64,000 nucleotides of DNA from an uncultured Chloroflexia bacterium. GTDB lineage: Bacteria; Chloroflexota; Chloroflexia; QHBQ01; JADMIH01. Position 1 is the stretch's first letter. Each line of letters opens with the position of its first letter. The stretch lies in the NCBI GenBank assembly GCA_963797095.1, contig CAWCNY010000005.1, positions 512,001-576,000 on the forward strand, given 5' to 3'. The notes under the pieces are model-generated. The model was not told the origin of the DNA. It saw only the letters and a list, made by a program, of their open reading frames with translations, and did not search any database. Positions 1 to 64,000 of the stretch are shown here, in pieces. The translations under genes and the position numbers were made by a program.

Positions 1-90
1 TCTTACGTCCCTACGGGGCTACTTGCTTGGGCGGTTGTGCGATCCACAGGGCGTAAGCCCTGGGCTACTCTCTTACGGCCCTACGGGACT
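1..90. repeat. REP-like palindromic repeat cluster (TCTTACGnCCCTACGGGnCT x2 with a central CAGGGC..GCCCTG hairpin), possibly truncated at the window edge
   Basis: tcttacgtccctacggggct at 1-20 and tcttacggccctacgggact at 71-90; the same units recur at 27510-27583. Confidence 0.7.
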
Positions 91-542
91 ACTCGCGTGG
101 ATGGCAATCCATCTGGGCACCCCCTGGTGGTTGCGCCCCACAACCTGTATCTTTATGTGACAACATTGCCCCTACTCTTCTTCTCACCCCAAACCTGAAT
201 GTTTGCGCGACAACCGCAAGCCAAAAGCAAAGCCAGCGTCTACTGCGCCGCGTACCGAACCACCTTATGATCCTTTTTCGCGGTCACGCATGGGGGCGCA
301 GATGTGCTCGACGACGCCTCCCAATCCCAGGTGATAGCACTCCACATCCAGCACACCCAGCGCTAATCCTCCACACCCCAAAGCACCAGCGGGCAGGGCG
401 TGAATCGTCGGTCGCACCATGACAGATCATAGCGAGGGCAAGCCGCACCAGCCCGCCCAAAGAGTGACCTAAAACTAGAGCGTAGGTAACTTAACTTGGT
501 TCGCCCATTAGGTTCAGGAGGACGCAACCTAATCGTAGGGCA

Positions 543-590
543 CCACTCGCTACTCGCTACTCGTCATCTGTCACTCATCACTCGTCACTC
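543..590. repeat. Degenerate heptamer tandem repeat (ctactcg/tcactcg)
   Basis: ccactcgctactcgctactcgtcatctgtcactcatcactcgtcactc at the 3' end of the 589..996 gene. Confidence 0.6.
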
Positions 591-996
591 AAACCGCCAT
601 ACTCTCAAACACCCCAGGCTCGACTTTCACGTACTTCCCATCCTCTCGCACAGCCACGCAAGGCGTCCACTCCCACACAGCCGGACTCCGTGCCGTCATC
701 CACGGCTTCTGCTCTTCCTCCTCTGCCGACAGCACCCTGCACGTCACCGCAAGCGGAGCCAGGTAGTTAATGTCGTTCGGCTCAGCCTGTCTGAACCCCT
801 CATTGAACGCGTTATATATCTCGCGCATCACCCCCATAACCTTATCGTCCAAATCCCCCTGAGCCAGCGATCCCCAAGCATCCGGCACCCGAAAGTAATA
901 GGTGCTATGCCGCTCCCCGGCAGACAAATGCACCTCAAGCTCATTGTTCCACGCCATCAAAGTATCGGTTAGCCCAACCTCAACGCTCTTGCTCAT
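589..996 (-). CDS. Hypothetical protein (~135 aa)
   Basis: ATG at 996 (MSKSVEV) preceded by AAGGGGGGA; the upstream ORF extension is repeat-derived; lies directly downstream of the M20 gene on the same strand. Confidence 0.65.
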   Translation of the reverse strand: MSKSVEVGLTDTLMAWNNELEVHLSAGERHSTYYFRVPDAWGSLAQGDLDDKVMGVMREIYNAFNEGFRQAEPNDINYLAPLAVTCRVLSAEEEEQKPWMTARSPAVWEWTPCVAVREDGKYVKVEPGVFESMAV

Positions 997-1053
997 ATTC
1001 CCCCCTTGAACTAAGCAATACACAATACACAAGACACAATACGCACTCCCCAC

Positions 1054-2376
1054 TCACCCATACCGCTCTATCAGCTTATACACACACTCAACCCCGAACT
1101 CCAGCGCGTCCACAGGCACCCGCTCGTCCGAGTCGTGCACCGTCCTCACCAGCAAATCGTCGTCCGGCATCTTCAAAGGCGTAAACCCGTAGTTCTGTAT
1201 CCCCAATCTAGCGAAGTGCCGCCCGTCCGTCACCCCTGGCAGTAAATATGGCACAGGCTCCCCCTCCGGGTCGGCCTCGCGCATGATCCCGGCCAGCGTT
1301 TCATACATGCTCATGTCCGCCTCCGCCGGATAATAATCGTATCGCACCACCTCAAACTCCACATAATCCCCCACCATCTCCCGCAACTCGGCAAGCGCAT
1401 CGTCAGGCGTAAACCCCGGCAGCAGTCTCCCGTCCAGCATCACCGTAATCTCGCTGGGGATAACGTTTACCGCGTGCCCGCCCTGCACAATAGTAGGGCT
1501 AACCGTGTTGTGCAATATCGGGGCAATAAGCATCCCCATTGGCCCCAGGGCATCCAGCGCGCTATCTGAAGTCGCCGGATCAAGCAGCTTCTCGAACGCA
1601 CCCGACATCGAAGCGGGCAGATTCCCCCCGAACCCACGCAGCATCTTCTCGACCACAGGCGTAATATGTACGGGCAGCATCTTCTGGTCCAGCGTGGTCA
1701 GAAACCTCCCCAGCTTCGCCATCGCCCCGCCGCGCCTTGGCATCGATCCATGCCCTCCCGACCCCCGCACGGTCGCCCTGATCCTGCAAATCTGCTTCTC
1801 CCCCACCTGGATCGGGTAGAACTTCCGCCCCGCGATATACATAGTCTCTCCGCCCGACTCCCCTATCGAATACTTCACCCCCGCGAACAACTCAGGGTGC
1901 TCCTCGGCCAGCCACTTCGCCCCGAAATCCCCGCCCTGCTCCTCATCGCTCACCACCGCCAGCAAAATATCCCCGGCAGGCACAAACCCCTCCGCCTTCG
2001 CCCGCAACACCGCGCAAATCATATTAGCCACAGCACCCTTCATATCGAGCGCCCCCCGACCCCACAAATACCCGTCAACGATCTCCCCTCCGAACGGGTC
2101 GTGCTGCCACGCTTGGTTGGCCGTAGTCACCACATCCACATGCCCATGCATCAACAGCGGCGGAGCCTCCCCCCGCCCCTTCAACCGCGCAATAAGATTC
2201 GGCCTCTCAGGCACCCTCCCCTTCACAACAGTCTCGATCCCCACCTCCCGAAACAACCCCTCCACATAAGCCACACATTCAGCCTCGTTCCCAGGCGGAT
2301 TGGTAGTATCGAACCGCAACAGATTCTGCAACAACTCAACAGGCCGCCTATAAATATCATTCACTACATCGCTCAT
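1054..2376 (-). CDS. M20/M25/M40 family metallo-hydrolase (ArgE/DapE-like peptidase or deacylase)
   Basis: Motifs HGHVDVV, WGRGALDMKG, SDEE, GES and C-terminal HDSDERV. Confidence 0.92.
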   Translation of the reverse strand: MSDVVNDIYRRPVELLQNLLRFDTTNPPGNEAECVAYVEGLFREVGIETVVKGRVPERPNLIARLKGRGEAPPLLMHGHVDVVTTANQAWQHDPFGGEIVDGYLWGRGALDMKGAVANMICAVLRAKAEGFVPAGDILLAVVSDEEQGGDFGAKWLAEEHPELFAGVKYSIGESGGETMYIAGRKFYPIQVGEKQICRIRATVRGSGGHGSMPRRGGAMAKLGRFLTTLDQKMLPVHITPVVEKMLRGFGGNLPASMSGAFEKLLDPATSDSALDALGPMGMLIAPILHNTVSPTIVQGGHAVNVIPSEITVMLDGRLLPGFTPDDALAELREMVGDYVEFEVVRYDYYPAEADMSMYETLAGIMREADPEGEPVPYLLPGVTDGRHFARLGIQNYGFTPLKMPDDDLLVRTVHDSDERVPVDALEFGVECVYKLIERYG

Positions 2377-2521
2377 CGAAATCTCCTATCTAAAAAATAC
2401 CGGACAGCCGCGTCTCCAATCGAAAAACGCCCGCAACACAAGCAGTGTATAATAGCATATCCAAATACATCCCACCCCACCAAAAGCCAACCACCGACTA
2501 CCGACTACCGACTACCAACAA

Positions 2522-3490
2522 ATGCACTCCCTCACCCTGGGCTGCGGAGTCTCCGGCCTCTCCACAGCCATCCGCTTCCTCGAATCCAACCCGGCTAACA
2601 CCGCCGAGATATGGGCGCGCGACCTCCCGCCCGACACCACCTCCAACATCGCCGCCGCCATCTGGTACCCCTATCTCGCCCTCCCCTATGACCGCGTGCT
2701 CGCCTGGGGCAAGCGCACCCTCGACCTCTTCTACGACCTCGCCGCCGACCCTTCCACAGGCATCACCGTCCAGGAAGCCGTCGAATATTTCCGCCAGTCC
2801 ACCGCCCCCGACCCCTGGTGGCGCTCCTCCGTCCGCCAGTTCCGCTACCTCCAACCCGACGAAATCCCCATCGCCTTCGCCAGCGGCTACCGCTTCGAGA
2901 CCGTCGTCATCGAAACCTCCATCTACCTCCCCTACCTGATCAACCGCTTCCAGTCCCTCGGCGGCACCGTCCACCCACGCGAGATAACCTCCCTGGACCA
3001 GGCCACCTCCCACTCCCCCATAGTATTCAACTGCACCGGCCTCGGCTCCCGCACCCTCCTAAACGACCGCCAAATGTTCCCCGTGCGCGGCCAGATAGTC
3101 CGCACCACCAAGCCCTCTTCCCCCATCGCCTACCTCGATGACAAAGAAGACAACATGGGCGTCTTCGCCTACATCGTCCCCCGCTCCGACGACTGCATCC
3201 TCGGCGGCACCGCCCAAATCCTCGAACGCCTCAATAGCCATTCCCTCGACCCTCAACCCAAAATAGCCGACCGCATCCTCAAACGCTGCGAATTCATGAG
3301 CCACGAGGTCCCCCACCTCAAAGTGCTCGAACACAAAGTCGGCCTCCGCCCAGGCCGCTCAACCGTCCGCCTCGAAGCCGAGCATACCCCCTCAGGCTCC
3401 CTGGTAGTCCACAACTACGGCCACAGCGGCGCGGGCGTCACCCTCTCCTGGGGCTGCGCCGAAGAAGCGGTCTCCCTCACCCAATCCTAA
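2522..3490 (+). CDS. FAD-dependent D-amino-acid oxidase family protein
   Basis: N-terminal GCGVSG dinucleotide motif, TTSNIAAAIW, PVRGQ, VGLRPGR, HNYGHSGAGVTLSWGCA. Confidence 0.9.
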   Translation: MHSLTLGCGVSGLSTAIRFLESNPANTAEIWARDLPPDTTSNIAAAIWYPYLALPYDRVLAWGKRTLDLFYDLAADPSTGITVQEAVEYFRQSTAPDPWWRSSVRQFRYLQPDEIPIAFASGYRFETVVIETSIYLPYLINRFQSLGGTVHPREITSLDQATSHSPIVFNCTGLGSRTLLNDRQMFPVRGQIVRTTKPSSPIAYLDDKEDNMGVFAYIVPRSDDCILGGTAQILERLNSHSLDPQPKIADRILKRCEFMSHEVPHLKVLEHKVGLRPGRSTVRLEAEHTPSGSLVVHNYGHSGAGVTLSWGCAEEAVSLTQS

Positions 3491-5004
3491 CCAAATACCC
3501 TCCGGTACAACTCCACCTGCCGCTCCATCCCCCTCCTGTACCTCTCATGCCGCCCCATATCCGGCTCGAACACCTCCCCAAACTCCGCCTCCACATCCTC
3601 CCACCCCCCAATCAAACCCAATTCCCGCAACACCAGCATAGCCGTTCCACGCGAGCTAGCCTGCGCCTCCCCCGAAGCCGTCACCCCCACCCCCAGCACA
3701 TCCGCCAGCACCTGCACCCACCCCTCCACCCCCAGCAGTGCCCCGCCGCTAGCCACGATCCTCCTCACAGGCGGCAATACCTCCCGCAACAACTCAAACA
3801 CCAACCCGAACCGGTAAGCCATAGCCTCCTGGCAAGCCCGAACGACCTCAGCCCTGCTGCTAGCCAGCGACACCCCCGCGATCACCGCCCGCGCCTCCCC
3901 CCGCCACCCAGGGCTCCTCTCCCCCGCCACAAATGGCAGCACCGTCAGCCCGTGCCCATCAGGCCCCATCCGCGCCACTTCCCTCTCCAACTCAACCCTC
4001 TCCCTTTCCCCCACTCCCCACGTCCCATACAGCCAATCAAACAGATTCCCACCCTCCGAAAGCGCCCCACCCACCAGCGCCGTCTCTCGGTCCATCCTGT
4101 AGCACCACAATCCCTGCGGTATCTCCCCCACCTCCCCCCTCACCAGCGCCCGCATCGCCCCACTCGTCCCCACCTGCACCGCTACCTCCTCCGGCCCAAT
4201 GCACCCGCTCCCCAGGTTACTCGTCACCCCATCCCCCGCACAAGGGAACCACGGCCCATCCTTCAGCGCGGGCCACCGCTCCCCAAACTCCCCCCTCAAC
4301 CCTCTCATCGCCTCCCCCACGTCCACCAGCAACGGCAATCTCCCACAATCCAACCCGACCACCCCCAACATCCCCCCGTCCCAATCCAAAGTATGCCTGT
4401 TCAGCAGCCCACCCCACGACGCTACCGACAAACTCTGCCGCGCCTCCCTAAACAACCTCATATAAACAAGATCCCCCACCGACACCCACTTATAAACCCT
4501 CCCAAACACCTCCGGCATAGTCCGCTTCAGCCACAACAACCGCGCAGGCAAATAAGAGGTATGTACAGGACACCCCGTCCGCTCCCGCACCTCCTCCTCA
4601 TCCAGCTTCCCTCTCAGCTCGGTTGCCTCAGCCGAAGCCCGCGTATCCGCCCACGTATAAACAGGCGTCACCACCCCACCATCCCTATCCACCCCCACTA
4701 CATTCGACACCAACGAGCACATTCCCACCCCCGCTATCCGCCCGCCTACCTCCACCCCAGCCTTCCCCAAAGTCCCATCCACCGCAGAAAGAATAGTCTC
4801 AAGCAACTCCTCTCCACCTATCTCCACCCCGCCATCCCCCGTAGTCCGCACCTCGTAAGTGATCTGCGTCTCAAACTCCCCCAACCGCCGGGCACCCCCA
4901 TCAAACAGGTTAGCCCGCACCGACGACGACCCCACATCAATCGCCAGCACCACCAAACCCTCCCCAGAACCCGCACCCCTACCTACCATCAAACCAACCT
5001 CCAA
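3487..5004 (-). CDS. gntK: FGGY-family carbohydrate kinase, probable gluconokinase
   Basis: LAIDVGSSSVRA, YTWADTR, RTGCPVH, VGTSGAMR, GLWCYR, GGALSEGG, LPFVAGERSPGW (Bacillus GntK-like); start could be the ATG at 4989. Confidence 0.8.
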   Translation of the reverse strand: MEVGLMVGRGAGSGEGLVVLAIDVGSSSVRANLFDGGARRLGEFETQITYEVRTTGDGGVEIGGEELLETILSAVDGTLGKAGVEVGGRIAGVGMCSLVSNVVGVDRDGGVVTPVYTWADTRASAEATELRGKLDEEEVRERTGCPVHTSYLPARLLWLKRTMPEVFGRVYKWVSVGDLVYMRLFREARQSLSVASWGGLLNRHTLDWDGGMLGVVGLDCGRLPLLVDVGEAMRGLRGEFGERWPALKDGPWFPCAGDGVTSNLGSGCIGPEEVAVQVGTSGAMRALVRGEVGEIPQGLWCYRMDRETALVGGALSEGGNLFDWLYGTWGVGERERVELEREVARMGPDGHGLTVLPFVAGERSPGWRGEARAVIAGVSLASSRAEVVRACQEAMAYRFGLVFELLREVLPPVRRIVASGGALLGVEGWVQVLADVLGVGVTASGEAQASSRGTAMLVLRELGLIGGWEDVEAEFGEVFEPDMGRHERYRRGMERQVELYRRVFG

Positions 5005-5118
5005 TCTATAACCACAATAATCTCCGCGCCCCCTGGGCCTCCGCGGTAACTAACAACTAACAAAATACCTTCGTGCCCTCCGTCCTACTTCGCCTCTTCG
5101 TGTACAAAACCAAAAGAA

Positions 5119-5166
5119 CCTCTGTGCCTCTGTGCCTCTGTGCCTCTGTGCCTCTGTGCCTCTGTG
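5119..5166. repeat. Octamer tandem repeat (cctctgtg)x6
   Basis: Six perfect copies; preceded by a cttcgtgccc...cttcgtgtacaaaa element (~5068-5110) that recurs at ~8724-8767. Confidence 0.9.
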
Positions 5167-5210
5167 GTTCAAATCCACCAGCGCATAGAGTGCGACCACC
5201 CAACCCCGCT

Positions 5211-6257
5211 CTAATCCTCGATCTCAGGATTAGCCCTCATGATATCTTCCGCTATCTCCCAGATCCTGGGAAGAAACGCCTGCACCTCTTCACTACGCTG
5301 CGCAAGGTCGGCGAGCGATGTAATGCCAAGATCACTCAGGAGTTGCCGGTAGCCTGGACTGAACCTATCTTGCACCTCGGCGGGCGCATCCTGGTACAAC
5401 ACCTTCTGGCACCTGGAATAAGTCACAGCCATCCAGAATATAGCCTCCCTATGAAACCCGCGCTCGATAAGCTCGCGGCTTCCGTCTATTGCAACAGAGC
5501 GGCCAATATCGCTGATATCCGCGGCGAAAACGAGCGGCGTCCTTATCACCCTTTTTGCAGCATCGAATACCTCGGTAAGCGCCTCAAGGTGGTACGCGAC
5601 ACGTTCCGGACCCATCCGGGCGCACCCAAGCAACTCCAGGAGCGTATTATATAAGCCCAGGTGTCCATAATCCTCCAGCAGTTCTCGCACCGCGACGTAT
5701 CGTTTCCGAACAGTTGGATTCCTCAAGCCGGCCACGAGCAGCATATGCGTTGTCACCCCGGTTCCAAACAGCCATGAGGTAACCTGATCGTGGAAAAGCT
5801 CCCATTCGTTCAAGCTCCGTAGATGCCCCAGCACCTTGGCCTTGGCATGTTCGCAACGCTTATGGACCCATTTGCGCTTTGCATACTCCTCGGCGACCAC
5901 CGCCTGTAGCTCGGCAAGGTGTCCTGTCGGGTCCAACATGATACTCGCTCCCCGAAAGCTCCCCGCCAGGTGCGATACCCCCAGCACCTGCTCAGGCGAC
6001 CGTATCGCATCACTCCCTATGTAGCTGACTTCAAGCAAAACATCCCTGAAGATCAGCTTCCCCCTTCTGCCAGGTCCGCTCCCACTACCCTCTTGTAAGA
6101 CGATCATGACATCGACATCAGAAGTAGCAGGCATTACGGCATCATCAGCAAGCCAGTTTATCGAACCGTGGTAGAAAGCACCCTGAAAGCCCGTCACATT
6201 CGCGACCTCTTCAATCACCCATTGCCGGGCCACGTCCTTAGCATATCTAACCAACAT
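5211..6257 (-). CDS. Putative Pol-beta-superfamily nucleotidyltransferase
   Basis: hG-S..DxD signature (AFYHGS...TSDVDVMIVL), a later candidate acidic residue (LLEVS), helical-looking C-terminal half; AGGTAG RBS. Confidence 0.6.
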   Translation of the reverse strand: MLVRYAKDVARQWVIEEVANVTGFQGAFYHGSINWLADDAVMPATSDVDVMIVLQEGSGSGPGRRGKLIFRDVLLEVSYIGSDAIRSPEQVLGVSHLAGSFRGASIMLDPTGHLAELQAVVAEEYAKRKWVHKRCEHAKAKVLGHLRSLNEWELFHDQVTSWLFGTGVTTHMLLVAGLRNPTVRKRYVAVRELLEDYGHLGLYNTLLELLGCARMGPERVAYHLEALTEVFDAAKRVIRTPLVFAADISDIGRSVAIDGSRELIERGFHREAIFWMAVTYSRCQKVLYQDAPAEVQDRFSPGYRQLLSDLGITSLADLAQRSEEVQAFLPRIWEIAEDIMRANPEIED

Positions 6258-6482
6258 AGTTACTCTACCTACCTATCGTCCTTCTCCCACCAACTCCTCC
6301 TAGCCACTTGCCACCCTCCCGAAAACACATTGTTCGGTATCAAGAAGATATCGTTAGCAAGCGCCAGCATAGCCTCCCCACCGTAAGCAACCCATATACC
6401 CGTATCGCCTCAGTAGTCCCGCGCAAACCCATCTATCTTGCCCTCACCAACCCCACACCACGCGCTCTCATCCACGCATCGC

Positions 6483-7103
6483 TCACCTCAACAGGAACTC
6501 CCACAGCGAAGCCACGAGAAACAGCGGCACCACCAGCAAATAGATCCTTCCTATGTCCCTGATCGCCTCCTTCGAGAACCCAAGCCACTTCTCCCCTTCA
6601 TACTCCGCCCTCGCCCGCCACGCCGACATACCAACGTTCACCCCCGCCCCTCCCGCCAGCGAATACGGGATCAACTGCAACACCAGTGTGCTCAAATAAT
6701 AAGCCGCCTCACCTGGGTCCGAAAGCCTGCTCGTGTGTGCCTCGTCCGTATTCACCGACACAACACCCCCAATCCAGCCCCTGAAAGCCACCAGCGGATA
6801 AGCAAACACAACCCCCAGCCCCGTCGCAGTGCTCGGCACAGCCCCCAGCAACAGATTCTCCCCAAAATCGAACAGCGCCGCCCTCAACCTATCGCCCTTC
6901 TGCAAAGCAATCGCCGATGCATCCGACGCCTCCGCCTGCGCTACCAGACTATCAGCATAGCTCAGCGCAAACTCGTTCCCGGTATGCACCAGCACCACCC
7001 CTACCGCCACCGACACCGCATACACAACAGCCACGCTCAAAATCGCCGACCGCGCCCTCCCTACCGCCCGCCACGCCAGGTAGAACATATTCCCCACCTT
7101 CAT
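6483..7103 (-). CDS. SpoIIM-like (DUF95) membrane protein
   Basis: Several TM segments, F.EN and GWIGG motifs, terminal VPLFLVASLWEF; ATG at 7103 with GGAGG upstream. Confidence 0.65.
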   Translation of the reverse strand: MKVGNMFYLAWRAVGRARSAILSVAVVYAVSVAVGVVLVHTGNEFALSYADSLVAQAEASDASAIALQKGDRLRAALFDFGENLLLGAVPSTATGLGVVFAYPLVAFRGWIGGVVSVNTDEAHTSRLSDPGEAAYYLSTLVLQLIPYSLAGGAGVNVGMSAWRARAEYEGEKWLGFSKEAIRDIGRIYLLVVPLFLVASLWEFLLR

Positions 7104-7140
7104 CTCGCCGCCCTCCACACCACCCACGCCAACCCTCCAC

Positions 7141-7941
7141 TCACAAACCAGGCATCCGATAAACAAACCCCGGCCCACCCTTATAAATTCCGCCGTCCAC
7201 GTTCACACACAGTCCTCCCGCGTACACCAGCGGCCCCGTGATATTCTCATATTTCTGCCCCGTCACCTTCCCGATCGGTGTATGCCCGTGCACAATCTGG
7301 TGCCCGCCGTATTGCGCCAGGAATTGCAGCGCGTTCTCTCGCCCGTCCGCATTCCAATCCGCGAACGCATCCCTCCCATTGAAACCCTCCAACATCCGGT
7401 CCCACTCCTCAGGATTGCGCCGCCGCAGCAGCGCCCTGAACGCCTTATTCACCTCCGGCGCGCTCATCCCGTACTCGTAATACAACATCGCGTCGGCATG
7501 AATAAACCGTCTCTCATCCACCAGCAACATCGCGGGTAGCGCGCATATCCAATCTATATGCCGCTTCTCCAATCTCTCCAGGTCTGCAACCTGCCCACCA
7601 TTGCTTAGCCAATCCGAATAAAAATCTCCGCTCCAGTTCGCGAACGAGTAATATTGCCTCCCGAAGAAAGAAGCCCCCAGGATACACATCTCATGGTTTC
7701 CAAACAGACAAAGCACTTCCCCACCGGCCTCGATACCCTCCCTCTCCAACCTCATGATCAACTCCACCACACTTATCCCATCTGGCCCCCTATCAAACAG
7801 GTCCCCGATAAACACCAGCGAAGAGTTATCTCCTGCCCATCGCAACTGCGGATTCAACAACCCCTCCTCGCGCAACAATTCAACCACCCTATCATAGTGC
7901 CCATGCACATCTCCCATAACAAACACCGGTGGCCTCATCAT
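7141..7941 (-). CDS. Metallophosphoesterase (calcineurin-like, Shewanella-like phosphatase type)
   Basis: GDVHG, GDLFDRG, GNHE, IVHGHT and NVDGG motifs; likely start MMRPP at 7941. Confidence 0.88.
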   Translation of the reverse strand: MMRPPVFVMGDVHGHYDRVVELLREEGLLNPQLRWAGDNSSLVFIGDLFDRGPDGISVVELIMRLEREGIEAGGEVLCLFGNHEMCILGASFFGRQYYSFANWSGDFYSDWLSNGGQVADLERLEKRHIDWICALPAMLLVDERRFIHADAMLYYEYGMSAPEVNKAFRALLRRRNPEEWDRMLEGFNGRDAFADWNADGRENALQFLAQYGGHQIVHGHTPIGKVTGQKYENITGPLVYAGGLCVNVDGGIYKGGPGFVYRMPGL

Positions 7942-8669
7942 ATCGTCCCTTTCCAACAACCCTGCTATGCTAAAACTCAAGCTACTATACGCCAAACCCC
8001 AGGTACGCTCAACCCGTATCCCACGCTCCACACAAATAACCATACCAATGGCTACTTGCAAACACAGAACAAGTGTGCTAAGATCCAATACAAGAAGTAC
8101 TTTCAACCTCCCTGCCGCGCAGCATGGAGGACATAGAGACAAGACTGGTGTCCCTGTGTTACTTGCGTTTTGCACCTTACCAGAGGCACAAACCAAGAGA
8201 ATGGTCAGCCAAGAGTCGATGGCTCTCTCAACACCATCCCACCGCTCCGGTCTCCCACCTCCGGCCCCTAACGGGACCAACACGGAGCAGTAATCCAGTG
8301 TGCATTCGTGTCACACCCTCTAAAGGCAAGAGGAACCCTGCGCCACAAGTACCAGTTGCGCCACAGGGACACCATCCCAAAAGCCAACCCAACCGTGCCC
8401 AACTAACGATGACCCACAAGCAAACGAACCAGGAAACGCCCTGCCATCCTGAGCGAAGGATCTCGCTCTAAAAGATCGCACTTTGGCAACCAACCAACCC
8501 ACAGAGTGCCCACACCAAGCAAGGTCCCCCCACAACGCAAAAGTCAAGATGAGTTTCCAGCAAGGCCATCCTTAGCGAAGCACAATAACCAACAACCAGA
8601 CAGAAAAGGAAGAGGGTGCATAAGGGCCCAAAACCCCTATGCACCCTCTTCCCCATACCCACCAATCGA

Positions 8670-8715
8670 CACTCCGCACTCCGCACTCCGCACTCCCCAC
8701 TCCCCACTCCCCACT
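8670..8715. repeat. Heptamer tandem repeat (cactccg)x3 then (cactccc)x3
   Basis: Read directly from the sequence. Confidence 0.85.
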
Positions 8716-8776
8716 ACAAAAACCTTCGTGCCCTTCGCCAACTCTTCGTCCCTTCGTGTACAAAAACCCCAACTAA

Positions 8777-8895
8777 GCAGTACGCAGTACGAAATACGCA
8801 GTACGAAATACGCAGTACGAAATACGCAGTACGAAATACGCAGTACGAAATACGCAGTACGAAATACGCAGTACGAAATACGCAGTACGAAATAC
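8777..8895. repeat. 14-bp tandem repeat (gcagtacgaaatac)x8, a dimer of two heptamer variants
   Basis: Eight perfect copies at 8784-8895 plus a leading gcagtac. Confidence 0.95.
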
Positions 8896-8953
8896 CAAAC
8901 CCCCCTTCGGACAAATGCACAAAACCACCCACCAAACTTCTACATCCCGCACA

Positions 8954-8982
8954 TAGACAAACGTTTTCCACAGTGATATACT
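8954..8982 (+). promoter_or_regulatory. Sigma70-type promoter of glnA
   Basis: TAGACA-N17-TATACT with extended -10 TG; followed by a 5'-UTR hairpin gtaggtgag/ctcgcctac (8990-9014). Confidence 0.65.
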
Positions 8983-9052
8983 GCCCACAGTAGGTGAGCA
9001 TAATACTCGCCTACATTATTTTTGTGGAAATGTCCGAAAGGAGATACCTACA

Positions 9053-10465
9053 ATGGTCCAGGAACTCTTAAGACCAAACCCCGCCTCCACTCGCCGTTGG
9101 ACCCCCGAGTTTGCGGGCAACAAACCGGGCGAAGTATCCAAGCTCATCTCCGAAGCCGAGAAAGAAAAGGTCCGCTTCGTCAACCTCCAGTTCGCCGATC
9201 TCATGGGCATCGTCAAGTCCGTCGCCATTCCCCTCCACCAGTTCGAGGACGCCTGCATCAATGGCAAGTGGTTCGACGGCTCCTCCATCGAGGGCTTCGC
9301 CCGTATCGCCGAATCCGATATGTTCCTCGTCCCCGACCTCTCCACCTGGGCCATCATGCCCTGGGAGCGCGCCGACAAGTCCACAGCCCGCGCCATCTGC
9401 TGGGTCTACAATCCCAACGGCGACCTCTTCGAAGGCGACCCCCGCATGGTCCTCGCTCGCGCCATGGACTACGCCGCCAACCTCGGCTACAAGTTCAACA
9501 CCGGCCCTGAGCTTGAGTTCTTCCTCTTCAAAGATAGATTGGGCGACATCTCCTCCGCCACCCATGATGTCGGCGGCTACTTCGACCTGACAGGCGACAT
9601 GGGAGCCGATGTGCGCAAAGACATGGTCAACGCCCTCGAAGGCATGGGCATCAAAGTCGAGACCTCCCACCACGAAGTCGCTCGCGGCCAGCACGAGATC
9701 GACTTCGAGTATGACAACGCCCTCTCCACCGCCGACAACGCCGTTACTCTCAAATACACCCTCAAAGCCATCGCCGCCGAGCATGGCCTCCACTGCACAT
9801 TCATGCCCAAGCCTATCTTCGGCATCAATGGCTCCGGCATGCACACCCACCAGTCCTTCTCCGACATCGAAGGTGAGCGCGGCAACCTCTTCGCCAACGA
9901 GGACGATCCACAGTACGGCATCTCCACCCTCGCCCGCAAATACATCGCCGGGCAGCTCAAGCACGCTCGGGGCATGTGCGCCATCCTCGCTCCCCTAGTA
10001 AACTCCTACAAGCGACTTGTCCCAGGCTACGAAGCTCCCGTCTACATCTCCTGGGCGCGTGTCAACCGCTCCGCCCTCATCCGCGTTCCCAAGAACCGCC
10101 CAGGCAAGACCGCCGCCGCCCGCATCGAGCTTCGCTGCCCCGATCCCTCCTGCAACCCCTACCTCGCCTTCGCCGTCATGGTCCGCGCAGGCCTCGATGG
10201 CATCGAGAACGACATCGAAGTCCCCGATCCCGTCGAGGAAAACCTCTACCACTTCGATGAGAGCGAGCGCCTCCGCCGCAACATCAAGACCCTCCCTGGC
10301 TCCCTCTACGAAGCCCTCCAGGAGATGCAGAAAGACGACCTCGTTCGCGAGACCCTAGGCGACCATATCACCGACCGCCTCCTCGAAGCCAAGACCGAAG
10401 AGTGGAACGAGTTCCGAATGCGCGTAACCCAATGGGAGCTAGACCGCTACCTCGATATGTACTAG
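9053..10465 (+). CDS. glnA: Glutamine synthetase type I
   Basis: FDGSSIEGF, GPELEFFLF, HHEVARGQHEIDF, TFMPKP..G.NGSGMHTHQS, NSYKRLVPGYEAP, RIELRCPDPSCNPYL; AAAGGAG RBS. Confidence 0.97.
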   Translation: MVQELLRPNPASTRRWTPEFAGNKPGEVSKLISEAEKEKVRFVNLQFADLMGIVKSVAIPLHQFEDACINGKWFDGSSIEGFARIAESDMFLVPDLSTWAIMPWERADKSTARAICWVYNPNGDLFEGDPRMVLARAMDYAANLGYKFNTGPELEFFLFKDRLGDISSATHDVGGYFDLTGDMGADVRKDMVNALEGMGIKVETSHHEVARGQHEIDFEYDNALSTADNAVTLKYTLKAIAAEHGLHCTFMPKPIFGINGSGMHTHQSFSDIEGERGNLFANEDDPQYGISTLARKYIAGQLKHARGMCAILAPLVNSYKRLVPGYEAPVYISWARVNRSALIRVPKNRPGKTAAARIELRCPDPSCNPYLAFAVMVRAGLDGIENDIEVPDPVEENLYHFDESERLRRNIKTLPGSLYEALQEMQKDDLVRETLGDHITDRLLEAKTEEWNEFRMRVTQWELDRYLDMY

Positions 10466-10490
10466 ACCACCTAAGCACAACACCAATCTG

Positions 10491-10612
10491 CCAACATAAA
10501 ACATCCAGAATTTCAAATACAGGCATGTGTGCAATCTGTTTCTAAAAAGGCAAAAATGGCGGCCTTGCCGCCATTTTTGCCTTTTTAGAAAGCCCCTCCC
10601 CCAAAATTGGGA
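10491..10612 (+). repeat. Dispersed ~125-bp palindromic element, copy A (likely terminator or REP/MITE-like)
   Basis: Perfect 25-bp stem at 10539-10591; homologous to the reverse complement of 41336-41464. Confidence 0.8.
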
Positions 10613-10759
10613 GAGAGGTTGGGGCGGGGTCTTGTCACATCCTGATGTTCTCCCAAGCACGATTTCAAAATTCGGTCCGGCTCAGGTACGATACCACCAA
10701 CACACTTTGCTGTATAATGGCATTGCCACGCTACAGGCTGCGAACCGGAGCGCAACACT

Positions 10760-11350
10760 ATGTCCGCATTGGCGCACACCCTACATACACCTGAAGAGTA
10801 CCTGACCCTGGAGCGCCAGGCCGAATACAAGAGCGAGTATATCGATGGTGAGATAGTCGCCATGACCGGCGCAAGCCGAGCCCACAACCTTATCACGGTC
10901 AATCTAGCAAGCAGCCTACATGAGCAATTCAAAGGGCGTCCTTGCGAAGCGTACACAAGCGATATGCGCGTGCGGGTGAACCCCCGCACCTATGCTTATC
11001 CAGACGTTATAGCAGTCTGTGGCGAACCTGAGTTCGAGGATGAGGAACTAGACACTCTTGCCAATCCGACGGTTCTAATGGAAGTGCTATCGCCTTCCAC
11101 AGAAGCTTACGACAGAGGCAAGAAATCGGCTCGTTTCCGCAAAATACCATCGCTCCAGGAATACCTCCTCATCGCGCAGGACAGGCCATTCATAGAGCAT
11201 TACACGCGACGCAACCAGGAGTGGATCATTTCCGACGTGGCGGGATTGGATGCCACGCTGGAGCTATCTTCGGTCGATTGCACACTCGCCTTGCACGAAA
11301 TCTACAGTAAGGTGAAGTTCTCAGATGAACAATCGGAACTGAACCAGTAA
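10760..11350 (+). CDS. Uma2 (DUF820) family putative endonuclease
   Basis: EYIDGEIVAMTGAS..H, YPDV, EVLSPSTEAYDRG.K, IPSLQEYLLIAQD. Confidence 0.92.
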   Translation: MSALAHTLHTPEEYLTLERQAEYKSEYIDGEIVAMTGASRAHNLITVNLASSLHEQFKGRPCEAYTSDMRVRVNPRTYAYPDVIAVCGEPEFEDEELDTLANPTVLMEVLSPSTEAYDRGKKSARFRKIPSLQEYLLIAQDRPFIEHYTRRNQEWIISDVAGLDATLELSSVDCTLALHEIYSKVKFSDEQSELNQ

Positions 11351-11381
11351 AGAAGTACATAGCAAACAGGAGGCACACCTA

Positions 11382-11936
11382 ATGTCATTGGACACAGCCG
11401 AGGCCACCCGGAACCCACAGGCTGCGCGCACCGGCACAATCATCGCCATAGCCTACAGCCCTGAATTGATCAACGGCGTAGGCAAAGACCTGCATGACAG
11501 CGCCGAAATCACCAGGTGGGGCATTCCAGGCGACCGCCATTACGGCGAGACCCGTTACTCCACCAGCATGAAGATGACGGTTCCCAATTTACGACCCATC
11601 ACCGTCCTCGCTGTAGAAGCCACCAACGCGGCCTGCGAAGCTATCGGCATCCCCACCGGCACCGTTCCAGCTGGCGGTATGGGCGAAAACATCCTCACCG
11701 AAGGTCTCGGCGACCTTGGGGAGCTTACCGAAGGGGATCAGGTGCATATCCTCGACGAAGAAGGCGGGCCGAAAGTAGTCCTCCGCATCGAAGGCCAGAA
11801 CGACCCATGCTCCAGTCTCCAGGTCTACCATCGCCTCATGACCAAGCACATGATGCACCGCCGAGGTCTCCTATGTACAGTCCTCAAAGAAGGAAAGGCG
11901 CAGGTAGGCGACCGGATTACCACAGTAAGAGCCTAG
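11382..11936 (+). CDS. MOSC domain protein
   Basis: GIPGDRH, GGMGENILTEG, NDPC, RRGLLCTVLKEG..VGD; AGGAGG RBS. Confidence 0.85.
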   Translation: MSLDTAEATRNPQAARTGTIIAIAYSPELINGVGKDLHDSAEITRWGIPGDRHYGETRYSTSMKMTVPNLRPITVLAVEATNAACEAIGIPTGTVPAGGMGENILTEGLGDLGELTEGDQVHILDEEGGPKVVLRIEGQNDPCSSLQVYHRLMTKHMMHRRGLLCTVLKEGKAQVGDRITTVRA

Positions 11937-11968
11937 CGCTCTCACATTCGGATTCCGCTCCAATAACA

Positions 11969-12001
11969 TAGGAGGCATCCCATACTCAGGGATGCCTCCT
12001 A
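11969..12001. terminator. Hairpin between convergent genes
   Basis: taggaggcatccc-7nt-gggatgcctccta. Confidence 0.7.
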
Positions 12002-12018
12002 ACGGTTCTCGGCAGACT

Positions 12019-13245
12019 TTAGTGATGAACTATCAATGTCTCATCTCTGTCCAGTATGTCGCTCCCCTCGCCCGGCATAGGCATCTTCGTGAAGGGTGCG
12101 AAGTGGCACGCCACATAATGCTCGGACCTACCGGGAGGCGCAACGTTCCGCCACGCCGGTATCTGCTGTTTGCAGATATCCTGGGCCAACCAGCATCGTG
12201 TATGGAACCTGCAACCGGTAGGTGGATTCAACGGCGATGGCACATCGCCCTTCAAGATAATACGCTCACGTCTAATCTTCGGATCGGGGATAGGAATAGC
12301 CGATAACAACGCATGCGTATAGGGGTGCTGCGGGTTTTCGAACAGATCTTGCCTATCAGCAAGTTCGGCCATCTTGCCCAGGTACATCACGCCCACTCTG
12401 TCCGATATGTGCTCAACTACGCTCAGGTTATGCGCGATAAACAGGTATGTCAGCCCAAACTCTTTCTGCAAGTCCTTCAAAATGTTCAGCACCTGCGACT
12501 GGATAGACACGTCAAGTGCGGATACCGGCTCATCACACACTATGAACTTAGGGCGCAAAGCCAGCGCACGAGCAATACCGATACGCTGCCTTTGCCCACC
12601 GGAGAACTCATGTGGATACCTCTTCGCGTGTTCCGGTAGCAAACCAACCCTCGCCAGCACATCGTACACACGCTGCTGCCGCTCATTCTTTCCTACACCG
12701 TGTATCAGCAGGCCCTCGGCGATACTCTCACCGATAGGCACACGCGGGTCCAGTGAGGAGAACGGGTCCTGGAATATGATCTGGATGTCGCGCCTGGTCC
12801 TTTTCAGTTGGTCTGCTTTCAGGTCGAACAGGTTCTTCCCTTCGAAGCGCACCTGCCCACCTGTCGCAGGCACCAGGCGCAGGATGGTGCGGCCAACAGT
12901 TGTCTTGCCGCAACCCGACTCGCCCACCAGCCCTAGCGTCTCGCCCCGGCGGATGGAGAAGGTCACGTCATCCACAGCCTTCACCCAGGCCACCGTGCGT
13001 TGCAAGAGGCCGCCGCGCACAGGGAAGTATTTCACAAGCCGGTCAACTTCCAGCAGGGTATCGAGTTTGCCTTTATCCTTCCGAGCACCATCACCACTAA
13101 TGGCGGAAGTTGTGCCAGAAGACCCTCCGGCACCACCCTGCACCATCGTCGGCGCACCGTCGGGAGTAGGGGTGGGGCTGGTAGAGGCCGAATCCATCAT
13201 AGGAGTATCCGTATCCATAGACCTCGTACTCTGCTGATCACTCAT
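12019..13245 (-). CDS. oppF: Oligopeptide/dipeptide ABC transporter ATPase (OppF/AppF type)
   Basis: [38 protein letters not shown]-terminal [12 protein letters not shown]; ~60-aa low-complexity N-terminal extension. Confidence 0.93.
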
Positions 13246-13350
13246 AAGCTATCCCCTCTTTCGGATTTTGGACTTTAGATTTCGGGTTGCGGATTTACTA
13301 CTGGGTTCAATGCAGGTGCCCTCAGGGCGACTGCAATCAAAAATCCGAAT

Positions 13351-14502
13351 TTACCTTGCTGCTGCGGCCTGGCTGGCGGCTTCCTTCGTCACCTGCCCGC
13401 CTGTCACCATCACTTCCTCATCATAGAGCCAGCACCTGGCTGTGCGTGTCTGTGATAGTTGGATCAACGTCGGCTCGTCCACCCGGCAGATATCCATCAC
13501 ATATGGACAGCGCCCGGCGAACCGGCACCCAGGAGGCAGGTTCCTTAGCGAAGGTACCGAGCCTGGGATAACCGCCAACTTATCACGCACCTCGCCCAGC
13601 ACAGGGATCGAAGCAAGCAACCCCTGCGTGTATGGGTGCTTGGGGTCGGCGAACAACTCGTCTACCGGCGCTTCTTCCACGATCTTACCAGCATACATGA
13701 CCGACACCTTGTCGGCCATTTCGGCTACGATTCCCAGGTCGTGGGTAATAAGGATGATGCCAGTGTGGTAGCGGTCTCGCAGGTCCCGCATCAGTTCCAG
13801 TATCTGCGCCTGGATCGTCACATCGAGGGCCGTGGTAGGCTCGTCCGCGATCAGCAATTCCGGCTCGCAAGAGAGGGCCATAGCGATCATCACACGCTGG
13901 CACATGCCGCCGGACATCTCATGGGGGTAGCTCTCGATACGGGTCTTTGCCGATGGAATACCCACCATTGTAAGCAGCTCGATAGCGCGCTGCCGAGCCT
14001 GCTGCTTGGTATATCCTCGGTGCAGCATGAGAGCTTCGGAAATCTGGTCACCAACTCGGAATACCGGGTTCAAGCACGAGGTTGGCTGCTGGAATATCAT
14101 TGCGATCCGGTTACCCCGGATGTGGCGCATCTCTTCTTCGCTAAGCCCCAATACATCGAGGCCGCGCAGCCTTACCTCACCCTCAAGGGTCTCTCCTGGA
14201 GGAGCGATCAGGCGCATGACGCTCATTGAGGTGACGCTTTTGCCACACCCGGACTCGCCTACGATACCGAGGGTCTCGCCCCTGTTCAGGTTGAAGCTGA
14301 CCCCATCGACAGCCTTGACAGTGCCGTCTTCGGTGAAGAAGTAGGTCTTCAAGCCCTCCACGCGCAAAAGCTCGTTGGGATTATTCATGTTCTCAGGGTA
14401 GTCGCGATCGAGCTTTTTATCTCCCCTGCCGGTGCCACGGCTACGAGCCGCAGGAGGGCCCTGGGTGCCGGACCTGGACCCGTTATCACTTTGGGTATTC
14501 AG
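13351..14502 (-). CDS. oppD: Oligopeptide/dipeptide ABC transporter ATPase (OppD type)
   Basis: [37 protein letters not shown]; start uncertain (CTG at 14502 after AAGGAG, or ATG at 14388); the ORF-track N-terminus is translated repeat. Confidence 0.9.
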
Positions 14503-14588
14503 GGTGTTGCTCCTTTCTATATGACAATTCTCGCACTTGCAGGTAATAAGTGCAACTATTAGCCGATGATGGGAGAGAACGTAGTGGA

Positions 14589-14721
14589 CGTATTGCGTAT
14601 TGCGTATTGCGTATTGCGTATTGCGTATTGCGTATTGCGTATTGCGTATTGCGTATTGCGTATTGCGTATTGCGTATTGCGTATTGCGTATTGCGTATTG
14701 CGTATTGCGTATTGCGTATTG
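14589..14721. repeat. Heptamer tandem repeat (cgtattg)x19
   Basis: 133 bp of perfect repeat; the same unit occurs at 47924-47962 and inverted at ~34727 and ~48051. Confidence 0.97.
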
Positions 14722-14890
14722 CAGGGGCAAGTTAGCCTGTTATTTCTGCCAAAGAGGATGGTTTCTCCATATCCTGTCAAGCCGGAGCGGACATATTGAG
14801 TGCCGCACCACACCGGGGAGCCGCGAAGAGATAAACACGATAGCAACACTCCATAACGTTATCGTAAGAGTGTGCCTGAATAGTACGCCA

Positions 14891-14919
14891 ATATTAGCAG
14901 AAAGAGTTTGTGCTGTCAA
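14891..14919 (-). promoter_or_regulatory. Sigma70-type promoter of oppDF
   Basis: Minus strand TTGACA-N17-TAATAT with TG extension. Confidence 0.7.
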
Positions 14920-15219
14920 CGGGCAGGGGAAAGGGCAGGCTGTTGCTCAAGACTTCACGATTCCAGCTTTCCAGGTTACGATCCTGCAAAGGGTTACGCC
15001 ACCGGACGGTGTAACCCTATTTTAACTTTATTACACATTATATACTTATGCGGTTCATTTTGTTGGCCCGTGACCCTATCTTCCTCATGTGCAGCCGGAC
15101 CTGACCTTTGTGCCTGCCGTGATATAATCTCGTTGATAAGGAATGAGTGACAAGTGTCGAGCGAATAGTGCGTATTTCGTATTGCTTATTCTGGCTTGCT
15201 TCGTCTTTCGTCACTGTAT

Positions 15220-16209
15220 ATGCAACACCAACCCAAAATCGCAGTAATCACCACCGGCGGTACCATCTCAATGCGCTATGACCCCGCGTTGGGAGGTGCT
15301 GTGCCTGCTATCAGTGGCGACGAGCTATTACATATGGTCCCTGGCCTGAGCGAGGTCGCCCAGGTCGAGCTGATTGAGTTTTCTAATGTTCCTTCATGCC
15401 ATCTCACCCCCTCCATCATGTTCGACCTGTGCCATCTTATCCAGCGAACTATTGACCGCTCGGATATACAGGGCGTAGTGGTTACCCACGGCACTGATGC
15501 CCTTGAAGAGACAGCCTACATGTCCGACCTGTGGATTTCATCGGACAAGCCTGTGGTATTCACTGCGGCCATGCGCAACAACTCCGAGATCGGGTGCGAC
15601 GGCCCGCGCAATATTCTCGCCGCAGTGCGCGTGGCCGCCTGCCAAGATGCGAACGGCGGAGGCACTCTGGTTGTGTTCAACGGGCAAATCCTCGCGGCGC
15701 GCGATACGATCAAGATGCACACATCCAACATGGATGCGTTTCGCTCGCCTATGCTCGGCCCCGTCGGCAACGTGGATGACGACCGCGTGGTGTTGTTCCG
15801 CCTCTCGCTCGTCCGCCAGAACATCCGCCCCGATAAGATCGTCACCGCCGTGGACCTTGTACGTGTTTACGGCGGCATGGACAGCGAGTTGATCTTCTGG
15901 AGCCTGGAGCGCGGCAACCGGGGATTGGTTGTAGAAGCAATGGGCCAGGGCAACGTACCGCCCACCATCGTACCGGGGCTGCGTGCCTGGATCGATTCAG
16001 GAAGGCCGGTGGTGCTTGTATCGCGCTGTCCCGAAGGCCGCGCTCTCGATACCTATGCCTACGATGGCGGCGGCAAACAGCTTCACAACATGGGCGTAAT
16101 TTTCGGCGAAGACTTAACCGGACAGAAAGCGCGTATTAAATTAATGCTCACACTTGGCCTTACATCCAATCTGGAGGAATTACGGGCTCTATTCGAGTAT
16201 CTCTTGTAA
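15220..16209 (+). CDS. L-asparaginase
   Basis: TTGGTISM, VVTHGTDALEETA, SxxxxDGPRN, KMHTSNMDAF, GQKARIKLML. Confidence 0.93.
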   Translation: MQHQPKIAVITTGGTISMRYDPALGGAVPAISGDELLHMVPGLSEVAQVELIEFSNVPSCHLTPSIMFDLCHLIQRTIDRSDIQGVVVTHGTDALEETAYMSDLWISSDKPVVFTAAMRNNSEIGCDGPRNILAAVRVAACQDANGGGTLVVFNGQILAARDTIKMHTSNMDAFRSPMLGPVGNVDDDRVVLFRLSLVRQNIRPDKIVTAVDLVRVYGGMDSELIFWSLERGNRGLVVEAMGQGNVPPTIVPGLRAWIDSGRPVVLVSRCPEGRALDTYAYDGGGKQLHNMGVIFGEDLTGQKARIKLMLTLGLTSNLEELRALFEYLL

Positions 16210-16398
16210 CGCGGATTTGTCGCCTATTGTAGGACTTTGGTTGCACCTCGCCAATGTGGTATGATCAGGTCGGTTTGTGTCTACGAGGCCAGGCGAAGCA
16301 GATATAGTTTCAAGACCACCTGTCGAGCAACACCCTGCACACAATAGCCACAGCGGGCAGAATTGTCATATTCATATTTGAGTAAGGAGGATCGAGAC

Positions 16399-18816
16399 AT
16401 GTTGCGCAAAAACAAATCATACAGCTGGCGTGGCCTGCTAATCATCGCATCACTGGCGCTTGCTATCGGTATATCAACCGGTATTGCTCTTGCGGCCTTA
16501 CCTGCATCACAGAACCCGGAAGGTGGTACGGCAGCCGCCGGACCGGGCATGGCCGACGTTGTGCCGTCGGACGTTCGGTCCGGCGAAGCCCAAATTCTCG
16601 GCAAACACGACGAGGCCGACACGCTGACCGTGCTGTTCATGCTCCCTTTCAAGGACCAGGCGGGCCTGGAAGCGTTCGTGGCCGATGTATCAAATCCAAA
16701 CAGCTCTAATTACGGACATTATCTTACTCTTGACGAAGAGAACGCACGCTATAATCCTGATCCCGCACGCGAACAGCGAGTCTCTGCGTGGCTAAGCGGA
16801 GAAGGTGTTTCCAATTTAGAATTGGTGCCGAACCACCTCTATGTATATGCTCGCGCAAGCGTAAGTACCCTCAGCAACCTCCTCAACATACAAATCAACG
16901 ATTACAGGGTGGGAGACAACACCTTCTACGCACCCGACCGCGTGCCAACTCTCCCGGCCGGTGTCAGCGCCGACGTCAATTGGATCGCAGGTCTATCCAA
17001 CCAGGACAAACTCCATACCGACCACTCTATGATAAACGGAGGTGGTGCAAAGGGCGAGGGCACCTCGTCAGCGCCCGATAGCGCGCCCCCTTACACACCC
17101 CAGGATATAGCCTATGCCTACGATGTCAACCCGCTATTGAACTCAGGCGCTAACGGCGCAGGCACCAACATCGCAATTACCCTCTGGACCCTGCCGCCAA
17201 GCGACAGCACCCTCAATACCTGGTCATCGCTCACCGGCTCGCCTGTGGCTACACGTGCCAACGGCCGCCTTGCCATCATTCTGACTGACAATGTACCAAG
17301 CAGCGACACCGACGATGGCGAGGCCGCACTCGACATAGAATCGTCCAGCGGGCTTGCAACCGGCGCGGTCATACGATACTATGAGGCCACCCAGCCTTCG
17401 TATGCCGATATGGCTAATGCGCTCAACCGGGCTGGCACCGATGCGGCCAACAACCGGTTCATCACCAACTCATGGGGTGGACCCGAGTCGCCATCGGGCT
17501 TCAATGCCACTAATGGCGTCCTGCAAGCAAATACCGCAACAGGCCACGACTATCTATTCTCCAGCGGAGATAACGGATCGTGGTCCAACGGCTCCGACCC
17601 ATATCCCGACTATCCTGCGTCCAGCGCCTATGTAACAGCCATTGGCGGCACGCGCTTCGCAGCCAACATCAATCAGAATTACCCCGGCGAGCGCACCTGG
17701 GACTACGACCCGACAGGCAACGGCGGCTATCCTGAGGGCAGCGGCGGGGGCTATGCTCTCTACAGCAACCGGCCAGCCTGGCAGGTCGCTCCAGGTTTCC
17801 CTCCAGGCCAGACCAAGCGCGGGTATCCCGACATAGCGGCTGATGCCGATCCGGTGACTGGCCTGCGCATTTGCACCGACTACTATGGCTGCACGCAGTT
17901 TGGAGGCACCAGCCTTTCCTCGCCTTTGTGGGCTGCCATGCTCGATATGACAGACCAGTATATTGTAGCGCGGGGCAGGCCACACCTGGGCTTCGTCAAC
18001 CCGGTGGTGTATCTACTGGCGCAAGCGCCTCAAGCCTACGCTCCCTACCACGATATCACTGTTGGCACCAACGGGGCGTACAATGCAGGCGCGGGCTGGG
18101 ATGCTATAACGGGTGTCGGTTCGCCCGATCTTTATAACTTTGCCCGCGACCTGGCTCCAGCTGCGGCAGCTACACCCACGCCTGAGCCGCCACCTTGCCC
18201 TGGCAGCCAGTTCACCGATGTGTGTCCAGGCTCAACTTTCTATACATCCATCACAAACCTTGTCAATGCGAACGTTGTGAACGGCTATACTGCATCGCCC
18301 CCCTGCCCGAACAGCAATTGGATACCCTGCTTCCTGCCGGGCAACACGGCCACACGCGGCCAGATCTCTAAGATCGTTGTGCTGGGAGCAAACTTAACTA
18401 TCAACACAAGCGGTGGGCCTCACTTCACCGACGTGGCGAGTAACTCGACGTTCTACCAGTACATCGAAACAATGTACAACGCCGGGATCATCAGCGGCTA
18501 CACAAGCGGCTGCTCAACAGGCAACCCATGCTTCAGGCCCGGTAACCCCGTGACCAGGGGGCAGCTTACGAAGATGGCAAGCCTCGGCTTCGGCTTCAAC
18601 GAGGCTGTGAGCGGGCAATCGTTTGCGGATATCCAATCCGGCTCCACCTACTACACATATGTGGAACGGCTCAAAGCGAGGGGTATCATAGGAGGTTACC
18701 CATGTGGCGGCATAGGTGAGCCATGCCTACCCGGCAACAAGCCATATTTCCGCCCCAACAGCAATGTGACGCGAGGGCAACTATCCAAGATAGTCGATCT
18801 CTGCCGACAGCAGTAA
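16399..18816 (+). CDS. Secreted S53 (sedolisin/kumamolisin) peptidase with propeptide and three C-terminal SLH-like repeats
   Basis: Signal peptide; EAALD (E/D), SSGD, GGTSLSSP; YHDITVG.N..Y.AG.GWDAITGVGSP; FTDV...TRGQ repeats; TAAGGAGG RBS. Confidence 0.9.
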   Translation: MLRKNKSYSWRGLLIIASLALAIGISTGIALAALPASQNPEGGTAAAGPGMADVVPSDVRSGEAQILGKHDEADTLTVLFMLPFKDQAGLEAFVADVSNPNSSNYGHYLTLDEENARYNPDPAREQRVSAWLSGEGVSNLELVPNHLYVYARASVSTLSNLLNIQINDYRVGDNTFYAPDRVPTLPAGVSADVNWIAGLSNQDKLHTDHSMINGGGAKGEGTSSAPDSAPPYTPQDIAYAYDVNPLLNSGANGAGTNIAITLWTLPPSDSTLNTWSSLTGSPVATRANGRLAIILTDNVPSSDTDDGEAALDIESSSGLATGAVIRYYEATQPSYADMANALNRAGTDAANNRFITNSWGGPESPSGFNATNGVLQANTATGHDYLFSSGDNGSWSNGSDPYPDYPASSAYVTAIGGTRFAANINQNYPGERTWDYDPTGNGGYPEGSGGGYALYSNRPAWQVAPGFPPGQTKRGYPDIAADADPVTGLRICTDYYGCTQFGGTSLSSPLWAAMLDMTDQYIVARGRPHLGFVNPVVYLLAQAPQAYAPYHDITVGTNGAYNAGAGWDAITGVGSPDLYNFARDLAPAAAATPTPEPPPCPGSQFTDVCPGSTFYTSITNLVNANVVNGYTASPPCPNSNWIPCFLPGNTATRGQISKIVVLGANLTINTSGGPHFTDVASNSTFYQYIETMYNAGIISGYTSGCSTGNPCFRPGNPVTRGQLTKMASLGFGFNEAVSGQSFADIQSGSTYYTYVERLKARGIIGGYPCGGIGEPCLPGNKPYFRPNSNVTRGQLSKIVDLCRQQ

Positions 18817-18837
18817 CCAATAGCACCTGGATGAACG

Positions 18838-18866
18838 GAAGGGGCATGTCCGGGACATGCCCCTTC
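18838..18866. terminator. Hairpin between convergent genes
   Basis: gaaggggcatgtc-cgg-gacatgccccttc. Confidence 0.7.
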
Positions 18867-18913
18867 TGCTTGCCTGTATTCCTTTCCGGGCAGGCTCGAT
18901 CTGTGCGCGGGTT

Positions 18914-19855
18914 CTATTTGATTGTGAAGCTAGCCACGCCTACGCTGCCGCTCGATTGCCCTTGCGCCACCAGTGAATAGGTGCCAGCCGGTAGCCCATC
19001 GGTGTGCAAAGAGTAGGTGAACTTGCCGTCAACGCCGGTCTGTGCAAGCCTGTCCAGCCCTACCACACTGCCCTGCAAATGGCTGTCATCTTGCCCTAGC
19101 GAACTATCAGGAATAGCAACGCCATCGGGGACATTGATCCAGAAGCTGATTTCTTCGTTAGTGCCATAGGAAGTGCCAACGACCGTAAACGTAGTACCAG
19201 CATCGACCGGCCCGCCGGCTCCCAATATATCCAACCGCTCGTTATCTTCGGTACCTGAGATCGGCATTCGCCCCGCTTCCATGTACAGCACAGTGGAAGT
19301 GCTGCCCTGCCCCTTTCCGATGTGGTCGTCCCAACTGACGTGCGCGCGGCAAGCAAAGCTCAACGTTTCAGGTGCGGTAGGCAGGAGGTGAGCGCTGATC
19401 TTCATTGTAGTTGTAGTTTGAGCACCCACTTTCCCAAGCGCGAGAATGATACTTTCCGAAGTGAGAGACTGCACGCTGACGCCATCCCGGCTGCTCGTAA
19501 AACCATCCACTACCACATTCGGATCGAGTGGAAGTGTTACCACAGTATTTGTGGCATCCTCGCTGCCGGCATCCTGCACAGCTATGGTATAGGTGAAGGA
19601 TGAACCGGGAGCTAGCTGTTCGCCGGCGCTATAGGTCAGGCTGATCGTGAGCAGGTGGGATTCGGGCCGGTGAGGCTGGGGCGCTGGACGACGGAACTGT
19701 TCATATTGCGGACTCAGCGAGGAGTCAGGGTTTGTAATAGCTTGCGCGGTCAGAGTTTGTGCGGATGCGCTTCCCGCGCCAACTAGAGCGCCTGCCAGTA
19801 AAAGGGAGAAAGCGATGCCGGTAATCCATCGGACGTAAGCTCTGGCGAACATCAA
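18914..19855 (-). CDS. Secreted protein with DUF11-like Ig domain
   Basis: Signal peptide (ASA/Q), PGSSFTYTIAV.D.G...ATN.VVT..LD motif; AAGGAG RBS. Confidence 0.7.
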   Translation of the reverse strand: MMFARAYVRWITGIAFSLLLAGALVGAGSASAQTLTAQAITNPDSSLSPQYEQFRRPAPQPHRPESHLLTISLTYSAGEQLAPGSSFTYTIAVQDAGSEDATNTVVTLPLDPNVVVDGFTSSRDGVSVQSLTSESIILALGKVGAQTTTTMKISAHLLPTAPETLSFACRAHVSWDDHIGKGQGSTSTVLYMEAGRMPISGTEDNERLDILGAGGPVDAGTTFTVVGTSYGTNEEISFWINVPDGVAIPDSSLGQDDSHLQGSVVGLDRLAQTGVDGKFTYSLHTDGLPAGTYSLVAQGQSSGSVGVASFTIK

Positions 19856-20041
19856 TATATCTCCTTATGTCTCCTTCGATAGAAACAACAAATCGGCTTT
19901 TCAGCCATCACTTCTCGTGATGCGGAGCTCTCAAGCATAGTGTACGACCGCCAGATTAAACCGAGATGGCAAAATTATTAGGAATTGATGAGAATCGCTG
20001 GGGTTCTAGGCCGTTCCTCGTTCTGGTTCACGAGCGGAGGA

Positions 20042-21301
20042 CTAGAGCACAAGACTGTCTCCCACAAACAGTCCTCCTTCGTCTGGCTTAGAGGGTACGC
20101 CCATCACTCTCCCTTTAGCAAAGTAAGGGAAATCAGGCCATTGAGCGGGGTCGCCTGCTGCCTTGCCAGGCACAGGCAACAGCCGCGCCGTCAGGGGCTT
20201 ATCGAGTTTTACCGCCAGCGTTGCCATATCTAGAATAACTCGTTCCAACTGCTTCAGGGACATATCACCCGCCAGGGGGATCGTATCAAGCCCAAGCCCG
20301 CACACCGCCGACATCAATAGCAGGGTATCGAGCGTCACCAGGCCCTCGCCTGCACGGTCGGCCAGCGTCTGATCCTCCAGCGCGGGCAGCATCAGACCTG
20401 AGTACCCGATAGTAGGCACCAGAGCACGAGCGTCCTTGAGCACAGATGTGACGAAGGCGGCAGCCGCCACAGTGCCAGGCCCACCCAATGGCCCACCTGC
20501 CACCAGTTCTAACGCCCGCCCTATACTTCGATCTGCCGAAGGGTATGGAGCCATCGAAATATCCAGCCCGGTGAACGTGTATCCGGCGTCGGCTCCAAAG
20601 GCCGCACAGGTCTCGGCCACCCGCCCGCCTTCATCGGCCAGCAGGGCCAGCAGGTTCCCACGCGCTTCCTCGTGTGAGCGCGCCCCCTCGAACGCCCGCA
20701 CTGCCAGGTCGGCGGCCTCCAACGCGATACCGAACTCCGGCCCGCTGCTATTCCTCTCATCCTCGATGTAATAGGAGGCAGGGAAGAATGGCACATGGGG
20801 CGGGCAATTGCATGCAGCCGCGAAGCGCAGATTCCCGAATCCGTCCGGCGTGCCATCGGCCAGCGCCCTGATCGCCCGTGCCGCCGCTCTCACCGCTTCC
20901 AGGCTGATTACGCCCGAACCATCACGCCGACCGCCCACCTGTATGCTTCCGAACAGGTTCTCTACTGCCAACAACAGGCCGGGCAGCGCATCCATCAGTG
21001 CTGTAACAACCCCGTCGTCTACATCTGAAACCGACTGGATCGTGCCAAGCGAGCAGTAGTCGAGACCAGACTCTGCACATAGCTTGCCAACCTCGGCCAC
21101 CGCAGCTTGCACACCATCTCCAGGTGTCAGCCAGCGCTCAACCGGCTGCGTCGAAAGGCGGGTGGTTTGCACAGTGAAGCCAGCCGCCTCCAACGCGGCC
21201 TTACCTGTCCCGGCAAACGCGCCAAGACGCTCGATCAGCGCACGGCGCTCCTCGGCGTCTACAGGCAAGGCCGCTCCAACCGTCAACGACCGGATATTCA
21301 T
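20042..21301 (-). CDS. DUF711 (PFL-like, UPF0210-related) family protein
   Basis: IRSLTVG, VQTTRLST, NLRFAA, PFFPASY, GLDISMAPYP, GYSGLMLP.LED, SAVCGLGLDTIPL.GD, KPLTARLLP. Confidence 0.85.
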   Translation of the reverse strand: MNIRSLTVGAALPVDAEERRALIERLGAFAGTGKAALEAAGFTVQTTRLSTQPVERWLTPGDGVQAAVAEVGKLCAESGLDYCSLGTIQSVSDVDDGVVTALMDALPGLLLAVENLFGSIQVGGRRDGSGVISLEAVRAAARAIRALADGTPDGFGNLRFAAACNCPPHVPFFPASYYIEDERNSSGPEFGIALEAADLAVRAFEGARSHEEARGNLLALLADEGGRVAETCAAFGADAGYTFTGLDISMAPYPSADRSIGRALELVAGGPLGGPGTVAAAAFVTSVLKDARALVPTIGYSGLMLPALEDQTLADRAGEGLVTLDTLLLMSAVCGLGLDTIPLAGDMSLKQLERVILDMATLAVKLDKPLTARLLPVPGKAAGDPAQWPDFPYFAKGRVMGVPSKPDEGGLFVGDSLVL

Positions 21302-21402
21302 GACAGCATACTTACCCTCTCAGAGTCAGAAGAACACGAAGAAAACATCTTCGTGCTCTTCCCAACCCATGACATTACGCTTGATTCCAGAGTGTCATGC
21401 AA

Positions 21403-22020
21403 CTATGGCTCAACCGGATACCCGGCGTTCTTCCATACATCGTAGCTGTACGGCCCCTGCAATACTTTTATGTTGGTGTAGCCTACACCCTTGAGCGAAT
21501 ACGCCACACTGGCGCTCTCTTCGTCGTGTGGTCATTGGCAGTACAGGATCACATTGCCTGTCTTGGGAATTTCGCTCAACCTGCTCTGGACATCAGGCTG
21601 TGGGATATTGACTGCCCCGGTGATATGACCCTGGTTATAAAACTGGGCATCGCGCACGTCGATTATTTTGACGTTGTTAGCATCGTACAGGGCCTTGGCA
21701 TCTGTGATCGTTATGCGCGGCAACACACTAGGGGAAGTCATAGTTGCAAATGCTATTGCTGTCTGGGTCATGTCTGGCAGAGCGGTTGGCCCGTTTGAGG
21801 TCGATGGTGAGGGCTGCCCACCCTTGTTCTGGCTAACCAGTATAACCACAAGCACCACCAATGCCAGCCCGCTTACCACAAGCAGCGATATGCCAAAGGC
21901 GTCCAACCGCCGCCTTGGTGGCCCGCCCGGCGCGTACCGTGGGTCGATAGGTCTGCTTGGCCCGCGCACCTTGGTGGCAGGCTTACCGCGTCGTGCATTC
22001 TTACCTGGTCTGTAACTCAT
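21403..22020 (-). CDS. Membrane-anchored rhodanese-domain protein, probable selenoprotein (in-frame UGA at 21532-21534)
   Basis: AGAAGGAG RBS and ATG at 22020; one TM helix; IIDVRD...GHITGAVNIP...ILYCQ-UGA-PHDEESASVAYSLKGVGYTNIKVLQG...WKNAGYPVEP-TAG completes the rhodanese fold; hairpin 3' of the UGA. Confidence 0.85.
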
Positions 22021-22200
22021 ACGCTCCTTCTCTAGCAAAGTGAATAGATTCCGACGAAAAATATAACATAGGCAGGCATGGGGGCACAAGTTCACTTGGC
22101 CCAATAGCTGTATGGCGCATCCCGGTGGCAGCCGCCGGGTTGAATGAAGGCATCGAGGTTGAGCAACTATATCTGAATCTGACAAATATGATCGCAAATC

Positions 22201-22230
22201 TTGACACTACAGGCGCTCATGATGTAAACT
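22201..22230 (+). promoter_or_regulatory. Sigma70-type promoter of the S-box leader
   Basis: TTGACA-N18-TAAACT just upstream of the riboswitch. Confidence 0.55.
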
Positions 22231-22247
22231 GAGCGCGACAGCCCAAT

Positions 22248-22345
22248 AGAAATCGAGAGTGGTAGCGAGAGAACTGGCTCGTTGACCTACCCGGCAACCG
22301 ATCAAAGACGCGGTGCCAAACCCAGCCCCCATGGGGAAGGATTCG
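22248..22345 (+). ncRNA. SAM-I (S-box) riboswitch aptamer
   Basis: ATCGAGAG..GAGAGAACTGGCTCGTTGA..CGGCAACC...GGTGCCAAACCC...GAT conserved core, upstream of a methionine-regeneration gene. Confidence 0.88.
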
Positions 22346-22364
22346 GCCTTTCGGCAAACGCGAC

Positions 22365-22388
22365 GCCTCTCCTTGTAGAGGCTTTTTT
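22365..22388 (+). terminator. Intrinsic terminator (riboswitch expression platform)
   Basis: gcctct-ccttgt-agaggc-tttttt. Confidence 0.8.
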
Positions 22389-22518
22389 GTTGTAAGAATG
22401 AACAAAGAACAATAAGTGACAGGTGACAAGTGACTAGTGACGAGTATCAGGAATATGCAGTAGGCAGTGGTCAAGTAGCGCTCGTCACTTGTCAAATCAT
22501 CAGGCTTACGAGAAGAAT

Positions 22519-24498
22519 ATGACAGAGACCCAACTACACCCATTCCTGGCCCGCCTCAAGGAGCCGGATCCTATCATATGCGATGGCGCGATGGGCACCA
22601 TGCTCTACTCTATGGGTGTGCCTGCCAATAGCTGCTTCGACGAGTGCAACATCACGCAACCCGACATCGTCAGGCGCGTGCACGAGGCTTACATCAAGGC
22701 GGGAGCCGAGATTATAGAGACCAACACTTATGGGGCAAACCGCTTCAAGCTGGCATCGTTCGACCTTGCCGATAAAGTCAAACGGATCAACATGCGTGGG
22801 GCGCGACTCGCCCGCGAAGTACGAGAGGTAAGCGGCCAGCCTGTAATAGTAGCCGGGGCTGTCGGTCCGCTCGGCAAGACGATCCAGCCGGTCGGCCTCA
22901 TTCCAGCCCTGGAAGCCCGAGATTTCTTCCGCGAGCAGGTAGAAGCTCTATTGGAAGGCGGGGTCGACCTGATTATCCTGGAGACCTTCCGGGACCTTGA
23001 GGAGATGCGCCAGGCCCTGATCGCCGTCCGCGACGTCTGCGACCTCCCTGTCGTTGCCCAGATGACTTTTGAGGAAGATGGCCGAACCCAGCTAGGAAGC
23101 ACTCCCCAGGAGATCGTTAGCGCCCTCCAGCAATTGGGAGCCGATGTGATCGGCGCGAACTGCTCCACAGGCCCCCAACGCATGTCGCGCGTTATCGCTG
23201 ATATGGTATCTCATGCTACGATCCCTGTGTCGGCCCAGCCCAACGCCGGGTGGCCCGAAACGGTCAACAACCGCGTAGTGTACGTCTCTACACCTGAGTA
23301 CATGGCTAACTTCGCCCGCCGCATGTTCGATGGCGGCGCGAAGATCCTCGGCGGCTGCTGCGGCACAACTCCCGCCCACATCAAGGCCCTTACTGATGCC
23401 CTTCGGGCGACGAAGGACGAAGGACAAACGACGGACGAAGGAAGAGCAACAAAGACAGATACGGCAGCGCCGTACGTCCTCCGTCCATCAGCCATCACCA
23501 CCGGCGCACTTCGTCCCACCGAGGCCGAGCCGCCGATGCTCCGCGAGGCCGCACCACTCGAAGTAAGTGAGGAGCACACTTCTACCCACAACCAGCCCGG
23601 TTCGTTCGGGTGGAGGCTAGGCAAAGAATTCATTGTTAGCGTCGAACTTGCCCCGCCGCGAGGCATCAACCCTACCAAGGTACTGGCGGGTGCCGAGATG
23701 CTTTTGCGCAAGGGCGTGGATGCCGTCAATGTCACCGACAGCGCCCTGGGCCGCGCCTCCATGAGCGCCCTCGCGGTTTGCTATCAGGTGCTTGGACGCA
23801 CCGGCATGACCGTCATCCCCCACTTCACCACCCGCGACCGCACACTAATGGGCATCCAATCCGAGTTACTAGGCGCCCATTCTATGGGCTTGCGCCACAT
23901 TCTGGCTCTCACAGGCGACGCCCCCAACCCGGTTGACCGCCTCGGCTCCTCAGCCGTGTTCGACATCGACTCTATAGGCTTGATCAAGCTGATCACCAGG
24001 CTCAACCGGGGCGAAGACCTGGCGGGCAACTCCATCGGAGGGATCACCGACTTCCTCATCGGGTGCGCCTTCAACCCGACCGCCCGCGATATCCCTCTCG
24101 AAAAGGAGCGCCTTGCTCAGAAGCTTGAGGCAGGCGCGCATTTCGTAATGACACAGCCCGTCTACGACCTTGAAGTGGTAGATCGCACCCTCGAACATAT
24201 AAAAGACTTCAACGCCAATATCATCCTCGGCATACTACCGCTCCAAAGCTGGAAGCACGCTGAGTTTCTCCACAACGAGGTGCCAGGCATCGTGATCCCG
24301 GAATTCGTGCTCGCCAAGATGTACGAGGCCGGCCCCAACGGCAGGCAGGCGGGCCTTGAAATGGCCCAGGAAATCCTTCAGTACGCTTACTCGCGCTACG
24401 CTGGCGTCTACCTGATGCCATCCTTTGGCCGCTACGAGATGAGCGCCAGCGTGCTCGATGTGCTCCCCAGGTTCCAGAGCGCCGCCATCGAAGCTTGA
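22519..24498 (+). CDS. yitJ: Bifunctional homocysteine S-methyltransferase / methylenetetrahydrofolate reductase (YitJ-like)
   Basis: DGAMGT, ETNTYGAN, GANCSTGP, GGCCGTTPAHI, then SVELAPPRG, VNVTDS, HFTTRDR, LALTGD, FVMTQPVYD, HNEVPGI. Confidence 0.92.
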   Translation: MTETQLHPFLARLKEPDPIICDGAMGTMLYSMGVPANSCFDECNITQPDIVRRVHEAYIKAGAEIIETNTYGANRFKLASFDLADKVKRINMRGARLAREVREVSGQPVIVAGAVGPLGKTIQPVGLIPALEARDFFREQVEALLEGGVDLIILETFRDLEEMRQALIAVRDVCDLPVVAQMTFEEDGRTQLGSTPQEIVSALQQLGADVIGANCSTGPQRMSRVIADMVSHATIPVSAQPNAGWPETVNNRVVYVSTPEYMANFARRMFDGGAKILGGCCGTTPAHIKALTDALRATKDEGQTTDEGRATKTDTAAPYVLRPSAITTGALRPTEAEPPMLREAAPLEVSEEHTSTHNQPGSFGWRLGKEFIVSVELAPPRGINPTKVLAGAEMLLRKGVDAVNVTDSALGRASMSALAVCYQVLGRTGMTVIPHFTTRDRTLMGIQSELLGAHSMGLRHILALTGDAPNPVDRLGSSAVFDIDSIGLIKLITRLNRGEDLAGNSIGGITDFLIGCAFNPTARDIPLEKERLAQKLEAGAHFVMTQPVYDLEVVDRTLEHIKDFNANIILGILPLQSWKHAEFLHNEVPGIVIPEFVLAKMYEAGPNGRQAGLEMAQEILQYAYSRYAGVYLMPSFGRYEMSASVLDVLPRFQSAAIEA

Positions 24499-24533
24499 TG
24501 TAACGGAAGGTTCTTCTCAATTCCAGAGATGAG

Positions 24534-25025
24534 TCATCCGATTCCCCTCTCGTCAGCCTGAGCGAGAGCGATCTTGATCAATCTCTGCTGTCCTCGCGAG
24601 ATGGCTTCGGGTAGATCATCCATGTGGAAGAAGTGGGCCTCCGATACCTCTGCGTTCGGCTTGAACTGCGCCAGACTCTCGCCTGGCAGCAGCTTGCACA
24701 CATAGATCACGTCAACTAGCCGTTGGTCATAGTGAGCTGCCCCGGAGAGCATCGCCACCGCCTCTACGCGCATCCCGGTTTCCTCAAGGGTCTCGCGTTG
24801 CAGGCACTCTTCCAGGCTCTCTCCAGGCCGCAGGCCGCCGCCGGGCAGGCCCCAGGGCCTGTTTCCCCGGTACGTATGCTTCAGCAGGAGCACGCGCCCC
24901 TCGCCATCCCGCACCAGCCCACTCACACCCACTACATACTTTGGACTGAGCAGCCAGAGAATGGTAGTTCGCACTCGCCCCTTCACCGGCAACTTGCCCC
25001 AAACCCACGTCACCAACCTGTTCAT
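24534..25025 (-). CDS. Nudix hydrolase
   Basis: WGLPGGGLRPGESLEECLQRETLEETGM Nudix box. Confidence 0.9.
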   Translation of the reverse strand: MNRLVTWVWGKLPVKGRVRTTILWLLSPKYVVGVSGLVRDGEGRVLLLKHTYRGNRPWGLPGGGLRPGESLEECLQRETLEETGMRVEAVAMLSGAAHYDQRLVDVIYVCKLLPGESLAQFKPNAEVSEAHFFHMDDLPEAISRGQQRLIKIALAQADERGIG

Positions 25026-25807
25026 GGCAAGGCCGCCTCTATCTGTGCTCCTGTGGTCGCGTCGAAGAATGCCACGCTCGCCTCAGGCTCCGGCGCGAAT
25101 ACCTCGTACACGACCTGCGGCAATTGACCTCCACCATCTCCCTGGAAGAGCGAGTCGAGTCCAAGCCGCGACGGCGCAACCAACGCCATACTCATCCCCG
25201 GCGCAGCTCCCACCTCTCCAGCCTTAGATACCAGGACATCCGAGTCCAGCAGTTTCGAAGGCTCAAGATCGGACAGCGCTTGACCAGAAGTATCCTCCTT
25301 CGTGATCTGGTCGAGTAAACCGGAGGACACCTTGCCTTGAGCAATCAGATCGAGCTTCTGCCCGCCGAGATCCAGCACCACCACGCTTCGAGCGCCAGGA
25401 GATGCAGCCAGCAACACCCAGTTACGCCCTTTGCCTTCCGGGGTCGGATCGCTCAGGGAAGGGTCGCTCAAGGCCATCGCCAGCAGTTGCCCTTCCTGCC
25501 CCAAATCGACATTGGCGAGCATTACAAACAGGGCGTCTTTCTCCCAGGCAAGCGCCTCGTCACGCAGTTGCCCAAACGCCTGCATAGCCGTCACCTCGTC
25601 CCCCTTCTTGATCGACAGTCGGGCAGTAGGTAGCTGCGAGGGCGAAACGGCGGGAGTCTGGACCGGGGCTAGCTGCGTAGGAGCCTGGGTCAGGGCAGGC
25701 GGGACACTGGGAGCGCCATCAGGTGTGATGTGTGTGTCATCGTCGCAAGCAGCCAGCGCAAGCAGAGATGCGAGTAACAGGACAACGGAGGTGAGAGATT
25801 TTCTCAA
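25022..25807 (-). CDS. Hypothetical lipoprotein
   Basis: Lipobox LALAA-C and Pro/Thr linker; stop overlaps the Nudix start (ATGA). Confidence 0.75.
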   Translation of the reverse strand: MRKSLTSVVLLLASLLALAACDDDTHITPDGAPSVPPALTQAPTQLAPVQTPAVSPSQLPTARLSIKKGDEVTAMQAFGQLRDEALAWEKDALFVMLANVDLGQEGQLLAMALSDPSLSDPTPEGKGRNWVLLAASPGARSVVVLDLGGQKLDLIAQGKVSSGLLDQITKEDTSGQALSDLEPSKLLDSDVLVSKAGEVGAAPGMSMALVAPSRLGLDSLFQGDGGGQLPQVVYEVFAPEPEASVAFFDATTGAQIEAALP

Positions 25808-26063
25808 AGTGGCAAATCAGCTTAACATCACCCATCGCTCTGCCCGTACCATAATGATCCGGCAGACAAACGGGCAACGATCTAGGGAGCTTAACGATCT
25901 AGGGAGGATTAATGTACTCGTCCATTATACAGCAGGGGGACACGCATCTCCCGGGCGGCCAGATGGAAGGCGAGATCAGTGAAGATGTGTACCCTAGTAC
26001 AGTTGGTGATCGGGTTATTGGTAGGTTGAGGTGAAGGTGATTTTACTGGCCCTCATTAACTAA

Positions 26064-27350
26064 GGAGCCTTCCGCAGATAAGGTGATCAAAGTAGCTGAG
26101 GCTTGATAGTGTAGTTCCATTCCCCGTGGAAGGCATCTTTGAACAGATTGAGGGCAGCCACTTGCTCATCAGTGACCTTGATCCCTGTCGGATATGCATG
26201 GCTGTCCTTGAGCGCCCTCACCACTAACCCCTCTTGGGTGGTAGTATGCGAGATCAGTTCCAACACCACTTCCATAGACGTGAGCGGGGTGGCCCGCCAA
26301 TTTATTGATATGTACGAAAACACTCGATGCTCTATCTTGTTCCATTTGCTGGTAGCAGGGGGATAATGCGCCACCGTGATGGCCAGTTGTTCTTCATTGG
26401 CCAGTGCCTGTAGCTTTTGCTTCCACAGGCGGTTTCTCACCCCATTGGAGCCTCCTCCATCAGCGGTGATCAGCAGTTCCTTTTTGCCTGGATAGAGGGT
26501 TTTGCCCCACTTCTGCCACCACCTGCGGATACTCTCCACCGCAAACTCAGCCGTATCATGGTCAATACCCACATTCACAAACCCCACGTTCACAAACCCC
26601 ACGTTATGCACCAGGTCATATATCCCGTAGGGGATGGCCTTGCCATCGGCCAGGGAAACAAAGTCATACACCGATACCACCCTCTCTTCCCCTTGAGCCT
26701 GCCATTCCCGTCCGTTGTTCCTGAACTGGCCTATCAACTCCTTCTTCTTGCAGTCAACGGAGATGATAGGAGCGCCTTTGTGTTCAAACTCTTTGCACCG
26801 AGCGTTGATGTGAGTAAATTGCTCATCCCGGTCAGGGTGCGATTGGCCTTCGATATTCTTCTTGTTGACGCGCAGAGAAAATCTCTGCTCGTGCAGCAAT
26901 TCGGCCAGTGCTGACTTCTTGATGTGATGCCCTTTGCCTTCAAGGGCTTGCACCAGGTGTGCCAACGATTTGGTGGTCCATCGTACAAGGCTCATCGGGT
27001 CACCCTTGGGTTCCAATTCCCTCTCCAGATCGGGGAGCAGGGTGGGATCGGTCTGTGCAAGCTTTTTCATGCCCCCACCAGGCTTGCGGATGCGTTCTCC
27101 TGGTTGATAGTTGTCCCCTGCCTCCCGTTCTTTCAGACCCCGCTTGACCGTGTTGAGGGATACCCCTGCCTCCCGAGCTACTGTGCTGGTGCTTCCTCTG
27201 CGTTGAGCCTCGGCTGCCAGGTACTGTCTCCACTGCTTCTCATTTAGCAGTGTCCGAAGCTGTTGGTATTCTTGTTCGGTCGAGAGCTTTTCCATACTCT
27301 CTATCTTCGCATATCTCCCTCTCTATGTCAACTAATTCTCGGAAGGCTCC
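26064..27350 (-). mobile_element. ISAzo13-family insertion sequence (1287 bp)
   Basis: Terminal IRs ggagccttccg (26064) and cggaaggctcc (27350); TAA duplicated on both flanks. Confidence 0.92.
26087..27295 (-). CDS. ISAzo13-family DDE transposase
   Basis: GDPMS..RWTTKS, HPDRDEQF, ISVDCKKKELIG, PYGIYD, DHDTAEFAV, ADGGGSN, SKWNKIEHR, FHGEWNYTI. Confidence 0.93.
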   Translation of the reverse strand: MEKLSTEQEYQQLRTLLNEKQWRQYLAAEAQRRGSTSTVAREAGVSLNTVKRGLKEREAGDNYQPGERIRKPGGGMKKLAQTDPTLLPDLERELEPKGDPMSLVRWTTKSLAHLVQALEGKGHHIKKSALAELLHEQRFSLRVNKKNIEGQSHPDRDEQFTHINARCKEFEHKGAPIISVDCKKKELIGQFRNNGREWQAQGEERVVSVYDFVSLADGKAIPYGIYDLVHNVGFVNVGFVNVGIDHDTAEFAVESIRRWWQKWGKTLYPGKKELLITADGGGSNGVRNRLWKQKLQALANEEQLAITVAHYPPATSKWNKIEHRVFSYISINWRATPLTSMEVVLELISHTTTQEGLVVRALKDSHAYPTGIKVTDEQVAALNLFKDAFHGEWNYTIKPQLL

Positions 27351-27509
27351 TAAGTGACGTTTGTGGGACAAAACGGGACAGGTTTTGGGGTGTACTTTCG
27401 GGTGGTTTTTGCCTGAAGTTTGAGGTTTGAGGTGTGGAGGGCTAGGCATACCTCAATGCTGTCGGATAAGAGTCACTGGAGTTGCATTATGCAGCGTCGG
27501 AATGCTTGT

Positions 27510-27583
27510 TCTTACGCCCCTACGGGGCTATGGCATTTTCCTGGGCTTACCACAGGGCTATGCTCTTACGTCCCTACAGGACT
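27510..27583. repeat. REP-like palindromic repeat pair
   Basis: tcttacgcccctacggggct and tcttacgtccctacaggact, homologous to 1-90. Confidence 0.7.
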
Positions 27584-27643
27584 TGGCTTGGGTGGCAATA
27601 GGGTAGGGCATCTGTGTTGGCTCCTGAGGGGGCACGTCCGGCA

Positions 27644-27652
27644 TGTTATAAT
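27644..27652 (+). promoter_or_regulatory. Extended -10 promoter, probably leaderless transcript
   Basis: TGtTATAAT ends 6 nt before the ATG at 27659; no SD. Confidence 0.65.
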
Positions 27653-27658
27653 TCTTGC

Positions 27659-29191
27659 ATGGAGCAAGCACAAAGCGAGCTAACACCCCTTGAATTACTT
27701 CTGAAGGGCGCGCTGGACTCGGCTGCTATCCCCCTCGGCACCCCACCTACCTCACACCCATTCTGGGAAGGCGAGGAAGACGCCCCTGATTACAACAACC
27801 TGTTGGCGTGCATCAGGTGCGGGGCATGCCTTCCGGTCTGCCCAACCTTCAACACCGACCTCCTGGAAGTGCAATCCCCACGCGGGCGCGTACAGCTAAT
27901 GCGCCAGGTGGAAGAAGGACTCCTTGCTCCCTCCGACAACTTTCTCGACCATATGTACCACTGCCTCGACTGTCGGGCCTGCCAGAGCGCATGCCCGACG
28001 GGAGTGCGCATAGGCGAGCAGGTGCTGCGTGCCCGCGTACAGAGCGAACGGACGAAGAAACAGCCGTTGATCAAGAAGATCGGCCTAGACTTTGCCCTCG
28101 GCGACCAGCGCCGCCTCGAATGGCTTATGCTGCCGGTGGCGCTCTACCAGCGCAGCGGCCTGCAAGCCCTGGTACGGCGCACGCGCATCCTCCGCCGCCT
28201 GCCCAAGCGGCTGCGCCTGCTCGCTTTCATGGAAGAGCTTCTGCCTGAGCGTATCCCTTTGCGGTCGCTACGCAAGCGGATTTCCACGGTCGTCCCGGCC
28301 CAGGGGAAGCGACGCTATCGCGTGGGCTTCTTCCTCGGCTGTGTGATGAGCACGGTCTTCGCCGAGACCTCCCAGGCCACGGTGCGGGTGCTATCCGAAA
28401 ACGGCTGCGAAGTGGTCACCCCCAAGACCCAGAAATGCTGCGGCGCTCCCCATGCTGAGGAAGGCGATTTCGAGTCGGTCAAGCAATTCGCCCGCGCCAA
28501 CATCGCGCTCTTCGAGCGCTACAAAGTGGACTATATCATCTGCGATTGCGCCGCCTGCGGTGCCCAAACCAAAGAGTACGCCGAACTTCTTCACGACGAC
28601 CCCCAATGGGCCAAACGAGCCCACGCCTTCAGCGCTAAAGTGCGCGACATTATGGAATTTCTCGGCGAAATCCCGTTGAACGCCCCACGCGCAACCCTGG
28701 AACAGCGCGTGTCGTACCACGAAGCCTGCCACCTCTGCCACGCCCAGAAAGTGCGCGAGCAGCCGCGCAACGTGCTCCAATCGATCCCAGGGGTGCAACT
28801 GGAACCCCTCAAAGAGAGCGATATGTGTTGTGGGAGCGCAGGTATTTACAACCTAACGCACAATGACCGATCCATGCTCATCCTCGACCGCAAGATGGCA
28901 AACATCGAATCAACGGAGGCCGATGTCGTGCTTACCGGCAACCCCGGCTGCCTACTGCAACTGGACTATGGACGCCGCAACGCCCGCTCCCGCAAGCCTG
29001 TGCTCCACCCCGTCCAGCTACTGGATGCTTCTTACAGAGCCGCCCGCCTGCAAACCAACACTCCCGCCAACTTCGAGGGAGTAGACTCCGGCCACAATCT
29101 GCGCACGCGCAAAGGGCATGTCACAGCAATAGCCGCCGATGGACGCACGCGGGTTGTGCTTACGCACATGCGACGAAGGACGAAGGACTAA
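27659..29191 (+). CDS. glcF: Fe-S oxidoreductase, glycolate oxidase iron-sulfur subunit-like
   Basis: CIRCGACLPVCPT, SPRGR, CLDCRACQSACP, FFLGCV, QKCCGA, YHEACHLCHAQ, MCCGSAGIYN, GNPGCLLQ. Confidence 0.85.
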   Translation: MEQAQSELTPLELLLKGALDSAAIPLGTPPTSHPFWEGEEDAPDYNNLLACIRCGACLPVCPTFNTDLLEVQSPRGRVQLMRQVEEGLLAPSDNFLDHMYHCLDCRACQSACPTGVRIGEQVLRARVQSERTKKQPLIKKIGLDFALGDQRRLEWLMLPVALYQRSGLQALVRRTRILRRLPKRLRLLAFMEELLPERIPLRSLRKRISTVVPAQGKRRYRVGFFLGCVMSTVFAETSQATVRVLSENGCEVVTPKTQKCCGAPHAEEGDFESVKQFARANIALFERYKVDYIICDCAACGAQTKEYAELLHDDPQWAKRAHAFSAKVRDIMEFLGEIPLNAPRATLEQRVSYHEACHLCHAQKVREQPRNVLQSIPGVQLEPLKESDMCCGSAGIYNLTHNDRSMLILDRKMANIESTEADVVLTGNPGCLLQLDYGRRNARSRKPVLHPVQLLDASYRAARLQTNTPANFEGVDSGHNLRTRKGHVTAIAADGRTRVVLTHMRRRTKD

Positions 29192-29254
29192 AGTTAGGAG
29201 ACACTTAGTCAGACGAACGCCTTTCCATCCTTCGTCTCCTGGAAGGAATCAATT

Positions 29255-30073
29255 GTGATAAAACGCTTTTTCGGCAGGCGTGCCAAAGCTGTCGATCCCA
29301 AACCTGTCATTCCTGGTGGAAAGGATGGAAGCCACGGCGACCATTGGGGGTGCGTGCTCCGCTCGGTCCAGGAAAAAGAGCTCATTCCATTTCTTGCCGA
29401 TATCACGCGCAAGGATAATCACCCTTATACCTACGAGTTCGGCCCCGGTTTCTCGCACAAAGGACTTGCCTTCTACTCCGAACCGGGCGCGGTACGCGCC
29501 TGCGTGCTGGTGGTGAACAACACCCTTGCCACCGCTTATCCCGAGGTGCAGGATGGGCCTGTGTGGCCCATAACGATCACCGACATCATCCCCTGGATAA
29601 ACGGCATCGAAGGCCAGATCACCGGCTCGTGTCATGGCGCGGCAGTCAGCTTCTTTGACACCCGTTTCTATGCCAGCCAGCGCCGCTACGACGTAGGTAA
29701 GACCTATAACTTTCACATGGGCGCACTCGGGTATACGGTAGGCCCAGCCCCCGACACTGAGTTCGAATCCGGCATGGGCGCCAAAGTCTCAATGCAAGGC
29801 GCTCACGCCTATATACCCGCCAACCTCGACAACGACCAGGCCGACATCGACGATATCTGGTTCCACAGCCCCCTCGAAGACGAAAAAGGGAGCGCTTACC
29901 TGATTGGACCGCCCATCTACTCCTATCCCATAATTATGGGCATCCCCGAAGACTTCGAGCTAAAGGTCGACGTATACGCAGGCCAGCACGTACTCGCGCC
30001 CGAAATGCGCGATATCAAGCCCGGCGATGATTTGCAAGGCTATCTCTGGCTCCAGGGCTATCTTGCTCCATGA
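29255..30073 (+). CDS. Hypothetical protein
   Basis: 272-aa ORF with typical codon usage, translationally coupled (ATGA) to the next gene. Confidence 0.75.
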   Translation: MIKRFFGRRAKAVDPKPVIPGGKDGSHGDHWGCVLRSVQEKELIPFLADITRKDNHPYTYEFGPGFSHKGLAFYSEPGAVRACVLVVNNTLATAYPEVQDGPVWPITITDIIPWINGIEGQITGSCHGAAVSFFDTRFYASQRRYDVGKTYNFHMGALGYTVGPAPDTEFESGMGAKVSMQGAHAYIPANLDNDQADIDDIWFHSPLEDEKGSAYLIGPPIYSYPIIMGIPEDFELKVDVYAGQHVLAPEMRDIKPGDDLQGYLWLQGYLAP

Positions 30074-30654
30074 CACCCGACATCCCGACCCAACCATACG
30101 ACGAACTCAACCCTCCGTTCGAGCCTGACGTGGAGTGGAGACGCGCCGCCGTCCTCATCCTTCTTTACCCCAAAGCGGGAGAGGATTATGTGGTCTTTAT
30201 GAGGCGCACTGAAACCGTGGCTCATCACAAAGGCCAGATATCATTCCCAGGCGGCAGCCAGGACCCCGAGGACTCGGACATCGTGGCTACGGCCCTCCGC
30301 GAAGCCCACGAAGAACTGGGCATCGATCCTGAGGTGGTGCAGGTGCTTGGGGTGATGCCAGATTTCTACACCCGTGTCAGCAACTTCATAATCACCCCCG
30401 TGATAGGTCGCCTCAAACCGGAAGCACCGGAAGCGAATGAACACGAGCTGATCTTCCATCCAAGCCTAGACGAGGTGGCAGAAGTAATCGAGGTGCCGCT
30501 CCGCGCCCTCAAAGATCCAACCATCTACCACACCGAACAGCGCACTCGTAACGGCATCATTTACAACCTTCACTTCTACAACTACGGCCCCTACGAAATC
30601 TGGGGAGCCACAGGCCGCATCATCAGGGAGTTTCTCAAGAGTACTGAGTACTGA
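30070..30654 (+). CDS. Nudix CoA pyrophosphatase (NudL-like)
   Basis: AAVLILL, R...HKGQISFPGG, TALREAHEELG, IWGATG. Confidence 0.9.
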   Translation: MTPDIPTQPYDELNPPFEPDVEWRRAAVLILLYPKAGEDYVVFMRRTETVAHHKGQISFPGGSQDPEDSDIVATALREAHEELGIDPEVVQVLGVMPDFYTRVSNFIITPVIGRLKPEAPEANEHELIFHPSLDEVAEVIEVPLRALKDPTIYHTEQRTRNGIIYNLHFYNYGPYEIWGATGRIIREFLKSTEY

Positions 30655-30740
30655 GTACTGAGTACTGAGTACTCGGTACTGAGAACCGAGCGCCGAGTAG
30701 GTCTGAATCACTCGGTATCCGGTGCTTGTCACTCGTCACC
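30639..30740. repeat. Heptamer repeat (gagtact)x5 with a degenerate inverted arm
   Basis: Perfect units at 30639-30673 supply the Nudix stop codon; cactcggt..cactcgt arm follows. Confidence 0.85.
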
Positions 30741-30744
30741 AACC

Positions 30745-31278
30745 ATGCCCAACGGCCCGACCCACGATTTCATAACCGTCGTTTCAGCAGCAGCTATAAC
30801 ACCGCTGGCGCTCAACAGCGCCTTGCCCGACAGCAACCCTACCAACACCGTAGTCCTCATTGGGTCTTATCTGGCATCCGGGCTTCTTTTCAGCCCCGAC
30901 CTCGACTTACGCTCGGTGCCCTACAGGCGTTGGCGCATGCTGCGCTTCATCTGGATCCCCTACCAGAAACTCGTCCCGCACAGAAGCTGGATATCACATA
31001 GCTTCTTCTTCGGCCCTTTGCTGCGCGTCCTCTACTTCGCAGCGATCATGTGTCTGCTCACATTTCTTGTACTGGCAATCATCAATGCGCTCGTACCTAT
31101 CGACCCGACGGGCATTTTTCTCAATACAGCCACCCAGATCAGCGCCTGGATGCAAGCCCATCCCTGGGTAATCGCCTACGCGGCGGCGGGCTTCATCCTG
31201 GGCGGAGCCAGCCACACCCTGGCTGACTCGATTTGGTCGTGGATCAAGCGCAAGCTTCGCATCATAACGCGCTTTTGA
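30745..31278 (+). CDS. DUF2227 family metal-binding membrane protein
   Basis: MPNGPTHD, FSPDLD, W.PY...PHRSWISH, SHTLAD. Confidence 0.85.
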   Translation: MPNGPTHDFITVVSAAAITPLALNSALPDSNPTNTVVLIGSYLASGLLFSPDLDLRSVPYRRWRMLRFIWIPYQKLVPHRSWISHSFFFGPLLRVLYFAAIMCLLTFLVLAIINALVPIDPTGIFLNTATQISAWMQAHPWVIAYAAAGFILGGASHTLADSIWSWIKRKLRIITRF

Positions 31279-31621
31279 TCTGCCGCCTCCTTACCCAAAG
31301 GTCCTATCTTGCCATGGGGAGTTCGTGTTAGTACGATGGTCCCTTTTCGGGATGGTACTGTGTTAGTACCACTACCTCTAAGAGCGCCGAATATTCTACC
31401 CATTAGGCTGTTGTGCGTGTCTTATCTTCTAGGTACGATAGTAAGGGCAATGAGCGTGCCGCAGCTAACTTCGTCACTCCTCCAATCGATCTACTTACCA
31501 AATATCCGCTCCTGCCCTTACATTTACACACTGATATGGGAGTCCGATTGAGACTGACAGACTCCTACCCTGATCCGGAAGATTCCATTATGGGCGCAAC
31601 AGGAGAACCGGCTTGGAGCTA

Positions 31622-33199
31622 ATGAAGAGCTATATCGCACCGTCAACCAGAAGCCGATTATCTAGAACAGTGCGCGCGCTACTGACACTGGCGCTGGCAC
31701 TATCTATCCTCGTCACAGCACCTGCTACGGTAACGCAGCCGCAGGCTGTCGTACACCCACAACTCCTGGAAGCTGCCGCCAAAGATCCTGGGCAGATGGT
31801 CCAGGTCATAGTGCAGAAATCGGCGAGGACCGACACCCCTGACAACCTCGTCCGATCGCTGGGCGGAACCATCACCCAGCAGCTCGATATCATCAATGCC
31901 TTCGCGGCGCAGATGCCCGCCGGGGCAATCGCCAGGGTCGCTGACGGGGGCAGTGTCCGTGCCATCACACCCGATGCTCCCGTCCAGGAGAGTGGAACAA
32001 CCACTACCGGTTGCTCACAATGCATGCCGACAAATGTACTTATGCAGGTTTACCCCGGTGCGGTTGGCGCAACCAGGGTCTGGAACACTGCGCCCTACCT
32101 GCAAGGGCAGGGAGTAACAGTCGCAGTGGTGGACAGCGGTATAAATGCCAACCATTACGACCTGCAGACGCCTAATGGCTCAAGCCGCGTCGTCGCCCAA
32201 GTCGAGTACAGCGCATCGGCCAACACCAACGACGGCTACGGCCACGGCACGCATGTAGCGGGCATCATCGGCGGCAACGGATCCAGTTCCAACGGCGGGT
32301 ATATTGGCATCGCCCCCAAAGTAAGTCTTGTGAACGTCAAAGTCGGTGACGATGCGGGTAATATCCTGGAGTCGGATGTAGTCGCTGGGCTTGAGTGGAT
32401 ATACAACCACCACGACACCTATAACATAAGGGTGGTCAATCTCTCGCTCACCAGTTCTACTCTCCTCCCCTATCTCCTCAGTCCCCTCGATGCGGCTGCT
32501 GAAATTCTCTGGTTCAATCGCATTGTGGTGGTGGCCGCCGTGGGCAACACCAACCTGGCCGCTCTTTATCCACCCGGCAACGATCCTTTCGTGATCACGG
32601 TTGGCGCGGTAGACGACCACGGCACGCCCTCTTTGGCCGACGACGAAGTAGCATCCTATTCGGCATGGGGGCCGGTGCTGGGTAGTCCAAACCTGCTCAA
32701 GCCCGACCTGGTAGCCCCCGGCACGAATATCATCAGCACCCTCGCAAGCACAAACGCGGTCATTTACCGCGATCATCCGGCCAATCGAGTCAACACTGAC
32801 TACTTCAGAATGTCGGGCACCTCGATGGCAACGCCAGTAGTGGCCGGGGCGGTGGCGATACTGCTACAAGACGAGCCGAACCTGAACCCAGACCAGGTAA
32901 AGTATCGCCTTAAGTCGACAGCAAACCACAATATCTTCCAGTGGCACTACAACCTACTCAAGGCAGGCTCCGGTTACCTCGACATCTATGCTGCCGTGCA
33001 CGGCACAAGCACTCAAACCGCCAATACAGGCCAGATAGCGAGCCTTCTCCTATGGACCGGCCTTACGCCGCCGCTGTGGGGGTCCCATACCTGGGACTCG
33101 GTCAATTGGAGCTCGGTCAATTGGAGCTCGGTCAATTGGAGCTCGGTCAATTGGAGCAATGGAAGCTGGGGTGGTGACGAGTGGAACGTCCTGCGGTAG
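31622..33199 (+). CDS. Secreted S8 subtilisin-like serine protease (AprX-like) with C-terminal (WSSVN) repeats
   Basis: VAVVDSG, GHGTHVAG, VVAAVGN, KPDLVAPG, SGTSMATP; N-terminal signal/TM. Confidence 0.93.
   Translation: MKSYIAPSTRSRLSRTVRALLTLALALSILVTAPATVTQPQAVVHPQLLEAAAKDPGQMVQVIVQKSARTDTPDNLVRSLGGTITQQLDIINAFAAQMPAGAIARVADGGSVRAITPDAPVQESGTTTTGCSQCMPTNVLMQVYPGAVGATRVWNTAPYLQGQGVTVAVVDSGINANHYDLQTPNGSSRVVAQVEYSASANTNDGYGHGTHVAGIIGGNGSSSNGGYIGIAPKVSLVNVKVGDDAGNILESDVVAGLEWIYNHHDTYNIRVVNLSLTSSTLLPYLLSPLDAAAEILWFNRIVVVAAVGNTNLAALYPPGNDPFVITVGAVDDHGTPSLADDEVASYSAWGPVLGSPNLLKPDLVAPGTNIISTLASTNAVIYRDHPANRVNTDYFRMSGTSMATPVVAGAVAILLQDEPNLNPDQVKYRLKSTANHNIFQWHYNLLKAGSGYLDIYAAVHGTSTQTANTGQIASLLLWTGLTPPLWGSHTWDSVNWSSVNWSSVNWSSVNWSNGSWGGDEWNVLR
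33097..33156 (+). repeat. Coding 15-bp tandem repeat (ctcggtcaattggag)x4
   Basis: Four identical nucleotide copies encoding SVNWS. Confidence 0.9.
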
Positions 33200-33220
33200 C
33201 AAAGAGAGCTTGAGAGAGAC

Positions 33221-33246
33221 AAGGGACGGCCCAGCCGTCCCTTTTG
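33221..33246 (+). terminator. Intrinsic terminator
   Basis: aagggacggc-cca-gccgtccctttt. Confidence 0.8.
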
Positions 33247-33333
33247 CTGGTTTAGAAGTGCGGGCCAGGCGTGCGAATATGTATATCGTATTTGAAAGGG
33301 CTCTTGATGGTGCACTTGTAGTAAAATGGGCAT

Positions 33334-33936
33334 ATGGCCGCGGACCTATCAGCACTGGAACCCTTCACCTACGAGCAAAGATTTAGTGGTCTTTCCCTGG
33401 TAAGGAAGACGATTGCCGGGAAGGAGTTCGATACTTGCATATTCGTGGGGTGCAGCTTCGTTGAGTGCATCTTTGACGAATGCAAATTCCTGGATTGCAC
33501 ATTTGACGAGTGCATGATAAGCACGGCACAGCTCACGAACAGCTCCTTTGTCAATGTGCGATTTGTCGGGTGCAAGGTGATCGGTGTGGACTGGACACTG
33601 GCTTCCGTGTTGAGCGAATTGAGTTTTGATGGGTGCGTGTTGAACTTTTCCACGTTCAACTCTTTGAAGCTGAAGAAGCTCGTGTTGAAACGGTGTGAGT
33701 GCAAGGAAGCCGACTTCATCGAAACAGACCTAACCGATAGCGATTTCGAAGGGACTGATCTTGAGCGGTCGCGCTTCCAGAGAGCTAATTTGACCAGAGC
33801 CAACTTCAGAGGAGCGCAAAGGTACGATATCGATCTTCAGCAGAACAATGTGAAGGGCGCGAAGTTCTCGATGCCGGAGGTGCTTTCCTTGCTGAGGGTT
33901 TTCGGCATCGTACTTGTTGATTCGCCTGGTGAGTAG
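33334..33936 (+). CDS. Pentapeptide repeat protein
   Basis: Repeated [CSA]xFxx pentapeptides (CIFVG CSFVE CIFDE CKFLD...ADFIE TDLTD SDFEG). Confidence 0.9.
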   Translation: MAADLSALEPFTYEQRFSGLSLVRKTIAGKEFDTCIFVGCSFVECIFDECKFLDCTFDECMISTAQLTNSSFVNVRFVGCKVIGVDWTLASVLSELSFDGCVLNFSTFNSLKLKKLVLKRCECKEADFIETDLTDSDFEGTDLERSRFQRANLTRANFRGAQRYDIDLQQNNVKGAKFSMPEVLSLLRVFGIVLVDSPGE

Positions 33937-34040
33937 AGCGGGGCAGTTTGGGCGATGAAGGGACGGGCTGTAGACGTGGACATTAAGGGTGTGGTCTGGA
34001 CACGATTGCGGATTAGCACCAGCGCCAGGTAGTCACCAGA

Positions 34041-34706
34041 ATGCCTAATCAACTATCCAATTATCATAAGTGGGATGTGACCCCAGAAGAAGCCATAGCG
34101 ATACAAATTTCGCTGGCCGCACGCGCATCACTTACTCCCGACCTGAGGGATGTCCACTATGTTGCGGGCGTCGATAACAGCGCCACTGGAGTGGCCCGTT
34201 GTGCCATTGTGGTGCTCACCTACCCAGACCTGGAAACTGTCGAAATCGCCAGGGCCGAGAAGCCGCTGGTCTTCCCCTACGTCCCCGGCCTGCTCTCATT
34301 CCGCGAAGGTCCTGCAATCCTCGCAGCCTTCGATAAGCTTCAACACTGGCCCGACCTCGTCTTCTTCGACGGGCAGGGCATCTCTCACCCGCGCAGGCTG
34401 GGCATAGCCTCGCACATTGGTGTTCTCCTCGACCTCCCCACAATAGGCGTCGCGAAATCGCCTCTGTTCGTGCGTGGCGAGCAGCCCCCGCTCGAACCGG
34501 GCACCTGGACGCCCTGGCACGACCGCAAAGGCGATGTCCTGGCTGCCGCCCTTCGCAGCAAACGCAACTCCAAGCCTCTCTTTATCTCCGCAGGCCACAA
34601 GATGGACCTTCCCATGGCACTCCAATACGTACAAGCTACCCTCAAAGGCTACCGTCTCCCAGAACCAACGAGGCAAGCCCACAACGCCGCTGCGAACCGT
34701 GAGTAG
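34041..34706 (+). CDS. nfi: Endonuclease V
   Basis: VAGVD, FPYVPGLLSFRE, FDGQGISHPRRLGIASH, IGVAKS, YRLPEPTRQAH. Confidence 0.95.
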   Translation: MPNQLSNYHKWDVTPEEAIAIQISLAARASLTPDLRDVHYVAGVDNSATGVARCAIVVLTYPDLETVEIARAEKPLVFPYVPGLLSFREGPAILAAFDKLQHWPDLVFFDGQGISHPRRLGIASHIGVLLDLPTIGVAKSPLFVRGEQPPLEPGTWTPWHDRKGDVLAAALRSKRNSKPLFISAGHKMDLPMALQYVQATLKGYRLPEPTRQAHNAAANRE

Positions 34707-34895
34707 TTCATAAAGTAAGCGGCAAGCAATACGCAATATGCAGTAATTGCGCCCCTTCAACGGCTTGGCAGCAGATGAAAAATGAACCATTTAGGCACTT
34801 TTGTTGTGTTAAGTAGTGCAGAGGCGAAATGCACCCTGCACACCCCCTCAGGAAATGTGACCGATGTTGCAGGCTGTGCTTTTTTGCACAAGTAC

Positions 34896-34924
34896 TTGCC
34901 AATCGCCTCACTTTGTGGTACTAT
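34896..34924 (+). promoter_or_regulatory. Sigma70-type promoter of the oppA-like gene
   Basis: TTGCCA-N17-TACTAT with TG extension, ~390 nt upstream of the ATG. Confidence 0.65.
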
Positions 34925-35312
34925 GCCGGATAAGTGTGCCCGGTATATGCTCTGGAAGTTATCCGGTCGCATCCTGAAAATTCAATATCGCTTTGGATTA
35001 GTGCAAATCTTTGGAAGGGAGGTGGTAAGGACCTCAGGCAGGCGTAGACTGGGCAAGTTTACGCATGACGCATCACCCACTTATAACAAGTGACGCGTAG
35101 CCGTGAGGCATGAGGAACAGATAGACCCCAGGTAACATGAATTTGCAACCATGTTGCTTTTTGCAAACCGCCAGCGATCCATTGCCCACGGCACTTTGAT
35201 AGCGCACCAACTGTGTTATTAAGGAGCCGAGAGTCGCGAGCAACCTTTTCCGTGTGAGGATTTTAGCCTTTAGATTACCTTTTGGTTATACCAACAAAGG
35301 TAGGAGGAAAGA

Positions 35313-37763
35313 ATGAACGAAACAAAGCGTAATTGGGGCCGCGTAGCTCTTTACGCTAGCGTAGCCGGCGCATTGATGGTCTCCCTGGTTCCAGCAGGCG
35401 CTAGGCAGGCTGCAGCGCAAGGCACGTCCCGCAAAATCGGCGATTTCGATGTGACAGGCCGCTTCCTCGAAGTGTGGCAAGCCCAGGGTAATGACCAGGC
35501 TTCCACCTATGTCAACGGCCTCCCTATCACCGCTAGCCGCGCCGAGATTTCGACTGAAGACGGTAAATCGTACTCAACCCAGTGGTTCGAGCGCGCTAAG
35601 TATGAGGCTCACCCCGAAAATACAGCCCCCTACGACGTGCTCCTCGGCCGCCTCGGCGCTAACTTCGTCGAAGGCCGTGGCTCGATTGACGGCGAAACCG
35701 GTCAGGTCCGCAACCCAGCCGACGCTCCATTCGTGAAGGTAGATCAACCGAGCGATCTGAGCGCCACCAAGCTGTGGTTCCCCGAGACCGGACACACTAT
35801 CTCAGGCAAGATACTCCAGTACTGGCAGCAGTACGGTGGTCTTTCTCAGTTCGGCTATCCTCTGAGCGAAGCATTCGACGAGGTGTCGGCTACAGACGGC
35901 AAGACGTACAATGTGCAGTACTTCGAGCGAGCACGCTTCGAGGTACACCCTGAGAAGCAAGCCCCCTACGAGGTAGAGCTGGGTCTGCTGGGTGTGCAGC
36001 AGTACAAGACCACTCCTGTGGCCGCTGACCAGCTGCCTATCGCGCCTCCTCCGTCGATGACTTCCAGCAAGGATACCTACACCGGCGGTTCCCTCCAGGA
36101 GCCTGATACCCTGTTCTGCAACGAGGCCAATACAGTAGTGGCCCAGCGCTTCTGCGCCGCTATCACCTTCCAGGACGGCCTGGTGGGTGGCGACGACAAG
36201 GAAAACTACTTCCCGCTGGCAGCCTGGTATGTACCTACTCTTGAGAACGGCGGCTCGTTCTTCGTGGGCACCGGCGGCGACATGCACCTGGTGACCAAGT
36301 ACAAGCTGCGCAAGGGCATCAAGTGGAGCACCGGCACCGAGGTTACCTCGAACGATGCGGTCTTCTCCTATCAGTTGATCCTAAATGACCCCAACTCTAT
36401 CAGCACGTCAGTCCAAACAAAGATTTCTTTCGTTGACAACCCTGATAAGTACACGGTCATCTACAACTGGATGTCGCTAAACCAGGCCAAAGCCAAACTG
36501 GCTGATCCCGCCACAGACAAGGATCAGTTCAGCTTCCTGAACGTCTTCATCGACCAGAATAAGCCTGTTATCGACCTCAACTACTTCTTGATCGGTACAG
36601 TGCACGACAAGGCCGTACTGGAGAAAATTCCTATCGACAAGATCCAGGAATTGAGCGAAGGCCAAAAGCCGACCGGTTATGGCCCCTACATTGTCCAGGA
36701 ATGGAAGCAGGGCGATCAGATGACCCTGGTCAGGAACCCTAACTACAACCTGACCGCTCCCCCGTTGATCAACCGCATCATCAACCGCTTCAACACCGAC
36801 GTCAACGCCAATGTTAACGCGTTCTTGACCGGCCAGCTCGACGCTATCGAGAGCGAAGGCTTCGTAGTACCTCCCGATCAGTCTGACCAGATCACGGCTG
36901 CCGGTGGCGTGGTTTCTAGCGTGCCTGCCGCCTCCTGGGAGCACCTCGAGCCTGCGTTCGCAGACTGCCTCGACGGCTATTGCCAGTTCCAGGACCTGGC
37001 AGTGCGCCAGGCACTTCTGTATGGCATCAACCGAGATCAGATCGTCCAGACAGTGTTCAAGGGCGCTGGCGCCGTTATGAACGGCCCCAACCCGCCTGCA
37101 GTCTGGCACTCTCTGGAGAACCCTAACTTCGCCACGGAATTCCCGGATCTTGCTGCGAAGTACAAGCTGCCTGATTACCACTACGATCAGAACATGGCCA
37201 ACACGCTCCTGGATAACGATGGTTGGGTCATGGGCTCGGACGGCGTCCGCACCAAGGATGGTCAGAAGCTTACCTTCGAGTATGCAACCACCCGCAATAC
37301 CACCCGCCAGGCTATCCAGGCGCTCGTAGCAGCCGACCTGAAGGCCATCGGCATGGATCCGCAGGTAGTGAACTACCCGACAGGCTTCTTCGATCCGGAT
37401 GGCCCGAGGGCAACCCGCAAGGTCGAACTCGCCGAGTTCGCCTATGTGGGCACCTCCTCCACCAACAACGACCCGTATGACAGCAAGGAGTGGAACACCG
37501 ATACGTATGCCGGCCAGAACGAGCAGCACTACAAGAATGCCGCAGTGGACGACGCGAACCGCAAGTTCAGCGCCACCATTGACCGCAACGAGATCGCTGA
37601 GTACTCTGCCATCGTACAGGTCGAAATGATGAAGGACGCCGCCGTAGTACCTCTGGTACAGCGCGCCAACATCGAAATCTACTCCGGCAACCTTATGAAC
37701 CGCAAGACCACCAACACCTCGATCGCTCAGTGGTGGAACATCGGCTCGTGGTACTTCAAATAA
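35313..37763 (+). CDS. oppA: Peptide ABC transporter substrate-binding protein (family 5) with N-terminal Chloroflexota-type repeat domain
   Basis: Signal peptide; GLPIT..QWFERAKYE and FPETGH..FGYPLSE..QYFERARFE repeats; QEPDTL, PTGYGPY, RNPNY, VRQAL..GINR; AGGAGG RBS. Confidence 0.88.
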   Translation: MNETKRNWGRVALYASVAGALMVSLVPAGARQAAAQGTSRKIGDFDVTGRFLEVWQAQGNDQASTYVNGLPITASRAEISTEDGKSYSTQWFERAKYEAHPENTAPYDVLLGRLGANFVEGRGSIDGETGQVRNPADAPFVKVDQPSDLSATKLWFPETGHTISGKILQYWQQYGGLSQFGYPLSEAFDEVSATDGKTYNVQYFERARFEVHPEKQAPYEVELGLLGVQQYKTTPVAADQLPIAPPPSMTSSKDTYTGGSLQEPDTLFCNEANTVVAQRFCAAITFQDGLVGGDDKENYFPLAAWYVPTLENGGSFFVGTGGDMHLVTKYKLRKGIKWSTGTEVTSNDAVFSYQLILNDPNSISTSVQTKISFVDNPDKYTVIYNWMSLNQAKAKLADPATDKDQFSFLNVFIDQNKPVIDLNYFLIGTVHDKAVLEKIPIDKIQELSEGQKPTGYGPYIVQEWKQGDQMTLVRNPNYNLTAPPLINRIINRFNTDVNANVNAFLTGQLDAIESEGFVVPPDQSDQITAAGGVVSSVPAASWEHLEPAFADCLDGYCQFQDLAVRQALLYGINRDQIVQTVFKGAGAVMNGPNPPAVWHSLENPNFATEFPDLAAKYKLPDYHYDQNMANTLLDNDGWVMGSDGVRTKDGQKLTFEYATTRNTTRQAIQALVAADLKAIGMDPQVVNYPTGFFDPDGPRATRKVELAEFAYVGTSSTNNDPYDSKEWNTDTYAGQNEQHYKNAAVDDANRKFSATIDRNEIAEYSAIVQVEMMKDAAVVPLVQRANIEIYSGNLMNRKTTNTSIAQWWNIGSWYFK

Positions 37764-37776
37764 GGTCTAGCGACCT

Positions 37777-37819
37777 ATAGAGCCTGGCTCTGTAAGTTAT
37801 AGAGCCTGGCTCTGTAAGT
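37777..37819. repeat. 22-bp direct duplication of a small hairpin
   Basis: tatagagcctggctctgtaag(t) twice. Confidence 0.85.
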
Positions 37820-37825
37820 CAAAAT

Positions 37826-37870
37826 GGATACGGCCCGACCTCGCGATGCGAGCGAGGGCCGTATCCTTTC
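37826..37870 (+). terminator. Putative intrinsic terminator
   Basis: ggatacggccc...gggccgtatcc-ttt. Confidence 0.65.
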
Positions 37871-37948
37871 ACCTCAACACGTGCAACACATGTGACACCT
37901 GCAATATGTGTAACCAGCGCAAGACGTATCGCGTATTATCTATCAGAA

Positions 37949-38614
37949 ATGGCATCATTCGCATTCATCAAGAGAATAGTACGACGTTGGACCAAAGACA
38001 GCTACGATCCGGCGGCGGATAATGACCGAAGTTACGAGGATGCGTTGCTCGATTTGAATATACGTCGCTATATGCAAACCGAGTACGGTCTGGCAGAGCC
38101 TCCACATGGCGTGTTCGGCAAGGTCCTGGCCGCTATCAGATCGAATAGTGCTGCTGCAACCTCGATCCGCATAAGACTTGAACATCGCCTGGGCAAATTG
38201 GCGTCCGCATTCTACAATGCCCTTACCAGGCCCAGCGCGGCCTCCAGACTTGTGCCCGGACTCGTTGCCTTTGGCTTTGTGATAGCAGTGCTCACTTCCA
38301 ACTCTCATAATTTGCTCTTCAACATTAACAGCTTAGGCAGTTCAAATTCATCTACATATAATCACTCATTCGAATTCGACCCGCACGACCTGGTAGCTAC
38401 CAAACTTGCCGAGCAGGCCGCGAAAGATCAGGCCACCATCCGGGGCAACGTCCCAGAAGGCTTATCCCAATTTTACCCGCCTGCGAACGTGGCATTTTAT
38501 CACCCAGTAGAAAGACACCTGGCTCCTAAACTACATACCAATACCAGTAGCGATACCAACAAGCAGGAAACCGACACCGATTACTTCCTGGTAACAAATG
38601 GCGCAGGTTACTAG
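37949..38614 (+). CDS. Hypothetical single-TM protein (anti-sigma-like topology)
   Basis: ORF with EPP...KVLAAIR helix, central TM (LVPGLVAFGFVIAVL) and a polar C-terminus. Confidence 0.6.
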   Translation: MASFAFIKRIVRRWTKDSYDPAADNDRSYEDALLDLNIRRYMQTEYGLAEPPHGVFGKVLAAIRSNSAAATSIRIRLEHRLGKLASAFYNALTRPSAASRLVPGLVAFGFVIAVLTSNSHNLLFNINSLGSSNSSTYNHSFEFDPHDLVATKLAEQAAKDQATIRGNVPEGLSQFYPPANVAFYHPVERHLAPKLHTNTSSDTNKQETDTDYFLVTNGAGY

Positions 38615-38894
38615 CTTAGCCCGCAAGCCTGCCTGCCGTAGTTAAGCTGACAATTCAGTGTAGCGATCTCCTCGCTCGAAGGTTAGAAACAGGGTAGACC
38701 CTGTATTTCTAACCTTTTCCATATACCTTCTCTCGCATAACCTCATTAATTGAACAAAAATGCCCAGTGATTCGTTGATTAATTGAACCGGCTTTGCTCC
38801 AAATATGTGTATAGGATAGAAGCGAGCGGAGGCCGTGCGAGAGCGCGCCTTCTCGCATACCCATATCTATCAGCTAGGAATGCATAGCAGGGTA

Positions 38895-38924
38895 TTGACA
38901 CAGACCTATACTTCTTGATAAACT
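38895..38924 (+). promoter_or_regulatory. Sigma70-type promoter of oppBC
   Basis: TTGACA-N18-TAAACT with TG extension. Confidence 0.6.
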
Positions 38925-39060
38925 CGCTACAATCTGCGACGCAAACAGCTGATTAATAAGATCGTGCTCATGTTACTTCGTTGCTTCGTTACTCCGTTCG
39001 CAGATGTTTGGCAGCACCCTATAGACCCGACAAGGGATTATCTCATCACAGGAGACAATT

Positions 39061-40173
39061 ATGGCAACATATATCATTCGGCGCTTCATACAGGGGCTTA
39101 TCGTCTTGGTGCTGGCAACCTTCGTGATCTACAGCATCCTGGTGATTACTCCTGGTGGACCCGCCGATCAGGTCGCTGAGCTAAAGGTGCTGAGCGGTAG
39201 TTCCAGGCCGATCAATGCCAACTACCTTGAAAACCTGCTCAAAGCCTACAAGCTCGATTCCCCATATCCGATCAATTACCTTCGCTGGCTGTTCGATCCA
39301 ACCGACACTACTTATATCGATCCTGATGATGGCAACCTCGTCAAGACGAAGGGCATCGATATCACCATCTTCGGCCTGGAAATAAAGGGCGCGGGCGCTC
39401 TCACCGGAGATTTCGGCAACTCCGTTCAGATACAGAAAGGCTCTCCTGTGATGCAGTTGATGGGCGACAAGTTGGGCAATACACTTGCGCTCACCAGCAG
39501 CTCCCTTCTCCTATCCATCCTGATCGCCTTTCCAATCGGCATTATTGCCGCAATCAGGCAGTATTCGCGGTTGGACTACGCGGTGACAGCCTTCTCGTTC
39601 GTGGGACTCTCGATGCCGACCTTCTGGCTCGGCCTGATGCTCGCGATCTTTCTGGGCGTGCTCGCAAAGGAGGCGCACGATGCAGGTGCGACCTGGTTGC
39701 CGTATCTACCCGTGGGCTTCGCCTACGACACTGACCAGGACAGCAATATCATCAACCGCATCTACCACCTGATCTTACCGGTCACCGTGCTGTCCTTCGT
39801 CAACATAGCTTCCTATTCTCGCTATGTACGCTCCTCAATGCTGGAAGTGTTGCGCCAGGACTACGTGCGCACGGCCTGGGCCAAGGGCCTTGCTCAAAGA
39901 ACGGTGATTTTGCGCCACGCACTCCGAAACGCCCTGATCCCCGTGATTACGGTCGTTACGCTGTCGCTGCCGTTCCTGTTCTCCGGTGCAATAGCCACCG
40001 AGACGGTATTCTCGTATCCGGGAATGGGCAAGCTCTTCATCCTGGCTATCACAGTCCTGGATGTACCGCTGATTATGGCCTTCCTCCTGATAATTACAAC
40101 CCTGATCATCGTGTCCAACATACTGGCCGATGTACTGTATGCGGTCGCTGACCCGAGGATCCACTACAGCTAA
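39061..40173 (+). CDS. oppB: Peptide ABC transporter permease
   Basis: YIIRR, GDFGNS, SMPTFWLG, RSSMLEVLRQDYVRTAWAKGL, HALRNALIP, ETVFSYPGMG, DPRI. Confidence 0.93.
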   Translation: MATYIIRRFIQGLIVLVLATFVIYSILVITPGGPADQVAELKVLSGSSRPINANYLENLLKAYKLDSPYPINYLRWLFDPTDTTYIDPDDGNLVKTKGIDITIFGLEIKGAGALTGDFGNSVQIQKGSPVMQLMGDKLGNTLALTSSSLLLSILIAFPIGIIAAIRQYSRLDYAVTAFSFVGLSMPTFWLGLMLAIFLGVLAKEAHDAGATWLPYLPVGFAYDTDQDSNIINRIYHLILPVTVLSFVNIASYSRYVRSSMLEVLRQDYVRTAWAKGLAQRTVILRHALRNALIPVITVVTLSLPFLFSGAIATETVFSYPGMGKLFILAITVLDVPLIMAFLLIITTLIIVSNILADVLYAVADPRIHYS

Positions 40174-40274
40174 TATGTGATACTTCAGAACACAAACCAA
40201 GTTGCGTATCACGTATCAAGCACCCACCAGACAGACAGCACCCCTGCAGTAAAAATCCCCAATAGGAGAATGAA

Positions 40275-41309
40275 ATGGCTACAGCAGTTGGAACAGCAGA
40301 AAGAGAACGATTAGCCCCGGCTGAACAGAGTCAGTTGGCCGTAACCTGGCGGCGGTTCAGAAGGCACAAATTAGGCGTCGCCGGTATGATCTCGTTGATA
40401 TTGATGGCAATAGCTGTGATCGTAGTGCCATTCCTCACCGGCTGGACCTACGATGGGATCGACCGTGATGCTTTGCTGCCCGATCCGTCTAACCCGGCCA
40501 CAATCGCCAGCTACGAATTCAAGCCAGCCCTGTGGGTAGACACGAGCGTCATTGACGGCACTCACCAGATGCACGTGCTCGGTACAGACAAAGTTGGACG
40601 CGATAACCTCACCCGCCTCTTCCAGGGTGGGCGAATATCGCTGTCGGTGGGCCTGATAACTACCGTTATGGTGATCATAATCGGCTCCATCGTTGGCGCG
40701 CTGGCAGGCTTCTATGGAGGTTGGGTAGACACACTCTTGATGCGCTTCGTTGACCTGTTGCTCTCGCTACCGACTCTGCCTATCCTCCTTGTCATCTCCA
40801 AGATGCTCGATCAGTCGGGTGTCATGAAGAATTTATTCGGGCGAGACCTGGGTACGGTAGCTACCATCATCCTGGTGCTGACTCTGTTCGGCTGGCTGGG
40901 CGTCAGCAGGTTGGTGCGCGGCTCTATCCTGTCGCTCAGGTCTCTTGACTTCGTGGAGGCAACGAGGGCGCTTGGAGCCAACAATCGTCGTATCATCCTG
41001 CGCCACCTCATGCCCAACTCTCTCGCCCCTATCATCGTGGCCGCCACACTCGCCGTCGGAGACTTTATCATCACCGAGTCGTTCCTCTCCTTCCTCGGCC
41101 TCGGTATCCAGGAACCGACGCCCTCCTGGGGCAACCTGCTTCAGGGCGCACTTGAGTATGCTGCCCAGATCACCAACATCAACCCAACGGAGGAAATACG
41201 CGGATACCTGGTGCTCTTCCCAGGCATCCTCATCCTGATCACTGTGCTCTCCATCAACTTCATGGGCGATGCCCTCCGCGACGCTCTCGACCCTCGCCTC
41301 AAGATGTAG
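40275..41309 (+). CDS. oppC: Peptide ABC transporter permease
   Basis: WRRFRRHK, LGTDKVGRD, FVEATRALGA, ESFLSFLGLG..PTPSWG, NFMGDALRDALDPR. Confidence 0.93.
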   Translation: MATAVGTAERERLAPAEQSQLAVTWRRFRRHKLGVAGMISLILMAIAVIVVPFLTGWTYDGIDRDALLPDPSNPATIASYEFKPALWVDTSVIDGTHQMHVLGTDKVGRDNLTRLFQGGRISLSVGLITTVMVIIIGSIVGALAGFYGGWVDTLLMRFVDLLLSLPTLPILLVISKMLDQSGVMKNLFGRDLGTVATIILVLTLFGWLGVSRLVRGSILSLRSLDFVEATRALGANNRRIILRHLMPNSLAPIIVAATLAVGDFIITESFLSFLGLGIQEPTPSWGNLLQGALEYAAQITNINPTEEIRGYLVLFPGILILITVLSINFMGDALRDALDPRLKM

Positions 41310-41335
41310 CCTTATTTCGGAAGAAACATGGGTCA

Positions 41336-41464
41336 TCCCAAATTTCGGGGAGGGGCTTTCTAAAAAGAGGCGAAATTGGCGGCTAGCCGCCAATTTCGCC
41401 TCTTTTTAGAACCAGATTGCACGCCTGCGAAGCTGAATCTAAAATTCGGGCTGTTTCATGTTGG
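41336..41464 (-). repeat. Dispersed ~125-bp palindromic element, copy B
   Basis: Perfect 54-bp palindrome at 41358-41411; flanks align with copy A (10491-10612). Confidence 0.8.
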
Positions 41465-41487
41465 TTAAGGTTAATATCTCCGATTTA

Positions 41488-43170
41488 CTAAGCGAGCTCC
41501 AGGTCGGCCTGTAGCGTGCCTGCGCGGTCGCTACGGATAGTCACGTGCGCTGTGCCGCCTTCTGGGGCTTGCACGACCCACTCAAGGCGCTTCTGGTTGT
41601 CTGTGATATGGCGCGACGAGTACCACCCACCATATATCTTGTTGGTCCGGCCTTCCAGTTGGCCGACCTCCTGCTCGCCCTTGCCGCTCAAGAGGGTCGC
41701 GCCTTCGGGAAGGTCCAGCTTTACCTCTACGGGGCGCACCGCCTTACGCTCCTGTGCCCGCTTGCTTGTATAAGTTGGCAAGAAGCCTGAATTAGCCACT
41801 ATGACATCGATCTTGTATACATCCTTGCCGTGCGCCTCTACTTCGGTCTTGAGAAACTCAAGACGCGAGGACATCAGGGCATGAGCCAGAGTGAACGTGC
41901 ATTGCTTCTCGCATATTCCAGGGAGATACTCGGCGGGCGCGTTTTGCCAGGCATATTTGTAGTCCCAGCCTCCGATCTCCACCTTGCCAAGCTGTGGGTG
42001 ATCGAATTCGCGCCAGGTCTCGAAGCCCTTGCCGCCAAGCTTTTCATCGTTCCACTTCATGATCTGTAGATCGTCTTCCTCAGGGTGGCGCTTGGTCCAG
42101 TTGATCCAGTCTTCCTTCATATCGACGCCAGCAGCCGTGGGAGCATCCCACAACTCGTCGGTGAACCCGAACCACCCGTAGAAATCGAAGGCGTAGTCGT
42201 CCATCGCACCGTGCATCGGCTCTTTGGGGTCGTAGGCGAAGTTGTGGAACACCGACACATTGGGGTAGCCTGTAATCTCGGTGGCACGCCCACCGATAAT
42301 TTTGAAGACTTCAAGATCATGCGTAGCGAAATGCGTGTCGGGGTGAGTTGAGTAGGGGCGAAGGAAGACTCCTGAGTAGGTGTGATAGGCCACGAAGCCG
42401 TTGATGTTGCGATGGGTGGACCAGAACTGGGCCACCGCCCGTGTTTCCGGCTCGGAGAAGGGGAAATCGCCCGCACCCATTTGGTCGCCTTCCGGGGCCC
42501 AATCGTAAGGGAAGTTGCGGTTCAGGTCCAGCCCGTACCGTCCTGGGGCCATCTTTATATCGTGCCCGTCCCAATTGTTGATAGTCCCTTCGCTAACGAG
42601 GCTGTAGTATTCGCCGCTGAACTCATCGGGAGAGCGCTTGACCATCACCCTGTGGTCCTTGTCCGATACGCGCCATGCGCCGTTCGGGTCTTTGATCCTC
42701 ATCTGGAGGATGCGACCATCGCCGTCTACATCGTCGGGATAGAGACCGTCACGATCCTCAATGTAGGGGTATCTTCGGGTGGAAGAGCGTAGCACGTGAG
42801 GGGTTGTGAGGTACATCTCCGACCCATCTACCGAGATCCTGGGCACCACATAGACCGTGTAATCATTCAGCAGGCGGGTCACGCGCTCGTCTTTGCCGTA
42901 ATTCGTCACGTAATTCCAGATCGTGTAGAGCGCCACCGTGCAACCGGTCACTTCACCGGCGTGGATGTTGGCGTCGATCCAGTAAGCGGGCTTCTCGGTA
43001 TCCGGTCCCGTCTTCTTATTGGTCAGGGTTGCAAGCATGATCTCGCGCCCTTCGTGCGATTTGCCTATAACGGACGCCGACATGAGGTCGGGGTATGCCT
43101 TCTCCGCCTCACTCAGGAAGTCTCGTATCTCCTGGTACTTGTAGAACCGCGAAGCATCAAATTTCAACAC
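41488..43170 (-). CDS. M14 family zinc carboxypeptidase
   Basis: IGKSHEGR, NIHAGE, RSS.R, DLNRNFP, PFSEPET, YHTYSG, TDELW; GTG at 43170 follows AGGAG. Confidence 0.9.
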   Translation of the reverse strand: MLKFDASRFYKYQEIRDFLSEAEKAYPDLMSASVIGKSHEGREIMLATLTNKKTGPDTEKPAYWIDANIHAGEVTGCTVALYTIWNYVTNYGKDERVTRLLNDYTVYVVPRISVDGSEMYLTTPHVLRSSTRRYPYIEDRDGLYPDDVDGDGRILQMRIKDPNGAWRVSDKDHRVMVKRSPDEFSGEYYSLVSEGTINNWDGHDIKMAPGRYGLDLNRNFPYDWAPEGDQMGAGDFPFSEPETRAVAQFWSTHRNINGFVAYHTYSGVFLRPYSTHPDTHFATHDLEVFKIIGGRATEITGYPNVSVFHNFAYDPKEPMHGAMDDYAFDFYGWFGFTDELWDAPTAAGVDMKEDWINWTKRHPEEDDLQIMKWNDEKLGGKGFETWREFDHPQLGKVEIGGWDYKYAWQNAPAEYLPGICEKQCTFTLAHALMSSRLEFLKTEVEAHGKDVYKIDVIVANSGFLPTYTSKRAQERKAVRPVEVKLDLPEGATLLSGKGEQEVGQLEGRTNKIYGGWYSSRHITDNQKRLEWVVQAPEGGTAHVTIRSDRAGTLQADLELA

Positions 43171-43265
43171 GTGCTTTCTCCTCAAGTGTGATATGGTCTA
43201 GTTTACATTAAATTAGCAAGATAGACATATATCTAAACGCAAGGGCACACAAACCGGCCCGAGCA

Positions 43266-43916
43266 TTACTTCTCGCCAGGCCACACAAGCCTCGCCGCCA
43301 GGCCGATGAACACCGTGCCGGTAAACCATCGCTGAATACTTGCCACCCGAGTGCTGGTCCTCAATCTGTCGCCAAGCGAGCCTGCGATGAGGGCTACCCC
43401 GCTATTTACCAGCGTGCCCGACGTATCGAAGATCAGTCCGAGCAGTACCACCTGCCAGCCGATTGGCCCACGAGCCGGGTCTACGAATTGCGGTATGAAT
43501 GCGATGAAGAAGAGGGCCACCTTGGGGTTCAGCACGTTGGTGATCACGCCCTGCCGGAAGATGGCCGGGTAGTTCGAGGCACCCCTGGGCGAAAGGCGCA
43601 GGCCACTTTTGTCGCTGTTGTGCGGCGCGCCTAGTTTTGTGTCCCTTGCCAGCAGGGTCCGAACTCCCAGGTAGGCAAGGTAAGCCGCACCGATGTACTT
43701 CACCGCGTCGTAGGCCACGGGCACGCTCAGGAGCAACGTCGAGAGGCCGAGCGCTAACGCCGCCATGTGTACGAGAGTGCCTGCTCCTATTCCGAGCGCA
43801 GAAGTCACACCCGCCCGCTTGCCCTGCCCCACGCTGCGAGCGATGACGTAGAGCATATCAGGTCCCGGCGTGAGGTTGAGGGCTATAGTCGCCAGAAGAA
43901 AGAGGGTAAGATCCAT
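43266..43916 (-). CDS. LysE/RhtB family translocator
   Basis: TPGPDM, GAAYLAYLG, NVLNPKVALFF.AFIPQF. Confidence 0.92.
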   Translation of the reverse strand: MDLTLFLLATIALNLTPGPDMLYVIARSVGQGKRAGVTSALGIGAGTLVHMAALALGLSTLLLSVPVAYDAVKYIGAAYLAYLGVRTLLARDTKLGAPHNSDKSGLRLSPRGASNYPAIFRQGVITNVLNPKVALFFIAFIPQFVDPARGPIGWQVVLLGLIFDTSGTLVNSGVALIAGSLGDRLRTSTRVASIQRWFTGTVFIGLAARLVWPGEK

Positions 43917-43947
43917 AAGTCCTTCCGCTATATGAGTGCGCTGGAAC

Positions 43948-45027
43948 CTACAATATCAACATTGCGTCCCCGAAGCTGTAGAACCTGTAACGTTCTTTTA
44001 TGGCTTCAGAGTATGCCTTCATCATCAGGTCGTAAGTTGCGAAGGCGGATACCAGCAGGAGGAGCGTTGTCCTGGGCAGGTGGAAATTGGTGATCATAGC
44101 GTCAACCAGGCCAAACTGCGAGCCAGGCATCAAATAGAGGTCGGTCCAGCCCTCAGAGGGGCGTACAGGCTCGTTGCGGGCATCCAGGCTGAGCGATTGG
44201 GAGCGCGCCGCAGTCTCCAACACGCGCACGCTGGTGGTCCCCACCGCCAGAACCTTGCCACCCCGCGCTCTGGTATCGCATATAGCACGCGCCGCCTCTT
44301 CAGGCAAGCTGTACCACTCCCGGTGCATGGGGTGATCCTCCACGCGCTCCTCGTGCACCGGGCGAAAGGTGTCCAACCCCACGTGCAAAGTGACAGTCGC
44401 CCAACCCACACCCTGCGCCTTTAGCTCTTCCAGCAGCCGTTCGGTGAAGTGCAGACCGGCTGTGGGGGCTGCCGCCGAGCCTTCGGTGTGCGCATAGACG
44501 GTCTGGTAGCGCGTTGGGTTATCCAACCTTTCGTGGATGTAGGGAGGGAGGGGCATCTGCCCAAGCACATCCAGCATGGGGCGCGGCGGCTTATAAAAAC
44601 GCAGAATGCGCCCACCCAACTCAGACCGAGCAATGACCTCGGCTTCCAGGTAAGCCCCGCTCTCCTCAGACCCGAAACCAAGCACCGTACCGTCGTGTAT
44701 ACGCCTACCGGGGCTGACAAGACCCTCCCACACTCGCGGCTCGGCCCCTTCATCCTCCGGCTGCACGACAGGTCTCAACAGCAGCACCTCGACCGCGCCG
44801 CCCGTGCCGACCTTGTGCCCCAGCAAACGCGCAGGCAGCACCTTGCTCTCGTTGGCGACCAGCAGATCGCCCGGCCTCAGGTACTCGCCAAGCTCGAAGA
44901 ATCGCCGGTGCTCAAGGCTGCCGCTATCCCGGCGCACCACAAGCAGGCGCGAGCTATCGCGCGGCTCGACGGGAGTTTGCGCGATAAGCTCAGGTGGCAA
45001 ATCATAATCGAATTGATCAATTCGCAT
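43948..45027 (-). CDS. queA: S-adenosylmethionine:tRNA ribosyltransferase-isomerase
   Basis: FDYDLPPELIAQ.P, PLPPYI, RYQTVYA, AAPTAGLHF, TLHVG, VGTTSVR.LE, TNFHLP, YRFYSFGDAM. Confidence 0.97.
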   Translation of the reverse strand: MRIDQFDYDLPPELIAQTPVEPRDSSRLLVVRRDSGSLEHRRFFELGEYLRPGDLLVANESKVLPARLLGHKVGTGGAVEVLLLRPVVQPEDEGAEPRVWEGLVSPGRRIHDGTVLGFGSEESGAYLEAEVIARSELGGRILRFYKPPRPMLDVLGQMPLPPYIHERLDNPTRYQTVYAHTEGSAAAPTAGLHFTERLLEELKAQGVGWATVTLHVGLDTFRPVHEERVEDHPMHREWYSLPEEAARAICDTRARGGKVLAVGTTSVRVLETAARSQSLSLDARNEPVRPSEGWTDLYLMPGSQFGLVDAMITNFHLPRTTLLLLVSAFATYDLMMKAYSEAIKERYRFYSFGDAMLIL

Positions 45028-45092
45028 TGGGCGTTACGTTACCCTCTGTGTGGAAGACTAATGAGGAGATATTCGGTGGGGCAGGCCGATTA

Positions 45093-45187
45093 TCGAGTTC
45101 CTGGTTCCTGGTTCATAGTCCCTGATTCCAAGTTCTGGTTCCTTGTGCCTACTTCAACCAGGAACTTGGAACTTGGAACTTGGAACT
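45093..45187. repeat. Inverted heptamer-repeat element (ttcctgg/ttccaag)n ... (ggaactt)x4
   Basis: Left arm gttcctggttcctggttc..ttccaagttctggttcc; right arm accaggaacttggaacttggaacttggaact abutting the coaE stop. Confidence 0.8.
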
Positions 45188-45797
45188 AGCAGCTATACCC
45201 AGCCGCGAAGGCCTCCCAGGCTGCCTGCACCTGCCCTCGGGTCTCCTCGATGGTGCCGGAGTTATATATGACCACCGTGGCGCGGGCTAGCTTTTCTTCC
45301 TGGGGAGCCTGGGCATCAATGCGCATCTCGGCTTCCTCCTGGGAATACCCGCGCGTCCTCATCAGCCTCTCCAGTTGTTGCTCCCTGGTGCAGGTGACTA
45401 CCCACACGGCATCACACTTGTCGGCCCAGCCAGACTCGATCAGCTTGATTGCATCTATTACAACTACAGGTTCTGGTGCGTCCGCGATTTCATCATCTAT
45501 CACGCGGCGCACGATCGGGTGCTCGATCTGCTCAAGTGTGCGCAGCCGCTCAGGGTCGGCGAAGACGATACGCCCGAGTGCGCGCCTGTCGATCTCGCCG
45601 CTTGCGTCAACAATAGACGGGCCGAACTCCGAGATCACGGGCCAGTAGGCAGGGCCGCCCTTCTTCAAGATGATGTGGATCAGTTGGTCGGCGTCGATGG
45701 TGTGCGCGCCAAGTTCGCGAAGCTGGCGCAACACCGTGCTCTTGCCGCAGGCGATATTGCCGGTCAGCCCCAGGAGCGCTTTACCGTGGTACGGCAT
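45186..45797 (-). CDS. coaE: Dephospho-CoA kinase
   Basis: GLTGNIACGKST, IDAD, IDRRALG.IVF, HP.V, RIDAQ. Confidence 0.95.
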   Translation of the reverse strand: MPYHGKALLGLTGNIACGKSTVLRQLRELGAHTIDADQLIHIILKKGGPAYWPVISEFGPSIVDASGEIDRRALGRIVFADPERLRTLEQIEHPIVRRVIDDEIADAPEPVVVIDAIKLIESGWADKCDAVWVVTCTREQQLERLMRTRGYSQEEAEMRIDAQAPQEEKLARATVVIYNSGTIEETRGQVQAAWEAFAAGYSC

Positions 45798-47910
45798 TGG
45801 CTTCCTCTTCGGCGGACTGCCACACACTGTAAGCCTGATCAAGCTCCTCTTCCAGTTGTGCGTACTCTGTGCCCAGCTTGACTATCGCGTCCAGGTCGCG
45901 CTTTTCGGTGGCTTTGGTGAGGGCGTCCGATACGGCGTTCAGGCGAGCTTCAAGGGTTGATATGCGGTTCTCGGCCTCCTGGCGGCGCTTTTCGAGGCGG
46001 GCCTTTTCACGCTCGGCGGCGCGCTCCTGCCGCTGGATGGCTTTGCTTTGCTCTCGCGTATCCATCTTCGGCTGCGCGCCATTGCCTGTTGCCCCATCCG
46101 GCTGCGCGATCAAGCCTTGTTCGGAGCGGCGCGCCTTCTCGGCCAGATATTCGGTGTAGTTGCCGTCGTAGGCGGTAAGCGTTTCGTCTTCCAGCGACCA
46201 TACCTGCGTGGCAATATCGTCGATGAAGGCGCGGTCGTGCGACACGAACAGGATGGTGCCGTCGTAGCCGTTCAACACCTCGGTCAGCGCCTCCTGGGCG
46301 TCGAGGTCGAGGTGGTTGGTTGGCTCGTCCAGGATCAGGAAGTTAGCATCGGTCAGCATCAGTTTGGTGAGGGCTACGCGGCTGCGCTCGCCGCCGCTGA
46401 GGTCGCCCACCATCTTGAAGACGTTGTCGCCTGAGAAGAGCATCTTGCCGAGCAGGTCGCGGGCGGCCTCCTCGGTCATGTTGCGCACCGACCGCACCTC
46501 CTCCATCACGCTGTTGCGGGCATCAAGGCCCTCATGCGCCTGCGCGTAGTAGCCGAAGCGCACGTTGTGGCCCAATTCGAGGTGGCCTCCAAGCGGGGGC
46601 AGCATACCCATGATGGTCTTGAGCAGGGTGGTCTTGCCCGCCCCATTGGGGCCGATAAGGGCCACGCGCTCGCCGCGCTCGATCTCCAGGTCGCTGCACT
46701 TGAATAAGACCAGGGACGATGGACGGTGGACAGTGGACGTACCGGGGTTTTCGTCGTGCGTCGTCCGTCCTTCGTCGGCCAGGTGATAGCCGATCACAAG
46801 ATCCTCGGCCTCGAAGACGCTGAGGCCGGAGCGGACGTGCGCTCTGAAGGTCAGGCGCATCTCGGCGCGCTCGGAGGGGCGCTCAAGAAGGCCCTCGTTG
46901 TGGGCGCGTTGCAGGCGCTTGAGGCGACCAAAAGCCTGTTTCTTCTTCTGACCCTCTTTATAGCGGCGTATGAAGGCCCACGTGCGCTCGACGGTCTCTT
47001 GCTGCGCCTCGTACTCGGCAAGGAGGCGCTCATAACGCTCGGCCTTCATCTGGAGGTACTTCTCGTAGGGCACGGGGTAGTCTTGCAGCCTGCTGAAAGC
47101 GAGCTGCTCACCCTCGGTGCGTAACTCGCCGCTCTTAGAATACCAGGTGAAGGTCTTGGGGGCGGTGAACTCCATATCGAGGGTGCGCTTGGTCACTTTG
47201 TTCAGGAAGCGGCGGTCGTGGGCGATCACGAGGAGGGTGCCCTGCCATTGCAGGAGGAAGCCCTCAAGCCACTCTATGGCAGAGATATCGAGGTGGTTGG
47301 TTGGCTCGTCGAGGAGGAGGAGATCGGGGTCGGCCAGCAATGCGCGGGCGAGAGCGGCGCGTGTGCGCTGCCCGCCGCTCATAGTGCTCAGGGTCTGCTC
47401 GTGCTGCAACTCTTTGAAGCCAAGACCCTGCAACACCTCCTCGATGCGGTGCTCGAAATTATAGCCTCCTACCAACTCGAAGCGATGGGTGGCCTCCTCG
47501 TATTCTTCCATCAGTGTAGCCCACTCGTCGGCATCGCCCTCTATCTCGGCTATCTGCAACTCAAGCTCGCGCAGGCGCGCCTGTAGAGCGCGTACAGGGC
47601 CGAGGGCATCGATCATCGAGTGGAGCAGCGTGTCCTCAGGCGAATACGATAGGTCGGCCTCTGAAGCGAACGACGATGCAGCCTCCTGCGGCAGATATAC
47701 CACCCGCACCGCCTTGGCTTTTACCACGCTGCCACCGCCGGCGGCTTCCTGCCCGGCGATGATTTTGAGCAGAGTAGACTTGCCGACGCCGTTGGGGCCA
47801 ACCAGTGCAACGCGCTCTCCGGCGTTCAAAGTAAAGCTGACACCCTCGAATATCGGGTAGATATTGTAGGACTTGGATAGGTTATAGACAGTTAGAAGGG
47901 TTGTAGGCAT
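45781..47910 (-). CDS. ABC-F family ATPase (Uup/YdiF-like)
   Basis: Two ABC domains (GPNGVGKS/MSGGQ/LDEPTNHLD; GPNGAGKT/LSGGE/LDEPTNHLD), no TM segments, C-terminal coiled coil. Confidence 0.93.
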   Translation of the reverse strand: MPTTLLTVYNLSKSYNIYPIFEGVSFTLNAGERVALVGPNGVGKSTLLKIIAGQEAAGGGSVVKAKAVRVVYLPQEAASSFASEADLSYSPEDTLLHSMIDALGPVRALQARLRELELQIAEIEGDADEWATLMEEYEEATHRFELVGGYNFEHRIEEVLQGLGFKELQHEQTLSTMSGGQRTRAALARALLADPDLLLLDEPTNHLDISAIEWLEGFLLQWQGTLLVIAHDRRFLNKVTKRTLDMEFTAPKTFTWYSKSGELRTEGEQLAFSRLQDYPVPYEKYLQMKAERYERLLAEYEAQQETVERTWAFIRRYKEGQKKKQAFGRLKRLQRAHNEGLLERPSERAEMRLTFRAHVRSGLSVFEAEDLVIGYHLADEGRTTHDENPGTSTVHRPSSLVLFKCSDLEIERGERVALIGPNGAGKTTLLKTIMGMLPPLGGHLELGHNVRFGYYAQAHEGLDARNSVMEEVRSVRNMTEEAARDLLGKMLFSGDNVFKMVGDLSGGERSRVALTKLMLTDANFLILDEPTNHLDLDAQEALTEVLNGYDGTILFVSHDRAFIDDIATQVWSLEDETLTAYDGNYTEYLAEKARRSEQGLIAQPDGATGNGAQPKMDTREQSKAIQRQERAAEREKARLEKRRQEAENRISTLEARLNAVSDALTKATEKRDLDAIVKLGTEYAQLEEELDQAYSVWQSAEEEANAVPR

Positions 47911-47923
47911 GAGGGTAATTGAT

Positions 47924-48072
47924 TATTGCGTATTGCGTATTGCGTATTGCGTATTGCGTATTGGATTGCATTCTGATCTTCATGATATTATAGCAAGGCT
48001 AATCAGGCCCGCACAACAAGACCACCTGGCTATCAAAGGCACTGCACAGCACGCAATATGCAATACCATACG
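47924..48072. repeat. (tattgcg)x5 plus a short inverted arm (cgcaatatgcaatac) flanking a promoter
   Basis: Perfect units at 47924-47958; inverted copies at 48051-48071; minus-strand TGcTATAAT lies between them. Confidence 0.85.
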
Positions 48073-49435
48073 TCCCTCCGCATCAAACGTGTATTCAACA
48101 ACCTTCAGGCCAGCCTCTGGTTCATGCCTTCACTGATTGTTGTTGCCCTGATGGCACTGACACTTCTTATGGTGTGGCTTGACCGAATCATCGGCTACCA
48201 GACCACGCGGGAGATGACCTTCTTCTTCAGCGCGGGGCCCGAGGGCACACGCGATATGCTCACCACCATCGCAAGCACCATGCTGACGGTGGCAAGCGTG
48301 GCCTTCTCATTCACTATCGTGGTATTCTCCTTCGCGTCGAGCCAGTACGCCTCGCGGACGCTTCACAGCTTCATAGACGACAACACCAACCAGGCGGTGC
48401 TCGGCACGCTGCTGCGCAGCTTCGTTTATTGCTTGTTGGTCCTGCGGACTGTACACCTGGAGTCGGGCAACGAGTTCGTGCCTGTGCTTTCCGCATCGGT
48501 TGCGTTGTTGCTTGCTATCGTTGGCCTGGGCCCGTTTATTCTCTTCATCCACCACGTAGCCGATCATCCACCGCCACGTAGCCGGGGCGATCCAGGCTTA
48601 CCATATTATCTACCGGGTCGGCCATGCTACCAGCCGCGCTATCGATACTCTCTTCCCCAAAAACCTCGGTACCACAACAAGCATCACCGAAGAAGATACC
48701 GAAACAATGATATCTGAATTCACCACCGTGCTTGTACGCGCACAAAGTACGGGCTATCTTCAAGCCATCGACACCGGTTACACGCTCGCCCTTACCTCGC
48801 GTCACGACCTGATCGTGGTCCAACATAAAGGCGTAGGCCACTTCGTTGTGCGTGGCGAGACTGTGGCGTTGGTGGGACCAGCCGAGTATGTAACTGACTC
48901 CATCTGCTAGCAGATCTGTGATTACTTCATCCTGAGCCAGCACCGCACTATCTATCAGGACCCGGAATATGGGGTTCTCCAGCTTGCGGATATAGCGATC
49001 AAAGCCCTGTCGCCCGCCATCAACGATCCTAATACGGCGGTGATGGCTCTCAACGAGATCAGCAAAGTCTTCCGGCAAATCGCCCGCAAGGAGCTACCCA
49101 AACACCTGCTGACCGACAAGCAAGGCAAGCCCCGCATAATCGCCGACGTACCCACCTTCGAGCAATTGGCCGCTCAGGCCTTCGACCAGATACGGCGCTA
49201 TGGTATGGCCGAGGCGGTCATACCCGCCAAAATGCTCGACGTTATCACTGAGATCGCGGAGGAAGCCGGTCTGGAATCGGAACGGGCAATTTTGCGCGAG
49301 CATTTGATCGCCCTGGTTGCCGATGCGGATCGGGCGATCCATAATAAGCGCGACCGAGAGCTCATCAATATGGAGCTTCGGGACGGCATACACGCTCTGC
49401 AAATGGGCGATGAGGAGGTGCCGTTGCTCAAGTAG
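48058..49435 (+). pseudogene. DUF2254 family membrane protein pseudogene
   Basis: SLWFMP, ASSQYASR, QDPEYG..QLADIAIKALSPAINDPNTA motifs; frameshift from a ~22-bp duplication at ~48545-48582 and an in-frame TAG at 48908-48910. Confidence 0.85.
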
Positions 49436-49667
49436 GGGCACCCTACACAGTAATGCGACAGAATTGCCTCTGGTGAATGCCCTTTTGGCACTGCTCTGGC
49501 GCATGGGATGCGCCGGTAATGTGTCGTGCTCCTGTTGCGGCATAAGCAACCTCAGATCGTTGTCCTTGCTGCCAGTGTGGGGTGCGCGCCATCTTTTAGG
49601 AAGGAAAGAAAAATGATACCCTCTAGGTGAAGACATCCCGGCTAAGGCCGAAATCCTGGAGGGTATC

Positions 49668-51238
49668 ATGCAGAGTAGCGAGTTTCAGGCCGTTTGCGAC
49701 CTGTCACCTGCCCTCACTAGTATTGTGAAGGAATTTGAGGGGCTCGTCAAACAACTTTGGATATATGCTCAACGCAACCCGGATGCTACTTTGAGCAGTC
49801 TCGAAGAAAGAGCACGTCAACTGCGCTCGGACTGTTTCGCCTCAGCCTTAGAAGCCGCAGCCCAACTGCATCGTGCCATGATAGAGGAAGAATGGCTGCT
49901 TGGGCACAAGCAGTGTGACTGCGGGCAGACACCCCAGTACAAGGGTAAGCAGCGGCGCACTGTGCAAACATGGGTAGGCACGGTCACATTGGAGAGAGGT
50001 TACTTCTACTGTAAAGGGTGTGGCACCGGACGCTACCCGCTGGATGAGGCTCTAGGCATACCCGCACGGGAACACTTCTCGGACGGAGTGCAACAAGGAG
50101 TGTGCCTGCTGGGTGTGCAGATGCCTTTCGAGCAGGCTGCACATGCAGTGGAGGTACTCACTGGCATGTCGGTCTCTCCAAGAGAAGCCGAGCGCATGAC
50201 TGAACAGAGGGGGCTTACATTAGAGGAGGGGGCTTACATTAGAGGAGAGCTTGCAAGAGGAGAGGAGAGCTTGCAAGAGGAGAGGAGAGCTTGCAAGAGG
50301 AGAGGAGAGCTTGCAAGAGGAGAGGAGAGCTTGCAAGAGGAGAGGAGAGCTTGCAAGAGGAGAGGAGAGCTTGCAAGAGGAGAGGAGAGCTTGCAAGAGG
50401 AGAGGAGAGCTTGCAAGCAGAAGATCAAACGCTAGGGGCAAGTCCCACCTCTCAGAAAGGTTCAAAGGTTGCAGATGGAGCATTGGGCTTGGGCACATGG
50501 GCGGCGACGCTGGACGCTGGCAAGGTGCGCTACGAAGATGGGTGGCATGACGCTAAAGCGGGAGTGGTGTTTTGGGCCGAGCCTGCATACAACGAAGCAG
50601 GAGAGATAGAGGGGGCAAGAGCCACCCATCAGAGCTATGTGGCGGAGGTCGGCTCGATGGAGCGGGCAGGAAAGCGGTTGAGTGCTGAAGCATGGAGGAG
50701 AGGGATAGGCCCTGAGGAGCAGGTTGTATGTCTGGGAGATGGGGCACCCACCAACTGGATACAGTTCGATGAGCACTTTGCCAACAGGGTAGAGGTACTC
50801 GACTGGTATCACGCCATGGAGCACCTGTGGCAAGCAGGTAATGGTATCTTCGGGCAGGGCACACCAGACGCCGCAAGATGGGTGAAGCGTTGGGAGAAGG
50901 AATTATGGGAGGGAAGGGTAGAAGCAGTCATTGTGGCTCTACACAGAGAGAGCAAACGTGAAGGGGAGGCGGGAGAAGCGGCACGAGAGCAGATTTATTA
51001 CTTCCAGACGAACAAAGAGAGGATGCGCTACTCCGAGTACCGGGCATTGGGCTTCCCAGTTGGTTCAGGCACGGTGGAGAGTGCATGCAAGCGGCTGATT
51101 GGTGCCCGTCTCAAGGGAGCAGGCATGTGTTGGAGCAAACCAGGAGCACAAGGGGTGCTGACACTGAGAGCCGAACTGCTCAGTGAGAGGTGGGAGCAAT
51201 GCTGGCCCAAAACTCGCCCTCTCAGAAAAGTCGCCTAA
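49668..51238 (+). pseudogene. ISKra4-like transposase split by a tandem-repeat frameshift
   Basis: N-half CxC..R.YFYCxxC..YPLD..LG; C-half LGDGA..W, LDWYHA.EHL, RMRY..Y...G.P.GSG.VESACK; halves out of frame across 50208-50417. Confidence 0.85.
50241..50417. repeat. 20-bp tandem repeat (agaggagagcttgcaagagg)x8 plus 17 nt, preceded by a 19-bp duplication
   Basis: Direct count; no spacers. Confidence 0.95.
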
Positions 51239-51382
51239 ACGATGGCGCGCACCCGCCAGTGTGTAACTGCTTGCCGTCCGAGCAACCCTTGTGCTACAAT
51301 GTCCAATGGCCCATTGAAACCCGCGCGCCGCAAAGACGCACAATTGGGTTTAGATATTCTTTATTGGCAAGGAGTGGCATGG

Positions 51383-52771
51383 ATGCCAAAACCCGTTCTG
51401 GCAATCGTCGGACGCCCTAATGTGGGCAAGTCCTCGTTTTTCAATAGACTAATCGGCGAGCAGGTCGCCATCGTGGAAGACCAGCCCGGCACTACCCGCG
51501 ACCGCATCTACGGCGACACCGAGTGGAACGGCGTTGTCTTCACGGTGATCGATACGGGCGGTATGGTGCTTGGCGAAGCAGCCGAGCCGGGCACCGGGCC
51601 GCAAGGCGAGGTCACAGAAGAAGATATCATGAGCCGCACCCGCGAGCAGGCCGAGGCCGCCATCGAAGAGGCTGATGTGATCCTCTTCATGGTGGACGCC
51701 AAGACCGGCCTCACAGCCGCCGACAACGATATCGCCGATATCCTGCGCCAATCCAAAAAGCCGGTCATCCTTGCCGCCAACAAGGCCGATTCAGAAGAGC
51801 GCCGCCTCAATGCCGTCGAATTTTACGCTCTGGGCCTGGGCGACCCTATCCCTATTTCGTCCAAGCATTCTATCAACACAGGCGATCTGCTCGACCAGGC
51901 GGTTGATGCCTTCCCCAAAGAGGAGGAGATCGAGGAAGAGGAAGAGGAGCAGGTCAAGATCGCCATCGTTGGTCGCCCCAACGTGGGCAAATCCCGTCTA
52001 CTCAACGCCATCCTGGGCCAGGAGCGCGTGATCGTATCTGACATGCCGGGCACCACCCGCGACGCTATAGACACCCAGTTCGAGTATATCGAAGGAGAGG
52101 GTGAAGAGGCAGACAAGTACGATGTCACCCTCATCGACACCGCAGGCATCCGCCGCCGGGGCCGCATCGACCCTGGCATTGAGCGTTACTCCGTGATCCG
52201 CACCCTTCGCGCCATCCAACGTGCCGACGTAGTTCTACTTGTGATCGACGCTACCGAAGGCATCACCGCCCAGGACACGCATATCGCGGGCTATGTCCTC
52301 GAAGAAGCGAAGGGATTGGTGCTGGTCGTCAACAAGTGGGACCTGGTCGAGAAGGACTCCAACACCATCTACGAGTACACAGACCATTTGCGCCAGGAGT
52401 TGAGCTTCATCCCATACGTGACATTTGTGTTCATCTCGGCCAAGTTCGGGCAGCGCGTCAATAAAGTTCTTCCAGCCGCGATCAAGGTCGCCAGAGAGAG
52501 GACCAAGCGAGTGTCTACCGGGCAGCTAAACAAGCTTGTGAAAGAGGCAGTGGACGCCCATCCGCCCGCCAGCAAGCCGGGCAAGTGGGTCAAATTCTAC
52601 TACGCTACCCAGGCCGACATCAAGCCGCCCACCTTTGTCTTCTTCACCAACGACGCCGAGAACGTGCACTTCTCCTACAAACGCTACCTCGAGAACCAGC
52701 TAAGAGGGGTGTTCGGCTTCGAGGGCACCCCCATCCGCCTCGTCTTCAGGACACGCCAGCATACGGAGTAA
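51383..52771 (+). CDS. der: Ribosome biogenesis GTPase Der (EngA)
   Basis: Two G domains GRPNVGKS/GTTRD/DTGG or DTAG/NKAD or NKWD; C-terminal FGFEGTPI; AAGGAG RBS. Confidence 0.97.
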   Translation: MPKPVLAIVGRPNVGKSSFFNRLIGEQVAIVEDQPGTTRDRIYGDTEWNGVVFTVIDTGGMVLGEAAEPGTGPQGEVTEEDIMSRTREQAEAAIEEADVILFMVDAKTGLTAADNDIADILRQSKKPVILAANKADSEERRLNAVEFYALGLGDPIPISSKHSINTGDLLDQAVDAFPKEEEIEEEEEEQVKIAIVGRPNVGKSRLLNAILGQERVIVSDMPGTTRDAIDTQFEYIEGEGEEADKYDVTLIDTAGIRRRGRIDPGIERYSVIRTLRAIQRADVVLLVIDATEGITAQDTHIAGYVLEEAKGLVLVVNKWDLVEKDSNTIYEYTDHLRQELSFIPYVTFVFISAKFGQRVNKVLPAAIKVARERTKRVSTGQLNKLVKEAVDAHPPASKPGKWVKFYYATQADIKPPTFVFFTNDAENVHFSYKRYLENQLRGVFGFEGTPIRLVFRTRQHTE

Positions 52772-52903
52772 GCGCACTTTCAACTGCTGTTGAAGCGGAA
52801 CATTCCCTAATACATTAGTCAGGCTCAAATCCCCTGGCTTGGTACATCATAACATTGAGCTCACGGCGCTGTTCGTCACTCTACCCACAAGAGAGGACTA
52901 CTT

Positions 52904-54499
52904 ATGCCTGACGGCACCCAAGCCCACCCCGTCGACGAATCGCCATCCGCACCTGTGGAAACCAGTGCCTTCGACAAAGGCACGGGCACATGGGTGCTGG
53001 CAGCCACCATCCTCGGCTCCAGCATGGCTTTCATCGACGGTACAGTCGTCAATGTAGCCCTCCCCGTTCTCCAGAGCGACCTGGGAGCCACAGTACTCGA
53101 CACCCAGTGGATTGTAGAAGCATACACCCTATTTCTCGGTGCGCTGATCCTGGTCGGTGGCTCGATGGGGGACATGTATGGGCGACGGCGAATTTATGGT
53201 ATTGGTGTAGTCCTCTTCGCACTCGCTTCCATATGGTGTGGCTTCGCAACCAGCCCTGGGATGCTCATTCTGGCCCGCGCCTTCCAGGGTGTAGGCGGGG
53301 CGCTACTGGTGCCCGGCAGCCTTGCTATTATCAACGCAATCTTTCCATCCGACAGGCGCGGTCGAGCCATCGGCACATGGTCGGGCGCTACGTCCATCAC
53401 CACTGTGCTCGGTCCCGTGCTCGGCGGCTGGCTCGTCGAAAATCTCTCCTGGCGCTGGGTCTTCTTCATCAATGTCCCTCTCGCTATCATCGTGCTCTTC
53501 ATCTCCTTCACCCACGTGCCTGAGACCAGAAGTTCAGCGTCCAGAGGCGGTCTTGACTGGCCGGGCGTGCTCCTCGCTACCGTCGGCCTCGGAGGCCTCG
53601 TCTACGGCCTTATAGAATCGAGCAATTCCGGCTGGGGCGATCCACTTGTGCTGGGCACAGTCTTCGGGGGTGCAATAGCCCTTATTGCCTTCGTAGTAGT
53701 CGAGGCTCGCTCTCGTGCCCCTATGATGCCGCTGAACCTCTTTCGGTCGCGCACCTTCTCCGGCGCGAACATGCTCACCTTCTTCCTGTACGGTGCTCTC
53801 AGCGGTACCCTCTTCTTCTTCCCGTTCAACCTCATACAGGTGCAGGGTTACGGGCCTACCGCTGCCGGGGCGGCATCGCTCCCATTCATCATTCTGCTGT
53901 CAACTCTCTCGCGATGGTCGGGCGGCCTCATAGACCGCTACGGGGCGAAGATACCGCTGGTGATCGGCCCCACCATCGCTGGCATAGGCTTCGCCATGTT
54001 CGCCATCCCCGGCACGCATGCCGACTACTGGACAGGCTTCTTCCCCGGCGTGGTGGTGCTCGGTCTCGGTATGGCGGTCACGGTCGCCCCGCTCACTACC
54101 GCCGTCATGGGCGCGGTAGACGTGGCCCATTCAGGGGTCGCCTCCGGCATCAATAACGCGGTATCGCGCATTGCGGGCCTGATAGCCATAGCTGTGCTGG
54201 GCATAATCATGCTGGCGACATTCAACAGCAGCCTCGACAGCAAACTCCCCCCTCTCAATCTGCCCGCCGAGAGCGTGCAGCAGATCGACAGCCAGCGGAT
54301 CAATCTGGCGGCAATAGAACCGCCCGCCAACCTTGATCCCCAGCAGAAAGAGGCGATCCAAACCGCCATAGACGAGGCGTTCGTAGACGGCTACCGCCTT
54401 GTAATACTGGTGGGCGCATCTCTGGCCTGGGCAAGTGCAATCAGCGCTTGGCTGTTGGTCGAGGGACGAGTAGCCAAACCACGAGCAGACCAACAGTAG
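52904..54499 (+). CDS. MFS transporter, DHA2 (14-TMS) family
   Basis: FIDGTVVNVALP, GDMYGRRR, ARAFQGVGGA, GPVLGGWL, WRWVFFINVP. Confidence 0.93.
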   Translation: MPDGTQAHPVDESPSAPVETSAFDKGTGTWVLAATILGSSMAFIDGTVVNVALPVLQSDLGATVLDTQWIVEAYTLFLGALILVGGSMGDMYGRRRIYGIGVVLFALASIWCGFATSPGMLILARAFQGVGGALLVPGSLAIINAIFPSDRRGRAIGTWSGATSITTVLGPVLGGWLVENLSWRWVFFINVPLAIIVLFISFTHVPETRSSASRGGLDWPGVLLATVGLGGLVYGLIESSNSGWGDPLVLGTVFGGAIALIAFVVVEARSRAPMMPLNLFRSRTFSGANMLTFFLYGALSGTLFFFPFNLIQVQGYGPTAAGAASLPFIILLSTLSRWSGGLIDRYGAKIPLVIGPTIAGIGFAMFAIPGTHADYWTGFFPGVVVLGLGMAVTVAPLTTAVMGAVDVAHSGVASGINNAVSRIAGLIAIAVLGIIMLATFNSSLDSKLPPLNLPAESVQQIDSQRINLAAIEPPANLDPQQKEAIQTAIDEAFVDGYRLVILVGASLAWASAISAWLLVEGRVAKPRADQQ

Positions 54500-54542
54500 G
54501 GGCGAGGCATGTCTCGCCCTGACCGGAGAGGCGCATCCGCTC

Positions 54543-55076
54543 CTAAGACACGGTATCAGGCTGCCTTGCGCGCAGGATCAGCGTCACGTAATAGAAGACG
54601 TAGTAGCCGATCATCAGGAAGTAAGACGCCCCAGTAATCGGGTCGCCCGCGAACTGGGAGCTGATTGTGATCGCCCCGCCCGAACGAGCCTGCTGCGCTA
54701 CAGTCTGGACATAGGGAAGGGTTTCGATCAACCTGTAGCCAAACCGCACCAGAAACACCGCAAACACGGCGATACCTATATAAGGGTTAGGCTTGTAGTA
54801 AAGGCCATCGGGTTGGCGGTCAAAAGTTGTGAGGCGCAACCCAAAATAGGCTACTACCGCACCGGCCACCAGGCCAGCCAGGTCGCCTAAGAGAATAAGC
54901 GAGTCGGTGAGCGAAAGAGCCAGCACCACCACGCCCAGCACCCCAAAGATTCCCAGGCGCAGCATCATGCTCTCCTGGCGAATCTTCTGGCGCGTAAAGA
55001 GGGCGCGTGCGCGGCGAAATATTGCAAACAGAACCAATGCAGCGATAATGATGAAAGTGATCGTTCCGTTATTCAT
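54543..55076 (-). CDS. CcdC/DUF1453-like membrane protein
   Basis: RR.R....RQ, GLRLTTF, YY.PNPYIG, R..YR; several TMs; GGAGG RBS before the ATG at 55076. Confidence 0.7.
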   Translation of the reverse strand: MNNGTITFIIIAALVLFAIFRRARALFTRQKIRQESMMLRLGIFGVLGVVVLALSLTDSLILLGDLAGLVAGAVVAYFGLRLTTFDRQPDGLYYKPNPYIGIAVFAVFLVRFGYRLIETLPYVQTVAQQARSGGAITISSQFAGDPITGASYFLMIGYYVFYYVTLILRARQPDTVS

Positions 55077-55285
55077 TGTAAGTCCCTCCAACCTTTTCGA
55101 GTTTAGTGCTCCCAAAAGCCATACAGAATGGCCTGAGAGTTCCGGATGAGCGCGCGGTCGTTAGGAGGGATGCTGCCGTGGGCAGCTTCTGAGGGAGAAT
55201 CAGGGAATCGTTGGGGCGACGTGATCATGGATGCTTTTTACGACTGCAATATACGAAAGATAATAATCTAAAGTTTCTCTTAAAG

Positions 55286-55314
55286 TAAAATGGGCACCCT
55301 TCGCGGGTGCCCAT
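55286..55314 (-). terminator. Intrinsic terminator of galE-galK
   Basis: Minus strand atgggcaccc-gcgaa-gggtgcccat-ttt. Confidence 0.75.
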
Positions 55315-55336
55315 GACAAGCGGAATTTATGTTGTA

Positions 55337-56509
55337 TTAGGCCGCCAGCAGGTCTACCTCAATCCCACCTACAGGCTTCACCACAAAAGGCTCAGCCTTC
55401 AGCGAGGTATCTTCTGAATAGCGACGCACCACGTTTCGATTGAAGTCGCGCAGGGCGTCCGTCTTGACCAGGTTGACCGTGCAGCCCCCGAAGCCCGCGC
55501 CCGTAAGCCTGGCCCCAAGCACGCCTGGCGTCTCGCGGGCCAGGTCCACCAGGCGATCCATGAACGGATTGCTGACCTCGAAATCCTGGCGCAAGCTCTC
55601 ATGCGACTCGTTCATCAGCCTGCCTACTTCTTCGAAATCGCTGCTTTGCAAAGAAGCCACCGTCTTCAGCACGCGCTCGTTCTCCGTGATGACGTGCCGG
55701 GCGCGTTTATATAGCGTCGGGTAGAGCTTGCTACCGTGCCTCTGCAACATCGCGCTGTCCACATCTCGGAGCGATTGCAATTCGAGGTTGTAGGTAATCA
55801 CTCTCAATGCACCCAGCGCGGCCTCACATTCGCGCCGCCTGCGCGTATAGGCTGAATCGGCCTGGTCACGGCTCATACCGCTGTTCACCACTACCAGCGA
55901 CAGCCCTTGAGCGTCCAGGTTGAGAGGCACAGGCGTGGTGGTCAGCGAGCGGCAATCGATCAGCAGCGCCGATCTCGGCTCCGCCTGCGTGATCACAATC
56001 GGGTCCATAATCCCTACCGGCACACCTAGAAAGTCGTTCTCTATCTTATGGGCCGCACGCGCCAGTTCGGGTCTCGGAATTTCCCACCCGGCCAGCGAAG
56101 TCATAGTGCCGAGCATGCCAAGCAACAGCGAGGCCGAAGAAGAAAGCCCCACGCCCACCGGCAGATCGCCCCAGATCAGGATGTCCGCACCGGTCGGGTG
56201 ATAGTCATGCTCTTCCATCCACCAGGCCACGCCGCGCATGTAGTTCGCCCAGTGCTGGGTTTCCCCAACCAGGCCGGACGAGCTATCGAGGTCAATCTCC
56301 ACGCCCTGGCCCATCGTCTCCGAATAGATGTTGAGCTTGCGGTCGGTACGCGAAGATGCGGCCAGCTTGGTATAGCGGTCAATTGCCGCAGGCAACACAT
56401 AGCCCAGGTTGTAATCGGTGTGCTCACCGATGAGGTTGACACGCCCCGGTGATCTTACCAGGACACTCGGCTCTTTGCCAAAACGCTCAGAGAAGGACAG
56501 CTCCTTCAT
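55337..56509 (-). CDS. galK: Galactokinase
   Basis: PGRVNLIGEHTDYN, P.GVGLSSSAS, GIMD, LIDCRSL, RARHVITENERV, GARLTGAGFGG. Confidence 0.93.
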   Translation of the reverse strand: MKELSFSERFGKEPSVLVRSPGRVNLIGEHTDYNLGYVLPAAIDRYTKLAASSRTDRKLNIYSETMGQGVEIDLDSSSGLVGETQHWANYMRGVAWWMEEHDYHPTGADILIWGDLPVGVGLSSSASLLLGMLGTMTSLAGWEIPRPELARAAHKIENDFLGVPVGIMDPIVITQAEPRSALLIDCRSLTTTPVPLNLDAQGLSLVVVNSGMSRDQADSAYTRRRRECEAALGALRVITYNLELQSLRDVDSAMLQRHGSKLYPTLYKRARHVITENERVLKTVASLQSSDFEEVGRLMNESHESLRQDFEVSNPFMDRLVDLARETPGVLGARLTGAGFGGCTVNLVKTDALRDFNRNVVRRYSEDTSLKAEPFVVKPVGGIEVDLLAA

Positions 56510-56539
56510 AGGAGGACTCCAATACAGTTATTTTGTGCA

Positions 56540-57604
56540 CTATTCTTCATATCCAAGTGGGTGCCGCTGATGCCAGTCCCAGGCAGTCTTTATTATATCT
56601 GCAAGGTGCGGGTAGCGTGGCTTCCACCCCATTTTGGCTACTATTCCCTCCGAAGACGCGACCAGCACAGGCGGATCGCCGGGTCTTCTGGGCCCCACTT
56701 GCGCCGGGATGGGGTGCCCCGTCACGTGGCGCGCTTCCTCGATCACTTGCTTCACAGAGAAGCCTTCTCCGTTCCCCAGGTTGAACACTCCGCTTTCCCC
56801 ACCATCCATAAGCCAGTCGAGCGCCAGCAGGTGCGCCTGGGCCAGGTCCACCACGTGAATATAGTCGCGTATAGCCGTTCCGTCTGGCGTCGGATAATCA
56901 TCCCCGTACATCTGAACATAAGGACGTTGTCCTAGCGCCACCTGGAGCACTATCGGAATCAGATGCGTCTCAGGATCGTGCACCTCACCGAATTTGTCGG
57001 AAGCTCCAGCCGCGTTGAAGTACCTCAGCGAAACATACCGAATCCCCGTTAGCTCGTCAAACCATCTGAGCATGCGCTCAAACATCAGCTTCGACTCGCC
57101 ATAGGGGTTGATCGGCTCCTGCGGGTCAGAATCGTGGATGGTATTCCCTTCAGGCACTCCAAACGTTGCTGCCGACGACGAGAAGACGATCTTATCCGCT
57201 CCCGTCCGCTGCATGGCTTCCACCAGTTTGAGGCTGGCTGCCACGTTGTTGTCGAAGTACTTGCCGGGGTTCTCCATCGACTCGCCAACCAGGGAGTGCG
57301 CCGCGAAGTGCATCACAGCGCGCACTCCGTGTTCCTGCATGGTCTTCTCCAGCAATGCCTCGTCAGCTATGTCCCCCTCCACAAAGGCCGCCCTCGGATC
57401 TACCGCCCCCTGGTGCCCTTTGATCAGGTTATCATAGACAACAACTTTGTGCCCGGCATCACACAACTGCTCGACAGCTATGCTGCCGATGTAGCCCGCG
57501 CCGCCCGTCACAAGCACGCTGGTCTTTCCCCCACCACTTCCGCGACTATCTTGCATATTATGTTGTTCAGGCTGGCCATCGTGCGCCAGGTCTATGTTTC
57601 CCAT
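56540..57604 (-). CDS. galE: UDP-glucose 4-epimerase
   Basis: VTGGAGYIGS, HFAA.S.VGES, FSSSAA, PYGESK, LRYFNAAGA, PETHLIP, DGT.IRDYIHV.DLA. Confidence 0.95.
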   Translation of the reverse strand: MGNIDLAHDGQPEQHNMQDSRGSGGGKTSVLVTGGAGYIGSIAVEQLCDAGHKVVVYDNLIKGHQGAVDPRAAFVEGDIADEALLEKTMQEHGVRAVMHFAAHSLVGESMENPGKYFDNNVAASLKLVEAMQRTGADKIVFSSSAATFGVPEGNTIHDSDPQEPINPYGESKLMFERMLRWFDELTGIRYVSLRYFNAAGASDKFGEVHDPETHLIPIVLQVALGQRPYVQMYGDDYPTPDGTAIRDYIHVVDLAQAHLLALDWLMDGGESGVFNLGNGEGFSVKQVIEEARHVTGHPIPAQVGPRRPGDPPVLVASSEGIVAKMGWKPRYPHLADIIKTAWDWHQRHPLGYEE

Positions 57605-57934
57605 TATAGCATTCCTCCGAATGTGTAATATCGTACCAAAGGGCTAGAACCGGGGTGAATGGTGGAGGTATTTTTCGGCTAATACTCCTACGGGACCCCC
57701 ATATGAGAACAAGGTACTGTCACCTCTATCACCCATTGGTACGGGTCTGCCCACCCGGTTGCACGGCGCTAGTAAATTGTCTTAGATTGTACTATTTAGC
57801 TTACTCATTTCCCGCGTTATCATCAACCTATCGAATCTGTAGGTGTGCTGGCACATAGTTTGCAATACTTTCAAAACAAATAGATTAGCGCTGTCAATAG
57901 ATCAAATATATAGGATCATAGGAGGCTTACTAAA

Positions 57935-58621
57935 ATGAAAGATTTCGCACTCTTGGTTCTACGGCTAGCCTTTGGTGGCCTGTTGGCCGGCCACGGAGCG
58001 CAGAAGCTCTTTGGCTGGTTCGGTGGTCATGGCCTCAAAGGCTTTACCGGAACGGTCGAATCGATGGGCATGAAGCCCCCTGAAGTGTGGGCCATCGCAG
58101 GTGCCGCATCGGAGTTCGGTGGCGGGGCGCTTACACTTCTTGGCGCTCTCAACCCCATTGGCCCCCTGAGCACAATAGGGGCTATGGAGATGGCAACAGC
58201 CAAAGTACACTGGGGGAAACCGATCTGGGTAACCAGCGGCGGGGCCGAATTGCCCCTGACCAATATGGCAATCGCATTGGCGGTGGCTCTCGCAGGCCCA
58301 GGTAAGTTCTCCGTGGACAGTGCGCTCGGTATCAAGCTGCCCCGCCGCCTGATCCTCATACCCGGTCTTGCATTAGCCGGTGCGGGCGTGGCCTACGGGG
58401 TAATATCAAGCAACAAGAATCGATCTCAAGCAAAAGAGCAGCCACAGCAAGTGCAGCAAGCCCAACCGCAGGAAGAGACCATCAAACCCGTGCCCGTCCC
58501 TCAAACGCCAGCCCAACCTGACGGATCGCACGCCCCGCACGAAGTCCTGAACGAAGTAGGTGTCGAGCACCTCACCGACCAGAGAATAGAAGCCGGTGAG
58601 AGCCAGCACAACCCAGGTTAG
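57935..58621 (+). CDS. DoxX family membrane protein
   Basis: LRL.FG....HGAQKLFGWFGG.G, SEFGGG, GG.E, GPGKFSVD; AGGAGG RBS. Confidence 0.9.
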   Translation: MKDFALLVLRLAFGGLLAGHGAQKLFGWFGGHGLKGFTGTVESMGMKPPEVWAIAGAASEFGGGALTLLGALNPIGPLSTIGAMEMATAKVHWGKPIWVTSGGAELPLTNMAIALAVALAGPGKFSVDSALGIKLPRRLILIPGLALAGAGVAYGVISSNKNRSQAKEQPQQVQQAQPQEETIKPVPVPQTPAQPDGSHAPHEVLNEVGVEHLTDQRIEAGESQHNPG

Positions 58622-58639
58622 GTCCGCAACTTCGCCCCC

Positions 58640-58668
58640 TTTAGTTGTGCTATAATGGCACAACTAAA
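58640..58668 (+). promoter_or_regulatory. Extended -10 box centred in an 11-bp inverted repeat upstream of glyA
   Basis: tttagttgtgc-TATAATg-gcacaactaaa. Confidence 0.6.
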
Positions 58669-58763
58669 AGGCATGCCTGAAATCCGCAGTTGATCGCACA
58701 CGCCAATGCTTTACCTCTGCGAATCCCGCAGCCCGACCTCCTGATCCCACAAAGGAGTCCAAT

Positions 58764-60041
58764 ATGCACACCACTCTCCCCCTTACAGGCCGCAATACGG
58801 ACCTGCCCTTGCATGATGTTGACCCCGAAATCTGGCAGGCCATCGAGGACGAAAAACGCCGCCAACGCGAAAAGATCGAGCTTATCGCCTCCGAGAACTA
58901 CGTCAGCCGGGCCGTGCTCGAAGCGCAGGGTTCCGTACTCACCAACAAGTACGCCGAAGGCTATCCCGGCAAGCGCTACTATGGCGGCTGCGAATACGTG
59001 GACGTGGCCGAGAACCTTGCTATAGACCGCGCCAAGCAGCTTTTCGGAGCCGACCATGTCAACGTGCAGCCGCACTCAGGCGCGCAGGCTAATATGGCCG
59101 TCTATATGGCCGCCCTCAACCCCGGTGATCACCTGCTAGGAATGGGCCTTGCCTTCGGGGGCCACCTCACGCATGGCTACAGCATTAACTTCTCAGGCAA
59201 GCTTTACACCGCAAGCGCCTACGGCGTGGACAAGGAAACCGAGCGCATAAACTACGACGTGCTCCAGGCCCAGGTAGAGGAGGAAAGACCCAAGATACTG
59301 GTGGTCGGCGCGAGCGCCTACTCACGCGTCTTCGACTTCGAGCGGTGCAGACACATAGCCGATTCGGTGGGCGCGCTGCTGATGGTCGACATAGCCCACA
59401 TCGCAGGGCTGGTGGCCGCCGGTATCCACCCCTCCCCCATCCCCTATGCCGACTTCGTCACCACCACCACCCACAAGACGTTGCGCGGCCCAAGGGGTGG
59501 TATGATCCTCTGCCGGGCGCAGTATGCCAAGGACATAGACAAATCAGTCTTCCCTGGCATCCAGGGCGGTCCTCTCATGCATGTAATCGCCGCCAAGGCG
59601 GTCGCCTTCCATGAAGCTCTGCAACCCGCCTTCAAGGAATACCAGGCCCAGATCGTCAAGAACGCCCAACGCCTGGCAGCGGGGCTTGAGTTGGCGGGCC
59701 TGCGCCTCGTATCCGGCGGCACAGACAACCACCTGATGCTGGTCGATGTATCGCCGCTCGGCCTCACAGGCAAGCAAGCCGAACACGCTCTTGACGAAGT
59801 GGGCATCACAGTCAACAAGAACGCGATACCGTACGACCCGCAACCGCCCGCCAAAGCCAGTGGTATTCGAGTGGGCACTCCCGCCGTTACAACTCGGGGC
59901 TTCCGCGAACCCGAAATGGATACAATAGCCAGCCTCATCGGCGATGTCCTGCGCGCCCCCGAAGATGTAGAGATAATGGAGCGTGTCAGGGGAGAAGTGG
60001 CCAGTCTGTGCGCGCGGTTCCCCGTTCCCGGAATAGATTAA
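58764..60041 (+). CDS. glyA: Serine hydroxymethyltransferase
   Basis: [59 protein letters not shown]. Confidence 0.98.
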
Positions 60042-60042
60042 A

Positions 60043-60669
60043 ATGGAGAACCTTTTCGTATCTGACCACCCACTCATAAAGCATAAGCTTGCTCTCATGC
60101 GGTCGGTAAGTACCGAGCCCAAGAAGTTTCGCGAGGTAGTGCGCGAGATCACGGGCCTACTCCTCTACGAAGCCACCCAGGACCTTTCCACGCAGTTCGT
60201 GGAGGTGCAAACCCCCCTGGCGGTCATGGAGGGGCGAAAACTCGCCGAGAGAATCGGCTTCGTCCCCATCCTTCGTGCCGGTGTGGGCATGGTGGACGCC
60301 GCTCTCGACCTCATACCCACTGCCCAGGTGTGGCATATCGGTCTCTACCGGGACCACCGCACCCTCCTCCCCATCGAGTACTACAACAAACTGCCCGACC
60401 ACGTAACTGTCGATATCTGTTTCGTGCTCGACCCTATGCTCGCCACGGCAGGCTCGGCCACCGCCACCGTCAAAATCCTCAAGGACTGGGGTTGCCCACG
60501 CATCAAGTACGTGGGACTGATCGCCGCCCCCGAAGGCATAGAGCGCTTCCACGGTGAGCACCCCGATGTCCCCATCCACGTCGCCGCCGTAGACAGCCAT
60601 CTCAACGACAAAGGCTACATAGTCCCAGGCCTCGGCGACGCCGGCGACCGCCAGTTCGGCACATCTTGA
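60043..60669 (+). CDS. upp: Uracil phosphoribosyltransferase
   Basis: [36 protein letters not shown]. Confidence 0.97.
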
Positions 60670-60735
60670 AGTGTAGAGTGTGGAATATAGGAACTGAGGC
60701 CGCTCCGCACTCTACGCTTCGAACCCCGCACTTTT

Positions 60736-61935
60736 ATGGATTTCCTCCTCATGCCCCTGATTTTCGCTGCCACGCTGGCGGTGTCGCTCGCGCTGACGCC
60801 GCTGGTCAGGCGGTGGGCGATAGCCCGCGAATGGGTTGACGAGCCAGGGGAAGCAAGGCGCGTCCATCGCATACCCGTGCCGCGCCTCGGCGGGCTTGCT
60901 ATGTATGCGGCCTTCCTGGTGGGTGTGCTGCTAACATTCGTTTTTCCATCTATCCGAGCCGGAAAGACCGGCAACGAGCTTTTCGAGACGAGCCGCGTGC
61001 TGCTCCTGCTACTGGGCGCGGGCGTCATCACCGCAGTGATGGCGGTGGACGATGTGCGCAAGTTGAAGCCGCTGCCACGGCTGCTGTGGCAAATCGCCGT
61101 GGCTCTGCTGGTCGTCCTTCCCAGCGTATTCTTTCCGGGTGGCGCGAACCCGGCCACACCTACCAATCCCATCGCCGACCCGCCCGGCACGATCCATTAC
61201 GACCAGGGCGCGGGCGTGCTCGCCACAACCATACGCAATCCCTTCGTATCCGATGACAGCCCATTTGCCACCATAGAGTTCCCGCTACTGATCGCGGTGG
61301 CACTCACCATCTTCTGGCTTGTGGGCACCACCAACGCGATCAATTGGATCGACGGCCTCGATGGCCTCGCCGCCAGCGTATCTGCCGTGGCCGCCGCTGC
61401 CATGTTCATAGTCACAGGTCCCGTCCTCAACCAGTGGTCACTCGCCTACCTGCCACTAATCCTCCTGGCGGCGGTAGTCGGCTTCCTTCCGTACAATATT
61501 CACCCCGCCCGCATCTTCATGGGCGATTCTGGTGCGATGTTCCTCGGCTTCACCCTGGCCGTACTCTCAGTGATCGGCGGCGCAAAGGTGGCTGCTGCCC
61601 TGCTGGTGCTGGGCATCCCGCTCCTCGATGGGGCCTACATGATCGTCTACAGGCTCTATCGTGGACGCTCCCCTCTCTCCTCCGACCGGGGCCATCTCCA
61701 CCACCGCCTCTTCGATATAGGGTTTAGCCAGGGGCAGGTGGTGATTATTTACCTGGTACTGTGCGGTGCGTTCGGGATCGTGGGAGTGCTCCCGATTCCG
61801 CGCATCGTCAAGCTTGGTGGCCTGGTGCTTATGGTGCTCGTGCTGATCGGGATCTTCATCTACATAGCCCGCAGGCAATTCGACGAAGGCCGCAAAACCG
61901 CCGACCATAAGCGCGAAGTGCTCAGCAAGCAGTAG
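60736..61935 (+). CDS. Undecaprenyl-phosphate alpha-GlcNAc-1-phosphate transferase (WecA/TagO, glycosyltransferase family 4)
   Basis: RRVH..PVPRLGG, DD, NAINWIDGLDGLA, PARIFMGDSG, DRGHLHHRL. Confidence 0.92.
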   Translation: MDFLLMPLIFAATLAVSLALTPLVRRWAIAREWVDEPGEARRVHRIPVPRLGGLAMYAAFLVGVLLTFVFPSIRAGKTGNELFETSRVLLLLLGAGVITAVMAVDDVRKLKPLPRLLWQIAVALLVVLPSVFFPGGANPATPTNPIADPPGTIHYDQGAGVLATTIRNPFVSDDSPFATIEFPLLIAVALTIFWLVGTTNAINWIDGLDGLAASVSAVAAAAMFIVTGPVLNQWSLAYLPLILLAAVVGFLPYNIHPARIFMGDSGAMFLGFTLAVLSVIGGAKVAAALLVLGIPLLDGAYMIVYRLYRGRSPLSSDRGHLHHRLFDIGFSQGQVVIIYLVLCGAFGIVGVLPIPRIVKLGGLVLMVLVLIGIFIYIARRQFDEGRKTADHKREVLSKQ

Positions 61936-61944
61936 GCAGTAGTC

Positions 61945-62688
61945 GTGCACCGATTCTTCGTGCCCCCGCACACCCTTGCGACCACCCGGGTGCAGATCAG
62001 AGACGAGGTCGCCCACCAGATTATCCGCGTCCTACGAATGCAGGCAGGCGACGCAATCTGCCTGCTCGATGGTCAGGGCTACGAATATCGGGCGAAGATC
62101 CTCTCGCTGGGCAAAGACGAGGTCATATGCCAAATGGAGGAGCGCACCCTTTGCCTCAGCGAGCCGCACCACAAGGTAACTCTCTACCTGTCACTGCTCA
62201 ATAAAGCCGACAAGTTCGAATGGGCGTTGCAAAAGTGCACCGAGATCGGTGCTGCCGCCTTCGTACCTGTACGCGCTGCCCGCAGCATCGCGGACGTGCC
62301 GGCGAGCGCCAAGCTGGAACGCTGGAGGCGCATAATTCAGGAAGCAGCCGAGCAGAGCGGGCGTAGTATTGTCCCGGCGCTGGAAAAGCCACTCACCTTT
62401 GAGGAGGTCCTCGCTTCGCAGGCCGGGCAATTGGCTACAATACCTGCGCTGGGCTTTACAATAACCCTTAAGAACGCTCTAAGAAATACAGCGCGAGAAC
62501 AACAAAGTGGCATCAGCATCTTCATCGGGCCTGAAGGCGGCTTCACGCCAGGCGAGGTTGACGAAGCGAAAGCGGCAGGCATAGTGCCAGTGACGCTGGG
62601 GCCGCGCACCCTTCGTGCCGAAACTGCCGCCGTTGCTGCGCTGACCATGACGCTCTATGAGCTTGGCGATATGGGTATCAAGGGATAA
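61945..62688 (+). CDS. rsmE: 16S rRNA m3U1498 methyltransferase
   Basis: HRFF, H...VLR, QKCTEIG, EAAEQSGR, IGPEGGF, LGPRTLRAETA. Confidence 0.95.
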   Translation: MHRFFVPPHTLATTRVQIRDEVAHQIIRVLRMQAGDAICLLDGQGYEYRAKILSLGKDEVICQMEERTLCLSEPHHKVTLYLSLLNKADKFEWALQKCTEIGAAAFVPVRAARSIADVPASAKLERWRRIIQEAAEQSGRSIVPALEKPLTFEEVLASQAGQLATIPALGFTITLKNALRNTAREQQSGISIFIGPEGGFTPGEVDEAKAAGIVPVTLGPRTLRAETAAVAALTMTLYELGDMGIKG

Positions 62689-62700
62689 CAGGAGAGCGCA

Positions 62701-63333
62701 ATGCAACCACTAACTCTGGAACTGGCAGACAGCCTGGCCCACGACTTCTTTAGCGACCATGCACATGTATCGAGCGTCTCTCGCGATTACAGTGTACAGG
62801 AGATGCTGGCCTTCCTGAGAGCCAATATTGAGGCGATGCAGGCTGAGGTAGAGGGGATGACTCCCGAACAACTCGCCTATAAGCTTCCCGGCGCTCCCGA
62901 TGGCCCCGATGCGAGCGGCGATGAGGCCCACTTCGACACCGCCGAGATCGTTACGCACATGGCGACGGGCACCGCCTTCCACTGGTGGAACATCACGCGC
63001 GCCCTGCGGCACGAGCGCCCTCCCATGCCGAAACCACCCGAAGGCACACCCGCCACGGGCAAGCGCAGGGACAGCATGGGCGCGGGGGGCTGGCGCGGAC
63101 TGTCAGGCCCTGAGCTTTCCGCTCTGCTGGGCAGCACGGCGGAAGCTTTCGTGGCCTATATCGAAAGACTATCGCCTGAAGAGATGGAAGGCGGCACGTC
63201 CAGTTTTGGGCTGTTCCGCGATATGTCGCCTCACGATTGGCTGTTCCTGGTGGCAATACACTCCGGTATGCATCTGAACCAGATCAGGGAGATGAAGGCG
63301 CAGTCTGATTATCCGGCAAGCGTGAGCCACTAG
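62701..63333 (+). CDS. DinB/YfiT-like four-helix protein
   Basis: AEIVTHM ... HSGMHLNQI histidine pattern; AGGAG RBS. Confidence 0.75.
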   Translation: MQPLTLELADSLAHDFFSDHAHVSSVSRDYSVQEMLAFLRANIEAMQAEVEGMTPEQLAYKLPGAPDGPDASGDEAHFDTAEIVTHMATGTAFHWWNITRALRHERPPMPKPPEGTPATGKRRDSMGAGGWRGLSGPELSALLGSTAEAFVAYIERLSPEEMEGGTSSFGLFRDMSPHDWLFLVAIHSGMHLNQIREMKAQSDYPASVSH

Positions 63334-63470
63334 ACTCGGGTCCGCAAGCGCACAATCTGATTCTAAAAAGGAATAAATGAGGAGGGGTTGGGGTCTTGGG
63401 ACGTCCTGACGCTGTTTTACTCACGATTCCAATATTCGGGATTACTCACGTTTGCAGAGTTACCGACTCC

Positions 63471-63998
63471 CTAGCGAAAAATAGAGAATAGCTGTGAGAC
63501 CAACTGAAGTAGGAAGGGCAAGCTCATGGCAAGCAGCAAAATCCCGTAGCACACCCGCACCCACTTCGAAGTTCCCGACCAGCGTTGCGAGTCGTAATCG
63601 GAGCGTTCGATCCTCTGGAGGCGGGGCAGCGAAGGCGTGCCATATTCGTACCTGGCTCTCCCTTGCCATTCACTTGTGTCTAGAGGATAAAGATCCTGAT
63701 CGGTGGGGGCATTCGTGCGGGCTTCCAGCCGATGCCAGCCGCCTTCGTCGCCATGAGCGCGTTGATACTCTTTTTGAGCGCGTACATCCCGCTCCGAGGG
63801 CAACATTGTCCAACCTTCGGGCAGCCTGCTTCCGCCTATGCCCCCGCTCTCAGGTCGAAGGTCGGCGTTCCACAGCCTGCGCAACTGCTCAATGCCGCGC
63901 TCTTTCCTGGCGTCAATGTCTTCGTCAGGCTCGTCCCACACGTCGAAACGATTGCCGTAATCACTCCCCCACGACGGCGGGCCTGGATCGGGGCTGGA
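63471..63998 (-). CDS. Hypothetical protein with C-terminal TM helix, probably 5'-truncated by the window edge
   Basis: The frame stays open upstream of the GTG at 63941 to the window end. Confidence 0.55.
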   Translation of the reverse strand, partial: SSPDPGPPSWGSDYGNRFDVWDEPDEDIDARKERGIEQLRRLWNADLRPESGGIGGSRLPEGWTMLPSERDVRAQKEYQRAHGDEGGWHRLEARTNAPTDQDLYPLDTSEWQGRARYEYGTPSLPRLQRIERSDYDSQRWSGTSKWVRVCYGILLLAMSLPFLLQLVSQLFSIFR

Positions 63999-64000
63999 AT

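What the first reader, a model, noticed from the sequence alone, without database searches (positions are those of the whole stretch)
21403..22020. Hidden selenoprotein: membrane-anchored rhodanese with a C-Q-U-P active-site motif
Seen: the ORF track stops at ILYCQ-TGA (21532-21534), exactly at the rhodanese active-site loop. The frame continues for 42 more sense codons, PHDEESASVAYSLKGVGYTNIKVLQGPYSYDVWKNAGYPVEP, then TAG. This supplies the canonical rhodanese C-terminus (S..A..L...GY.N...L.G....W..AGYP). Established: some rhodanese domains carry YCxCPxExxSA at this position, and Cys-to-Sec (UGA) replacement defines selenoproteins. Inference: a 205-aa protein with a basic cytoplasmic N-tail, one TM helix and an outward-facing CxU rhodanese. 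That would be a surface-exposed sulfur/selenium transfer or redox enzyme, and standard annotation would truncate it.
Basis: partly seen in the sequence, partly recalled or inferred. Interest (0 to 1): 0.82.

Follow-up and report, generated by a model that had tools for sequence, protein, structure and literature searches.

The report
Missed membrane-anchored rhodanese selenoprotein gene
This is a real gene for a selenium-containing, membrane-anchored rhodanese-type protein that gene callers cut short at its UGA codon; the type of protein was already predicted in other bacteria, so it is a solid but not surprising find.

Summary
On the minus strand, ATG 22020 to TAG 21403 reads as 205 aa with one in-frame TGA (21532-21534) in the motif ILYC-Q-U-P. 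The genome, from an uncultured Chloroflexia lineage, has selA, selB, selC and a Sec-type selD. It also has two paralogues with the same YCQ-TGA-P motif about 2 kb downstream of selB. In 30 related loci the aligned codon is TGA in 20 and TGT/TGC in 10. Conservation and purifying selection continue past it. All 40 TGA forms examined carry a hairpin starting 16-17 nt after the UGA, with frozen synonymous sites. The 8 Cys forms lack it. Public protein collections hold this gene as a 162-aa stump ending in YCQ. The protein has a basic N-tail, one TM helix and an outward-facing rhodanese domain. Cys161 is the canonical catalytic Cys and Sec163 lies two residues on, in an acidic loop two residues longer than usual. 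The best family match is NCBIfam NF041203 (rhodanese_LYCAU, CxU), but below its cut-off. CxU rhodanese selenoproteins have been listed since 2005, so this is a new, extracytoplasmic subfamily of a known kind. The proposed Cys-Sec redox function is inferred, not shown.

The parts
21403..22020 (-). Full coding sequence of the 205-aa selenoprotein (ATG 22020, in-frame TGA 21532-21534, stop TAG 21403-21405)
   Evidence: orthologue alignment
22024..22030 (-). Shine-Dalgarno-like GAAGGAG, 3 nt upstream of the ATG
   Evidence: read
21901..22020 (-). Basic N-terminal tail, residues 1-40 (12 K/R, 2 D/E). It holds the conserved motif RGPSRPxDPRxAPG and is predicted cytoplasmic.
   Evidence: R23, P24, R28 invariant or nearly so; the positive-inside rule is an inference
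21829..21900 (-). Single transmembrane helix, residues 41-64
   Evidence: AlphaFold2 helix H41-64; hydrophobic stretch seen
21448..21705 (-). Rhodanese homology domain (Pfam match, residues 106-191; folded domain about 100-205)
21532..21540 (-). Active-site motif Cys161-Gln162-Sec163 (TGC CAA TGA)
21501..21515 (-). Core of the SECIS-like hairpin GCGCC-AGUGU-GGCGU. The stem starts 16 nt after the UGA, and G-U-G is at the loop apex.
20042..21301 (-). DUF711 (PF05167) gene directly downstream on the same strand; a conserved neighbour and probable operon partner
   Evidence: no terminator-like site between the two genes

Best explanation
The TGA at 21532-21534 is a selenocysteine codon. The gene encodes a 205-aa type-II membrane protein. 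It has a basic N-tail in the cytoplasm, one TM helix, a low-complexity linker and a rhodanese domain on the outer face of the membrane. The active-site loop reads Cys161-Gln-Sec163-Pro-His-Asp-Glu-Glu-Ser. SelB with Sec-tRNA(Sec) is recruited by a G+C-rich hairpin that starts 16 nt after the UGA and has G-U-G at its apex. Shown here: the recoding signature, the domain, and the truncated public gene call. Inferred: Cys161 (the canonical rhodanese cysteine) and Sec163 cycle between a selenol/thiol pair and a selenenylsulfide. On this view the protein is an extracytoplasmic thiol, persulfide or chalcogen oxidoreductase or carrier, not a classical thiosulfate sulfurtransferase. Its reductant would be a membrane-anchored ResA/TlpA-type thioredoxin, such as the one encoded beside the two paralogues.
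For: 1. Sec machinery. tRNA-Sec scores 69.1 bits (cut-off 47) and ARAGORN calls tRNA-SeC with anticodon tca. selA scores 566.7 bits and selB 323.5 bits. selD scores 324.6 bits and has its own in-frame TGA.
2. Cys/Sec pairing. Of 30 loci from 30 related genomes (G000 included), 20 have TGA and 10 have TGT/TGC at the aligned codon. Leaving out four loci from unpublished genomes, the split is 18 and 8. All 22 further copies have TGA. Among 11 distant Chloroflexota loci, 10 have TGA and 1 has TCC.
3. The sequence after the TGA is translated. P164, E168, S169, L176, Y181, G189, W196 and A199 are invariant in 20 sequences. Median dN/dS over the 26 codons after the TGA is 0.26 (34 of 36 pairs computable). 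Over the 60 codons before it the median is 0.31 (27 of 36 pairs).
4. SECIS-like hairpin. It is present in 40 of 40 TGA forms. Third codon positions inside the stem are nearly frozen (entropy 0-0.34 bits), while flanking third positions vary (0.88-1.88 bits). The 8 Cys forms lack the hairpin. The five core pairs form in 44-49 of 49 distinct sequences. Two sequences carry a different 7-8 bp stem at the same place.
5. Genome-wide, the hairpin motif occurs 8 times. Four occurrences have a TGA 13-19 nt upstream, and three of those are the three rhodanese genes, in frame.
6. TGA is an ordinary stop in this genome: it ends 1155 of 3212 open frames of 300 codons or more.
7. Two paralogues with YCQ-TGA-P lie downstream of selB, next to a membrane-anchored ResA-like CPPC thioredoxin.
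8. Cys161 aligns with the catalytic Cys of the 3tp9 rhodanese domain, and the loop is 2 residues longer. The fold is rhodanese: pLDDT is above 92 over the domain, and the Foldseek top hits 3tp9 and 6mxv have E about 1e-9.
9. One distant member has TGA at both loop positions (Y-U-T-U-P), as expected if both positions are redox-active.
10. Some distant members start with lipoprotein-type signal peptides (for example LLAAC, TALAC, LSLGC). That places the domain outside the cytoplasm.
Against: There is no direct evidence of selenium incorporation or of expression. No RNA run was found.

The 81-nt stretch around the UGA does not fold better than shuffles (z = -0.51; 55 of 200 shuffles fold as well). 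The case for the hairpin therefore rests on comparison, not on energy.

Covariation is thin because the stem hardly varies. Only 2 of 7 pairs change on both sides, and slid controls reach similar covariation scores. The energy difference between Sec and Cys forms is modest (median -9.1 against -6.2 kcal/mol, p = 0.038, sequences not independent). Three Cys forms have another hairpin of -9.9 kcal/mol.

The redox-pair mechanism, the topology and the ResA-like partner are inferences. The ResA-like gene lies next to the paralogue type in only 2 of the 10 other loci L049-L058.

The gene's own conserved neighbour, DUF711, is a protein of unknown function with no obvious link to this chemistry.
Confidence: 0.88

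Rival explanations
1. The TGA is a nonsense mutation, an assembly error or a sequencing error, and the gene is a pseudogene or a truncated 162-aa protein.
For: The public gene call is 162 aa. The contigs of the one sequencing run found do not cover the codon, so the base could not be rechecked in reads.
Against: The same TGA is present in 20 of 30 related loci, in 22 further copies and in 10 of 11 distant copies. Purifying selection continues after it. A truncation would remove half of the rhodanese fold.
Confidence: 0.01
2. The UGA is read through by something other than Sec: near-cognate Trp or Cys insertion, or a lineage-wide reassignment of TGA.
For: UGA followed by C is recalled as a leaky termination context. 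All 50 aligned sequences have UGA-CC.
Against: TGA ends 1155 of 3212 long open frames in this genome. The complete Sec machinery is present. The codon alternates with Cys codons only, apart from one Ser. A conserved hairpin is found only in the TGA forms.
Confidence: 0.03
3. The selenoprotein is real but works as a sulfane-sulfur or selenium carrier. A persulfide or perselenide on Cys161/Sec163 would be passed to an acceptor, as in PspE, GlpE or Sud. It would not be a dithiol-type oxidoreductase.
For: The rhodanese fold and the canonical catalytic Cys are kept. The closest named relatives after NF041203 are GlpE, PspE and the MoeB rhodanese domains.
Against: The loop has no basic residue and three acidic ones (H-D-E-E), and it is two residues longer than in sulfurtransferases. 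This fits binding of an anionic thiosulfate or persulfide donor poorly (recalled chemistry). The strictly conserved second chalcogen at +2 (C or U) suggests a two-residue redox couple. GlpE and PspE cut-offs are not met.
Confidence: 0.25
4. The selenoprotein is real but works as a cell-surface metal or metalloid binding or detoxifying protein (As, Hg, Cu, Te or Se species). The C-x-U-P-H-D-E-E loop would be the ligand set.
For: The loop is rich in soft (Cys, Sec) and hard (His, Asp, Glu) ligands. The paralogue cluster is followed by MgtE_N/CBS and Nramp transporter genes. Rhodanese-fold arsenate reductases exist (recalled).
Against: No ars, mer or cop genes were seen beside any copy examined. 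His165 is not conserved: N, A, G or S stand there in other members.
Confidence: 0.1

Closest known systems
NCBIfam NF041203 rhodanese_LYCAU, 'rhodanese-related (seleno)protein'. [quoted passage not shown] I saw passages only. The review table attributes the family to Zhang & Gladyshev 2005, which I did not read.
   Same: A single rhodanese domain with Cys-x-Sec at the active-site loop. It is the best NCBIfam match, covering model positions 10-124 of 126. Cys-containing homologues exist.
   Different: The score is 72.1 bits against a cut-off of 115, so this protein is not a member by the curators' criterion. None of 301 sampled Chloroflexota genomes reaches the cut-off. The motif is C-Q-U, not C-A-U. 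About 100 extra N-terminal residues are present (basic tail, TM helix, linker), where the model is 126 positions long. The inferred location is extracytoplasmic.
TsoB, rhodanese/DsbD fusion-like selenoprotein (NF045694; 'form 5', motif UxxxxU, in the table of PMC13188914)
   Same: A Sec-containing rhodanese domain tied to membrane thiol-redox machinery. The match is weak (24.9 bits).
   Different: The cut-off is 805 bits. TsoB is a 572-position fusion with two Sec residues in another spacing. Here there is no DsbD part and only one Sec.
PspE and GlpE single-domain thiosulfate sulfurtransferases (NF007627, TIGR02981, NF001195)
   Same: The rhodanese fold with the catalytic Cys at the start of the loop. 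PspE is also extracytoplasmic (recalled).
   Different: The scores are 30-34 bits against cut-offs of 102-126. Those enzymes have one Cys and no Sec. Their loop is shorter than the acidic, two-residue-longer loop here.
Rhodanese selenoprotein forms 1, 2 and 4 (UxxS, UxxG; table of PMC13188914)
   Same: Rhodanese-domain selenoproteins predicted by the same Cys/Sec-pair logic.
   Different: In those forms Sec replaces the catalytic Cys itself. Here the catalytic Cys is kept and Sec lies at +2.

Membership tests
Bacterial selenoprotein gene (SelB/SECIS-dependent UGA recoding) | In-frame UGA aligned with Cys in homologues | tested here: met
   20 TGA and 10 TGY among 30 loci. 22 of 22 further copies have TGA. 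10 of 11 distant copies have TGA.
Bacterial selenoprotein gene (SelB/SECIS-dependent UGA recoding) | Coding conservation continues downstream of the UGA | tested here: met
   Invariant residues up to A199. Median dN/dS after the UGA is 0.26.
Bacterial selenoprotein gene (SelB/SECIS-dependent UGA recoding) | Stem-loop shortly downstream of the UGA with G/U in the apical loop (bSECIS criteria as recalled: loop 16-37 nt from the UGA) | tested here: met
   Hairpin in 40 of 40 TGA forms, with the loop 23-25 nt after the UGA. G35 and G37 are invariant and U36 is kept in 38 of 40. Synonymous sites are frozen. Covariation is weak, and energy alone is not significant.
Bacterial selenoprotein gene (SelB/SECIS-dependent UGA recoding) | selA, selB, selC and selD in the genome | tested here: met
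Bacterial selenoprotein gene (SelB/SECIS-dependent UGA recoding) | Selenium actually incorporated at the UGA | not testable with these tools
   Needs 75Se labelling or mass spectrometry.
Rhodanese homology domain (PF00581) | Pfam score over the gathering cut-off | tested here: met
   59 bits against 22.2, residues 106-191
Rhodanese homology domain (PF00581) | Rhodanese alpha/beta fold | tested here: met
   pLDDT 92-98 over residues 100-205. Foldseek hits 3tp9 (E 1.1e-9, rmsd 1.4) and 6mxv, with 150 matches at E <= 0.001.
Rhodanese homology domain (PF00581) | Cys at the first position of the active-site loop | tested here: met
   Cys161 aligns with the Cys of the motif vyCrtg in 3tp9. It is invariant in 20 sequences.
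NF041203 rhodanese_LYCAU | Whole-protein score at or above the curated cut-off (115 bits) | tested here: not met
   72.1 bits. The paralogues score 72.7 and 67.2, and distant Chloroflexota members 60.7-90.9. 0 of 301 genomes are over the cut-off.
NF041203 rhodanese_LYCAU | C-x-U in the active-site loop | tested here: met
   C-Q-U. The family's motif is given as CxU in PMC13188914 and PMC9312934. One close homologue has C-A-U (L085).
NF045694 TsoB | Score at or above 805 bits; rhodanese/DsbD-like fusion with two Sec | tested here: not met
   24.9 bits, a single domain, one Sec
Thiosulfate sulfurtransferase GlpE/PspE | Score over the curated cut-offs (102-126 bits) | tested here: not met
   34.0, 32.8 and 30.5 bits

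The most novel reading that the evidence does not exclude
Chloroflexota may carry a lineage-wide selenium-based redox module at the cell surface. Membrane-anchored or lipoprotein CxU rhodaneses, three per genome here, would act as selenenylsulfide oxidoreductases outside the cytoplasm. They would be fed by ResA/TlpA-type thioredoxins, and two of the genes are kept next to selB. The window's type sits in a nearly obligate operon with DUF711 and has a conserved cytoplasmic tail motif. It could therefore couple an outside redox or chalcogen signal to a cytoplasmic protein of so far unknown function. That would give DUF711 its first functional handle.
Probability: 0.2. Interest if true: 0.65.

Novelty: new member of a known kind. 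Interest (0 to 1): 0.42.

Why it matters
The gene is mis-called in public collections. The window's own product is on record as a 162-aa stump, and eight of the other relatives I fetched likewise end in ...YCQ. The nearest curated model does not reach this clade. Annotation pipelines will therefore keep truncating it across Chloroflexota.

Recognising the clade adds an extracytoplasmic, membrane-anchored subfamily to the CxU rhodanese selenoproteins, none of which has a tested function. It offers natural Sec/Cys pairs within one genus for comparing the two chalcogens. It also provides a compact, well-conserved SECIS-like hairpin for this phylum.

The finding does not overturn anything. The kind of protein and the logic of its detection are established.

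Tried and rejected
1. Scan of genome contigs with the single protein: 86 pattern matches, none confirmed. The alignment-based scan found 11 Cys-form loci, all from Chloroflexia or Chloroflexota MAGs. Its pattern holds C at the Sec position, so TGA forms could not appear.

2. Sequencing runs: one DNA holder (a soil metagenome, share 0.39) and no RNA holder listed. Its contigs cover 21287-21472, 21543-21697 and 22138-22250 but not the TGA codon. The base call could not be rechecked and nothing can be said on expression.

3. Thermodynamics of the window's own 81 nt: not better than shuffles.

4. Rfam: no SECIS-type match in 21000-22600, only a SAM riboswitch on the other strand and a chance snoRNA hit.

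5. Earlier findings of this scan: nothing for this genome or this sequence.

6. The two open frames between selB and the paralogues that contain a TGA under TGA=U are not selenoproteins. Their TGAs lie upstream of the likely starts of an SDR-type reductase and a ResA-like thioredoxin.

7. Literature. 'rhodanese' + 'selenocysteine' + 'membrane-anchored' gave 0 papers. 'selenoprotein' + 'Chloroflexi' + 'rhodanese' gave 4 papers; I opened only PMC1794560, where the passages do not describe this protein. 'LYCAU' gave only unrelated words. 'DUF711' gave 2 papers whose titles are unrelated. Haft & Tolstoy 2025 (PMC12013261) is not held. The deep-Sep paper does not mention rhodanese or Chloroflexi in its main text. 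Supplements are closed. The supplementary lists of these selenoproteome surveys may already contain Chloroflexota CxU rhodaneses.

8. A complex prediction of the ResA-like domain with the rhodanese domain was considered and not run. It would be a transient enzyme-substrate pair, and the neighbourhood evidence is thin.

Full report
**What is in the sequence**

On the minus strand an ATG at 22020 follows a GAAGGAG box at 22030-22024. The frame runs to TGC-CAA-TGA (21540-21532) and continues for 42 sense codons to TAG at 21405-21403. Under table 11 the ORF list ends at ...ILYCQ. With TGA read as U the product is 205 aa. Pfam's Rhodanese model (59 bits, cut-off 22.2) matches residues 106-191, so the domain straddles the TGA.

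**Does the organism decode Sec?**

The window is C5:512001-576000 of a 6.0-Mb assembly in 8 contigs. The assembly holds the full machinery:
- a tRNA-Sec at 69.1 bits (gathering score 47), which ARAGORN calls tRNA-SeC with anticodon tca
- selA at 566.7 bits
- selB at 323.5 bits
- selD at 324.6 bits, with an in-frame TGA of its own in the motif QCAGUAGK

TGA is otherwise an ordinary stop. It ends 1155 of 3212 open frames of 300 codons or more, so a reassigned code is not the explanation.

**Paralogues**

A Pfam search of the genome found 11 rhodanese matches, three with one in-frame TGA. The other two lie at C4:290342-291115 and C4:291157-291945. Both read ...AYCQ-TGA-P..., and both have an N-terminal tail and a TM helix. 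They sit about 2 kb downstream of selB. The gene order is selB, an SDR-type reductase, a membrane-anchored ResA/TlpA-like thioredoxin with a CPPC motif, rhodanese, rhodanese.

**Homologues elsewhere**

A six-frame search with the read-through protein hit all 41 genomes searched (G000 plus 40 relatives).

I extracted the aligned codon from the best locus of each of 30 genomes, G000 included. Twenty have TGA (motif YCQUP) and ten have TGT or TGC (motif YC[E/D]CP). Four of these loci come from genomes flagged unpublished (L040, L043, L047, L051). Without them the split is 18 and 8.

Twenty further copies from the same genomes, plus the two paralogues, all have TGA: 21 as CQU and one as CAU.

At phylum scale, 56 of 401 Chloroflexota genomes have a match at E <= 1e-12, most of them with one TGA. 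In the 11 distant loci I read, 10 have TGA. Their motifs are CTU, CSU and CAU, plus one UTU with TGA at both positions. One locus has Ser (TCC).

At least six published genomes pair a Cys form of the window's type with a TGA form of the paralogue type (G004, G015, G014, G009, G007, G019). The Cys forms are therefore not a result of losing Sec decoding. A maximum-likelihood tree of 20 sequences needs three Sec/Cys changes, but well-supported branches alone force only one.

**Translation past the UGA**

In a 20-sequence alignment, P164, E168, S169, L176, Y181, G189, W196 and A199 are invariant. Median dN/dS over the 26 codons after the UGA is 0.26 (34 of 36 pairs computable). Over the 60 codons before it the median is 0.31 (27 of 36 pairs). 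Synonymous sites after the UGA are constrained by the hairpin, so the first figure is if anything an overestimate.

**The SECIS-like element**

All 40 TGA forms examined (unpublished loci left out) carry a hairpin at the same place. It reads GCGCC-NGUGN-GGCGC, and the stem starts 16-17 nt after the UGA.

Third codon positions inside it (alignment columns 30, 33, 36, 39, 42) have entropies of 0-0.34 bits. Flanking third positions have 0.88-1.88 bits. In the 8 Cys forms, columns 33 and 39 vary (1.55 and 1.30 bits).

One comparison is telling. The Cys orthologue L030 encodes the same peptide ESASVAY as the window. It differs at two synonymous sites within the hairpin region, one in the apical loop and one in the stem.

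Two TGA forms (L048, L050) replace the stem with GAGAGCAA/UUGCUCUC at the same place, shifted by one base. With ten distant members added, the five core pairs form in 44-49 of 49 distinct sequences.

Evidence on the other side:
- Covariation proper is thin. Two of seven pairs change on both sides, and slid controls reach similar covariation scores.
- The window's 81 nt do not fold better than shuffles.
- The energy contrast between Sec and Cys forms is modest and the sequences are related (median -9.1 against -6.2 kcal/mol, p = 0.038).

The case for the element therefore rests on positional conservation and frozen synonymous sites.

Genome-wide, the hairpin motif occurs 8 times. Four occurrences have a TGA 13-19 nt upstream, and three of these are the three rhodanese genes, in frame.

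**The protein**

AlphaFold2 on the 20-sequence alignment gives mean pLDDT 81, a helix at residues 41-64 and a domain with pLDDT 92-98 from about residue 100. Foldseek returns rhodanese structures: 3tp9 at E 1.1e-9 and rmsd 1.4, and 6mxv.

In the sequence alignment to 3tp9, Cys161 falls on the catalytic Cys, and the loop here is two residues longer. The loop Q-U-P-H-D-E-E has no basic residue.

Residues 1-40 hold 12 K/R and 2 D/E. The 38 residues after the helix are net neutral (counted). By the positive-inside rule the tail is cytoplasmic and the domain faces out.

Several distant members replace the anchor with lipoprotein-type signal peptides. That supports an extracytoplasmic location for the family.

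The tail carries a conserved motif, RGPSRPxDPRxAPG. The only other real ORF in the genome with a similar N-terminal motif is the ResA-like protein.

**Mechanism**

The recoding signature and the domain architecture are shown. The chemistry is inferred.

Three observations point to a Cys161/Sec163 selenenylsulfide couple rather than to a classical thiosulfate sulfurtransferase:
- the second chalcogen at +2 is strictly conserved (C or U)
- one member has Sec at both positions
- the loop is acidic and lengthened

A ResA-type reductant is a plausible partner. It is adjacent to the paralogue type in G000 and in only 2 of the 10 other loci L049-L058, so this link is weak.

Persulfide or selenium carriage and metal(loid) binding remain open as rival functions.

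**Neighbourhood of the window's gene**

A DUF711 (PF05167) gene follows on the same strand in 19 of the 20 loci L029-L048. The exception is L038, and three of the 19 are from unpublished genomes. In the window no terminator-like site lies between the two genes. DUF711 has no known function, and the two papers that mention it have unrelated titles.

**Comparison with what is known**

NCBIfam's best match is NF041203, rhodanese_LYCAU, 'rhodanese-related (seleno)protein'. The score is 72.1 bits against a cut-off of 115, over model positions 10-124 of 126. The paralogues and the distant Chloroflexota members also have it as best match, at 60.7-90.9 bits. None of 301 sampled Chloroflexota genomes reaches the cut-off.

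Two reviews list a CxU rhodanese selenoprotein ('form 3', NF041203; 'COG0607 form 2') among predicted families. The later one attributes it to Zhang & Gladyshev 2005. I saw passages of PMC13188914 and PMC9312934 only.

The kind of protein is therefore known. This clade falls outside the curated model and adds a membrane anchor or signal peptide.

Public protein collections hold the window's product as 162 aa. Nine of the 14 relatives I fetched, the window's own included, end in ...YCQ. The full-length hits are Cys forms, named 'rhodanese-related sulfurtransferase' or 'rhodanese-like domain-containing protein'. The Cys orthologues come from MAGs labelled Chloroflexia or Chloroflexota bacterium.

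**Verdict**

This is a real, mis-annotated selenoprotein gene. I file it as a new extracytoplasmic subfamily of the known CxU rhodanese selenoproteins. The identification is firm. The function is a hypothesis. Interest is moderate.

Noticed in passing
window 22247-22346 (+), terminator-like site 22365-22382 (+): SAM riboswitch (RF00162, 45.4 bits, gathering score 44.4) with a terminator-like hairpin. It lies ahead of a bifunctional homocysteine S-methyltransferase/MTHFR gene at 22489-24498 (NF006396, 696.6 bits).
   Followed up: partly
G000 C4:286588-291945 (L090 4589-9946): Gene cluster in the order selB, SDR-type reductase, membrane-anchored ResA/TlpA-like thioredoxin (CPPC), then two membrane-anchored YCQ-U-P rhodanese paralogues. 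It is followed by PIG-L (opposite strand), MgtE_N/CBS and Nramp genes.
   Followed up: partly
G000 C2:243109 (L026): selD itself has an in-frame TGA (motif QCAGUAGK). A hairpin GGCGCAG-GUG-CUGCGCC starts 26 nt after it and has the same GUG apex as the rhodanese hairpin.
   Followed up: partly
window 20042-21301 (-): DUF711/UPF0210-type gene directly downstream of the rhodanese gene. This pairing is kept in 19 of 20 orthologous loci. The function of DUF711 is unknown.
   Followed up: partly
L091 (G047:C25), about 1480-1836 (-): A rhodanese homologue without a membrane anchor that has TGA at both loop positions (ILY-U-T-U-P).
   Followed up: no
loci L104 and L106, and other places listed: NF041203-like domains with one TGA lie inside open frames of 531-579 aa in other Chloroflexota. 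These may be fusion proteins (TsoB-like?).
   Followed up: no
window 21901-22020 (-); G000 C4:289505: The N-terminal cytoplasmic motif RGPSRPxDPRxAPG is conserved in the window's orthologue group. The only other real ORF in the genome with a similar motif is the ResA-like thioredoxin (KTRPPSRPAPARP).
   Followed up: partly
G000 C2:979438 (-): A fourth genomic occurrence of TGA followed by the GCGCC-NGUGN-GGCG hairpin motif, in an unexamined frame. It may be chance or another recoding site.
   Followed up: no
window 26087-27295 (-): DDE transposase gene (PF07592 DDE_Tnp_ISAZ013, 416.8 bits).
   Followed up: no
window 16363-18816 (+): An 817-aa protein with a pro-kumamolisin activation domain and S-layer homology domains. 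It is a cell-surface protease candidate and fits an organism with an S-layer.
   Followed up: no
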